Shown: in pieces, positions 1 to 64,000 of the stretch | Position numbering within the stretch: the first letter of the stretch is position 1 | How the letters are laid out: each line of letters opens with the position of its first letter | Source of the DNA: Schmidtea polychroa | Lineage: Eukaryota | Direction of reading: 5' to 3' | Length of the DNA: 64,000 bases | NCBI GenBank assembly: GCA_044892525.1 | Contig: CM097886.1 | Coordinates: 142,104,001 to 142,168,000 of the forward strand | The notes under the pieces: generated by a model | Told to the model about the DNA's origin: nothing | Databases searched by the model: none | The model's input: only the letters and a program-made list of their open reading frames with translations | Translations under genes and position numbers: made by a program

Positions 1-716
1 TTCAGATGCGCGATAGCTCGTTATTAAGATGCGCGATAGCTCGTTATTCAGATGCGCGATAGCTCGTTATTCAGATGCGCGATATCTCATTATTCAGATG
101 CGCGATATCTCATTATTCAGATGCGCGATATCTCATTATTCAGATGCGCGATATCTCATTATTCAGATGCGCGATATCTCATTATTCAGATGCGCGATAT
201 CTCATTATTCAGATGCGCGATATCTCATTATTCAGATGCGCGATATCTCATTATTCAGACGCGCGATATCTCATTATTCAGATGCGCGATATCTCATTAT
301 TCAGATGCGCGATAACGCATTATTCAGATGCGCGATAACGCATTATTCAGATGCGCGATATCTCATTATTCAAAAGCGTGATAACGCATTATTCAGATGC
401 GCGATATCTCATTATTCAAAAGCGTGATAACGCATTATTCAAAAGCGCGATATCTCATTATTCAAAAGCGTGATAACGCATTATTCAAAAGCGCGATAAC
501 GCATTATTCAAAAGCGTGATAACGCATTATTCAAAAGCGTGATAACGCATTATTCAAAAGCGCGATAACGCATTATTCAAAAGCGTGATAACGCATTATT
601 CAAAAGCGTGATAACGCATTATTCAAAAGCGTGATAACGCATTATTCAAAAGCGTGATAACGCATTATTCAAAAGCGCGATAACGCATTATTCAAAAGCG
701 CGATAACGCATTATTC
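1..716. repeat. 23-bp minisatellite array (~31 units)
   Basis: Units TTCAGATGCGCGATAGCTCGTTA, TTCAGATGCGCGATATCTCATTA and TTCAAAAGCGTGATAACGCATTA in direct tandem with no spacers. ORFs 29..427, 52..315 and 75..338 are artefacts of the array. Confidence 0.97.
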
Positions 717-869
717 TGCGTGTTGTTGTTAAAATGTCTTATGCTTGTATATGTGCGCATACAGGCGAGGACAAACCTTTGTCCTCGATAAAAAAATTGA
801 ATTTATCGAAATTGATTGGGATTTTTTAATTTAATTGATTGTTTTTGTTTGAATATTTGGAAAATATGT

Positions 870-1650
870 CAACGGATGTTTATTTTAAATTTGATAATGA
901 AGAAGAAAAATATTGAATGCTGAAAAGAAAGTATATTACTGAGTTAATGGAACAAGAAGAGAGGAAGTTGTATAATTCTAATGGTTCTGAATAAACAGAT
1001 AGTTTTTTCGTGGAGAAGGATATCAATCACTACTTAAAGAATGTGGCTTGATGTGGTGATGTTGAGGAATCTGATTCTACTCCATTTGTCAAAATATCTA
1101 TTGATAAAAGATTCGAATTGCATTTCTATGAAGTTATTAAATTAGTTGTTCAATGTCGAAATGATCCCAATGCTGCTGTTCGAAGCTAGCATTATGGAAT
1201 TGTGCTCAATGAATATTTACGATGATTGGATATATTATATGCTATACCGTTAGAGAGTGAAGACGAGGAGAAAATACGATGGGGTCATGTTGTGAAATTA
1301 TATTTGAATGTGGCTCATTATAATTTGAAATTAAACAGGGGACAATCTGCAATCAAATGTTGCAATACGATGCTTGTTAAGCAGCCGGTGAATGCAAAAG
1401 CCCTTTATCGAAAAGGAAACGGTCTGATTATTATTGGAGAATTTGAATCTGGTATTTCAAAAATGTTCAAACTCGAGAGCATGCTTTGTTGGCTGATACA
1501 CTTGGAGTCAAACAAATGATAGTTGATGTAAATAAAACCTTGATTCCAGGCTTCATTTGGATTTGATTTGCTCAATGAGTATGTAATAAATATTATATAA
1601 GCTGCTGAGTTATGTAAAGCTGAGATAGGAATCTGTCCCAAAGCTACAGA
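870..1650 (+). pseudogene. Decayed FKBP-type TPR protein gene (FKBP4/5/6-like TPR region)
   Basis: [52 protein letters not shown] matches the immunophilin TPR pattern (LNLA..YLKL...A+..C..AL.....N.KALYRRG). Flanking sequence has in-frame stops and no clear introns. Boundaries are approximate. Confidence 0.6.
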
Positions 1651-1988
1651 ACTGATTGAAATATTTTTTCGGGAACCTTATTAATTAATATAATTTAAGA
1701 ATTATTTTTGAAGGGGCCTCGTGATCTTAATTGCCAAAATTTAGATGTTAAATTACCTTTTGAAAATATTTGGAAAATTTACTAAAAATTCATATCAATG
1801 ACTCGATGATTCTCGTGTTATATGACTTTAACTTTCCATCATTGTCACATCACTTAAAATGTATTTTTTTAATCAATTTTACAATTCTTAAATTGGAAGT
1901 GCTTTTGTTTTAAAAATTATATTTTGGAATTTTCTATTTTTTATTCAAGTTAAATGAACCAAAATTGGCAGTTTTATTTTTTATAAAA

Positions 1989-3495
1989 ATGAGTTGGTTA
2001 ACGCGTTTTGAATAAAAATCAGATAGAGTTGAAGGAACTTAGTTGCATCCAAAGAGTCCATGGATCTTGACCAGCTTACATAACGGTCTTATTCAGTTAT
2101 TTGGGATGCTAATATTCATTATTTGGGACTATCGGATGTGTACATTAATTGAAAATTTTGAAGAACGTGAATGTCCAGTTAGATGAATAGATTCTCATAG
2201 CAACCAGCCTATTTTTGTATCAGGAGATGATTATAAAACCATAGTTTGGAATTTTAAAAGGAAACAATGCCTTTCACTCTATTTGGATTATGTATGAACA
2301 TTTTTTGATAAATATTATACTTCCTTGTATAATGAGTGCGAGTGATGATCAGACTATTCATATTTGAAATTGGTAATCAAGAACAGCGATATGTATATTA
2401 ACGGGGCATAGTAATTATGTAACGTGTGCTCAATTTCATCCAAAAGAAGATTTAGTTCTTTTGGATGATAAAACTAGTGTCCATGAAGGCATTAGTATCA
2501 AAAGTGGATGATGGGGAAAATACGATGTCTTTGTCTACACAATCAGTACTCATAAAATATGCTTTCTTGAATGAAGATGATGGAATTATTTAAGACTTTG
2601 GATATGCCAGTCTATTTGACAAAGGTAAGCGTTACATCGGCTTATTGTCTTGACGGGCAAGACATTACAAATATTCTAGTCATTGACTCAACTGAATATC
2701 GATTTAAGATGACTCTGATTAATAGACGTTATGAAAAGGTCTTTCATATGGTTAAAAATGCCAAATTAATCGGCCAAAATAAATCTCAAAAAAAGGATAT
2801 TCATAAATCGCATTGCTTACTCGTTTTGCTTTGGCATTAGAATGTGGTAATTTGGATATTGCATTAGAAGTGCCACGAGAATTGAATGATAATCAATGCT
2901 GAGAGAAACTTGCATTAATGTATGGCAATCACCAAATAGTTGAAGTGGCATTTAAAAATCAAAAAATTATGATAAACCCAATTTTTTTTCCTTATCACAG
3001 GAAATCTGAAAAAATTACGTAATTTGATGAAAATTGATGAGTCAAGATTTTTCAAGTCATTTTCAAACTGCTTTATTTTTTGGTGATGTCGAGGAACCAA
3101 TTAAAAATTTAAATAATGTTGGTTTAAGATCATTGGCTCCCTTGACAGCCGTAACTCAAGAAATTGATAATAAACAAATCGAGTCAGTCAAATCTTACAT
3201 TGAAGCAAAAAATATTAAGGTGTTGGAATTAGATTCTGATGCTTGACTTATTTTACCAACTCCTTCGACGCAACAAATGCATTCATCAAATCAAGAATCT
3301 CTTAATTAGGCTCTTCTTACGGACTCAGGATATTTCTTAGAAGTTGCAATGCTTTCGAGGAATCAAAATACAACCGAATTTAATCAGACAAATAATGAAT
3401 TATTAGTAGCACCAGGCGATATGACTGAAGCTTATTGAGGTGAAGATGCCGATATACAATTCGATGATGAAGAGAAGGCTTCCTTCTACATCTAA
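1989..3495 (+). pseudogene. COPA: Intronless coatomer subunit alpha pseudogene, internally deleted
   Basis: Manual translation gives [66 protein letters not shown] and [20 protein letters not shown] (N-terminal WD40). It then jumps near 2470 to IIKTLDMPVYLTKV, TEYRFKMTLINRRYEKVFHMVKNAKLIGQ, GNHQIVEV and HFQTALFFGDVEE. Many stops and frameshifts. Confidence 0.88.
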
Positions 3496-3615
3496 TTTGT
3501 TTGGTTATCTATAGAGAAATATAAAACGAAACACTTACATTAAATTAAAGATATCAAGTTCAAAAGCTATTATAGGGTTAGGGTTAGGGTATAACTGGAA
3601 ATAATTTATTTTAAG

Positions 3616-3815
3616 TACCGTAATTATTCGTATATAATACGCTTTTTCATAATTTTTTGAATGATTATCGTGGCGTGTATTATACTAGGGTATGACTGGA
3701 AATGATTCTTTCCGGTTTAGGAAATTTTCTGAGAAACCAGTATTCGTGAGGGAAGTAAAAAATAAATTGTTAGCTAATTTTTAATGGTGCGAACTACATT
3801 GGGATAATTACAATG
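3616..3815. mobile_element. pogo/Tigger-type MITE, copy 1
   Basis: Ends TACCGTAATTATTCG ... GGATAATTACAATG. Internal sequence (TTTTCTGAGAAACCAGTAT, TTTAATGGTGCG) is shared with 13668-13894. Confidence 0.65.
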
Positions 3816-4515
3816 ATTTGAGTCAGTAATTTAAGAGATCAAAAAATAACCACCCTTGATAAACTCGAAAAAACGAGGCGCTATAAACGAGTTTTAGCAT
3901 GACAATGAAAATAAGATGATGGATTTTACTGCCCACTCCACTCGTCAGAATAAAATAAATATTGCATAGAAAAACTAAGTAAACATCAATCAAAATTGAC
4001 ATCGAACCCTGGCATTGATATTTATGTAATTTACATTTTATGAAGTATCCGGTGAGATAGGCAGGATTTAGAGAAAAAATAGGACAAATATGAAATTCAA
4101 TATATTTAAACAAATATATGACATTTTTTATTAAATAAATAAATCGAAATTATTTTAATTAAAAATCGATAATTTCACACATGGACAGGAAAATATAGCT
4201 GTTTAAATCAGTTGGTCGAAAATTGTATTGGATTTTATTTTTAGAATTATGAGAAATGTCTTTTTAGAATATTTTTCCTTGACTTCTAATTCCATATTAA
4301 CTATTACAAGGGAACTTGTTTACTTTTTCGAAAAAGTGATTCTTAAAAATATTGTTATTAATTCGTAGACAATAAACATTTTTAGAAAAAATCACAATCA
4401 TCGGTACAGTTACAAAGTTTTTTTTTATTTAAATTTTTTTTCTATTACCAATTATTATTTTTATAAGAACTTATTTTGATTTTCACTTTTGATTTCTTTT
4501 CATTTTCAATTGACG

Positions 4516-4596
4516 TTATATTTATTATAAAATTGACTATGATATAAAAATATCGAGATCTTTACTAATTCATAGTCAATTTTTTAATAAATATAA
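4516..4596. repeat. Fold-back inverted repeat (27-bp arms, 1 mismatch, 27-bp spacer)
   Basis: TTATATTTATTATAAAATTGACTATGA (4516-4542) is the reverse complement of TCATAGTCAATTTTTTAATAAATATAA (4570-4596) apart from one base. Confidence 0.8.
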
Positions 4597-5072
4597 TATC
4601 AATTTATTATTTTATACACAATAATTCGTCTCACTGTTACTTGTATGCTAAAAAGACAGGAATAAGCAAATATAATTTATTAGCGCATAAAAAATAATAA
4701 ATGAAATAATGTAACTATTATTTCAATATTTTATAGTATAATATTATTCTATTATATAGTTAAACATTCATATAATTCTCTGAGTTATTTGGATTGGTCT
4801 TGAAAGCAAACATATTATTACTTCTGTAAAAATTACCACAAAGAAATTGTCCACCCTCTTTTTTCTGTGACGAATTTTCCGGTCACCGATAAGCATTGAT
4901 CCCTGAGTGATTTTGTGAAACTCTTATTCAAATGATAATAATTTTGATGAAAATAATTTTGATAATGAAATATAATTGTATTTGATAATTGAGAGGTTTT
5001 TTATAAATAAATAAATATTTGCCAACTGTTACATACACCAAAAATAGTTATATGAAGACAATATATCCAGAT

Positions 5073-5518
5073 CAGGGGTGGGGAACCTTTTGATTTCCAT
5101 AGGCCACATTGAAATTTGTCGCCTCCAAATGGGGCCGCAGTCAAAAAGTATTTTAACATTAATTAATTTCATTTTAAATCTTTTGTTTGTATACAGTAAT
5201 TTGAATAATGCATCTGTACGAAATATTCAGGAATCTGAATTATTTCTGAATCGAAAAATTGATGCAAATAAGTCATCATTTCACAAATGAGTGCTCAAAA
5301 TTCCTGTTTATTCGTCTACATACGTTTTGTATTTATGGGTGTGAATGATTGACTTTTATATTTCGTTCTTTGTACTCGGTGGGATGCTTGTACAGTACGA
5401 TATATACAGTTCAGTAGTTACAAGTATTTTTATTTGTAAATCATCAAAATTCATGGTTTTTATATAAATTAAGATTTATTTCGATAAGGCTGCTGAGGCC
5501 GCAGGTTCCCCACCCCTG
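5073..5518. mobile_element. Non-autonomous hAT (Charlie-like) MITE, 446 bp
   Basis: Perfect 16-bp TIR CAGGGGTGGGGAACCT / AGGTTCCCCACCCCTG. 8-bp TSD ATCCAGAT at 5065-5072 and 5519-5526. Confidence 0.92.
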
Positions 5519-6122
5519 ATCCAGATAGTGACATTTTTCCAAATATAAGAAATACAGAAGCGATTTGAATATGATAAAACTTTGAAACTCAATATCATCA
5601 TACATGGCTTTGTGAAAGTTATTAGAAAAGTTAAGTGGTAATGACCTTAAAAAAATGGTACTGCAAATTGAAATCTGATCGTCGATCATAATAAGATTAA
5701 AGGTCCAAGTAAAGTACGGTCAAATTTTATTTTTGCTAAATACATTGCCGTAAATTATACAGTTCTATTTCTACAAGATCAGTTTAAATGATATCATTAG
5801 TTTTGATCAAAAGAATTATGCACTATCTCTGTTTGATAATTCTGAATCAAATAAAATATTTCATTTTTTCTAAATTAATCTTTAAACGTGGATTTTGCTG
5901 ACGTGTATAATTTTATTACCATTAGGATTATAATTAAATATTCCAAATTTAACATTATTATTAATACTTATCAGTTTGTGTTAATGTCATGCGAATATAT
6001 TTATTACGTTACTGTATTTTTATTGAATTTAAACGAATACTTAATTTCCGAACAAAGTGCAACTGTTGAATCCAGTAGATTTTCTGAAAAATTGTGTTAT
6101 TATTTATATATTTAATTCATAA

Positions 6123-6267
6123 NNNNNNNNNNNNNNNNNNNNNNNNNNNNNNNNNNNNNNNNNNNNNNNNNNNNNNNNNNNNNNNNNNNNNNNNNNNNNN
6201 NNNNNNNNNNNNNNNNNNNNNNNNNNNNNNNNNNNNNNNNNNNNNNNNNNNNNNNNNNNNNNNNNNT
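6123..6267. other. Assembly gap (N run)
   Basis: Run of N. Confidence 1.
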
Positions 6268-6489
6268 ATAAGCCTTTTTCTGCGAATAATGTATTTAATG
6301 AAAAAAATTTCGACTATAAGATAGTCCTTGTCAATCTCCTGGAATTTAGCAATCTTCTTCCCGAAAATACATTTCTATCTTTCTTTTATTTCTTTTTTCT
6401 TACTTCTCATTGGTTATAAATATAATATAATATAATGATATACTTTCTTTTTTAATAATAAATGCTGCTACCAAGAAATCATCACTTTA

Positions 6490-6490
<1 letters not shown>

Positions 6491-6570
<80 letters not shown>
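6491..6570. repeat. (ATT)n microsatellite, ~27 units
   Basis: Direct reading. Confidence 0.97.
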
Positions 6571-6571
<1 letters not shown>

Positions 6572-6886
6572 ATTAAATAATTTTTTTTTCATTAATCTTT
6601 TATTGTTTTCATATTTGTCAATTCTATCTCATCTTAGATGGTAAGATCAGTGTAAATTTTTTTACAGTAAATTATATTATTTATTTAGTCTGCAGTTCAT
6701 TTTGCTTGCAAATTTGGTGAAACATCTATAGTCAAATTACTTTTAGGAACTTATAAATCAAAACCCGATCTTAGGAATCATGTAATTTTAAATTATTTTT
6801 TATGAAATTAATGTTTTATTAATGAATATTTAGTCAGTAAGAAATGTCTTTTTTTATGAGTTTCATGGTTTTCACATACATTTTAG

Positions 6887-7358
6887 GGTAAAACCCCTCT
6901 ACATTTGGCAGTGGAATTTAATAAAATTGAATGTGCAAAATTACTTAAAAATATATATAGTAGGTTTTATTCATTTCATATTTATAGAGGTTGTTTGCAT
7001 AATGTATATTCAGATGCTTCGGCTGAGATCAGTGATTATTCTGGGTTTTTACCTATCCACTATGCAACCTCAGATACTTATCATATATATATAGGTTTTT
7101 GTATATTATCTCGTATTTCTCTTAAATTATTCATTAAATTTCAGGATTTCTAGGTTCATTTAAAGGATTCAATAAAAATAATATAACTAAAAGTATATTT
7201 TTCTCTTAACAAAATAATAATAAAATTTCACCGAAGAAACACTACGCTCTTTTGATGATATTTCTCCCATTCAATACACTAGGAGAACTTTTAGTAGAGA
7301 GGAGTCAGTTGATGAATTATCACCAAAAATGAGATTTAATTTCCTTTCGATTCCCAAA
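6887..7358 (+). CDS. Partial spliced ankyrin-repeat protein gene
   Basis: Exon 6887-6959 follows TTTTAG and reads GKTPLHLAVEFNKIECAKLLKNIY. A 54-nt GT-AG intron (6960-7013) leads to NASAEISDYSGFLPIHYA, completing an ankyrin consensus. A further open segment ends at a GTAATT donor near 7358. Start and end of the gene were not found. Confidence 0.6.
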
Positions 7359-10300
7359 GTAATTATTTTTATTAATTAATTCTTTTTTACAATATTGTCG
7401 AATTTAATAACAATGAAACTAAAATTATTCGGGTTAATTTCGAATAACGGTGATATTAATATAATCATATATTTGATTTACTTGACAAAAAGATTTAGCT
7501 TTTTGCACTGTCAATTGTCTGGTATTGGTACATGATAAAACAGTTTCATGGACAATTTAAATCCAAATTTACATGTAATTTTCATTGTATCATTTTCTAC
7601 ATTGACTGAAGAACGAATAGTTTTAAATGGTACTTTATATCCACATTTAAAATAGATAACAGCCGGCTTGCTAAATATCATATTATTATAAAGTAACTGG
7701 ATAGTAGAAAATACTTAATGAATATTTAGTATTTTAGTACAAATTTCTTCTGAAAAATCAGAGGATTCTGTGTTTAATCTTTGCCATTATCAGTTTTGTA
7801 TAGTTATTGGGTTGACCAATAAGTCATTAATTATTTTTCTTCAAGTAAATAAATGACTTCAATAACCTCATTTTAAACCGCAAAATGATTGTAAAACATG
7901 AAAGCTACTTATTCAACATTATTTTAGAGCATGTGAATATGATTGTTTTAACACTTTCAATACGATTTTTTTTATTTTAATAATTCATGTAATATTTATA
8001 GCACACGTGTCTACTGTTTGTTCGCAACATCTTGAGTGATAAAATTTTATAGAAAAGAAAAAAAGCAAACAGCAACAAAGTAGACAGGTTTGGACTTGCT
8101 TACGAGCCTATGACCTTACAGTGCTAAAATAGACTATAAAACTCTCTGGGGCAATTTGTCCCTACAGTATTGAAAGGGTTAAATATCATTTTATTTTTGT
8201 GTAGATTGAAAATGGAAAATAAGAACAAGCAGTTTAGAGATTGTATTTGATAAATTGTCACGAAATGTTGCAAATATAATTCGTTTGTATGTCAAAAACA
8301 TTGTGTAGCAAACATTATTTGTAATTCTTGTCAGGTAATGGATGTCTTTCTCTGTATTAAAAACTTCATGAAAAGGTGATCATTATAAGTTATTTCTTTA
8401 TCTTTCTAACTGAATCCTTTTACACAAACCAGTGTCTTTTATGCTATAAATTAAAAGTCTTTTAAGAATTAAATCATTTATTTAAAATTTTCGGTATTTA
8501 GTGACATTTACAAGTTTCAAAAAGCTTGGACAATAATCAAAGAAATTTCCAAGATAACAAATATTATTTTTAATATTGTCTTGAAGGTCTATTTAGTTTA
8601 TGCAGTGGTCTTTCAATCTTGAGAAGTAGAGTTTGTAATCATGAAAAATAGGTTATTTTAGATTGCATATGCGCACTACATAAACCTTACAAAGCATTTG
8701 AAGAAAAAATGACGAATAGATCATTTCAAAAAAATACTTATGTACATTTTTACCCAAAACAGATTTTAGCACATGGTGACATGAGACTTTGGCATACTAA
8801 AATGTTTTTTTCTCAAAAATGAAAACTTTTGAACGATTTAAACATTTAATGTATAAGAGTTGCTTAAATTTTACAGTGTATAAAAGTCCTTGAAGTTGTA
8901 AGAAAATTGTAGTTGTACATGACAATGCCCTAAAACCACAGCTATTCAATTAGCGGCCCGAGAAGGCCTTATAACTGGCCCGTGGACCTATGCCAAAATT
9001 TTAGGGATTTTTTAAATCTGTTTTTGAATTATTAAAATTATAATTATTTAAATTTTATATCTATAATATATATATATATATATTCCCTTTTTCACATTGA
9101 ATAAATTCTATAATTTACATTGTAAATATTTTATATACTTTTAAAAGCTTCCAGAATGCACTGTTGCACATGTATCATTTTAAATATTTATTGGATGTGC
9201 TCACCAGTCCATCTCCCCAAACCCCTATCCGATTCTCTGGCCCTCCACCATTTCCAGATTTCTCTAGTTTGGCCCTTGACTAAATCTAATTGAAAAGCCC
9301 TCCCTAAACCGAGTTTAAGAACTAGCAATAACATATTTTTATTTTTGTTTCGGAAAAAAACGAAAGATAATTTTAAAGGAAAGTGAAAAATACGATGAAA
9401 CTCAAAGAAAAAATTGACTAGCAGTAACATACAGACAAGAATAACTATATATAGTTGACTACATATTAAATAAATTACACAATATAATTAATTATTACAA
9501 TATTTTATTCTTGTAGTTCTATAATAGGACTGCTATTATTGACTTGTTACCAGGAATGCTGCCAGTCATTACAATTTTACTTTAAGACACAAATCTAATT
9601 TTCAATTTGTTGTAAAAATGATGCAACGACAAACTAACTAAAGCTGGAGAAATCACATTCATTCGCTCAGAAATGAAAGGCATATTTTAATAATAGAAGT
9701 TATTAAACTTTATGATAAATCAACTGTCATAGAATTATTTATGAAAAATACACACTTGATAAAGGCTGTGTCGAAATATCGTGTACCTTATATATAATGC
9801 CGGCTCGAGGTCGCTTAACGCCCTTGACATAGAAGTAATGAATCGCCATGTTTGTACTGATTGTTAGAAAATATAAATCTGTAAAAAACAATACAATTAA
9901 ATTTAAAAAATTATTTTGTAACAATTTTTTTTCGAATATTGAGCGCAAAGAGAGTACCCCTAACTCTTTGGCGCCCTTGGAAAATGCCAATTTCGCCCTA
10001 AGGAAGACCAGTAATCCATGTATATATATTCAAAAATTAAGTATGATTATTTATAAACACATTATTCAAAAAAAAATGTCTTTTTCGCAGTGTTTAACAA
10101 TTGCTAAAAAAATTTGCTATTATATTTTAAAAGTTATTTTTAAAAGATTTCTGTTGATGATATTTAATATAATTTGTTTTATGAATTTGTTCATAAAATT
10201 TAGTTATTTATTAAAAATAAATTTTAGAGAATTGGTGGATTATTTACGGATATAAATTGGAAAGAATAATTTTGGGTACTCAATTTGAAATTATTTGCAC

Positions 10301-11956
10301 CATAAAGTTTTTATTGTATCGCTTTTTTATATTCTCCCAGCCTTTAATATATTAAAATTGATTCATTAATAATTATTATTAATGTGAAAACATCGAAATT
10401 TGATCTGCATGTTGAATCTCATAAATATTAATTTGCAAATGATTTTTATATAGTTTCATTTATAGACAAAAGTTTTTCTAAGACAAATTTATAAAAATTC
10501 TTCAAAATTCTCCAAAAAAAATTCTCTAAATAATAAAACTGAAAACTTAAGGCTAACGGGTAAATCATTTGTTTTAAAATTCATATGGATATAAAGTAAT
10601 AGAAGCTGTCAGAAAAAGTTTTTTTTTGAAATATGGTAAAACAAATGTATTATTAAAATAACAATTTCCAAATAAATATATTTGAAAAATTTAATTAAAT
10701 ATAAATAATATTCTGAGCAATGTCATCAACACACCACATACATCAAATAGTTATACATCTTTTAGAGGCCATGGTCATTTTTTATATAAAATCAACTTGA
10801 TAAAATTCTCGACACCTTTGAATTCACTGTATAGCAATGAAAAGTATTTAATGGTCGTTTTAGTTTTTATTAACTAGCAACTCTCCCGCCCCCCCCCAAA
10901 AAAATATTTTAAAATCACCTTTTACCCATGAGTTAAAAATAAAGGAACAAATAAAGAAACAAATAAAGGAACATTTTAATTAATTCTATTATTTTAATAT
11001 TGATGCTGCTGGTTATCGAATGAGTGATAAAGATGATCCAGTGATATCGATCCTTTATCCTAAGTATCTCTGTTCCTCAGTATCATTTCTGCATCCGAAC
11101 TGTTAAGGTTATACCAAAATATATAAAATTGATCAAAAAGTAATTAACAAAAAAAACATACAAAATAAATTAAAATTTATTTAAAAATTTTAAAAATGTA
11201 AAATGTAACGTTTGACAGGGGTCGAACACGTGCTTGGCACCTAGATGGCCAGTTTCTAGAGGCAGTCGATTCAATAAAATTTCAATTTCAAATAACAATT
11301 TAGAATGGCTGATATATATTTCTTTTCAATTGACATTGTATTTATTAAAAAGCTTGACTATGAATCAGAAAATTTAGCGATGATTTTGATATTCACGAAT
11401 AGGAGTCAGAGTTAATATATAAACTCAGAGGGACCTTTACCACTATAAATTCCATCACTAGCTTCATTCATTTTCATCTTCTCCTTTGGCACATTAATGG
11501 TCAAAAAGTAGCATGTCTATCTACCTGTGGACAGGTAATAGTTTGAAGGAAAGTGAAAGAAATAGTGACAAAAGAAAGTGATATAGTAAGTGTTTATATA
11601 TTTAAACATATGTAATTCAGGATTCAACTTAATATGTCGTTTAGAAATTGACCTTTGGAATTTTTAAAATTTATGTATTTAAATGCAAAATATGTTTATA
11701 CATCTTTATACATAATAACACGTTGAGATTATAAACTATTTATTCGAAAAATTCAAGTTGGATAATATATATCCAAAGGATCAAGGGTCTTGAAAACAGG
11801 GTAATCTATAAAATGTATTATCGAAAAAGGAAAGTAAGCGCAACGTAACTACAAAGTTTAGGCTCACATGCAAAATGTATCACGTTTTTTTAAATTAGTA
11901 ATTTATTTGACAATATCTTTTGGATATTTTGAAAAGAAATTAAGCCTCTATAATTT

Positions 11957-12414
11957 CATGGGCGTCCGCAAAGGGGTTAGGCACTTGCCCCCCCCCCCTG
12001 AATTTCCCAAACCATTCTATTTTTCGATTAATTTAAACACATTTTAATAGATGCGCTCAAACAATGTTGGAAAAATCCAAAACAAAAAATAATTTAATTT
12101 AAAGAGGCTTCCTGTTTTTTTTATTTTTATTAATTATATCTGGAAATCAATGACTTCAAATCATCTTATTTGTATAAAAACTTTCAATAATAACTGACGT
12201 TCTGGTTATAAAAAAAAGTGTTCTATTTTGTAAATTAATGAAAAAAGTGTTCTATTTTGTAAATAAACGAAAAAAGTCATATTTTGTATAATGCCCTAAA
12301 TATTAATTATACACATGCATTTTTTTCAACTCTCTTCCTCCCTAGAAAAAATGTCTACTTGTTAAAAAAATTATTTTTGCCTCCCCCTTGGAAAACTTTC
12401 TGCGGACACCCATG
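11957..12414. mobile_element. Non-autonomous hAT-type MITE, 458 bp
   Basis: TIR CATGGGCGTCCGCA / TGCGGACACCCATG (13/14). 8-bp TSD TATAATTT at 11949-11956 and 12415-12422. Confidence 0.9.
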
Positions 12415-13667
12415 TATAATTTCTAATTAATTTTAATATTTAGCCCCAATATTTTAAAAATAAGTTTTGATTTTAAAACAAATAAAATTTATTTTAAATT
12501 TAATTTAATTTTAATTTAATTTTTTAGCAAAAACCGTGAAAGGGTTATAACAAAATTTTTTTATAAAAATCAAAATTTAACATGATAGTTATTATTTAAA
12601 GTGAGATTTGACATGAAAAATTCAAAATTTTGTTTTATGAGAAAAATACAGGGTTATTCATTATTATAAAACGTGATTTTCTTTAGTTAAAAACAAAAAA
12701 ATAATCACATAATTAACCCGTTATTTCCCAAATTATTTGGTAGATAACGGGTTTATTGAACTATAACTTTATTAAATAAAATGAATACGAGCTATTCTTC
12801 TGCCTTGAATTTCTGTAAAATCCAACAGTTGGTTTATCATTTAAAACCGCAGTTCTCCCTAATCCTTATTTTGATTCTTACTTCTTTATAAACATGTCTG
12901 CGATTATTATTTTCTGTTGAGCGTGGTGGATTTTATTCAAACTCATTTTGACTTGGTTTTATATTCCCAAGACTCGTTGCAACACGTGATAATTCCAAAT
13001 TATACCTAATTTCAAAAATTATTTCTTCTGTTCCAAAATAATTTTTATTACATTTATTTTTTCCACCGTAATTATTGTTCTTTTTCTTGATGCATTTTCA
13101 GTCATTTGTACGCTATCCAAGATTCATATTTCATAATATTGAATATATCTACATATCCTTGTAATATTACGAAATGAAAACTAATTTATTAACACTAACG
13201 CTGTATCAAAAATTGGTAAAGTTGTTGTTGGGCCATACTAATACACGTCTTCAAACCAACTCATGTGGCGCCTAAGTTCACTGTAAATGTAAGTTGTATT
13301 TCACTCGCGTGGCAAGTCAATGTGTTAATTAATAAATAGAAAATAATTAACAGTTATTCATAGAATCAATATTTAAAAATTTGTAAAAAAAATATCATTT
13401 ATATTAGTAAATTATCGATATTATAATTCCATGATGGAATTTCCATCTCATGCCCACCTGATTAAATCAAATTCAAAGCTTTTCCCATTTGGTTTTTGTA
13501 CTTTTTATCGAATTAATATTATGCTTTGCCTTGTATTTTTTACTGACAAACTATTGTGATATCAATAAATTTTAATACATTGTTGGAGGTCCATTGACGG
13601 AATTAACTAATGTTGTCTATGTTGATTTTATACAAACCCCATTATTTATGATAGAATTCACACAGTA

Positions 13668-13894
13668 ACCGTAATTATCCGTATATAATACACTTTTTTT
13701 CTTATTTTTTAGGATTATAATCAGTACGTATTATAAAAGGGTACAGCAAGAAATAATTTTTTCCTGTTTAGAAAGTTTTCTGAGAAACCAGTATGGGTAA
13801 GAGAAGTAAAGAATAAATTGTTACAAAAATTTTAGTTAATGTTTAATGGTGCGTATTATATTTGGGCGTGTACTATATTTGGATAATTACGGTA
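13668..13894. mobile_element. pogo/Tigger-type MITE, copy 2
   Basis: TIR ACCGTAATTATCC ... GGATAATTACGGTA; homologous to 3616-3815. Confidence 0.7.
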
Positions 13895-16800
13895 TTTTAA
13901 ATGAAAGCCGAATTTATCCCATAATTATTGTGCATATTTATTATTTTTAAATTGTGAACAGAAAAGTTGGAATTATGCTTATTTGAAATATTAAAATATT
14001 TTAATAGTTTATTAAATGATTTTATTTTTTAGGCAAATCGAAATGCTATATATGTCGAAAATTGTTTAGAAGAAATTTAAATATTGCTATTTTTTCGGAT
14101 AAATATAAATATATATAACAAATCTCTTTTTTGATTGAAGATCTTTAGGATGATTTATAAATATTTTCATTTGCTTTCTATCGTATTATTTGTGTGCAAT
14201 CAAGTCTTTTTAAAAGTAGAAGTTATTAAACGAAATATTTTTTCATTTCAACTGTCACGTCTTATCGAAGACCTCAAAGATTTTAAAAGAGTAGTACAGC
14301 TTATTATTTTCAAATATTTCATGTTAATAATTCGATATTTTTCAACTCTAATTATAAAAATATGGTACTATTCGAGATGCCTTGGTAGAGTAGCGATCTT
14401 AATCCAAATTTATCTGTTTATTACTATTGAGTCAACTCCAGGATCTCCTTAATAATCAAAATCACATTTCACTTAACAAAATCCTTATTTGAATCTTCAC
14501 ATATATAATTTAACCTTCATTGATGATATATTAGCCAACACCGAAGAATAAACGTCTCCGTCGGTATATACAAATATTATTGGTCAATTGAAAGAAAGGG
14601 TTGTTGATTGAGGTTTAATGGGATTTAATAACAATAATAATTCACAATTTCTTTTTTCTCTTTTACTTATATCTTCATTTATAATATTTTGAATTATTTT
14701 ATTCATCCATTCGAAACAAATATTAATCAATTTTCTGCGCCATAGAAGTGCTGCATTGTCTTGTTTTTTCCAATATCTAATTAATTAAAATTTTTCAATT
14801 GTTCTTAATAATCAGTTTAAATATGATTTTATTCCTTTTAACTACATTTTGTTTTTTTATCTTTTTTTATTGGAAATATTTCGTTATTTTTTAGTCAATT
14901 GTTATTGTTTTATGGTACTTTTGTATGTTATTTAATATTTTATTAATGTTCCGATTTCGGGTTTAATTTCTTTTATGTGCTTTAATAATTTATTTAACAA
15001 CAAATTTTTACACAAATAAATCAATATCATACCAAAAGATATTCAAAATCAATTGTGGAAACTTTGTGTTATATGTTCTTTGTAAAACTTAATAATATTT
15101 TTAAAAAGAATTTAAGACTTAAGTTTTTTGATTATTGACTTTTGACCATGTGTAACTTTAGACCCCATATTGAAAAATCGTCACTATGAAAGTGCAGAAT
15201 TTTTAGACTAAGTTTAAGTTAAAAATAAAATGTAAACGATTTTGACCTATCATTATTGGAGCCTTGAATGTCTAAATAAGACTGTTGAATAGGATTAAAA
15301 AAAAATCTATCAAACACAAAAAGTAAAACCACGAAAGGTTAAATACTTTTTGATTTTTATGAAATTCAAATGACCTTGATCCATTTATGACTAATAGTTT
15401 TCGTTAAATGGATTTTGAAAAATTTTGAAAAGTTTGTAAAGAAAATAAGTGGTCTTTGTCCTAACTTAAAAGAAGAATTCTTGAAAAAAATTAGCACTCA
15501 TACTTTTTAAGGTCTAGTGTGAATCATAACATGGGTCATAACAAAAAGATTAACGCATCAAAATGATGACTGATTTATGCCTAATGATCATTTGGATAAG
15601 TTATACTTTCCATATCCGAATAAAAATCAAATTTACTTGATAACTCGTATTTAAATACTAACATTAGGCATAAATAGTCAAATTTCAGTTTATTATATTC
15701 TTTTTTGTTATTGATTTTTTATGACTTTTCTTTGAATTTTAAGCAATTAAATGATAATTTAAGCCTTTTGCTGCGAATAATATATTTATTGAAATTTCAA
15801 ATTTCGTTAAACTTGATTTATTAATTTTGATTATTTGTTTTTATCATTGATTTTTACTGGTTTTATTCAATTTTCTTTAACCCTGATTGATTTCTTGTCA
15901 TCACCTTTTCACTTCAGTCTCGTCCTCTAGGACGACCTGATTGAAATTTTACTTTGTCTTTTTTCAAGTTGATTTCAGAGATTTTTTTCAATAAATATGT
16001 TTTGTGTGCAACTTCTTGCCGATTTTAACTTATTATTCATGTAGCAGACAATATTAAACGTTCAGTATTTTAATTAAAGTTTCAGATATATGTGTTTCAG
16101 TAAATAAGATAATTTTTTTCAGTGAAAAAGATTGAAATGCTCAGTGAAAAAATTATAATTCAAAGTAAACATTTCTTTTGGTCAATATATTTCCACAAAT
16201 TGCCAATAAAACAAGGGCAAGGTTATGATTAGGGTTAGGATTAAGGATTAGGGTAATTTATTTAAAAATTGATGAATATTTTCTTCAAATTACTAAACAT
16301 TTGCTTTAATCACTGAAGACTAATTTTAATTACTGAACGTTTAATCCATTTTATTGAGTATAAAAATACTCAACATTTAAATCGTACCAATATATACACA
16401 CATATATGTATGGGAATGGATGGGGCCAACGAAGTTCTGTCTGCGTGAAATAATGAAACGATAATGATGCATCAAGTGGGAATGAGTATGAAAGACAGGA
16501 ATTGAAATAATGATGTTATATGCGTTATGAGTATATGTATATAAGGGAAAGCACAAATAAAAAGTTTTCGTTTAAAAATTCCAGAGTGGAAAGAACCAGG
16601 GACCAAGAGGAGCAGCATATGGATCGGAAAAGAACCAGAATTAGAGCCTGGAATCAAGATTGCAGACTAGAGCCCTCAAATCGATAAGGCATGTTTCATA
16701 GTGATTATGAAATCAAAGCCGTCTTAAATGTGACGCGAATGGCTCTTACTCAAGCCGTCTATCAAATTCGTTCAGCAAATGAAACTAAGGCGGATTGAGG

Positions 16801-17959
16801 AGGAAATCCGTCAAGGCCTCATTCCCAGTACCGACGGGGAGGGCCAATAATTAAATGATGATGAATTGCTGGATGATCTGTTCCACTATTGAGATCGGGA
16901 GACGTAAGTCCCTGCATTAGTTTCATGGGCGCATGGAATTCCCACACGAAAACGTGGAAGACCGCGCAGCTCAGAGCGACAGCATTAACTATAATGGAAC
17001 TATAATAGTTAGAGTGTTCCATTTATCGTTTAATAAAAATGTAGTAGTAATGATGAGCCATTTGAGTTTTCAATGCTTGTTAGAGATAGTAGTTAGTCAG
17101 ATGCCGTGGTTAAATGGACTTTGCGATAAAAGAAAAGATGGTGCCTAACATAAATATTGACCCATCCTCGGTAATTAAAGAAGGGTTAAAAATAAATATA
17201 ATGGGTCCCTTTCAGATTTCAAGTAAAGTTAAATCCTACAGTCTCGTTCCCGCATTTACTGAAAGTAATGTAATAACTCATTGTTATTACCAAATTACGT
17301 TATTTCAATACTACTGTTGGTGGAAAATATGTGAGCGGACCACGAAGCTGCCCTGCGTCTAGTGGACACGTTGCAGAATCGATTCGAAAAGCTGACTTTG
17401 TAACGGCCTCACGCTTTCTCGACAGCCACACTTTAAAGTGCTGTATTAAAGTCGCTTGTGGCAGGTATTTAGCGGTAATCAATAGTTACGAAGGGAAAGA
17501 TTGTGAGGTATTGGTAACTACGGATATGAAGGTGATCAACTGACGAAGACACATAAATTTCTCTTCTCGTAACCTATCACATTTTTAATTCTTGATCAAA
17601 AAACCTTTCATAATACATTAATGTTACTTCCTATTTTGTAATGTCAAAGAAATTTAACAGTAGTATTTATAAATTTAAGTTTTAAAATAATTTTTACTTA
17701 TTTATTAATGGGTTACCGAATTATAATGACAATTAAAATTCGAATAGTAGTAATTCTTCCACCTTTGAAAACACAAGAGGTTTAAGAATAAACTCCATCC
17801 TGTATTAATTCGCTATTCTAATTAATTCGTTGTTGTAATTAAATTTGGTACCCCTTATTGATTTTTCAATTAATATACCATAATTTTATATAATATTTTT
17901 ACAAAGTTTGTTTTAATAATTATAATTCCAAATTTAAAAATTTAAATAAATCACATTAA

Positions 17960-20900
17960 ATGGATGTTGATAATAAAAGTGATTTTTTAAACATTAATTA
18001 GTAATTAAGTCTTTGTAGATTTAGAAAATAATTTTGAAAATATAAAATTGCTCATTGATAGTTGTGATTTTATATCAATTGATACTGAATTAACAGGTTG
18101 TTGTTTCAAATATATAAATTTTACTATACTAATTAATTAGGCCTATCTAAGAAATTTGTTAATTATTATGACACTCCTGAAATGAGATATCAAGAAGTAA
18201 AAGAACATTCAATGCAATACACAATTACACAAATTGGAATCTGCATTTTCAAATTCGATAATTTAAACCAAAAGTAAAAATTATTTTTGAAATTGCTTAT
18301 TAATATTATATTCTATAGATTTAAATATAACCCTATTAATTTTCACGTTAAACCATTTTCATATCATAGTGAAAACGGAAATTTTTTGACTAATTCAGAT
18401 ACTATAGAATTTTTGAATAAAACAAATTTCGATTTTAACAAAACATTCAGAGAAGGTTAGTAAAATATTATTTTAAACATTTTAGTGTATTAAACAAATA
18501 AATGAAAACGATTTGGTAATTTATTGAATGTTTTAGTTGTAATATATTGGGTAAAATAGTATAAAATAGTATACCCTAATTTGACTCGGGACAGGTCATA
18601 TGCTATGTTTCAACCCCAGATGACCACCCCATAGTGTGAATTAAATAAAACTATTTATTTTTGTTAAGAAGAATCAGTGAAATCAATCTCTTTAGAATGT
18701 GTTTTTAAGATTTTACAATCACTAATCTATTCTAACCAAACTTGAAGTAGTAAACAAGTTTATTTATTAGCCTATCTAATTCCTTTCAGCCATTTTAGTG
18801 ATGCTAATAGAATATATTAAATTAATCTCTTCTGAATATTTTGTATTGATTTTACAATCAATACAAAATATCACTAAACAAATTATATATCCAAAACTTA
18901 AATTTACTTGACTTGTTTTACAAATATCCAAACACAATTTTTTATGTTTACAGGGTTTCCGTGATAATAAAAACTATATTGTAAAATAAAAAAAACTATT
19001 TTTACTATGATTTATTTATAATACATTTGTAAATAATATAAATATTTAAACTCCTTCTAAGTAAATAAAGCAAATTTTTATACATTTCAGAAACATAAAT
19101 TTAATTTAGTTAACATTTTTATCAAAAATTAAAATAAGTTTAATCATAAAATATCCTTTATAATTCGCGGTTTTTTAAATATTTAACCACAGAAAAACAA
19201 TAACACTATTTTATAGAATCTCTTTTTTTATTTATTTATATAAACATAATATTTTTAATATCAAAAAATTAAAAAACTTATTGTTAATTTGTTATGTAAC
19301 CTTAACTTGTACGATAAAAAGGATTTAATGATGTGGGTATTAACCCTTTCTAAGGTGGTGGCAATATACTGCACACAATTTTAAACCAATAAAAATATCT
19401 AAGTGTAACGCTGTCGGTAATCATTTTTAATCATATTGCCACCCCTTCTCCGTAAAGCCTCTTGTTTTTTTTCTGTTTTATTTTTTATTGATCATTTGTA
19501 ACTATATAATTATTATTAATAAACTTTGAGTTTTACATCACTTTTAGTTTCCTTTGCCTTAGAAAGGGTTAAAGTGTATTTATTTTTTATATCAATAATA
19601 TTATAATCCATGTTTTTCCAATTTAGTTTTTTATTTATAAAATAGTTTTTTATTTTTTTTTAAATAGTTTTTTTAATTTTTTTTAAAATAATTTTTTTAA
19701 TTTTTTTTATTTATTTTTAAATTATTTTTTTATTTTTTTTAAAAAATATTTTTTAAAATATTTTTTTTATTTTATAAAATAGTATTTTTATTTTATAATA
19801 TAGTTTTTTTTATTTTACAAAATAGTATTTTTATTTTACAATATAGTTTTTTTATCATGGAAACCCTGCGATTTTTAAATATATAAATTGATAATTATTT
19901 TTTGGATTTTATTAACCACAAAAAAACATTATTTTATAGAATCTCTTTTTTATTTATTTATATAAACATAATATTTTTAATATCAAAAAATTTAAAAAAT
20001 GTATTGTTAATTTGTTATGTAACCTCAACTTGAACGATAAAAAGGATTTAATGATGTGGGTATTAAAGTTTATTTATTTTTTTATATCAATTATATTATA
20101 ATCCATGTTTTTCCAATTTAGTTTTTTATTTATAAAATAGTTTTTTATTTTTTTTTAAATAGTTTTTTTTATTTTTTTTAAAAAATATTTTTTTTATTTT
20201 ATAAAATAGTATTTTTATTTTATAATATAGTTTTTTTTATTTTACAAAATAGTATTTTTATTTTACAATATAGTTTTTTTATCATGGAAACCCTGTCTCC
20301 TCTATAATGTAGCTATCATTGAAAGTAAAAAAACCCAAATCCAACAATATTTTTGTAGGCATTTGGCAATTCTGAATGAAGTTGAGTTTTGAGGTTTTGA
20401 AAATTTAATTAAAACTGAATTAAATTATTTAAATTACTTTTTTTAAATGAATGAATTGAAATAAATTTCTTTATTTTGAATCTGTTTGCTATTTTTAAAA
20501 TCGTGCAACGCCGGGTACCCAATCTCAACTTATTACAATAAAAATCTAGTTCACTATAATATGAACTGAAATTTTTATTTTTATCATACACAAAATGAAA
20601 ATATAATAAATTCAATCATTTTGTGATCTAAAATAATGTTTTAAGAAACACAGCGTTTCTAACTTCAGAGAATATTGCATGTGGCGGAAAAAGAGATTTG
20701 CGAATCTCCACTAGTATTATAGTTATTTTTGACACATCCACCTTTACTCTCTCCTGTATTTCATACTTATAAGCAATTTCTCCTTACAGACTCCGAGACA
20801 GACTTTCGCCCTAGTTGCTCGATTTTTTAATGCACTATCGTAATTTAAAAGAACCTACCACGATATAGAAAATCCAGGACACACTCGTGATGCAGGAATT

Positions 20901-23900
20901 AGAAACGGGTCAGGGCAGGGTGTCCTCCAAGTTTTCTACCCAGGTGGGTTCTACAATTTCACTGCTCGCCCTCACAAATCGGCCTTTTGACCCAACAGTA
21001 CAAATAGTTCCAACGATGTCTCAATAATTTATTCACTGATTTTTCAACTTTTCCGAAATACAATGTTGCTGTTTCTATATCTTTTTCATAATTATAGATT
21101 TCCAAAAATTCTTCGATCAAAGATTTTAGCTTTAAAATACTTTTGCAATTTATTTTTAAATTCTCGATCTTTTTCTGGAATTTCTTTGAAAATAGGCAAA
21201 AAATTCTCTTCGATGAAGCATTTCACTATCATGTTTCGATTTTGTTCTTCTGATTTCATGATAAAACAACATGGAAAAAGCATTTAAATATTTTAACTAA
21301 AATTTAACTGAAGGATAAAAGATCGACTTATTTGTACCAACACCATTTTTCCGCAACCAAATGTTAAGAATAAGACCAAGTCTGTCGATATAATATTTAT
21401 TCAAAAACTTACCGTTAATTAACGAAAAATTTTTTAATAGTAATCCTTATCCTAAGCAATTATTTTTTGTACATATTTAATTTAATATATTATTTACTAA
21501 CATCCTTACAATAAATATAAAGAAATTTTAGATGTTTTTATTATATTTGCTGGCAATTGTAGAATATCAAAAACAATCAGATAAAAATACGAGCGGAATT
21601 ATTTCATTAAATTTTATAATGAAAATCGCTGGACTTTGAATTTAACCAATATAAACATTTATATGTTGCTTAGGAATTCAATATGTGCGTTTTGATGAAT
21701 ATCATAAAAAAGAGAAATTACTTGGTAAGAAAAAAAATCTTCAGTTGAAAAATCTTGACAGATCAACTGAGATATTTGACTTTGAAAATATTCAGCCAAT
21801 AATGTAAATTTTCTAATAAGGAAATATTAAGTATAATAGTAAGGTTTTTAGAAAGAAGTCTATTGAGTTTCTTGAAAATGATGAACTTGACAACTTTTCA
21901 ATTGAAGCCCCCACAAACTCTTATGAAAGATATTTAATATTTAGTGAGCTATGGAAAAAGTATGTATTTTCAATGTTACTCCTTTTGATGAATTATTCTG
22001 CAAGCATAATTAAATTATCACATAAATATTAAATATTACATAAAAATTTAATGATTTTCAATTTCGGTAAAAATTAATGAAAAGGTCTGATTTCTAGTGG
22101 TAATTGTCAGTGTGGTTATTTTAATGATATTCGTGTGTTGTTTAAATATTCGAGATTTTAGTGCGTTTTTAAAATATAAACTGGTAAATTTAATTATTTT
22201 TAACAAATTTTTGGATTTTGAAGGAAATCAAATTTCCCAAAAAATGATATCTGAATTTTGGGTTAATATTGATTTTTTCAAAATTTGTGATTTTCCTAGT
22301 TTCTATAGTTTTTCAAATTCATTTTGATTGTTTCGTCCACAAGGTTAAGTTTTTTGAAATTATTGATTTTCAAAGTTTTCGATTTTGAGTTTAAATAATC
22401 AATATCTCACAAAATATATTTAGGTCGTTGGATTTTGCGTAAAAAGTCTCTATTAAATGTTGCAAAATATGCGAGTTTTCGCTCAAAATTTGCAAGATGA
22501 ATTGTATGTTACTATTTATAGATGTGCGTTAATTCAGCAAATAACGTTACTTGAATATTCGAGTCATTATCGATTTTTTAAAATTTTCGATTTCCCAATC
22601 ATTTACTCAATAGATATAAAAGTGCTTGTAGTATTTTACCTATAATTAAATACTATACAATGTTATATAAAAAGTTTCTAGAAGTTATTGATTTTCAGAA
22701 TTTCTATTTTTACTGTAAATAATCAAAATTTCTCACATCCTAATAGAATGATATCTAAAATGTTACTATTAATATTACTATTATTTGTGTGTGTATGTGT
22801 ACGCATGCATCTAATTAAAATGTGTATGCTACTTTATATAGATGCGACATATAATGGTCAATCCCCCCGGAATTCTCTTTTGTGAAACACCCCTACGTTT
22901 TTGCAATAATCGATAATCACAATAATGATAATGATTTTTAATATTAATCGATAATGGTTATGATTTTTAATCATTATTAATTACGAGAAATGATATTATT
23001 TGAATTAGGTTATATTTATTTTTTTAAACAATCATGCGTAAAAATAGTGTAAACAATAATTTTTTAATCCTAATCGATAATTATAAAGATTTTAGATTCT
23101 AATCGTTTGTTGAGGATACCTGAATAATAAAAATTAAATAATGTTTCAAAAAGAATAAAAATGATCAGGGAAAAATAGTTACAATAAATGATGTCACACT
23201 CAAATTTGGGCAAATGAATTAAATTCAATATTAAAGCAAACATTTTAATACATATTTAATTATTTTTTAAAAAATAAAAAAACAACACCTCTGGAAAATC
23301 ACTACAGAGGTACTTTTAAATGTTACTACAATAATAATAAAGTTAATTTGCTCAATTCTGCAAATACGACCTTAGAAAGAACGTTGAATTTTACCAAAAG
23401 AAAGGGAAATACATAAAGTAACACATTTTAATCTTTATTCAGTCTTTAAGTTAATTTACTCAAGAAAACATTGACACGCTGAATTGTAATTGAAATTTTA
23501 AAAAAATTTCACATGTAATTTTCCTATTAAATCTATAGATATAAAACCTGAAAGTAATCGAAATAAAATACTTCTAGGGTTGGATGTGTAAATGGGAAAT
23601 GGATCTATCCAGAGTCAATGGAATATGGCAAGAAAACAATTATTTTCAAAAAATGTGATAATACTCATGCCAAATTGACTAGTAATATTGATGAAGAATT
23701 TACAAAGAAACATGAAAAGAATTCGAAATATGTCAAAATAACGGAAATTATTAAACACATCAGTGATTCAGTTAGTGAAAATTAACATGTTCATTTCGGA
23801 CTGATATAAATTTCTATAGAAAAAAGCTATAATTGCCCACAATTGTTTCCTGGATATCATGCATATAGTGGATAAATTCATTGAGCCTTTACCAGAAGTG

Positions 23901-26900
23901 ATTTGACCTTTTTTCAATGGAATTAGATTTTTTAATTTGGTTTAGAATTATGAAAAATTCAAAACGATGTTGCATAGATTATTTCCTAAGTCGGTATTTG
24001 TATTTTCTCATGACCCGGTTTAATCACTTGAAATTATACAGGATATTCGACACGAAATATATATTCCATGAGGAATCATTTAAAGTGGGTGAATTTGGTT
24101 GAATGGGGATGATTTATTGATTTGTTTCATAGGATTTCCGAGCAAGAGATCTTGAAGAAATTTTTAACGTAACTAAACAGGAACCGTTCTTGAATCCGAA
24201 TTTGAGTCAGTTTTAGTTTGTCATTGATCATTTGACATAGATAATTTATTGTGATTATATTTTAATAAAAAATAAATTTCCTCATTTAGTAACGGAACCG
24301 TTTAGTGAAGAATTCAGCTTTCCGGAAAGTGATTCCTATCACACAGCGCATTACGATGCAATGGTTACCGGGAAATGTTTTATTGGATTGATTACATATC
24401 TCAGTAAGACTTTGCAATATATCGAATTTCTGTTTGATATATTTCTTTTGATATATTTAGACCAAAACAATATGGATATTTGGGAAAATTTCAGTTCTGA
24501 AGTTCCCAATATTATTCATAAATATCTTAATAGGTAAATATTATTCTTATTTTGAGATTTATTTATTATATATATTTTTGATAATAAATGATTTTATTGA
24601 TAATCGATTTTATATTTTAATAATAAGTTATCTTATTGACAATTGATTTTTTATTGATAATTGATTTTTTTTATAAATTAAATGATTTTATTTCATTAAT
24701 AATCGATTTTTATATTTTAATGTAATTGATTTTTATTTTTATATTAACCAATTTTTTACTTTAATAAAATTTATTTTTATTGCAATCAAATTCTTATTCT
24801 AATAATAAGCAATTATTGATATTTCATTTTTAATTTTTATTTGATTTTTATTGTTTATCGTTATTTTAATAAATTACTGATAGCTAATTTCTTATTTAAA
24901 AAAAATCAATTTTGTATTTTATTGGTAATTTATTTTTTTAAATTTTATTAATAAGCTATTTTTAATGATATTTCACTTTAAATTTTTATATTTATGATTT
25001 TATATTTTACTTATTTTACTTATTTATTTTAAATCAATGATCATCACTTCATTAGCCTAGAATTTTGAATAATTAAACACATTTCTCCAAATAATAGGCA
25101 TAAAATGTATATACATGTCCTAGTAATTTGCCCTTCATATTCATTGTCCTACATGGATTTTACATTTATAATTTGGTATCATTTTTTAACCTGTACAATT
25201 TTTTATTGATAATCAATTTTTTTATAAATCAAATGATTTTATTTCAATAATAATCGATTTTTTTTATTTTAATTTAATTGACTTTTATTATATTGATTAT
25301 CGATTTTTATAATTTATTGATACTCGATTATTTTTATTGTAATCAATTTTTTAATCTAATAATAAGCAATTATTGATATTTGATTTTTATTTTTTATTGT
25401 TTTTTTTAATAAATTACTGATAGCTAATTTCTTATTTAAAAAAAAATCAATTTTGTATTTTATTGGTAATTTATTTTTTTTAATTCTACAATTTTTTAAT
25501 TTTATTAATAAGCTATTTTTATTGATATTTCACTTTTTTATATTTTATATTTTTAAAATTTTTATATTTTACTTATAATTGATTTTTATTTTATTAATCA
25601 TTGATTTATATTTTAATAATTGATTTTGTTCTATTGATTAATTTTTATAATTCAATGATCATTACTTAGCCTAGAATTTTGAACCATTAAACAGATTTTT
25701 CCAAATAATAGACATAAAATGTATGGATTTTACATTTATAATTTGGTATCGTTTTTCTAACCTGCACAATTTTGCATCTTTTGTATTTTTCAATATATCC
25801 AAATGCGATTGATGACAAAATGAATTTATGACATAGAATCAAATTTATGATGATGTTATAGTTTCAATAAATTCTTTTTTGGTTTTGAAGATCCATTGCT
25901 TTTCTTGGATGCACTTTTAGTGTATTCAAACTAAAAAGTCAAGTAGCGATTGGTCAGGTAACCTACCAGTTCCAATAAATGGTTTAGCTGTTCATTGAAA
26001 AATTCGTAATTTCAAAAGTCGATTCGACCGTCCATATGAAGTTTTCAGGAAAAGATTGATCCATGCCCATAATTGCGATTCTTTCCATAACCTTTTCCAT
26101 GAAGCTGATAGAACTTTGTATTGGTAACATTAATGCTTTTTCTTAAAACTTTTAGCATTGTTATAAAACAACATGCAATTTCCTTTACAATATTTCTTTC
26201 ATGTGTTGTTAGTATTATTTTTCACAATTTTTTTCATTATCAAGTGATAATTTTCCTTCCCGGATCCTTCATAAGATCACTAACAATGCCAGTTTATTTC
26301 AACTTTACGAAGAAATTCCTTATTTTTCCTTATTCCTAATTTTTGGAGTTTTAAATCGATTTGTTGAAACAACTTTTATGGACTAATTAATTTCGTTATT
26401 AATTTGTACATACTAATTCAAATAAATATCTTTATAATGAAAATACCCGTCGTCTAATATATAAAGATGAAAGTTTGTTTGTTTGTTACCCATATAATTC
26501 CCCACCGTTGGACCTAGAGTGCCGAAAGTTTGCATGTGACAATCACTCTGGACAGGTAATAGGCTATGTTTCAACCCAAGATGACCACACTAAGTCGGTT
26601 TGTTTGTTTGTCCGCTCAGCAATTTACCATATAAATAATAATTTATTATATTATAAGATAACGCCAATCAAACATTCTTTTCACGATATATTTCGACAGA
26701 TTTCCTGTCATCATCAGGAGGGATATAATAACTATACAAATTAAGGATTTTAAACAAATTTATTAATTATATATAAAAAAAATTCTTATTTAATAAAAAC
26801 ATTAATTATTTTTAAAAGGTTATAATTAAATTAATATATTATTTTTTTAAATTTTATTAATTATTTAATACAACAATCAATACATACAATATACAAAAAA

Positions 26901-29900
26901 CTTATTTAAAAACACTCAACACACAAGTATTTACTGCATTCTGCACATTCATTTTCGGATTCAGTGACTTTATCAGCAACGCCTCACAAATCACACGTTC
27001 ACAATAATTATCGAAATTTTTCTAATAAAATTTTAAAATCAGACATACCTATTTTAATTTTACAGCCCTTATTGTGCTCACCAATATGGGTCAAAGCCTT
27101 CGGTCTACAATGTTCTCGAGCTCGAATACAGAGATAACGGGAAGTCTCTCCAATGTATGTGGCATTACACCCATTACATGTAAACTGATAAACGAGATCG
27201 GAACACAATTCGACCGGAGTTTTTGACTTATTAATAAACATATTGCGTACTTTCCATGAAGTTGACACAATCCTATAGTTTAAATTACCTAACTGCTTTT
27301 TTATCTTCAGTTTATAATCCTTAAAACCTTCTGAGTATGACAATACTAACACAAATTTAGGCTCATACTTGGGAACGTGTGATTTGTGAGGTATTGTTGA
27401 TAAAGTCATTGAATCCGAACCAGTTTGCAATTGGAAAAATATTGCCAGTTATTTGAAATTGAAATTTATTTTAAAAGCTTTTCGAAAGCTTGCGAATTAA
27501 ACATGGAATTGAAGCTGTTATAGAATTAATACAGGAACGTAATAACATCATTAAATTTAAATGAATTATTATAATAAATGTAAACTCGAGCAAAGCCGGG
27601 TACAACAGCTAGTATTTTATAAAAATAATAAAACGAAATTCAACATCAAATTAATTAAAAATTACTATTAGAAATCAATATTTTATGAATAAAATATAGA
27701 TTGTAAAATAAATTAAATGGATATTTGCATATTCGCAATTACGCGTTGGTGTAAATTATTTGCATCGTTCTGATATAATCCTATAAAACTTTCTATTAAC
27801 CATCATAATTATTTCATTCTCACAAAACCTCAAAAAATTATTCCAGAATAAAAGTTGTCAGAGCAGAATTCAATTCAATGAATGTTAATCCAAATTCTAA
27901 TGAAAGTAATTTGAAATAATATTTTTCAATTTTATTGAAAATTAGAGAAAAATAGCCATAAACAAATTTTCCACATGGCTATTCCAGAAGAATGGGGAAG
28001 AGAGGATATTGTTTTCTTTCTGGCAACGCTACTTAACAGTTGTATTTAATTTTAACGCTTACGTTTTGTTATGGTCTCCTTTAGAACCTTTACAGGATAT
28101 TTATGAAAAAATCGGTTTGAATTGGTTGAATTCTACTTCGTTAATGATTAGAATACCCATTCCCATCGATAGCACTTGTGAGAGTTTTAATTATTTTATT
28201 TTGGTTGAAGCGCACCCATTTTAACAGTTGATTGGCTGATTTTCCATTAAAATGCTAAATAAATTATAGGGGAAATTATAACCAATAATTTGTTTATTTT
28301 CTACATCTATCAATGTTTCTATATATACAGTGTGATTCATAAGTCGTCTCTGTCTCTGTAAAGCAATAAAACATTTTGAAAAAAGCATCTATTTATTTAT
28401 ATAAATTATCGGAATACTTGACATTGCATGTACCACACAAAGCAACATTACACAAGATGTTCAATATTGCATTATCACACTTCACAAATTCACCATAACA
28501 AGCTTGAATCATATTGTTTGGGATGTTTGTCAACGAATTTTCAATTGAATCTCTCATTTCTTGGAGTGTCGCTGGCATACTTCGATAGACGTTCTTTTTG
28601 ACGTAAAAATAGTTAGACCAGGAGATCTTAGCGGCCATTCCAAAAAGGCACGTCGCCCAATCCAACATCCATTAAGGTGTTCGTCTAATCCTGTTGGTAG
28701 TGAATCACTTCATTCTTGAGATTCTCATTTGGTCTTCCTGTCTCTTTCCTTATCTCTTAGCTGTAAGCTCCCTCTGAACTGTTGTGCTTTCCGCTCGTGT
28801 CTTTCTTCATACTCCCGAATTACTCTAACTGCCATATCGTAAATATTGGCTGCACTAGCCAGAAATACCTTTTCTTGCATGGAAATTTAAAGTTCACGTG
28901 AAATTCACTATTATGAGAGCCAATTTTTGTTACTTAATCCGCACGAAGAAGAATTATAACGATAAAGCTCTTGATATTCCTTTGAGTGATAGTCACCGCA
29001 ATCATCCAACGAATATAAAATCTGACGTAACATAACTAGGCTCAATTTATGGATTTTGTCTTTCTTACATCACGAATAACATTTATCGAAGCAGAACATT
29101 AACAACGACAGAGACGTAGGCTTTTCCAAATAAATCCATATTAACTTCAAGTTAATATAGATATTTATTATATATTTATGATTTATAAAATCAATTTTCT
29201 AAAATAATCGATCAAAAATTCATTCTAAAAATAGATCAAATACTTAATTCTATGTAACACAAATTTTTGGCTTTGCCTTTATCGAATGTTATTATTAACA
29301 CCAATAATTCCTTACAATCCCAATTTTTGGAAAAGAATCGCAAAATATAATGGTTGAATAATGTCTATAATCATATCTTGCTTTCTATTTTACAAATAGG
29401 AGACTATTACATTGTGCATTTGAGTCTGGCATCTTAGACTTGGAAATAATTTAACAAAGCCCTCAATTCCACATTTAAAAACAATATTTTTCCAAGTCTC
29501 ATAAACCAAAATCAATTTTTGACACAATCCTCGGGATTTTTCGAAACGTATGTCAGGAAATAGGAAAAAATGTTTCTAACAATTTCAATATTTTCTGGAA
29601 GAATAACATAGCGTTGAAAGGTATAAGTTACCTTGAAGAAATCTTTTCAAAATTAAAGAACTTATCTTGGTAAAAGAATTAAAGTATTTTAGGGCGTGCA
29701 ATTATATATAGCTAGATTGATTGATTGACTAATTGATAGATAGATTGATATATAGATCGATATATAGATTGATAGATAGATTGATAGATAGATAGATAGA
29801 CTTAATTGATTGATTAACAAAAAATACAGAGCTGATTTCAATTGGTTGCGGAACTTTCAATTTCAATAAGTGAACATAACAATTACATCCAATGAAAAAT

Positions 29901-30171
29901 GACTATTGGCAAAATAAAGTCAATGCTGAAAATTTGTGTTAGATAAAATCAATTGAAAGAAGAAAAGATAAATATGGAATAGAAATTTAGCCGCCATATT
30001 TAATATTTCATTTGATTTTATTAAATTTATGTAGTAACCGAAGGATACGAAAATGATGACATTTCAGTCCGTATCACACCATTCGATATTTACTATAAGA
30101 TTCCAGATCGAAATGAGGCAAGAATTGACAGCGAAGGATTTGAAATGGTGAAACGCCGAAAGCGGTCTTGA
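17960..30171 (+). CDS. PARN: Poly(A)-specific ribonuclease, 17 exons, 538 aa
   Basis: Exons 17960-17978, 18019-18096, 18141-18273, 18319-18455, 21674-21803, 21840-21959, 23578-23770, 23820-23897, 23946-23989, 24042-24084, 24133-24205, 24290-24403, 24461-24533, 27847-27905, 27946-28038, 28085-28177, 30035-30171. All introns are GT-AG and phase-compatible (1617 nt total). DEDD residues present: IDTELTG, AHNCFLDIMH, YHTAHYDAMVTG. R3H-like and RRM-like (IPEEW; WLNSTS) parts follow. The last exon is the least certain. Confidence 0.9.
19180..20295. repeat. Local tandem duplication in PARN intron 4 (A-x-B-A'-B')
   Basis: ~19180-19345 matches ~19910-20065 (ending GGATTTAATGATGTGGGTATTAA). ~19580-19868 matches ~20075-20295 (ending ATCATGGAAACCCTG). 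Confidence 0.85.
24655..25770. repeat. Diverged ~560-bp tandem duplication in PARN intron 13
   Basis: Both halves contain AATTACTGATAGCTAATTTCTTATTTAAAAAA, TAGCCTAGAATTTTGAA and ATGGATTTTACATTTATAATTTGGTATC in the same order. Confidence 0.85.
26453..27612 (+). mobile_element. Non-autonomous Helitron-like element
   Basis: 5' TCTAATATATAAAG...GTTTGTTTGTTTGT. 3' GC-rich subterminal CGAGCAAAGCCGGG followed by TACAACAGCTAG|T (CTAG terminus before T), the usual Helitron end pattern. The base before the 5' TC is G rather than the expected A. Confidence 0.55.
27008..27430 (-). mobile_element. Penelope-like element GIY-YIG endonuclease fragment
   Basis: LVYQFTCNGCNATYIGETSRYLCIRAREH matches the PLE motif VVY...C..C...YIGET.R.L..R..EH. 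No adjacent RT was seen. Confidence 0.8.
28328..28900 (-). mobile_element. Tc1/mariner transposase remnant
   Basis: TA|CAGTGTGATTCATAAG terminus. Minus strand reads EWPLRSPGLT (WPPRSPDL motif), then by frameshift YVKKNVYRSMPATLQEMRDSI. Left end is clear; right end is approximate. Confidence 0.7.
29713..29815. repeat. GATA/GATT low-complexity microsatellite
   Basis: Direct reading. Confidence 0.8.
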
Positions 30172-30449
30172 CTGTAGAGATTTGTGAATGAAATAAACAG
30201 TATATTACAAATCTTTATTTTCTATATATATGCAATGTTTAATGTGAAATTTTTTTTTATTGTTTTTTATTGGCCATTTAGGCAGTACATTTGAAAATGG
30301 AACATAATCGGTAATTATATGAAATAAATTTATATTTAAAAATATTTTGACTTTAGAAATGATTTATTAATTTTCTTAATCTATAATCTATATATTTCCT
30401 AATGCAATAATAATTGATGAATCGATTTAATATAAATTTGAAATTAATA

Positions 30450-31567
30450 TTAATATATTGATTCATAATTTATGCAAATGATAAACCGAGCTTCTAAATG
30501 ACATTGATTAGGCTTTAGAATGTTACCGCTAATTGTGTGAAAAATGAAGGACTGAGCTCTACTCCCTCTACACCCGATTTGGGTCACTACGAACCTAACC
30601 CCAAACATAATAGCCCATCGCCCTTGGTAACGCTTCTTGGTGAAACCTCTTACCATGCTCTTCTGACTCTGATCCAAAATTTGGTCTGAAGAAATCCAGA
30701 TGGGATTGCAAAAAGTGCAGCTTGTTGTTACCATATGTTGTATCTGATAACTTAGGAAACATGGAACATATGTACTGGAAAGCTGCTGACTGCGAATCCA
30801 ATGCCTTAACAAATTGTTTGGTTAGTCCAAGCTTGATATGCAAGGCTGGTAGCAGAACCATCTCTGCCAAATTCAAGCTATCTCGAATTACACTGTATTT
30901 ACCAACTGTTAGCTCCATGCGTGCAGGCCAGTCTCGAATAATGTAGTGTTGCTTTGGCGCTCTGCTGTCCCAAAGACATAGGAAGCACGAATATTTTGGT
31001 GTACCTACCTTGTAGACCAAGAAGGAACCCAATCATCTTCAAGTCTCCACATACATCCCATTGAAACTTGTAGTTTATCTTGATATATCGACCATACCAG
31101 TCTGTAATGTGGTTCGTTGGTATGCATTTTCGATATCCTCTTAGCCAGCCCTCCATAGTTGATCTGTAAGTACCACGAGACACACAAGGAGCCAATTTTT
31201 TGTCTTGATCACCTATATGGATCCCAAATTACTCAGCATAGCCGGTCCGCGGCTTGGTCCCACGCAATAATTGATGTTTTGGCTGTTTTGGCCACAAATA
31301 TAAAAAAATGCGTATTGGCAGATAGTTTACACTTTCGAGAAGAGGCCATAAATGTGTTAATCAATATCCTATCAAAAAATGAAAATAGAAAAAATGCATA
31401 TTAAAAACAATTTCAGTGAAACAGATTAAGTTCAATAGCAAAACAACGGGAAACGCTAGATAAAACGAATGTGATATTTGAATTTAGAGGGTTACTATAG
31501 AAATAGTTTCTATAGATTTACTATAGAAACTCTCTAAAAGTAATATAGCTATTTTTGTTGTGTTGTG
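30450..31567 (-). mobile_element. Decayed DNA transposon, probably Chapaev/CMC (RAG1/Transib-like DDE fold)
   Basis: Frameshifted pieces WDVCGDLKMIGFLLGLQG, CFLCLWDSRA, LPALHIKLGLTKQFVKALD, KLHFLQSHLDFF and SEEHGKRFHQ. A CAC-starting end is seen at 31567. The superfamily assignment is from memory of motifs. Confidence 0.6.
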
Positions 31568-31814
31568 TAATTGTTTTTTTTTAATTTGCGCACCCGAATA
31601 GATTGCGCATTTCTCATATATAATATTATACTATTTTTTATAAAAATATTAAGGGTAATTTTAGGGATTTAAATTTTTATTGCATATGTTATTGAGAATA
31701 TTTTTATTTTCCGAATCATTTTGTCTGATTTTTGAAAATTACATTTGTTCATATAATTTACTGTTGGAATTTATTCGTATGAATTTTGTTTTTTAATGAT
31801 AAGTACGGCTGTTA

Positions 31815-32270
31815 CGTTACAAGAGCATTGAATGATTTTAAATTAAAGACTAAAAGTGGAAATATTAAAATACCTTCATATGTTGAATTCTCTGGCTGGA
31901 TCAAGGAGTGGAGTGAAATCTAGCCGTTGACAATATATTGAAAATTTCAAAATAGTGGGAGCTCATCCAGTTGTTATCAAAAATAATTTCATAGAAGCAC
32001 TGAATGAGCCTTCGAAGAAATGTTTCTTAGGGATTTTTGATCAAGGAAAGTGGCTTGAAAATTATGAGAAACTAATTCAAGATTTTGGAGATGGTAAATT
32101 TTTTGATAAAAATTGTTATGAATACGAATTTACAAATAACTCTGAATCTCTATGGGTTACGATTTTTAAGATCATCAAAGTGAAGATATCATTCATTGCC
32201 TGGAAGAAAGTTATGGTAACACAATTAAAGTCATGTATTGAAGAAACTCCAGAATTATCAGAATAATAAT
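31815..32270 (+). mobile_element. Possible pogo-family transposase C-terminal remnant
   Basis: TKSGNIKIPSYVEFSGWIKEWSEI resembles the pogo T..GN.K.PS....W+..AW motif; multiple stops. Confidence 0.35.
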
Positions 32271-33149
32271 GAGAAAAGATTACTGGAATCAGAAAAAATA
32301 TCAGAAAGCAAAATATAACTTCACGCCTTTTCAAGATTTCTCAATATTCAAATTACTTTGATCGAATTAAACGATGATTACATCGAACTTGATCGCTGTC
32401 CTGGTAGTGCTTATTGGTAGTGATATTGTATTTTAGTTTTGGCAGTAGTGGATTCTCACATTGAGTTGGTTGTACTGTAGTGTTAGTAGTAGTCTGTGGG
32501 TTGGGTTGAGGTAGCCCTTCAAAAGTTACAATTTGTGAACGCGTGTGTGGTGAGTATGACGACATAGTATCCAATGACCATGGCCAATATGTTGGGTAAT
32601 CATTACCCCTTCTCCCTATTTTTGTATCTGACGGCCTCACATACCACTACTTCTCCTCTTCGTCAGAAAATTTGGTAATACTTGTAGTATTTAATTCGTT
32701 CGCTCTAATGTTTTCACTGCTCTCAAATTCGTCTGATTCTAATACTGATTCTGATTTCTGACTAAAATTTCTATTTCTTTTGGCTTTTCCTCCTCTATTA
32801 GTGAACTGATTCCTCCTCTGGATTGCTTGCTTGACTTTATCAAAAATAATTAACACTTCTAGTATATATCATAATTGCTCGTTCGTTTTATCATGCCATT
32901 CATCAATTTTTCTATTTTACACTACTTATCTAATCTTCTTCCAATTTTTTATCTTTCTAATTTCTCTATCATCATTTTCATAATGCGCTTTACGCTTGTA
33001 ATTTTCGCTAATCGACACTTCCCCTTTTCAATTTTACGCCTATTTTGAATAATCTATAACTCGCATCAGTAATTTTTACAGTTTTATCAATTATCTATTC
33101 CCTTTTATAATCATTATATCAATATAATATTTATTAATATCTTAACTTG

Positions 33150-33470
33150 TGTACACCCTTATTGGCATATTCCTAAAACGTCTTTTTTATTTTTCTCGTT
33201 CGCTGATGCTCAATTATCATTTTATTCCTAATAAATCTTTTTCTCTTTTGGCGGGTCTAATCTGTTTCAATTCATTCACTTTAATCAGTTTCTCGTTTCT
33301 CTTAACTCATCTTATCAATTTATCAGCTTTAATTAACTAATTCCCCAGCTTGGTTCAATCCTTGGCTATGGTTTGCATAAACCCTGTGTCCCCAACCAGT
33401 TTAACATCATCCGCGATTCGGTTTACACGTCGGCATTATCTACCACTATCTACTTGCCGGTTCATCAAAT
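33150..33470 (-). mobile_element. Possible CR1-like non-LTR RT remnant
   Basis: IADDVKLV and EKDLLGI in one stop-riddled frame, resembling FADD.KL and EKDLG motifs. Confidence 0.3.
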
Positions 33471-33899
33471 CCTTTTAATCTCATTTCAAATACTAGAACA
33501 AAGACATAAAGGGAACAGGAGTGGTGGGTCTTTATTCAAAAAGTCCAAAACACTGAAAAATCTTTGAAAAAATGAGTGATAATAAAACAAAACTAGAAGT
33601 CATACAAAGAAAATATTTTTATTCAATATCAATTTTCAAATTAAAAATTTTTAGCGGGGATGGAAGTACTTAAAACTTAGAAAGTTTGTTATAGAGTATC
33701 ATATATATCAAATATTTTTCATTAAAACCTATATCTCTAAAGGTTTTGTGTTTGTTAATCATAGTTTAACACAAATTAATAACTAACATTTGATTAATCA
33801 TTTTTTGTTAATTAATTTCTAAGTCCTAATACACCTACTTTTCCACTTGGAAAAATATTAATAAACATAATGTAAAGAATAAAAATAAATGATAAATTC

Positions 33900-36800
33900 C
33901 AAAAACTTTATAGTACCCGGTGTGTCGACGCCAACACAATCACCAATAGTTTTTGGGAAATAATATTCAGTGACATAACTTGAGGACCCAGACAATCAAA
34001 AATAATAAATCACACATGCCAACATTACATAATATAGGGTAAAGGTTAGGGAAATAAAATATCCCTTTATAATTACATCACACCCACTTCGTTTTAAATG
34101 GCTTTAGCCATTCCACATTTCTAGTAATAAATTTATTATCAGTATTCCTTAATAAATAACTATTTTTATTATATTTTTCCATTATTTCAAAAGTTCCGCA
34201 ATACATGCTATATTGCTTGTTTCTGATATCTTCCTTGACGAGTACCAATTCACCGACTCTGAAAGATCTATGTATTCGATTTTCTTGATTATAATTATTT
34301 ATACGGCTCAATGGTTAATATTCAATGCTATTTCATGCTTCTTTGATTCTTTAGTATCAATTTCTGGACTATTAGTAAAACGCTCTTTGCAAAATTTTTT
34401 CCATATATTACTTCAACAGGACTAACTTTTATACTTGACTGCATTGCTGAATTCATTGCAAATTCTATATGAGGCGATGCTTCTTACTATGTCTTAAATT
34501 GTTTCTCTTACAGACAGCATGAAATCCAGTCTCTTAGCTTTCTAAATTGTCTTTCAATTTGTCCATTAGATTGATGATGATAAGGGCCTGAATAAACTAT
34601 TTTCAAATGATAATTTACTGCCATATTTTTAAAATTTGAGATTCGAAACATTTTCCTTTATCAGCACGATTTTCCTTTGGTGGTCCAAACTTCAATATCC
34701 ACGAACTTTTCATATTATCAATTAATGTCTTTTCTTTTTGTGTTCTTACAGCTTTTAATACTATATATTTACTAAAATGATCTATTATAACCATCACATA
34801 TCTTTTGCCAGGTGGTGCCATTTTAAAGGGGCCACAAAAATCAATATATATTTTTCAAATGGTTCTTGCACAATTAATTTTTCAATAACTTCTTTTGTTT
34901 TCCCAGTGAATGTTTTACGTTTCTGGCAAATTTCACAAGTTGTTTCTCTTGATATTCTTTTGATACTTTTATCCATTTCTTGAAATTCGTGATAATTCTT
35001 TATGTAATTTGTAGTTTTGTTGATTCCTGCATGACACAATTCTTTATGGATTTCTAGAATAAAATGGTTTTTCATATATGAAGGAATATATATTTTAGTA
35101 CTATGAGTCATAATAATTCCATTGTCCACATAATAATCTTCAGTTTTGGCGTTCTGGATGTTTTCTTTTATTTTCATTATTTCTTCAGAATTATTTTGCC
35201 ATTTAAATGTTTGATCTTCTATTGACATTGCTAAAATTTTAGTTTTAATATTTTCTGCTTTAGCATCAATATGAGTCATCTAACATTGTGTGCAATTTTC
35301 TACATTCAGTCGTGATAGTGCGTCTGCATTATTGTGTTTCTCACCTTTGCGATATTCTAATTATAAGTCCAAACTACTTAAAAAATTTATCCAATACTGA
35401 AACTGAGCGGTAATTGGCTTTTTAGTAGTTAACATAAATGTGATTGCCTTATGATCAGTTCTTAAAATAAAATTTTTCCCGTAGAGATAATGTTTAAAAT
35501 TCTGTGTAAAATGGAAAACAGATAATAATTCCTTCCTTGTTATACAGTACCAAAATTTCATGTTTATTCATACTTTTTGACCCATATGTGATTATCTTTT
35601 CTTCATTATTGTCATCTCTTTACGATAAAACAGCACCAATACAATCAAAACTAGCATCTGTATCTAAAATGAACGTTTTATTAAAATCTGGATGACATAG
35701 TAATGGTGCACTAATCAAACTATGTTTTAACTCGTCAATGGCTTTTTCACATTGTGATGTCCAAATAATACTTTTGTTTTTACCTCCAATCAAAGATTCC
35801 AATGACCTAGCCATTTTTGAGTAGTTTTGAATAAATTTTCTATAGTAATTACACAATCCTAAATTTTTCCTAGAAGTTTCACACAATTAGGCTGCTTTAC
35901 ATTTTTAATTGTTTCGATCTTAGAATTATCTGTTTTGATACCTTTTTCATTAATTATTTGTCCAATAAATTTTAATTCAGATACTAAGAACTTGCATTTC
36001 TCAGGCTTAATTTTTAGTGCCGATTTCCTAATTCCATGGAAAAGTTTATTTATTTTTTTTGTTCTTCAATAGTTTTCGAAAAGATCACTTCATATCTCCA
36101 ATTATTAATTTCATAATGTCAAAAGGCATCCTATTAAAACAATATTGGCCCTGTAGAAAATGCTGTTTTCAAATTACTCTCTTCATCCAATTCAACTTGA
36201 TAATAAGCATTTCCTAAGTCGATCGACGAAAAATTGGGAATTGGAAAAGATGGTCTAACTGTATTTGAATTTAAAATTCTAAAATCCAAACACATCCGAA
36301 TTTCAGAAGTTCCCTATTTTAGCACACATACTATTGGTGAATTCCAAAGTGATTCGAATTTCTCTATAATTTTATTTTCCTTTAGGTTTTTAACAACTTC
36401 CTCTAGATTTTCCTCATAATGCATTGGTTGTCGCCGCGACTTAATTGGTATTGGGTTGCAATTAGTTTCTATTCTGTGGTTTAAAATATTTGTTTTGCCT
36501 ATATCCCATTTATTATACATAAAAATATCTGAGAATTCAACAACTATTTCATATATCGGATTGCATTTCTCTATTTTCAATATTTCATTCATAAATTTAT
36601 TTTTATTATTTACTTTTAAATTATTACCAAATTTTGCTTGCAAACTGAGAACATTTTCATTACAAAATTAAACTAACTTAATATTAAAAGAATTCAATAT
36701 ATCTATTCCTACAATTACTTCTGTGTATATTTCCTTAGCAACAAAAAATTCTCCAGTTATTTCTTTATTGTTAAATTCTAAATTTAGAGAAACTTTCTAA

Positions 36801-38120
36801 AATCCCCAACAAACTACCGTTTGCGCAAGATATCTTTCTATTTCCTTCATTAAAAAATTTTAATTCAATTTTTCAGTAATCGATTAATATAAAACACTTA
36901 TTTTTGCTCCTGTGCCAAATAATGAATTAAAAGTTACATTATTTAATTTAACATTATTAAATGGTCTACCATCTACATTACAATATCCTATATCCAGGGG
37001 TGCTGGTTAATCCGTAACAACCGGTTTTAATATCTTTAATAACATTAACACTCGATAATTTTAATTTTTTATTAGATATATTTAAAAAACAATCATTTTT
37101 ATCACAATCACACACAAATATACAGTCGTTCTCATTTTGTTCAGTATTACAATTATTAATTAAATAAAAATCATAATCAAATTTTTGATTGGGGAAACAA
37201 TCAACATTTAGATTAATAGACAAACAATCAACCAAACAATCATTACATTCAGCATTTAGGGTCCTAAAAAATTATCATTGCTTACATGTGATTTACCGTT
37301 CCTAACATATCCCTTCTGTTTGGAGCTTTGGCATTTCTCGATATTTCTGATTGTCCATCATAGTCGTTCGGTTTGTCATCAGCTACGTTTTCTCCATTGT
37401 TTTGATCATCTTCTTGATTAGAATTTCTATTGTATCGATTGAAATTCCAATGGTTTGGATTCGAAGTTCTTTGCAATTTCATCTCGTACTGATTCTGTTT
37501 TTGAAAACACTGAAAACTGAAATGACATGCTTTACCACAACACGAACATCGAATATTTGGGCATTCCCGACGAATATAACCAATTTCACGGCATGTGTAA
37601 CATTGCACTTTTGAATATTGATCTGATTTTGATACCAGTTTTTATTTTGAGGTCTTTCACTGAAATTTCTATTGAAATTTTTTTGATAATCTGCTCCTCC
37701 TTCTTGAAATTGATTTCTTTGTAATTTTGAATATTCATTTTTGTTATCACTTTGATTTCGCTGATTTCCATCATTATTTCTTTTCGTTTTTTCACCGTTT
37801 GTCACAATTGACGCGTATGAGGTATTTCCAGCGACTGAAACTTGTTGTATTTTGGATTTATCCTCATCCATTTTCTGTAAAATTCTATATATTTAATATA
37901 TTTATTTGCCATTGGACCTTTTTGTACTGGCTCTCCATCATTTCTTAAATCTTCTTACGATTATTTTACTTTCAGTAATTTCATATCTTTTAATTTCACG
38001 TTTTTCTTCTTCATTATCAAGGCAATGTTTTAAGAAGAACATTGTCAAATTTGACATTGTTAGCTTCAAGATTTTGTATCTTTTTTTGTATCATTTTTTG
38101 TATCTTTTTCCATAATTATT
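33900..38120 (-). mobile_element. Decayed Ty3/Gypsy LTR retrotransposon A (5'-truncated)
   Basis: In order: gag Zn knuckles (CYTCREIGYIRREC, CSCCGKACHFSFQC), protease remnant LFGTGAKISV (~36900), RT (WNSPIVCV; SIDLG), RNase H (FILDTDASFDCIGAVLS; RTDHKAI), integrase (HKELCHAG..CEIC; VIIDHFSK; DKGKCF). A purine tract and TG-starting putative LTR lie at ~34077. Left boundary is approximate. Confidence 0.9.
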
Positions 38121-38184
38121 TCTTTGTTCAGTATTGGCATTTGACTGAGATTCTCTTGGGTGAGTTTTTTCTTATGCACAGAGT
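38121..38184 (-). other. 64-bp copy of CDC5L exon 2 (45109-45172), 61/64 identical
   Basis: TCTTTGTTCAGTATTGGCATTTGACTGAGATTCTCTTGGGTGAGTTTTTTCTTATGCACAGAGT differs from the CDC5L sequence at 3 positions. Both encode SVHKKKLTQENLSQMPI. Confidence 0.95.
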
Positions 38185-38189
38185 ATTTT

Positions 38190-41100
38190 TGATTTGTTAT
38201 TCTATGGAAAGAATTTAAAGATATCTCCACAACAAAGGAAAAAGCTCGTGAATGGTTTAATGACACATTTACAAAAAAGAAGCCCATTATGGATAAGATT
38301 TGTGACTTATCATCAGTGAAACAAAATCATGATGAAAAATTCGTTACATTCGAGATACGAGTGAAGAAACTATTTGACGAGGTTTTCGACTGTGGAATTT
38401 CAAAAGATAATATTGTTGAAATGATTTTTTGCAACAGAGTTCGGAACGAATGTTTGAAAGAAAATATATCAACGAAGGCTAACTTCACGAGAGAAGAAAT
38501 CATAAATTTAGCAAAGGTATATGAGGCACGAGAAGGTTATGATGCATAAGAACGATTGGAAAAAGTCCAGGTATTAGCTAAATCAACATATGCAGACGTT
38601 GCTCAAAATTAACAGATGCAGTGGACTCAAAAATCATCTTTTGATAACAAAATATATTCAAGTTCTCAACCAGAAAAAAAGTTATCAATATAGAAAACAA
38701 AGAAACGAAAGACAAATTGATAAAGTGAAACATGTGGCAGAACAATATAATGAAAGGACAACTACGTATCGTAGACCACCACTGTTAGTTTCAATGAAAC
38801 ATTTTGCGAGAAAGGTTTATAATAGATGTTGAGGTTTACCTGAGCCAGCAGTGGAAATGTTAAGATCTGGTGAATGCTTTTGTTGTGGACAAAGTGATCA
38901 TATGCGATTTGAGTGTCCGTTGACAGACAAATGCTTAATATGCGGTAAAGAAGGTCATTCATTTAGAAGTTGTAATTTGTTAGCAAAATCAAGAAGTAAT
39001 ACTCAAAGACCGGAACGAAGAGTGTATTGTATACACGAAGAAGACAACGATAGATCAGAAGAATTGATAGAACTAGTCATGCATAATGTCGAGAGAAAAA
39101 AAAATCAAGAAGACCCTGTTGTTTACATTTCGTTAGTAGGGTCGAGAAAGTAGATTAGTATAAAAACCGAAATGTTGTAACGAAGTATGTAATGTTTAAG
39201 AAGGATGATGATAGGAAGTGGAGTGCAATGGAAATAAATGAATTTTATGTTGAAATGCTATGGGATTCAGGAGCTTCAATCAGTGTGATGATTGAAAAAT
39301 GTTGGAGATTGATTGGCAGTCCAACATTGATGGAAAGCAGAGTACGGTTGAGTGGAGTATTTTCAAAAGAAGAAGAGAAATCTCTCGGAAGCGTAAATAT
39401 CGTTGCAAAATGGAACAACAAATGTCGTGAATTGAATTTTATTGTCAGAAAAATTCATCCAGATTTTATAGGAGGGGTAAACACCATGAGAATATTTGGC
39501 ATGGAGCTTAAAGAAGTCAATAATATTGATGCCGCATTGGTTACTAAGAGATTTACAGATTCTGATCGGTTAGAGTTTGCGTTATCGACGCTGAAGTTGG
39601 ACAGGAGTTCGAAATTGGGTACTTTAATATCTAAGTTTAGCAACATTTTTATGGCATCCAGTTTTGACTTAGGTCAAACAAAAGTAATAACACATGAAAT
39701 AACGACTTCAGGTCCTCCGATTTTACAAAATCCCAGAAGACAACTCATGGATTTAGAAAGAAAAATTGAAGAGTTAGTAGAGAATTTATTAGAAGTTGGA
39801 GTTGTGATAAAATGTCAAAGTCCGTGGAACACACCACTTGTGATAGTTGGAAAACCAGATGGTTCTATAAGAATGTGTCTAGATTTTAGGTTATTAAATT
39901 CAGTCACAGAAAAGTTTTCATTTCAGATGCCAGGCATGCAGTTGTTATTGGACTGTCTCTGTAAGTCAAAAATATTTTCATCAATTGATTTAGGTCAGGC
40001 CTATTTCAGGTAGAGTTGCATGAAAATTCCCAAACCAAGACGGTATTCAGTACAAAAGAGGGACAGTTTTATTTTAACAGGTTGCCATTTGATTTATCAT
40101 CAGCCCCTGCCACTTTTCAGAAATCGATGCGTCAGATATTGGAAGGATTAATTTTTAAAGGAGTGGCTATATATTTTGATGACATTTATATATATGAGGA
40201 AAATAAGGAAATTCATGATAAACTTCTATTTAAGTATTCACACGAATTAGAGATGCCGGTTTGAAAGTTAATACTGAGAAATGCGCCTTCTATAAAAGCG
40301 TATTAAATTTCATTTGGTCATACAGTGAGTGAAAAAGGAATTCAAACAAATAAAAGATTTCAGAAATTGAAAATCCAACCGAACCAAAAAGTGTCACAGA
40401 ATTGAGATCATTCTTAGGTTTAATGACGGTTTATTATGAATTATTCAATGATAGCAGCACCTTTGTATGCAGCCACGACAGGTAATGATAAAATGATTGT
40501 TTAGACTGAAGAATGTAGAAAAGGTTTTATCAATTTAAAGAAATCTTTGTGTGAAGCACCAATATTAGAATTTCCAAGAGCAGGAGAATGGTGTTTAGAA
40601 CAGATAGTAGTGGATATTGCATATATGGACACAAAAGTAAGTAAGAAATATATGATAGTGATAATAGATCGTTTTAGTATATTGGTCAGTTTATCAACAA
40701 CAAATACACAGGATGAATCAACGATTTTGAAAGGCATTCTGAATAATTGGATATATCGGTTTGGTAGACCAGAAAGCATTCTTACAGATAGAGGAAGAAT
40801 TTTTGAAGGACCAATGTTTCGTGATTGGATGAAAAAAATTGGCATAAAACAAGAATTTAGTTCAACATCAAATAAAATGGTTTAGCTAAACGAATAATAA
40901 GAACAGTTAGGGACATGCTGGCAACATCATTGACAGATATTAAAACAAAGAATAATTGGTGCAAATTGTTACCAAAAATTGAATTTAGTTTGAATGTGAC
41001 AGTACAAAACTCGAAATGTTTTTTACCATTTCAAATTGTATATGGTCGGAAGATTAATTTATATTCTTGATTAGGACACATACAAAAAAGCAGAGAAGAA

Positions 41101-41360
41101 ATTATAGATAAAACAAAAACAAATTTAGAGAAAGCAGCGACAACAATGAAAAATAGAGATGGAAGAGGAAGTATTAGTTCGTTTGGAACCGCATAGGCGA
41201 AAGAAGGAGGGAATTCATTATGAGGGACGTTACAAAATTTTAAAATTCTTATCACCAAGACAAGTTGAATTACAATTTCCAAACTCAATAAAATCACGAA
41301 GAATTGAATGGCTGAAAAGATGCAATGAAAATGAAGATGAGGAGAATGATGTTCAATAAT
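38190..41360 (+). mobile_element. Decayed Ty3/Gypsy LTR retrotransposon B (5'-truncated, internal deletion)
   Basis: gag (WKEFKD...LSSVKQNHDEKF; CFCCGQSDHMRFEC; CLICGKEGHSFRSC), protease LWDSGASISV, RT (SPWNTPLVIV; MCLDFRLLN; SIDLGQAY; YFDDI), integrase core (IIDRFS; TDRGRIF) and C-terminus (YEGRYKILK). Confidence 0.92.
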
Positions 41361-41789
41361 TAATGTTTATTAATTATAGTTGTTTTAATAATGGAAAGGA
41401 CACGTTGAATTATTTAAATATTTAAATATACTTTATTTGTTAATTGTTATTTGTTATTATGATGTGTGAAGAAAATATAACTGTCAAAAAAATCAATTAG
41501 ATAACCGATGAGCAAAAATTCCGGCTACAGCAAAGTTTTTCCCTAATGGGGGTACCGGATGGTCATGTTGCAGCGGATTACTAACTACATACTATTATTT
41601 ATGGATGCTATCTACAACAACCTTTTGTCAATCATTATATCCTTTTTATTCTATTGTTTATCGACCCACTTTTTCTACTAAATTTCCCATTAGGGGCTTT
41701 TAAATAACTTTATGTCAATAGTCATTATTTTGAAACCTTTAATGTCTAATTCAATTTACATATTTAAGCAAAAATACATTGCTTTTTAG

Positions 41790-42450
41790 AGTTTAGTTTA
41801 TTATGACATCAAATTGAATAATTTCATAATAATTAAATATTATTATAAGAACCTTTTTTCTTCCGATTTCACCACTGATTATTTTTTCCATTTTATTTAT
41901 TAAAAAGAGAGTTTGAACACTATAAATCAATAATATTTCAATATATCGATATATCACTTGAAAAAGGCAGTGCCTAAAATTCTTGAGTATCAAAAAACAT
42001 CGATATATTACTGATTTATAGTCTTCAAACTCTTTTTAATAAATATAATAATTAAATTCTACATAACTCCCCTCCAAGGTAGTGCGACGGTTCAATTGTT
42101 GCATGAAATTGATTGGTAGTAACGGCTGTGGCTCTATCGTTAATTGATATTTTGAAAGTTTTCAATCCTGCTGATCGGTTTAGTACTTTGAGTGGCCCAT
42201 CATAAGGAAGATGGTTTGTTGTTGGTTTTTGTAACAGGACAATTATTACAATTATCTAATTCCTTTTGAACGGATACTTTGACATTCTGAGATTTTTTTT
42301 CTTCTCCGAATTCCTTTCGTCGAAATTATTTTTAATTAGTTGTGAGTTCTCTTCTTTTGTTTCGGAACCCTCATTGAATTGTATGTTGCCTGCTAATTTC
42401 AATTCATTTCCAAATACTCGTTCTGCTGGCGACGTTAAATTATTTGATTA
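41790..42450 (-). mobile_element. 3' remnant of a third Gypsy element (integrase tail, PPT, start of LTR)
   Basis: Minus strand reads HLPYDGPLKVLNRS...LGGE, then polypurine GGAGGGGAG followed by TGTAG at 42063. Left boundary is approximate. Confidence 0.6.
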
Positions 42451-44111
42451 AATTAAATTTTATTGATTATTGTTTCTATTATTGATTACGTGCGCTTTAA
42501 GGGAGAGAGTATTTGGATTTGCATATTGGGAGAAGAGAAGAGCATGACAAAATGTGTACGTATGCAATGCATGAAAGCATTTTAAATTCTGACAGTTCAT
42601 AAATAGCCATATATGGATGGGTTATAGTTAATTCAGTTTAGTAATTCACATATTGCTACTATCAGAAATAGATCCATTACTATAGTCAGAACTTAAAGAC
42701 CTAATTCATGTCCGGTTGATCATTTCCGTGTAGTCTAAACTAGTATAAGTGTCTTTCTTAATTTTTCGATTTCATGTAGTATTATTCTGCTTTGATTTTT
42801 AAATATTTTACAAATCAACTTTTGTCTTTCTTTAGTGAGCAAACATCATATAAAAAAAATAAAAACATAGGCGAAATAGTGCAATTAATGTCTTCTAAAA
42901 TTTAGCCGCTAAATGAACTTTGCAAATATTTGTTAGTTGGAGAACTCATTTGTACATACGCGTAGAGTAGGGGCCCAAAATGTACGGGGTGCGACAAGGT
43001 GAGGTTGAATATGAAAATATGACTTTTTATGTATCTAATACATCGATGGCCTCTTATGAAAAATCGAAAGCTTAAATTTTTATCACATGAAATGAATCTT
43101 ATATTAAATAAAAATTAAATAAAAAATTAAATAAAAATAATTAAAACAGGTTTGAAAATTGTAAAATGTACATTAATTAAAAGACAGTGTATAATAGCTC
43201 TTCAAATAACGCCTACAATTATTTGTAACTGTGTAAACTTTTATTTCTGGACTTATGTCAACAGTAAATACTGATATGAGCGAAAAATTTCACTGTTTTG
43301 GTTATTAATTGGATTGAATGTAAAAGGTTAGGAGAAAAGCGGGAGTTACATAGAAATGTCATCGTTGGAATGCCAAATTTTGCGATTGATAAAGTATTGT
43401 TTGTAATTAACCAAGGCCTCCTTAATTGGTTTAAATTATGTTAGAGAATAGAGAAATGAAATTTAAATAAAGAATTAAGTAAATTTCAATCATAATTAAT
43501 TAAAATTTAAAAGATGCACAGTAATTATTATTTTTCAGATGGAAGAGTTAGGAGTAAACTATAAATAAATAGGAGTAAATAAACTATAAATAGGAGTAAA
43601 CAGTAAATAATTTAACTTTGATTTGACAAAGGACCTTAGAAAATGTAATTGTAAAATGCAAAGCAATGAAATAAAATATTGCTAACGACAATCACTTGTT
43701 CACGAAAACAAAATCGTCAAGCCAAATTGCGATATTGGAATAGAGATTTGGGTAAAGATTGTTGATCTGATTGACAGAATCCGCGTGATTTATGTGAATA
43801 CAAAAATTATAAAAAACCCCAATCTTGAAAGAACAGTCAAACAAATTTACTATATAACATTAGAAAATGAGAATTCTAAATTTGACAAATTTCAATTAAT
43901 CAAAAATAATATTCTCTATTTGTGATGACAGCTTGTCATTCGATTGCCCAATGTGTCATGGAATTCATTCTAAAAATGAAAGGAAAATGTTACAATAAAA
44001 TAGGACTCAAAAATCGTTAAAAATAGTGCAAAATAAATATAATTAACCAAAATTAAAGTCATCACTTAAAATTATTTATTTTACAATGATGTTAAACAAA
44101 AGTAAAAAGAA

Positions 44112-46592
44112 TCAGCTTTGACACTGTTCCCCTTTCAACTGCTCCTTAAGCTTCATCAATTCTGCATATCTTATCTGTAGCTGATTCTCTCGAACCTTTT
44201 GCCGATCAACATCCAATTCCAGCGCTTCAATCCGATTGACAATAGCTCTCTGTTCTTGCTCCCTGATCTTATTCAGTGAGCAAAGCTCGATTTCATTGCG
44301 CTCGATGTGGTCATAAACGTCCGTCACAGCCTTCTGCAGCAGCTTAGATCGGGCCATGTATCCCCCGAACAGAGTCGTCAGTTTGTCTTCTTTCTTTTTC
44401 GTCTTCTTCGTCATCTCGATATACTGAGTCGTATACAAATCCAACAGATGCTTATAGGATTCGATCCGATCCTTCCTACTGACGAGATTAGCCCTCGTGT
44501 ACCGCTTTTCACTGGGGAAATAGAGAACCTGTGCCCTGCACTCCTCCCAGACCTTTGTAAATGTTTCCTCGTTAACGTCTCCGTGTCCCATTTCTTTCTT
44601 TATCAACTCCATTTCACTTTTTAATAGTGCTTCGACATTTTTCAACTCTTCTTCACTGAATTCTTCGAAATGATTCGAGTCCAGGAATCTGTTGCTGTCG
44701 GCTATTGATTGCTCCATAAGTTTCCGACGTTCCCCGGTCGACATTGCCGTGTATTTGCCGGTTGTTGGGATATCGATCGGGTTGAGAATATTGTCCTTGT
44801 GCATCATTTTGATCATTTCCAATTTCACCAATTCGTCCGCTCGTTGCGAGTCCGTCAATGGCGGGTCACCTTGTTGCGGGGGCGGTCGTAAGATTGAGTG
44901 ATTGATTTCCGTCGGTCTCGGTAGGTTTCGTTTGATGACTTGGCTTCGTTTCTCCCACAGCGCCGCTTCCAATTTCTTTCGTTCACTTTCTTTCATTCTA
45001 TCGATATCGTCTTGATCCATTATTTCGCCGGATGTGCCGAATTTTTCAGAATTTTGAGTTTCCATTCGCTCATCAGCGGGTTTTGATTGTTCATTTATCG
45101 ATTTGGGATCTTTGTTCGGTATTGGCATTTGACTGAGATTCTCTTGTGTGAGTTTTTTCTTGTGCACAGAGTTGAATTTGGCCCCATCTCTGCCTAAACT
45201 GAGATTTGGCGTGTTGAAATTTGATTGGCCACCTGGAGTGCCGAAATTTGATTGTTCGCCAGGATATCCGAGTAAATTTCTTCTCAATGACGTGTTTGGA
45301 GTTTCTCCGGCTTGCAATTGATTTCTGTCCACAGAATTCAAGTCGTATAATTCTGGATTGTTTCCTCCTAGCAATGGGGTCTTAGTGTAATGCAATGAAC
45401 GAATATTTTCAACTTGCATTGCCAGTCGATTTGTAGATGCCATTGGAGTTTTATCCGGTATTATCGTGCTGGCTTTCTCTCGTTCCGACATATAACCACC
45501 CAGCAAATGCGATGTAGATACTAAACCTTCAGTGACCGCTGCATGAAGAGTTGCATGAAGAGTTGCATCGTTCTCGTGGCTCATTTTTAAAATCGTATGC
45601 ATTTCTTCTTCGCTGATTTTCGGTTCTGATAACACAAGTTTGCTACGCTTGATTTGATTATCCTTCATTCCTTTATGGATTTCACCGGGAAGGTTTTCTT
45701 CTTCTTTCTTTCTCTTTAAATCAATATCTTTTTTCCTTTCTCTTTTTTCACGTTCTTCTCTCGTTTCAAATTCTAATTCACAGACTCGTTTTCCAATAAC
45801 ACTGTCGGTTGTTTCGTATTTTTCTTGGCTTGTGTCGTGAAATCCTTTGGGAATTGGTTGATAAAATGGAATTTCTTCACTGTAATTTACACCAGCGCGT
45901 TTTTTGTTACTTATACTTCTGCCAATAATACCAACCTCAGCTAATTCTCTTTTCTGTTGAACAGCGGCTAATCTTCTTGCCATTATTAATTGTCTTTCTC
46001 TACCTTTTCGTTTAGCTTTCTTTCCTTGGGTATTGGCAAGTCTAGCTCGAGCTTCGTTTAACATATCAATTTCATCTTCAGCCATATCAATTGGATCAGG
46101 TTTGGCTGGTCTGCTTTCTGGTCGCAAATCATTATCATCTGCTCTTAAAGTGTCAAACTCGCCAACTCCTTCTTTAGCAGATCTTGTAATGTCAATCAAA
46201 TGAGAATATTGCTGGACACATTGAGCAGCAGTTCTACCTATTATATCCGAAATTGTTCTCCATTGAGTTGGTAAAACTTTTCCCAAATGTAGAAGTTTCT
46301 CATTTTCTTCTTGAGTCCACTCTGTCTTTTTCACTGTTGGCGAAAGCCACTCATACCAACGAGCTTTACATTGCTTATCTGACTTTCTATGAAGAAGAGA
46401 TGCAACTCTGGCCCATTGATTAGTTCCATATTTCATAATAGCAGCTTTCAAAACTTCATCCTAAAACATTTAATAAAGGATTAATTAGTAAAGTTATTAA
46501 TTGAAATAAATATATGAATAGAAATTTATTATTAAAATTTTATATATTACCTCTACATTAGTCCATACACCACCTTTTAATAAACGACCCAT
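44112..46592 (-). CDS. CDC5L: Cell division cycle 5-like pre-mRNA splicing factor (Myb repeats), 2 exons
   Basis: Exon 1 46592-46551 (MGRLLKGGVWTNVE), 90-nt GT-AG intron 46550-46461, exon 2 46460-44112 (DEVLKAAIMKYGTNQWARVASLL...KQCKARWYEWL...RARLANTQGKKAKRK...). Uninterrupted to TGA. Confidence 0.97.
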
Positions 46593-48906
46593 TTGAATAA
46601 AAATTGACTACAATTTCTTAATCAATTGCTAAACAAATAGAATTTAAAATATCTACTTTACCAAGATTATTTAAACAAGTTTAATAAAATTATATATCTT
46701 TATAAATAGATTGATTAACTAAAGTCATAAATTATGTGAGTCAAGGACATAGTTGATAAATTGAATGCTATATTTTTGATTAAATTTATATTTTATAATA
46801 TATTTAATTTGTGTTTTTAATGAATGGAAACTTGGATTTTTCATGAATCTTTTTATTTATTGTTCATATTCACATTACGCCAAACAGCAATTGATAAGTG
46901 TATTTAGGACATAATTAGTACTGAAAGTTTACCATTGACTAGGTCTACTGACATTGATAATGAATTACTAAAAATATATTAATAACTGAGTAAGACACTG
47001 AGTAATATATTTTCGTTTATTTATTTTTTGATCACGCTTTTATTGTTAATGGTGTACCAGAAAAATCTGTTTTTCTTTAAAAAGACCTACCTTAACTCGT
47101 TCATGTTAAATGTCGATAAAAGTTACGTTTTCTTGACAATATTGGTAAAAATTGTGATGAAATGAAATAAAATCTATTGTGTTACGTGTCATTGTTTTAA
47201 TTCAACTAAAGAACAAGTGGAGTCAAAGTGTGGTACAGACTTTATAGTAATAGACTAACATATTTGTGTTTGTTAAAAATTATTAAGCAAAATTGGAAGT
47301 AATAAAATTAGTTAGAAAATGATCCAAATAATTTTTATTGACAAGAGTGCTTATTAGATTTTTAAATAAATATTTTACCTTTATTTTGTATAATTCCAAG
47401 ATAAATCTAAAATTTATTTTTATTAAATTAAAAGTCTTAAAACCAAGTACGTAGCTAGCGTGGGCATAGGGAACATTTGCCCCTTCCCCAAATAAATTTC
47501 AGATCATCAAATATAAATAAACTTTAACTTAAGTCAAATTTTAACATTACTCGATGATTTGCAATAATTAATAATTTTGCCCCCTCCCCAAAGTTGAAAT
47601 CCTGATTACGTCCTTGCTTAAAACTAATCATGAAATCACTTTTAAGATACATTTAAAATAAGTTATTACAGTAAAAACTTATTACAAAAAAATTTCCCAT
47701 CAAAACTCTAAAAGAAATAAAATCACAGGAAAATTAAAAGTTTATGTTAGGTGTATAGTAGAAAATGTATCTTACTACGTTACATATCTTTCATTCCCAC
47801 AACATCAAAAGGAATCATCACTTGTAGTCATCATCACAAACACCGCTGGTCTTGTGTCGTAGTGGGTGGCTGTCAGAAAAATATGAGCCTTATTTCTAAG
47901 ACTGCTAATGTCCTGTTAAGTTGGTTTCATGGGTTTACTGTAGAAAGTGTAGTGCCATAAATTATTACGCCTTGTATTATGCAACCCAAAAATCTACCAA
48001 TATCAAATATGACTAAATAATTGACAATGATAACGAAATAAGAAATTAACAGTTAAATAAAAAAACTAGAGACAAAATTAGTTAAACTGTTTGGTCTTAA
48101 CTTATTGCTTTTATAATTTGACCCAAAGTTTAGTTCTATTTTAATTACCTCGTGTGATGTCGCTCGGCTTTCCTCGGCCTTAATTTCAAATGAGATTTCC
48201 TGTCGGTAGTCAGAGTTGAAGTTGGTTCAGTCAGGTCTGGGAGCGGAAAATAATTCTTGTTTCTACTACGATGAACTAGATTGAAGTTCTTTATAAATAT
48301 GTTGATTGATTAGATGTTTCAAAATTGATTCAAATAACAATGCGATTTACCATTTGGACTAAAACTATATAAATCATCCTTCTATATAAAGTTGAATTAT
48401 TAGCATTGTATTGGTACGGAATAAATCTTAGGAGTATTCCTATGTAAGGTATGTTTGCTAGGTTTTAATAATTCTATGACAAGTCAACACATTAGGAATA
48501 AACAGAAGATAATTCAACACACTAATAACTCAGCACCCTGTTTAATTTACAAAATCGTTATTACACCTAACTTTAATCTTAAAAAATCAATAAATATATA
48601 TATATATATATATATTTTAGGAACACACAAACTTACCTGTGTGTAAAAATTTAATGCTGCGAAAGTTAACATATTTATTATAGGAATCTAAAAAGTGAGA
48701 GAAAATAATTAAGCATACAAACACAGCACACACAATGAAAAATACATACAAAATTAATAAAGTGTTTTTTTTTGCGAAATTAACATTGATTAACATATAA
48801 TTAACATATAAATATTTTCAAATTATTTAAAAAGTTATGCACAAAAAAACTTTTGAATCAGATTCCGACTGCTCTACCTTGAGCTTTAGAGAAAAAGAAG
48901 AAAATA

Positions 48907-49158
48907 AGTAGTGTGTATATATACCCAACCCAAACAGCCCTCCCAACAAAAACATACCTCCATTACGCTTAAACCATTAGAAAAACAACATGAAACCTAT
49001 GTTTTTATAGTATTTTAACCCCATATTTTAAACAACAACCACCCTTAATCTTTAAAGCCTCAAACTCAAAAGCTTCAAACTAAAAAGAGAATAGAAAAGA
49101 AAATGGCATTATGAAAAAGTTAGAGGGCTATTTGGGATAGGGCTATATACACACTACT
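48907..49158. mobile_element. 252-bp element bounded by imperfect ~37-bp inverted repeats starting AGTAGT
   Basis: Left arm AGTAGTGTGTATATATACCCAACCCAAACAGCCCTC; reverse complement of right arm AGTAGTGTGTATATAGCCCTATCCCAAATAGCCCTC. The first 15 bp are identical. No 6-bp TSD (AAAATA vs GATCGT). Confidence 0.7.
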
Positions 49159-49240
49159 GATCGTAATCAAACTCCGGAGTTGATCTTTATCAGATTATTG
49201 ATTTTAAATTATATAAATTAAAAAATAAATGAAAAATAGT

Positions 49241-49297
49241 AAAACTGCTCTGAGGGGACAGTGGTATTTTTTTTTTCACTGTCCCCTCAACAGTTTT
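49241..49297. other. Strong hairpin followed by a T-run
   Basis: TGAGGGGACAGTG (49251-49263) pairs with CACTGTCCCCTCA (49277-49289); extended by AAAACTG/CAGTTTT. Confidence 0.8.
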
Positions 49298-49606
49298 TTT
49301 TGATCCGGATCATTTCAACCTCTTTCGTTTATCAAATCTCTTCTAATATACAAGCTGGCCATACTCATACATCAGAATCAATCCGATAATAGCAGCACAC
49401 CTTATTATTCGCTTCTCGCTCGAATACGATTTCATCGGCGTTTTAAGCGTGCTGCTCGAAAGTACAAATGAATTCGAAAGTGAATTCGAAAGAGGTCCGA
49501 AAACAACTGAGAAATAAATGTGCACATTAAAGAATCGATCCGGGGGTGTTCGAAAGACAGGTGGCGATAATTACCGGTTCGCCACCATCACCCGTTTCAA
49601 TAATTT

Positions 49607-49736
49607 NNNNNNNNNNNNNNNNNNNNNNNNNNNNNNNNNNNNNNNNNNNNNNNNNNNNNNNNNNNNNNNNNNNNNNNNNNNNNNNNNNNNNNNNNNNNNN
49701 NNNNNNNNNNNNNNNNNNNNNNNNNNNNNNNNNNNN
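49607..49736. other. Assembly gap (N run)
   Basis: Run of N. Confidence 1.
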
Positions 49737-49790
49737 AAATCTAAGATACCCACACTATTATTTTCAAATTTTTAATATTATTTTATGTTG

Positions 49791-49872
49791 AAAAAAAACT
49801 AACCACAGTTAGGATTTGAACCGCTATCCATCTGAACCACGGTGCCAGTCTAGCCCACTGCGCTATCTAGGA
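49791..49872 (-). ncRNA. tRNA-like Pol III unit 1
   Basis: A box TAGCGCAGTGG, B box GGTTCAAATCC, then GGTTAG and T8. The cloverleaf pairs poorly. Confidence 0.55.
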
Positions 49873-50119
49873 TTGGATTTTTGTCATTTTTTATACTATA
49901 AATAATCGATTCAAGTTCTTTAACTCTTTCCTGTAATTGTTTCATTTTCTTCAATCTTATATCAGCAACATCTACAGCCTTCATATAAAAATGTCGATAC
50001 TTTTCATTATCTACCATCAACTCTTTGATGTATTCTAATGGTTCTTCTTCTCTTCTTTTTATTCTCTTATGTTTAACTTCATTCAATTCATTTCTCATTC
50101 TTTCTTTTAACTCATCCAT
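49850..50119 (-). CDS. 89-aa charged coiled-coil protein, probably element-encoded, function unknown
   Basis: Clean ORF with ATG in TATAAAAATG context. Its last codons overlap the A box of unit 1. Confidence 0.5.
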   Translation of the reverse strand: MDELKERMRNELNEVKHKRIKRREEEPLEYIKELMVDNEKYRHFYMKAVDVADIRLKKMKQLQERVKELESIIYSIKNDKNPILDSAVG

Positions 50120-50275
50120 TTTTATAAATATTTTTTTTATTGGATATATTAATTTTTGCTGGTTAAAACGTTTTTGATCTTAAATTTCCAAGAGTTGCCG
50201 TTGACCAATCACCTTAAAAATTTGTACAAGTACTAAATCGAGTATGCTGATCAATATTTCGTTAAAAAAAATTTG

Positions 50276-50351
50276 AAAAAAAATGACCGAAATGGGATTT
50301 GAACCCATTGGTATTGGCAATGCAGTCGAGTGCTATTAGAGCTATACTCAA
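50276..50351 (-). ncRNA. tRNA-like Pol III unit 2
   Basis: TAGCTC start of A box; perfect T-arm ATGGG-TTCAAAT-CCCAT; then TTCGGTCA and T8. Confidence 0.6.
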
Positions 50352-50504
50352 TATAAAATAAGTTGTTAATGTGTTACTATTTATTGATGAAATTAATAAT
50401 TAATTATTCATTTTCTCGACAACTACCACTCAGATCCATCTGAAAATTTAAATATATACTAAAATCAGTACGCTGAATCAGATTCCGTTGAAAAATAAAT
50501 ATCG

Positions 50505-50586
50505 AAAAAAATTGACCAAAATCGAAAATTAAACCCGGTACTCCCGGTGATAAAATTGAAGCCTATTCCCACTCCGCTATATTGGC
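50505..50586 (-). ncRNA. tRNA-like Pol III unit 3
   Basis: A box TAGCGGAGTGG. Acceptor-like stem GCCAATA/TTTTGGT pairs 6/7 including G-T. Degenerate B box GGGTTTAATTT, then GGTCAA and T7. Confidence 0.5.
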
Positions 50587-50642
50587 TTACATAATGTATT
50601 TAATTAATCCTATTTTGTGTGTGTAAATTTTAATATATAAAA

Positions 50643-51929
50643 ATGAATAATATAAAAATTCAAGAAAAAAATAAATTAAATCTTGATTATAATAAAGAAT
50701 TTACTCATGAAATCAAGAAAAACGATGTACTTAAAATCTCCCCAACTTCAGGATCTATTGCAAACTTAAATCGTAGGGGTGATATAGTTTTTCAATCTCT
50801 TCAAACATCAAACCCTATAGATATTTGTAATGCCAAATTATATTATAAAATCGAATTAGAAATTGAAGCAAACAAAGATATAACCCTAGAAAATAATTTC
50901 TTTCCAAATTTATTCTCCAACATGAGATTAAAACTAGGATCATCAGAAATTGAAACTGTTTTACATCCAGGAGTATATTCTACAATGTTAAATTTTATTT
51001 TAACTGGTTGTGATTATAAAAACGAATATGGTGAATTAACAGGCTGGATTCCTGATGTTAATAAAGGAGATTTAGATAAAGATGGTTTAGATATAAATTA
51101 TGGTTACTATAAAAGAGCTGAACTTTATAAATCTAAAAAATTTGAAGGTTATTTTGAATTAAAACACTTATTTGGATTCATTCAAAACTATAACCGTATA
51201 CTTCATAATGTTTTTATAGAATTCATCTGTAATAGAGTAGAAGGTGATAAAAGATTGTTCTATGGAGCTGCAGATACAACAGCTAAATTAAAAATATCAA
51301 CACTTGAATTGCATATACCTGAATGAACATAAAATCCACATTCTGAAATCAAACTCCTTGAAAGATTAAATTCCAACAAGTCTATAAATGTAAATTATTT
51401 AAATAGAATCTGTAGTGAATTTAGTATGACAGAGGGTTCAACATATTCTATAAAGGTAGCAAATTTAGCATACCGACCAAGATATATCTTGATTGGATTC
51501 AAAGAAGTAGATTCATCTTTCCAAAAAAATAACAACTTGTTTATTCAAAAGATTGGGGTTGATAATTTAAAAACAATCCAAATTCAATTAAATAGTTCTT
51601 ATTATCCAATAAATAGAATGGAATTTAATATTGAAAATAATGAAAACATATTCCCATATCTAAATTATATTGAAACATGTTATGATTTCAAAGTTGAACC
51701 GCAATTAAGTTTAGAAGATTTCAAAAACTTATATTCTATATTTTGTATAAATGTTTCAGACCAAGATGATCGCCTAGCCATAAATAATGTTGATGTTACA
51801 CTTCATGTAACAAAGGATTCTAATTTTAAAGCTAAAGTATATACATTAATATTAGAAGAAAAGAAAATAGAAATGAAATTATATGGTGGAAAGATTTCAA
51901 TAATCGAAAATGTTAGGGGAGATTCTTAA
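50643..51929 (+). pseudogene. Polinton major capsid protein (double jelly-roll), two in-frame stops
   Basis: ORFs 50643..51326 and 51426..51929 share one frame and are separated only by TGA (51324) and TAA (51330). Motifs LENNFFPNLFSNMRLKLG and RPRYILIGF fit recalled Polinton MCP patterns. Confidence 0.8.
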
Positions 51930-51946
51930 TATTTTAACATTTTAAA

Positions 51947-53300
51947 ATGTCTCTCTATTGGAGATGTGAAAGTTGTAATTGTCAAGTTACAAGACATCAT
52001 AAAGCAAGTCATCTAAAAACTAAAAAACATATAGGAGGCGACCTACAATCTTCAAAAGTGACATCTTCAATATTAAAACCTTTTACTACAGAAAAATATC
52101 CAGGTGAAAGACATTTATTTAAACACAACTATACCGGACCAGGAACAAGATTGGATATTAGATTAGATGAAAATAATAATCCCAAACAAGGAGAAGAACC
52201 AATAAATAGAATCGACCAAGCAGCTTTAAAACATGATATTGCTTACAATTCAGAAGATCTTAGAATAGACATGTTGCAGATGTGAATTTAATACATGATT
52301 TAAATAATATACAAAATCCATCAACCCAAGAAAAGATTCAAAGAGCTCTAGTTAAATTAGCAATGAAAGGTAAGATTTTCATAGGTGCTAGTTTACCAAG
52401 GATGGCAAAAGATGTTGCTAATAAAAAGATTATTGAACAAGCAGATGCTGAAAGATCCCTCGAGAATATATCCAAGACTAGTTTATTAACCCCAACAGAA
52501 TCACAAATAAAATATGCCAACGAATTACACCATGAATTTAGAAAAAATAAAAAATATTTAAAAGTTCAAGTACATGAAAAAGATCAAACATGGTCTGCAG
52601 ATTTAGTCTTTATGCCAACCAAATCATCAGACCCTGAAAAATATAAAATAATTTTAACTGTAATAGATTTATATACAAGATTTGCTTTGCAAGGTGTTTA
52701 GAAAATAAAACAGGATATTCCATTACAGAAGCATTTGAAAATATATTTGAAGAACATCAAAGAATTCCAAAATATTTATGGAGTGATAAAGGAACAGAAT
52801 TTTATAACAAAGTTTTTACAAAGTTTTTAAATGAAAATGATATTAAATTATATTCAACAGAAAACGAAGGAAAAGCAGTTGTGGTTGAAAGATTAAATAG
52901 AACATTAAAAAATAAAATGTGGAAATATTTTACGGCTATTGGAAAACAAAAATGGAACAATGAATTGTTACAAAAGATTGTAAATGAATATAATAATGAT
53001 GTACATAGTTCTATAAAATCAACACCTTTAAATGCTTCCATAAATCCTGAAACCATTAAAGTGGTAAATATTGAAAATGATGTTATTGAAAAACCAAAGT
53101 TTAAAATTGGTGACCGAGTAAGAATATTTAAATATAAAAATAAATTTGAAAAAGGATTCACAGCAAAATGGACAAATGAAATTTTTATTATAAATAAAAT
53201 AAATTATACAACTCCAATAACATATAGCATCATTGATTTAAATAATGAAAAAATATTAGGTAGATTTTATAATAATGAGTTACAGAAAACAGATTTCTAA
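51947..53300 (+). pseudogene. Zn-finger / parvovirus-type PLA2 / retroviral-type integrase fusion, two single-base frameshifts
   Basis: CESC..H....H finger; NYTGPGT and KHDIAY (PLA2); after the first shift RHVADVNL continues in one frame into WSADLV. After the second shift come LENKTG, WSDKGTEF and VERLNRTLK (DDE), then KFKIGDRVRI and WTNEIF. Confidence 0.88.
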
Positions 53301-54105
53301 AATAAACTTTTCCATATTTCAGCTTCTTCTCTATCCAAATAAATATAATTATATTTTTCTCTCCAATGATTATCAACAAACATATCAAACATATTCTTAT
53401 CAGGTTCAACATTTGAAAATAAATCATTATAAATCATATTCTTATCACGGCGATCTAATTTAAAAAATATAAAACAATTAGAATTATTTCTTATAGAGTT
53501 TTTATCTAAAGCATAATAAGTTTGAGATATATAAATAACATTACAATTATTATGTCTTCCTCTTGTAAAGTAACTCTTTTGAATCTCTTGATTTTTCATG
53601 TTAACAACATCATCAAATATAACTAGATTCTTTTTATCTTTAGGAAGTAAATCACAATGTAAAACATCTTTAGGTTTATTAGAGAATAAAACTTGAATCG
53701 CCTCTGCCTGCCCCTCATCTTCACAGATGTAATCATTTTTATTACTAATATCTGATTCTAAAATCTTTTCCTTATACCAATCAACCATATCACAAGGTTG
53801 AAAAACTTCTTCAGGACATCTATGTTGATTTTTAAAAATATCAATTATAGCTTTTTTAGTTAATTTATTTTCAAATCCACATTTCAAAAGTTGTAATTCT
53901 GGTTGAGTTATGGTTGTAGAATAAAAGATTAAATTATTATAATCTAAAAAACCATCTTCAAGTAACATTTTCAAAACAAGTAAATTCTTTCCACATCCAG
54001 AAGAACCAACAATTAATAATCTAAAATTATCAGGAAATACTTTATTATTAAATTTAGATTTATGTCTATTTAAAATTGGTTTCCAAATTATTGGACTTCG
54101 TACAT
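53297..54105 (-). CDS. A32/FtsK-like genome packaging ATPase (probably frameshifted near start)
   Basis: LIVGSSGCGKN (Walker A, T/S replaced by N), LVIFDD (Walker B), FTRGRHNNCNVIYISQ. The likely ATG at 54105 is 1 nt out of frame. Confidence 0.9.
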
Positions 54106-54124
54106 CCGCTTTATTTATTATAAA

Positions 54125-54721
54125 ATGACCTCGAAGAGTTCCTCTACTGAAGAATCTTTGCAAGAATTAATAAATTCAAATAAAAATAAATCAGTAGTAA
54201 TTGATGGTAAAAAATATTTTATTGGAAAACATGTAAAAGAACAAGTTAGAGCGAAGCTGAAGGGCTCTTCGACTAAAGAAGGCGGCATTCTTCCATTAGC
54301 TGCTTTAATACCTGCAATCATTGCTGGTTTATCAGGTGCTGCTGGAATAGCTGGAGGAATTGCAACTACAGTTCAAAAAGCTAAAGAATCTCAAAAGACA
54401 GACCTAGAAAAAGAAAAACTACAAACTGAAATCGATTCAATGAACAAGGGAAAAGGCCTCTATCTTAATCCATATGAGGGGACTCTGTCTGAAGGTCAAA
54501 AGTCTCAGGGGACTCTGTCCAAGGGAAAGGGTCTCTATCTTGATCCTTATAAAGGTAGAGGTTTAAATGATTTTTTAAAAAATCAAATTTCTACATCTGA
54601 ATCTTTATTTTCAAAAGATAAAGATGATTTAAAAAAAATATGTAAATCTTTAAAGAATGGATGCCTTTGTAAAACTAAAAATGGTAAAGGTTTATACTTG
54701 AAACCCTTCGAACCCCATTGA
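54125..54721 (+). CDS. Adenovirus pX(mu)-like core/maturation protein, 198 aa
   Basis: EGGILPLAALIPAIIAGLSGAAGIAGGIA resembles the adenovirus pX tail GGILPLLIPLIAAAIGAVPGIA; three GKGLYLxP repeats. Confidence 0.65.
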   Translation: MTSKSSSTEESLQELINSNKNKSVVIDGKKYFIGKHVKEQVRAKLKGSSTKEGGILPLAALIPAIIAGLSGAAGIAGGIATTVQKAKESQKTDLEKEKLQTEIDSMNKGKGLYLNPYEGTLSEGQKSQGTLSKGKGLYLDPYKGRGLNDFLKNQISTSESLFSKDKDDLKKICKSLKNGCLCKTKNGKGLYLKPFEPH

Positions 54722-54981
54722 TACCATTTTTAATACCATAAAAATGGTATATGAAGAAAGATTAGCACTTTTAAAAAAATTACAATCTGAACAAGATAAA
54801 TATAATAAAAAAGATACACTTCAACATGCTGAATCTATAATATTAAATGAGGTAATAACACAACAACAGGGGCCAACAATTAAAGCTATAGAGGGACTTA
54901 AAACTATAGAAGCTCCTCTAACCCCTGAACTTAAAGCTATAGAACCTTCTAAAAAGGAATTATCAAGATTAATGGGTTTAA

Positions 54982-56298
54982 CACTAGGACGGCCAGAGCG
55001 GTCATTTTGACCGTTAAGCAATTTCATTTTTATTTTGTGAGAAAACGAAAAGGAATTACCGTCTCATATTTTGTGACAATTATTCATTTTTAGTGAACTT
55101 GTTGTGCATATCAAAGCTTCAATTATAGCATTTGTCACGACTGAGATAATGAGGCCATCCCCATGGAAGGCCGAACCGGTCAATTTGACCGGTATCTTGA
55201 AACACACAAGAAAGTCACACATAATTATCTTACATACTAGAAAATATAAAACCAAATATAATTTACACACAACCGAAGCATTTAACAGTCATTTGGGAAT
55301 GTTTTCCACAGTAAACTTTACTACATACATGGCATATAGCTCCGGATTTGTTATCACAATGAGGAGCAGAACAAGTTTTTCGCTTCTTTAATTTTGGTTG
55401 TTCAGAACAGAGTTCACCAGAGATGGGACTTGCTGTTCGACGGCTTTTGAACTCCTCACAAAGAGATGTAGCTAATTCAAAAATAAAATCCCTTCTTTTT
55501 ATAGTTGATCCCGTAGCATCTTTGAAAATAACATGAGCGTTGAGAGCTGCTTTATCAAGCAAATCATAGAAAGTAGCGACTGGCCATCTTGCTGTTGCGG
55601 CTTTACTGCTGTATAAACGCAACATGCTATACATGGTATCTACAGCTGTCTTATTTGTGTTATAAAAGTGTATCATTTCAGGCTTTCTCTTTTCGTCAGA
55701 TCTCACACTAGCAGTAGAATGGAATGTTGACATGACAATGACTTTCTTGTCCGATTTGCCTTGATAGGAAACAGTGACAGTGTTTTGACACGATAAATGA
55801 GTCGATTCAAAAAGAGGCTTTTTCTCCAAGTGAGCTGATGATAAAAAGCGTGAATTTAATCTTACAGTACCAACCAATGTTGTTCGATTTACAAGGAGAT
55901 GTTCAGCTAGTGAGAGACTTGTAAAGAAATTGTCAGTGCAGACATTGTATCCTTTATTGAAAAATGGCTCCATTAGTTTCCTGACTACAAAATCACCCAG
56001 CCGTAATCCACAGCGTTCGTTTCTATCGTGAGCCCCTAAATATGGCATTTGATTGATGACAAATTTGGTTTTGACATTACTGAGAATCCAGTATTTGATA
56101 CCGAATTTATCAGGCTTATTTGGCATAAATTGGATGAAGCAACACCTATTTTTTAGCGGCAAAAGTTGCTCGTCGACAGTAAGGAAGGGATTAGGAGTAT
56201 AAACTTGAAGACAGTTTGAAAATAAGGAGCATATGTGCACCGGTCAAATTGACCGTTTTGGCCTTCCAAGGTATAAAATATTTCCGGCCGTCCTAGTG
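54982..56298 (-). mobile_element. piggyBac element, 1317 bp, internally deleted
   Basis: TTAA duplication at 54978-54981 and 56299-56302. Perfect 13-bp TIR CACTAGGACGGCC. Internal palindromes CGGTCA-N3-TGACCG at ~54999, ~55178 and ~56241. Confidence 0.96.
55263..56240 (-). CDS. piggyBac transposase lacking its N-terminal part
   Basis: TVDEQL, TDNFFTS and AVD (the three catalytic Asp positions) plus a C-terminal Cys-rich domain (CSAPHC...CHVCSKVYCGKH). Confidence 0.9.
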   Translation of the reverse strand: MHICSLFSNCLQVYTPNPFLTVDEQLLPLKNRCCFIQFMPNKPDKFGIKYWILSNVKTKFVINQMPYLGAHDRNERCGLRLGDFVVRKLMEPFFNKGYNVCTDNFFTSLSLAEHLLVNRTTLVGTVRLNSRFLSSAHLEKKPLFESTHLSCQNTVTVSYQGKSDKKVIVMSTFHSTASVRSDEKRKPEMIHFYNTNKTAVDTMYSMLRLYSSKAATARWPVATFYDLLDKAALNAHVIFKDATGSTIKRRDFIFELATSLCEEFKSRRTASPISGELCSEQPKLKKRKTCSAPHCDNKSGAICHVCSKVYCGKHSQMTVKCFGCV

Positions 56299-56906
56299 TT
56301 AAGAAAACGTAGAAATACTATTGATTTAGAAGAAGATGAATTTCTTTCAAGATTAACACCTCTTAAGACTCCAGTTAATTTTAAAATTAATACATCACTA
56401 GCTAAATCAATTATACCTACTATAGGTTATGATCCTAGAGGTTTTCAAACAATAACAATTAATAATCAAAAATTTTATATATATTTAAATTCAAAAAATA
56501 ATCCAGCGATTATTTCAACAAATACTTTTATGAATAGAGAGCGTGTAGACATTGAACTTTCAGATGGTTTTCATGGATTAATTTCTGGATATCTTCCAGA
56601 TGATGTTAAGAAAGAAGAAATTGATAAATATTTAAACTTAATAAAATTAATACATGGTAGTTCTAAAGCAAAACATATTCAAGATTTAAAGAATTATTTA
56701 AATAAAAATGAAAGGGGTTATGTTGTTACAGAGGGTAAAGGGATGCCTGTGGCTGCAAACCCAATCAATCTTTTTATTGAATTAAGAAAACTATTAGCAG
56801 CTAAAAAAGCAGGACATAATAATTTAGATTCTGATATTTTAAAGATTTCTAAAGATTTGTTAAAACAAGGAATAATTTCAAAAGATAAATTTAATAAGTA
56901 TATAAA

Positions 56907-57392
56907 ATGACTCCTTCAATATTAGATTTTTTAAAAACATTTGGAATAAATGCAAAAACAAATTTTGATTTAAAAGATTATGCAGATTATTTAAATTTAA
57001 AAATAAAAATATTAATGAATAATGAATTGAAAGGTCCGAAGGTCAAAGGTCAAAGGGTCACTCCAAAGAATATAATAATCAATTATCAAAATTCAAATGA
57101 AAAAGGATCTCATTGGGTCTGTATATATATGGACGAAGTCCCAATCTACTTTGATTCTTTTGGGATTAAACCCACTAAAGAAGTTGAAGACTATCTGTCC
57201 GGAGTAAGCTCGAAGAGAGACTATACTTTTAATTCTTTACAAGTTCAACCTAATAATACTAAAATATGTGGTATTTTAAGCTTATATGTTTTGTATAGAT
57301 TGAATAAATCTCAAGGGACTCTGTCCAAAGGGGACTACTGTTTCACTTCCTTAATCCAAAAAATTTATAATGATTTAAAATCTCTACTATAA
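56907..57392 (+). CDS. Adenain-like cysteine maturation protease, 161 aa
   Basis: GSHWVCIY, YFDSFG and Q....CG give the H-D-(Q)-C catalytic set. Intact; overlaps the upstream stop (ATGA). Confidence 0.92.
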   Translation: MTPSILDFLKTFGINAKTNFDLKDYADYLNLKIKILMNNELKGPKVKGQRVTPKNIIINYQNSNEKGSHWVCIYMDEVPIYFDSFGIKPTKEVEDYLSGVSSKRDYTFNSLQVQPNNTKICGILSLYVLYRLNKSQGTLSKGDYCFTSLIQKIYNDLKSLL

Positions 57393-57395
57393 GAA

Positions 57396-58133
57396 ATGGA
57401 AGATAATTTAAAAAAAATGGTAAACATAATGTCAGATAAATATTCAAGAACTTTATCTATAAATTCAAAAGAATCAGACTTTACTATAAATTTTGAAGAT
57501 TCAATAAAATTAGATCAAAATTTAAATTATGAATTAGGTCTATTATGGTTTTGTGCTTATAATACTATTTTTAATATAACTAAAGATATTAACACATTTA
57601 GTTATGTAAGCCCCCCAAAAACGGAGTATAACATAATAATAATAGAACCCGGGGCTTATGAGATAAAAGATTTAAATAATATACTTTCTAAAAAAACAAA
57701 TGGAGCTATTGAAATTAAAATAGATTTACCAACTTCAAAATGTATAATGACTTTAAAGAATATAGGACTTAGGTTTCAAAATAATAGTTTCTTTAGAACA
57801 ATTTTAGGATTTACACAAAACCATTATACCACACCTGAAGTTACATCAGAAAATATTATAAAAATAATAAATACAAACACAATAAATATTCATTGCGATT
57901 GTATAACAGGTTCTTATAATAATGGTAAACAAAGTAATATTTTATATTCCTTTCCCTCAACCACAGTTCCTATGGGATATAAAATAGTTGAAAGAATGAA
58001 TCCTCCAAATTATTTACCTTTATGTAGAAAATATATAATGGATATTAATTTTAAAATTCTTAATCAAGAAGGAGAATTGATTGATTTTAATGGAGAAGAG
58101 ATTTCAATGTATTTACATTTGAAACAGGTTTGA
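57396..58133 (+). CDS. Polinton minor capsid protein (penton, single jelly-roll), 245 aa
   Basis: PGAYEIKDLN, INIHCDCITGSYNNGKQSNILYSF and IDFNGEEISMYLHLK match recalled Polinton penton motifs. Intact. Confidence 0.85.
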   Translation: MEDNLKKMVNIMSDKYSRTLSINSKESDFTINFEDSIKLDQNLNYELGLLWFCAYNTIFNITKDINTFSYVSPPKTEYNIIIIEPGAYEIKDLNNILSKKTNGAIEIKIDLPTSKCIMTLKNIGLRFQNNSFFRTILGFTQNHYTTPEVTSENIIKIINTNTINIHCDCITGSYNNGKQSNILYSFPSTTVPMGYKIVERMNPPNYLPLCRKYIMDINFKILNQEGELIDFNGEEISMYLHLKQV

Positions 58134-58157
58134 AGATTCATTTTAAATTATTAATAA

Positions 58158-59135
58158 ATGAGTTCTTATATTCCTTGTAATAGAGGTGGTGGAACAATAA
58201 AAACAGGGTTTAATACAGAAGAAATATTAACTTTAACAGAAAATAAATATATTAATGAAAGAGGTGATTCAATGAAGGGAGATTTAAATTTAAATGGACA
58301 CAAGATAAAAGATTTATCTTTACCAATTGATGAAGGTGATGCTGCTAATAAAAATTATACTGATTTAACAACAACAAGAATTGAAAGTTCATTAACAACA
58401 AAAATTGATTCAATGGAATCAAAGCTTAATAATATCGAACAACGATTTAATGATAAATTTGACAAGTTACAAAGTCTGTTAACTGAACAAGTTGTAAAGT
58501 TAAATACTAGTATATTAAATTCTAAAGATAAACAAATTATGAATATTAAATTTAATACAATATATAATATAATAAATGAGATGATTACATCCTTTTATAA
58601 AAGACTTTCAAATTTAGAATCTCATACAACACACATTAACACCACACATAGTATTAGAAAAAGAGCTGCTGAATTAGAACAGAATAAAACATTATTACCC
58701 CATACATATAAACATTTTATAGAACCAACTTTAATAACAACAAATAGTAAAGAATGGAGTGTTTTTATGGTTGTAAAGATTATTGATCCTTATTTCTTTT
58801 TATTTGATGATGATAATGAAAGAATGAAATGGTTTGTGAAATGTGATTATAATAGTAAGTTTGAAAAGGGTGATGTTATAATAAGTGGTTATGATTTAAC
58901 ACATGGATATTGGCATGATAAAACTGATTCACATAAAACACATAAAGTTAAAAGTAAGAATATTATTTTTAAAAGCACACTTGTACAATATATAGATTTA
59001 ATATTTTATGAAAAAAAGGTTGATGTTGATGAAGTTCGTAAAGCATTGATGGAATTGTATAAAGACATTTTCTCAACAAGAGTCTCTTATTATATCCGAG
59101 TATTGGTACCAGATAATAAAATCTTATTTTTTTAA
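58158..59135 (+). CDS. Fibre-like virion protein, 325 aa
   Basis: GDSMKGDLNLNGHKIKDLSLPIDEGDAANKNYTD matches the tail-fibre repeat (GD.M.G.L.M.G..I..L..P....DA..K.Y.D), followed by a coiled coil; located next to the penton. Confidence 0.7.
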   Translation: MSSYIPCNRGGGTIKTGFNTEEILTLTENKYINERGDSMKGDLNLNGHKIKDLSLPIDEGDAANKNYTDLTTTRIESSLTTKIDSMESKLNNIEQRFNDKFDKLQSLLTEQVVKLNTSILNSKDKQIMNIKFNTIYNIINEMITSFYKRLSNLESHTTHINTTHSIRKRAAELEQNKTLLPHTYKHFIEPTLITTNSKEWSVFMVVKIIDPYFFLFDDDNERMKWFVKCDYNSKFEKGDVIISGYDLTHGYWHDKTDSHKTHKVKSKNIIFKSTLVQYIDLIFYEKKVDVDEVRKALMELYKDIFSTRVSYYIRVLVPDNKILFF

Positions 59136-59143
59136 TTATTAAA

Positions 59144-59752
59144 ATGGAAGAAGTAAGAGAAGAAAAAGTTTACCCAGAATTGTCATCAGGATATTATTCC
59201 CCCAAACCTTCGGGACCTTCGGGACCTTCAGCTCCCACAGAACTTGAAATTATGAGAGTAAAAGAATTTAAATCAGAAACCTTACATTTACAAGATTTAT
59301 TAAAGCATTATAAAAAAATTAAAATTAGATGGAATAAAGGGAATACAGTTTTAAAAGTTATAGGTTATTCTTTAGGATTTGCATCTGCAATATTAACAGT
59401 TATTTTACCTATAACTTTACCAGTTTTAACACTTGCGCCAGTAATACTTGGAAGTATTTCTGTAGCTGATGGTTTCTTAACTGAAATAGTTTCATTATCT
59501 TATACTTCAAAAAAGAAAAGTTTATATCGTGAAGTTTGTTTGTCAATAGAATTAGGAATCTCTAAATTATTTTTATTTCAATTAAAAGCTTTGGAAGATG
59601 GAATCTTAACTGATGATGAAATAATCAAATCAAATCAAATAATACAAGATATTAAAAATAATATTAATAGATTAAAAAGTGCTAATGTTATAACTAATGA
59701 ATATTCTAAAAAAATTAAACGGGAGAAATGGTTAAAGAATTCTTATTTATAA
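59144..59752 (+). CDS. Polinton membrane protein with two hydrophobic helices, 202 aa
   Basis: Hydrophobic stretch VIGYSLGFASAILTVILPITLPVLTLAPVILGSISV; N-terminal VYPEL and PSAP. Confidence 0.7.
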   Translation: MEEVREEKVYPELSSGYYSPKPSGPSGPSAPTELEIMRVKEFKSETLHLQDLLKHYKKIKIRWNKGNTVLKVIGYSLGFASAILTVILPITLPVLTLAPVILGSISVADGFLTEIVSLSYTSKKKSLYREVCLSIELGISKLFLFQLKALEDGILTDDEIIKSNQIIQDIKNNINRLKSANVITNEYSKKIKREKWLKNSYL

Positions 59753-59846
59753 AATGGGTGTATTTTTAAAAAAGTAGATCAGGTTGCTATAGTTGCTTAA
59801 ATTAATTGTCGACATTTTATTATTAAAAAATTAAATATCGTTGGTT

Positions 59847-61814
59847 TCAGTTATGGTTGAAAGCCAACCTTTGAATCATTAATTTATGATCTTTAAATTC
59901 TTTATCACTTAGACCTTTTATATATTCAGGATCAGTATTAAAATATTTAAGTTCTAAACATATAGGATTAAAAACTTGAGAATATAAAGGCTTCTCGATT
60001 TCTCTCTCGGGATAAATGATTTCAACATTATAAATATCAAGATCAGTAATTTTTGTATCATATAACTTATTCAACTTTTCTAGATTTTTTATTATCGGTA
60101 TTAAATTATTTCCTATAGGAAGAGTTGTCTTTAAATCACTTAGGATGAATCTCTTATCATCATAATTTGATAATGATACTTTTTGAGATTCTATCAAGTG
60201 AATATCATGATTTTCGCTTTTAATCTGATGCACTTCATCAATTTTATCTTTATGATTTGGATTCAATGTATCTATATAATCTTGATGAGAAAGATTCTTT
60301 GCAACGGATTTCTGTATTCCTTTACATCTGTTATCCTTTACAGGTTTTTCTTCTTGTCCCTCTGGTCCTTTAGGGAATATAGGATATTTAAATGAAATAA
60401 TTTCCTCTTTTTCTGGGGTTTTAAATATAATTTCTCGGGTTATAAATTCAGGGTTTTTAAATGTTTCGTATAAATATTGTTTAGCACGAATAAATATTCC
60501 ATTTTCTATAGGAGTAAAAGGTTTTTCATCTTTAAATGAAAATAATTCTCCAGTTGAATTTATTAAATTTGAAAGTGTAGGATTTTCAGCTATATCTCTT
60601 TGTAAATCATGAGTTCTTATTGTTAAAAACATTGAATCTGTATCCATTGCATGCATTGATATATTAGAACCATATATAGGTTGTAAGATGTTATAATATG
60701 TTTCATACATTTGTAATTTTGAAAGTTCTAAAATTGAAAACCCTATAAATATTGGTTTGTTGTATGTTTTCTCAAAACTCTTTAGTTCTATTGCAGTAAG
60801 ACTTTCAGAAAATACTTGTGCGTTTTTAAATGTAGGCTTTCCTAGCATACGATTATAACGCTTAATATCTTTGGCAGTATAAGTTAGGAGTTCAATATGA
60901 GTATATTTATCAACATTCTCCATTGTCTTCCCAAAGACTGAATTGTTTAAAAGTTTATAATTATTATCTTTAAAAAGGTTACCTTCTCTTTTTGCAATGT
61001 TTCGACATCTAATGTTCTCCTCGATAAAAGCTTTCATGAATGGCCTCTGTTTAAATCTTATGACACTATGAACTTTTTTTAATATCATACCTCGTGAAAG
61101 ATAAAATTGGAGGAGTCTATAGTGACAAAGATAAAACCTTCGATCTGTTTGATCACAAAGAAGTTTCATTGTTGGGGGTTTATCTTGTGAGATTTGCCAT
61201 TCAGAAAGTTCGTTGATATCAATCTTTCTTCTTACAGGAGCTAATGGGAAATATCTTGTTCCTGATTTTATATCATCTGGATATAATAAGTCACATTCTA
61301 CAAAGTAACCTATTGGAGAATCTTTAGGTGTTGAAAGTATTTCTTTTATAAGTTCTTTTGATGATTCTATTTCAATGAAATCACCCATTGGCAAATATTG
61401 AGTCATAATTCCTGAATATAAAGCTGTTGCATCTATATAAAGTATAAATATAGGATTTTTCATTGTTTCTAATATTTCTTTTAATTCCTCATTGTTAATT
61501 TTTATATATGGATCAGAGGTCTTTGAAAGCATTCTGCTAGTAGTTATTGCATTTCTAGCTTTTATTTCTCTATTCCCCATTACTGAAGAGACTCCTCCTC
61601 TAATGTTTGTTTTAATTAGATTAAACATATCGAGGTTAGTTAAAAGATCTATAATTTTATCAGCTTCTTCTATATTTGAAGTCCAAATGGTATATAATAA
61701 AGTATCCCAAGCTAAAGAGGGTGCTGTCATATAATTGTAAGGTTTAAGAACAAAAGATTTTGTAAATTCTTCAAAGCAATCTGCTAGAATATAAACATCC
61801 AAGGATAAATACAT
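59847..61814 (-). CDS. Protein-primed family B DNA polymerase (polymerase domain open; upstream part decayed to ~62040)
   Basis: YIDATALY (motif A), KLLNNSVFGKTMENV (motif B), MDTDS (motif C), KGIQK and NYDDKRF. Upstream CKTLGEY is in frame, and further frameshifted remnants lie towards 62040. Confidence 0.93.
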   Translation of the reverse strand: MYLSLDVYILADCFEEFTKSFVLKPYNYMTAPSLAWDTLLYTIWTSNIEEADKIIDLLTNLDMFNLIKTNIRGGVSSVMGNREIKARNAITTSRMLSKTSDPYIKINNEELKEILETMKNPIFILYIDATALYSGIMTQYLPMGDFIEIESSKELIKEILSTPKDSPIGYFVECDLLYPDDIKSGTRYFPLAPVRRKIDINELSEWQISQDKPPTMKLLCDQTDRRFYLCHYRLLQFYLSRGMILKKVHSVIRFKQRPFMKAFIEENIRCRNIAKREGNLFKDNNYKLLNNSVFGKTMENVDKYTHIELLTYTAKDIKRYNRMLGKPTFKNAQVFSESLTAIELKSFEKTYNKPIFIGFSILELSKLQMYETYYNILQPIYGSNISMHAMDTDSMFLTIRTHDLQRDIAENPTLSNLINSTGELFSFKDEKPFTPIENGIFIRAKQYLYETFKNPEFITREIIFKTPEKEEIISFKYPIFPKGPEGQEEKPVKDNRCKGIQKSVAKNLSHQDYIDTLNPNHKDKIDEVHQIKSENHDIHLIESQKVSLSNYDDKRFILSDLKTTLPIGNNLIPIIKNLEKLNKLYDTKITDLDIYNVEIIYPEREIEKPLYSQVFNPICLELKYFNTDPEYIKGLSDKEFKDHKLMIQRLAFNHN

Positions 61815-62399
61815 ACTTGTATATTCTCCTAAAGTTTTACACTGGACGTTTTTTTGTTATGATGTTTTGTGAGTATTTGATATATGTTTCGACTTGATTT
61901 TAAGTATGGATTAAATAAATTGAATTAATAAATTAAATTTTATCGGTTGGTACGTAATAATGTGTCTTTAGGGAAAAGCACGTGCCCGTTGCAATTTACG
62001 TAATTGAGGAGAGAGCTGCTCGGTTAATAAATTAAGTATTATTCTGATAAGTAGGAAGTAGGTAGTTAGTGGCCCGCGGCAGCAATAGGGGGGGGGGTAA
62101 AAAATGTTGCAAACTTTTGATTGCATAACTTTTTCCGTAGACATTTTTTGATTACATAATTGTTGCCGTAATGCCCAATGTTTTCTGGGATTTTAAATAC
62201 AAATTTTTTTTTTTTTTTTTTTTTTTCAATAAACAAGCCAAGGATAAATATTATTTGGGTGGGTCTCCTTGGTCCTGAGAATTTCAATAGAAAAAGGTAG
62301 TCTTCAATAAAAAAGCATGGATTTTTCACACTATAGTGAGGGGATCTTCTTGGTCATGAGAATTTCAATAGAAAAGGTGGTTTACATTAAAAAACGCAT

Positions 62400-62900
62400 A
62401 GTAAATTTTTAAAATAAAGTAAATTATGGGTCTAAAATTTAAAAATAAAGTAAATGATGGGTCTAAAAATTTAAGTAAATCAAGGTTCAGATTTATTTTT
62501 GAAATAAAGTAAATTATGGTCTAAATAAGTAAATTATGGGCTAAGATTTTTCAATTAAAGTAAATAATGGTTCTAAAAAATTAAATTACAGTAAATTATG
62601 GTCCAAATTTTTAAATTAAAGTAAATTATGGTTCTTAAAAATTAAATTAAAGTAAATTATGGTTCTTAAAAATTAAATTAAAGTAAATTATGATCCAAAT
62701 TTTTAAATTAAAGTAAATAATGGTTCTAAAAAATTAAATTAAAGTAAATAATGGTCCAAATATTTTAAATTACAGTAAATAATGGTTCTAAAAATTAAAT
62801 TACAGTAAATAATGGTCAAAAATTTTAAAATTAAAGTAAATTATGGTTCTAAAAATTAAATTAAAGTTAATTAAGGTCCAAATTTTAAAATTAAATAATC
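62400..62900. repeat. ~31-32-bp AT-rich minisatellite, roughly 15 units
   Basis: Unit approximately AAATTAAAGTAAATTATGGTTCTAAAAAATT, with variants. Confidence 0.85.
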
Positions 62901-63185
62901 AATGGTAAAAAAAAATTTAAATTAAAGTTAAATAAGTAAATTAAAGTAATAATTTTTAAATAAGTAAATTAAAGTAATGTAATAAGTAAATTAAAGTAAG
63001 ATTTTTAAATTTATTAACAAAAATAGAAGGTGTTTGAGAATTGAAATTTTTTAATGGAAATTTTAATGAATTATTTTTTAAGTAATTTTTAATAGAAATT
63101 TTTATGAATAATTTTCAATGGTAATTTTTAATGGAAATTTTAATAGAATAATTTTTAAGATAATTTTTAATGAAAATTTTTATGA

Positions 63186-63186
<1 letters not shown>

Positions 63187-63243
<57 letters not shown>
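63187..63243. repeat. (TAA)n microsatellite
   Basis: Direct reading. Confidence 0.95.
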
Positions 63244-63247
<4 letters not shown>

Positions 63248-63357
63248 TAATATTAATAATATATCAACCAAATACTATACAACACATAAAAAATTAACTA
63301 AACACATAAAAATTTACCAAATAACAAATGTAAAGATATAAAATTTATTCAATAAAA

Positions 63358-64000
63358 TTAGTCCTCATCGGACAAAATAACGTCATCGATATCGATGTCA
63401 TCTTCTCCAAAATCTTCATTTAATTCTTCCTCATCTTCTCCATCATTTTCTCCAACATTTTCTGAAACATTTTCTGCAACAATTTCTCCAACATTTTCTC
63501 CAATATTTAATTCACTTAATCTTACATGCCCATATGCAAGACTAGTATTTTGCCCCACCCAAACCCTTTTGTCATCTTTGTTAGTTAGTGCTATTTTTGT
63601 GTTTTTAATTGTAAAAATTTGATGATTTTTGCTTGTTATTTTAGTCTGAGGAACCGAAAAAATCTGGTTAGTGTTATAACAATCCAGGTATGACTGATGT
63701 TTTATGTCACTACCTTTCAATGTTACACCTTTAGCCTTTTTTGTTTCCTCATCACCCAACAAGCTATAACATTTAGGTCTAAGAAAAACCCACTCCTTAT
63801 ATTTAAGACCTTTATTCTCGTCTTTGAACTTTCCAATGACTGAATCAAGGTTCTTACTATATAAGGAATGACAACTATTGTAATTGGAAGTATCCAATAA
63901 ATTATCTCGAACCATTGCAGGTAAAAGAACCTCAAGTTTGCAGTTAATGACTTCGAGGAAAAAAGAATCTGTATCACCTGCAACGATATTAATTTTACAA
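63358..64000 (-). CDS. C-terminal part of a second, divergent protein-primed PolB (runs off the window)
   Basis: The frame is open from the window edge: AGDTDSFFL, LDTSNY, GKFKDE, FLRPKCYS, KAKGV, DDKR, then an acidic tail. Confidence 0.9.
   Translation of the reverse strand, partial: CKINIVAGDTDSFFLEVINCKLEVLLPAMVRDNLLDTSNYNSCHSLYSKNLDSVIGKFKDENKGLKYKEWVFLRPKCYSLLGDEETKKAKGVTLKGSDIKHQSYLDCYNTNQIFSVPQTKITSKNHQIFTIKNTKIALTNKDDKRVWVGQNTSLAYGHVRLSELNIGENVGEIVAENVSENVGENDGEDEEELNEDFGEDDIDIDDVILSDED

Follow-up and report, generated by a model that had tools for sequence, protein, structure and literature searches.

The terminal inverted repeat (TIR) of a Maverick/Polinton in the planarian Schmidtea polychroa carries a module of two minus-strand units, a short tRNA-like Pol III-type unit (U3) and a longer candidate gene for a structured RNA (R4). 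The window analysed here, 64,000 nt of contig CM097886.1 (positions 142,104,001 to 142,168,000), had initially been annotated with a cluster of three short tRNA-like units (U1, U2 and U3) that were regarded as candidate VA-RNA analogues, a set which is incomplete as the fourth and longer unit, R4, lies just outside its coordinates. On balance the units appear to have two origins, with U1 and U2 being passengers from the host rDNA spacer and U3 and R4 forming an end-repeat module in which R4 would be a functional Pol III RNA. It is R4, and not the three short units, that is the putative counterpart of VA RNAs and TMERs. The features are listed in Table 1.

Table 1. Positions of the element features in the window
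Feature	Position	Strand	Remarks
Left TIR, ~1 kb	48907-49897	+	contains R4 and U3; recurs inverted at the opposite end in L084, L088 and L090
R4, 359-nt structured RNA gene candidate	49241-49599	-	~190 bp past the U3 terminator
Long R4 hairpin, pre-miRNA-sized	49329-49389	-	helices 4 and 5; 24 pairs counted; 94-97.5% of cells paired
R4 helix with the clearest compensatory changes (helix 3)	49392-49455	-	7/10 pairs change on both sides
U3	49791-49872	-	tRNA-like unit of Pol III type belonging to the element itself; inner TIR edge; A box 49865-49855; B box 49822-49812; T8
89-aa element ORF	49850-50119	-	no Pfam match; stop codon within U3; missing from some subfamilies
~470-bp piece common to the element and the host rDNA intergenic spacer	50157-50631	-	contains U1 and U2
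U2	50276-50351	-	rDNA-spacer subrepeat; A box deleted in the window copy; B box 50305-50295; T8
U1	50505-50586	-	rDNA-spacer unit; A box 50579-50569; B box damaged in the window copy; T7
Double-jelly-roll major capsid gene	50643-51929	+	PF21738 on both parts; two frames here, 50643-51326 and 51426-51929
Protein-primed family B polymerase, C-terminal part	59847-61814	-	PF03175

The element and its surroundings

The element starts at window position 48907, with the homology of sister copies stopping at 48902-48936, and its right end is interrupted. Pfam matches in the window comprise a protein-primed family B polymerase (pPolB, PF03175), a double-jelly-roll (DJR) capsid protein (PF21738) and a PLA2-like domain (PF08398), and those in the sister copy L083 an rve integrase (PF00665) and an A32 packaging ATPase (PF04665). 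A 6-bp target-site duplication flanks the sister copy L089/L090, one of two pairs checked, the other having a damaged left end. With TIRs, 6-bp duplication, pPolB, rve, ATPase and DJR capsid all present, the element is a Maverick/Polinton. The capsid gene, which is split in the window copy, forms in most sisters a single reading frame some 431 codons long, and the PLA2-like domain and the rve integrase make up one ORF in intact sisters (L083:6815-8176). Two further ORFs (56907-57392 and 57396-58133), which we take to be candidates for the adenain-type protease and the penton, are without Pfam or PDB match and have homologs in metagenome relatives. The initial description of the element as adintovirus-like is reasonable, with membership of the adintoviruses being tentative. 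A PLA2X gene (PF08398) is present and fused to the integrase in L083. At the N terminus of pPolB the Pfam sequence profiles, run to E 0.05, find no OTU domain and show a C2H2 finger.

The element is abundant, with 2679 DNA candidates and 2821 capsid candidates in the genome and with one junction motif matching 1602 times where a control matches 34 times; its copy number is on the order of 1,600-2,800. A protein search of the genome for further element families gave results dominated by the main family. Further on, the window copy is broken by a nested second element of about 14.8 kb (window 62057-64000 to L082:2833), which has long inverted repeats and carries a different pPolB in two inverted copies, and in which no other long ORF and no Pol III-type unit was found. 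The Maverick also contains a small DNA transposon (55161-56271), the inverted ends of which measure 33 bp and which has a DDE_Tnp_1_7 (piggyBac-like) ORF. At 44112-46436 on the minus strand lies a CDC5L-like splicing-factor gene, made up of one 774-aa ORF that encodes Myb and Myb_Cef domains and is intronless over this span. The tip of the TIR carries a 39-bp inverted repeat (48904-48942 and 49123-49161, 180 nt apart) resembling fold-backs in other end types, and such TIR-tip fold-backs are perhaps tied to the initiation of replication.

Three short tRNA-like units

U1, U2 and U3 are co-oriented on the minus strand at the positions given in the initial annotation, and much of what it said of them stands: each has TAGC near tRNA position 8 and a T-run terminator (T7, T8 and T8), the B box GGTTCAAATCC is present in U2 (50305) and U3 (49822) as its sole strict matches in the window, and none forms a full cloverleaf, with ARAGORN calling 0 genes and folding z-scores of 0.01, -1.34 and 0.19 for U1, U2 and U3 against shuffles. 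The Rfam tRNA model matches U2 only, with a score of 16.8 bits where the cut-off is 29. The shared 3' end GGT(C/T)A holds for the three units of the window and is not kept in diverged U3-type units, and a location between a small ORF and the capsid gene applies to U1 and U2, while U3 is a part of the TIR and covers the stop codon of the 89-aa ORF. The three units align without gaps and have a common AGTGG(G/T)AATAG-like D loop. All three occur together in 19 of the 19 nearest sisters, the comparison that had been suggested for them, and a pattern of B box and T-run has 4500 and 19051 overlapping matches genome-wide against 9 and 4 for the reversed pattern. The three units are more than a product of chance. 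Both U1 and U2 are damaged in the window copy, where a 12-nt deletion takes out the A box of U2 that five of five long sister stretches have, and where U1 has lost a C of the B box that is kept in 16 of 19 sisters.

Stand-alone dispersed copies of a tRNA-derived SINE were not found among the 14 places behind the first 30 pattern loci, which represent one chromosome end; eight of these places are Maverick, one is an rDNA spacer, four are spacer remnants (three beside 28S pieces) and one is unclassified. No A/B/T unit was found at 24 metagenome loci with capsids 25-52% identical, most of these loci being short and without termini, and a search of a viral-contig collection for relatives gave no match.

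Origin of U1 and U2 in the rDNA spacer

The stretch shared with the host rDNA (50162-50631) is found in six of six spacers sampled, and the identity between the spacer L219 and element copies is mostly 95-97.7% (range 89-98%), with 94% for the window copy. All six spacers contain an extra unit, U0, together with U1 and one to three U2, arranged in 243-bp steps and antisense to the rRNA genes, and in none of the six was a TIR, U3, R4 or element ORF found. Loci with tandem U2 are rDNA. The loci L132:9295-L133:762 and L215-L219 are rDNA spacers with 3-5 degenerate tRNA-like Pol III-type units, which may have a barrier or spacer-transcript role in the host. In four spacer remnants (L134-L141) the 3' half of U2 directly adjoins a non-LTR-like element, with a 28S piece near three of them.

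On the side of the element, the diverged sisters L164, L173 and L184 have an empty site without the ~470-bp insert, and among the first 100 of the 1602 junction matches 85 are filled, ten are empty, one is joined straight to U3 and four are unrelated. The piece sits outside R4 instead in three copies. The Maverick at L234 is only 2.4 kb away from an 18S gene, on its upstream side, and thus elements and rDNA do meet. These comparisons make it very probable that U1 and U2 were captured from the rDNA spacer as passengers, with transfer having run from rDNA to element, while the likeness of the D loops of U1, U2 and U3 leaves room for an older transfer from element to rDNA. The four boxes of U1 and U2 in 56 distinct element inserts have 0.0078 changes per cell against 0.011 (GC) and 0.0072 (AT) elsewhere, a comparison of low power in which the boxes of the element copies give no sign of selection. 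The initial annotation had itself named SINE or host copies and absence from sister elements as speaking against RNA genes encoded by the element, and for U1 and U2 this is what is found: they are subrepeats of the host rDNA spacer, missing in many sisters and without box selection in 56 copies, and as element-encoded RNA genes they are not supported. The lineage that bears the insert dominates the expansion of the element, a dominance for which neutrality alone does not account.

In the comparison with host tRNAs, U2 reaches z 7.4 against tRNA-Cys and 6.2 against tRNA-Lys, and its anticodon arm is like that of tRNA-Cys(GCA) in 11 of 12 letters, 7 of which are part of the search pattern. It is this match in the anticodon arm alone that favours tRNA-Cys over tRNA-Lys for U2, and no parent tRNA was assigned to U1 or U3 in the same comparison. 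The Rfam search for the host tRNA set gave only the Lys and Arg arrays, with Cys being found by pattern. The host genes for tRNA-Lys, -Arg and -Cys and for SRP stand in long tandem arrays (L051, L074, L235, L241), with about 1000 matches for Cys.

U3 in the terminal repeats

As U3 lies within the TIR, complete copies carry it at both ends, facing outwards. A U3-type unit is present within 1.25 kb of 18 of 30 capsid loci picked by HMM, with one or two per end, and subfamilies have one or two tandem U3 modules per end. In diverged Maverick families (capsids 31-49% and integrase/PLA2 40-55% identical) the A box, the B box, their tRNA-like spacing and the T-run are kept and the middle is replaced. 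Only two of the five pairs of the T stem are present in 23 of 34 representative U3-type units, in an alignment whose rows were chosen by their boxes, which is circular, and in which 4 of the 34 are of the U1/U2 type. Because boxes, spacing and T-run are kept and the T stem is not, the conserved part of U3 is a promoter and a terminator rather than the shape of a tRNA.

A full U3-type unit lies upstream of 73 of 76 R4 starts, and the test for such a unit is passed by none of the 76 opposite strands and by none of 1520 shuffles; among the 76 rows some overlapping loci are perhaps counted twice, and the diverged rows were partly found by a unit-bearing query. In 30 diverged copies picked by R4 alone the upstream U3 is full in 12, partial in 5 and unrecognisable in 13, the last group being old with some copies truncated or duplicated. 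The initial idea of a Pol III-type unit borne by the element is, at the level of sequence, borne out for U3, which occurs in both TIRs and keeps its boxes across families. A further tRNA-like sequence, L266:6760-6835, which we take to be a tRNA-Tyr-like gene with an intron, lies 460 bp outside a Maverick end and is not called by ARAGORN; it was rejected as an element unit on account of this outside position.

R4, a structured RNA gene candidate

R4 has an A-box-like word at 49584-49574, a B-box-like word at 49541-49532, a terminal hairpin and T4 at 49244-49241, and an internal T4 at 49503-49500 (+97). Both words are kept in most copies. We take their fit to the consensus to be loose, with one mismatch in the A box and a B box of the GATC type. 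The folding z-score of R4 is -8.3 on the strand of U3 and -4.8 on the opposite strand, and the sense fold is better than the antisense fold in 12 of 12 homologs. For 61 named pairs in an alignment of 12 copies pairing stands at 94.5%, as opposed to 35-43% when slid, and two-sided changes affect 11 pairs against 7.4 in shuffles (8/500) and 34 cells against 14.0 (0/500), with further pair types not being above shuffles (455/500). An independent alignment of 11 copies yields 102 pairs, 93% paired, of which 21 have two-sided changes against 4-6 when slid; the controls for R4 overstate significance, the structure having been derived from the same, related copies, and most of the two-sided changes trace back to a single split that separates two family groups, so that they represent few independent events. 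G-U outnumbers A-C by 98 to 15 cells, an excess which would point to a minus-strand RNA. The bases +59-63 are predicted to form a helix with +289-293, and a predicted 5' helix, which varies across families and is absent from U1-U3, pairs GGGU with ACCC at the 5' end. R4 matches no Rfam family in the window or at six diverged loci, and an origin from SRP was rejected at an alignment score of 102 against 95.8 +/- 8.6 for shuffled sequence.

The sequence of R4 suggests that it is probably transcribed by Pol III. According to an extract of PMC3141230, T4 stops human Pol III efficiently in vitro, and an efficient stop at the internal T4 in the R4 of the window family would cut off the covarying part. 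No T4 precedes +150 in 11 of the 30 diverged copies, and these T4-free copies, together with the helix between +59-63 and +289-293, make a full-length R4 plausible, for which read-through would be needed in the window family. Among assembled contigs on the sister L087, one X8 contig spans L087:1081-1356, across the internal T4 of R4, and X1, X2 and X7 contigs join across U1/U2, as in insert-free subfamilies. Of the five presumed RNA runs, four have their greatest summed contig depth over R4 and the fifth has nothing, and three runs of unknown type take a flatter course; contig depth cannot rank the parts. A match to the mir-753 precursor (L150:2557-2617, E 6e-11) lies 1.1 kb from an old R4 copy and has look-alikes in L220 and L151; the remaining loci that bear the module have no counterpart to it, and it was counted as flank, not as part of the module.

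Sister elements without the module

Twelve unit-free capsid loci (11 distinct) were followed, of which eight have other short left ends, and in all eight neither R4 nor U3 was found within 20 kb downstream. Six of these eight show both TIRs, which are 95-99.7% identical. The existence of recent complete sisters without U3 and R4 makes the module an accessory, and as such sisters have no unit of this kind beside the capsid gene they weaken the initial suggestion of a Pol III insulator for the capsid promoter. The sisters L244-L270 have capsids 85-97% identical, pPolB 52-61% identical and unrelated short TIRs, and the switch near the capsid start (about 50625) is evidently the result of modular recombination among families of Mavericks. 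The U3-R4 module adjoins the PLA2/integrase gene in diverged families.

Proposed function and alternative explanations

Planarian Polintons are piRNA targets according to a part of PMC8532177, which provides the motive for an anti-silencing function. It is proposed that TFIIIC at U3 and R4 would recruit Pol III, resulting in outward transcription from both ends of the element, that partial read-through of the internal T4 of R4 would give forms of ~100 nt and ~360 nt, and that R4 would act as a long, largely double-stranded decoy RNA which titrates host small-RNA silencing factors. Taken on its own, the anti-silencing role is the single most likely function of R4, tentative as it is with somewhat less than an even chance. 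The chances are even that U3 acts mainly as DNA, as a landing site for TFIIIC/Pol III and a terminator that feeds or shields R4, with its ~75-nt transcript being a by-product. In its furthest-reaching form the proposal is a doubtful one: a Pol III gene present in both TIRs of an animal Polinton lineage would make a structured RNA of ~360 nt by which small-RNA silencing in the host is suppressed, and this would be the first counter-defence RNA of VA type known from a Polinton. Its module would be swapped between families, recruit rDNA Pol III cassettes and have helped the element to reach thousands of copies.

R4 may instead be a TMER-like Pol III precursor, the long hairpin of which is cut to a miRNA-like RNA that regulates genes of the host or the element. 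This is unlikely, even if the hairpin at 49389-49329 is conserved in sequence too, having 94-97.5% of its cells paired and few two-sided changes, and if the internal T4 resembles the alternative terminators of TMERs (extract of PMC4337559). R4 has however no Rfam miRNA match and its 5' domain has no cloverleaf for cleavage by tRNase Z, while the strongest covariation is in another helix and L149 is without 13 nt of the 5' arm of the hairpin. tRNA genes can act as chromatin barriers, and the units might work as DNA in the form of TFIIIC/Pol III-bound barriers or nuclear anchors at the ends, with the fold serving single-stranded replication intermediates. Such a role would suit the boxes that U3 keeps without a fold, the symmetry of the TIRs, the expandable number of units, the presence of two different tRNA-like cassettes at one site and the antisense orientation of the rDNA-spacer units to rRNA. 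It is rendered improbable by the excess of G-U over A-C (98 against 15 cells), which points to RNA from one of the two strands, by the position of the module beside the PLA2/integrase gene in diverged families and by complete sisters that lack it.

The optional nature of the module, and the proof from U1 and U2 that the site captures host DNA, would also be in keeping with everything including R4 being neutral cargo that stems from a host locus for a non-coding RNA which has gone unrecognised, but the compensatory changes arose between element families, R4 is not SRP-derived and matches no Rfam family, and no host-gene copy of R4 was found in 40 scored of 713 candidates, a search swamped by element copies, so this reading is given little credence. 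Least credible is the initial reading of all three short units as VA-like element RNAs, for which the boxes and terminators intact in most sisters and the presence of U1/U2 in about 85% of the junction-matching copies listed would speak, and against which stand the rDNA-spacer DNA of U1/U2 without selection signal, folds no better than shuffles and unit lengths of about half that of VA RNA; its U1/U2 part is already largely refuted.

The preferred candidate, the conserved and covarying non-coding unit of the end repeat, offers a concrete and assayable object for asking whether endogenous Polintons actively counter host silencing, with the module-free sisters as natural controls.

Comparison with known systems

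In 5S-linked rDNA, Pol III genes are located inside rDNA spacers. The 45S spacer of S. polychroa is similar in carrying Pol III-type units antisense to rRNA, which unlike 5S genes are degenerate tRNA-like subrepeats of 243 bp. No description of tRNA-like units in rDNA spacers was found among the matches listed from open-licence PMC and bioRxiv texts, and these subrepeats would constitute a separate small novelty.

The element resembles animal Mavericks/Polintons and the Alpha-type adintoviruses, as characterised in excerpts of PMC8502044, in its TIRs, 6-bp duplication, pPolB, rve, A32 ATPase, DJR capsid and PLA2-like domain. Unlike the Alpha type of these excerpts, it has PLA2 and integrase in one ORF and, by Pfam, a C2H2 finger and not OTU at the N terminus of pPolB. 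Maverick expansions are described for Dugesia in a part of 10.64898/2025.12.11.693146. The word 'noncoding' is absent from PMC8502044, and no description of Pol III or VA-like RNAs in Polintons was found among the matches listed from open-licence PMC and bioRxiv texts. Passages of PMC12220804 and PMC8502044 describe ordinary tRNA genes in Polinton-like and MELD viruses, which thus share with the present case a Polinton-type element with tRNA-related sequence. The tRNAs of those protist elements are detectable by ARAGORN and Rfam and are read as codon compensation (PMC12220804, in the same passages), whereas the units described here fail ARAGORN and Rfam and accompany a long structured unit.

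The TMERs of murine gammaherpesvirus 68 (MHV68) are also a tRNA-like Pol III cluster near a genome end, and the weak internal terminator of R4 followed by hairpins is reminiscent of them as they are portrayed in extracts of PMC4337559 and PMC3141230. TMERs use alternative terminators (PMC4337559), and their tRNA-like 5' fold is cotranscribed with miRNAs (PMC4337559, PMC3141230). Unlike TMERs, U3 ends in T8 and is separated by ~190 bp from R4, which has boxes of its own and no cloverleaf. The T8 of U3 and the separate boxes of R4 speak for two units of transcription.

VA RNAs are ~160 nt in length and have apical, central and terminal domains with a GGGU-ACCC stem in the central domain, and PKR, the main VA target, is not known from invertebrates. 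The VA RNA model is not among the Rfam matches to E 10 in the window or to E 5 at six diverged loci. The units here differ from VA RNA in being either ~75 nt without a fold or ~360 nt and in being located in TIRs. The initial term 'VA-RNA analogue' suits the neighbouring R4, which like VA RNA has long stems, better than it does the three short units with their lack of a conserved fold. According to a part of PMC7589676, VA RNAs are Pol III RNAs with boxes A and B that are thought to derive from tRNA genes, and the likeness to adenovirus VA RNAI/II would consist of A/B boxes inside the unit, a T-run and probable tRNA ancestry, in a linear dsDNA element which belongs to the same broad lineage. 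The adenovirus VA arrangement of box A, box B and a T4+ terminator is found fully in U3 and loosely in R4, and is damaged in U1 and U2 of the window. In its working the module would come closest to VA RNA or to the TMERs of MHV68, and it belongs to neither class. If the proposed role of R4 is true, Pol III small-RNA genes of the VA/TMER type would be extended to Polintons.
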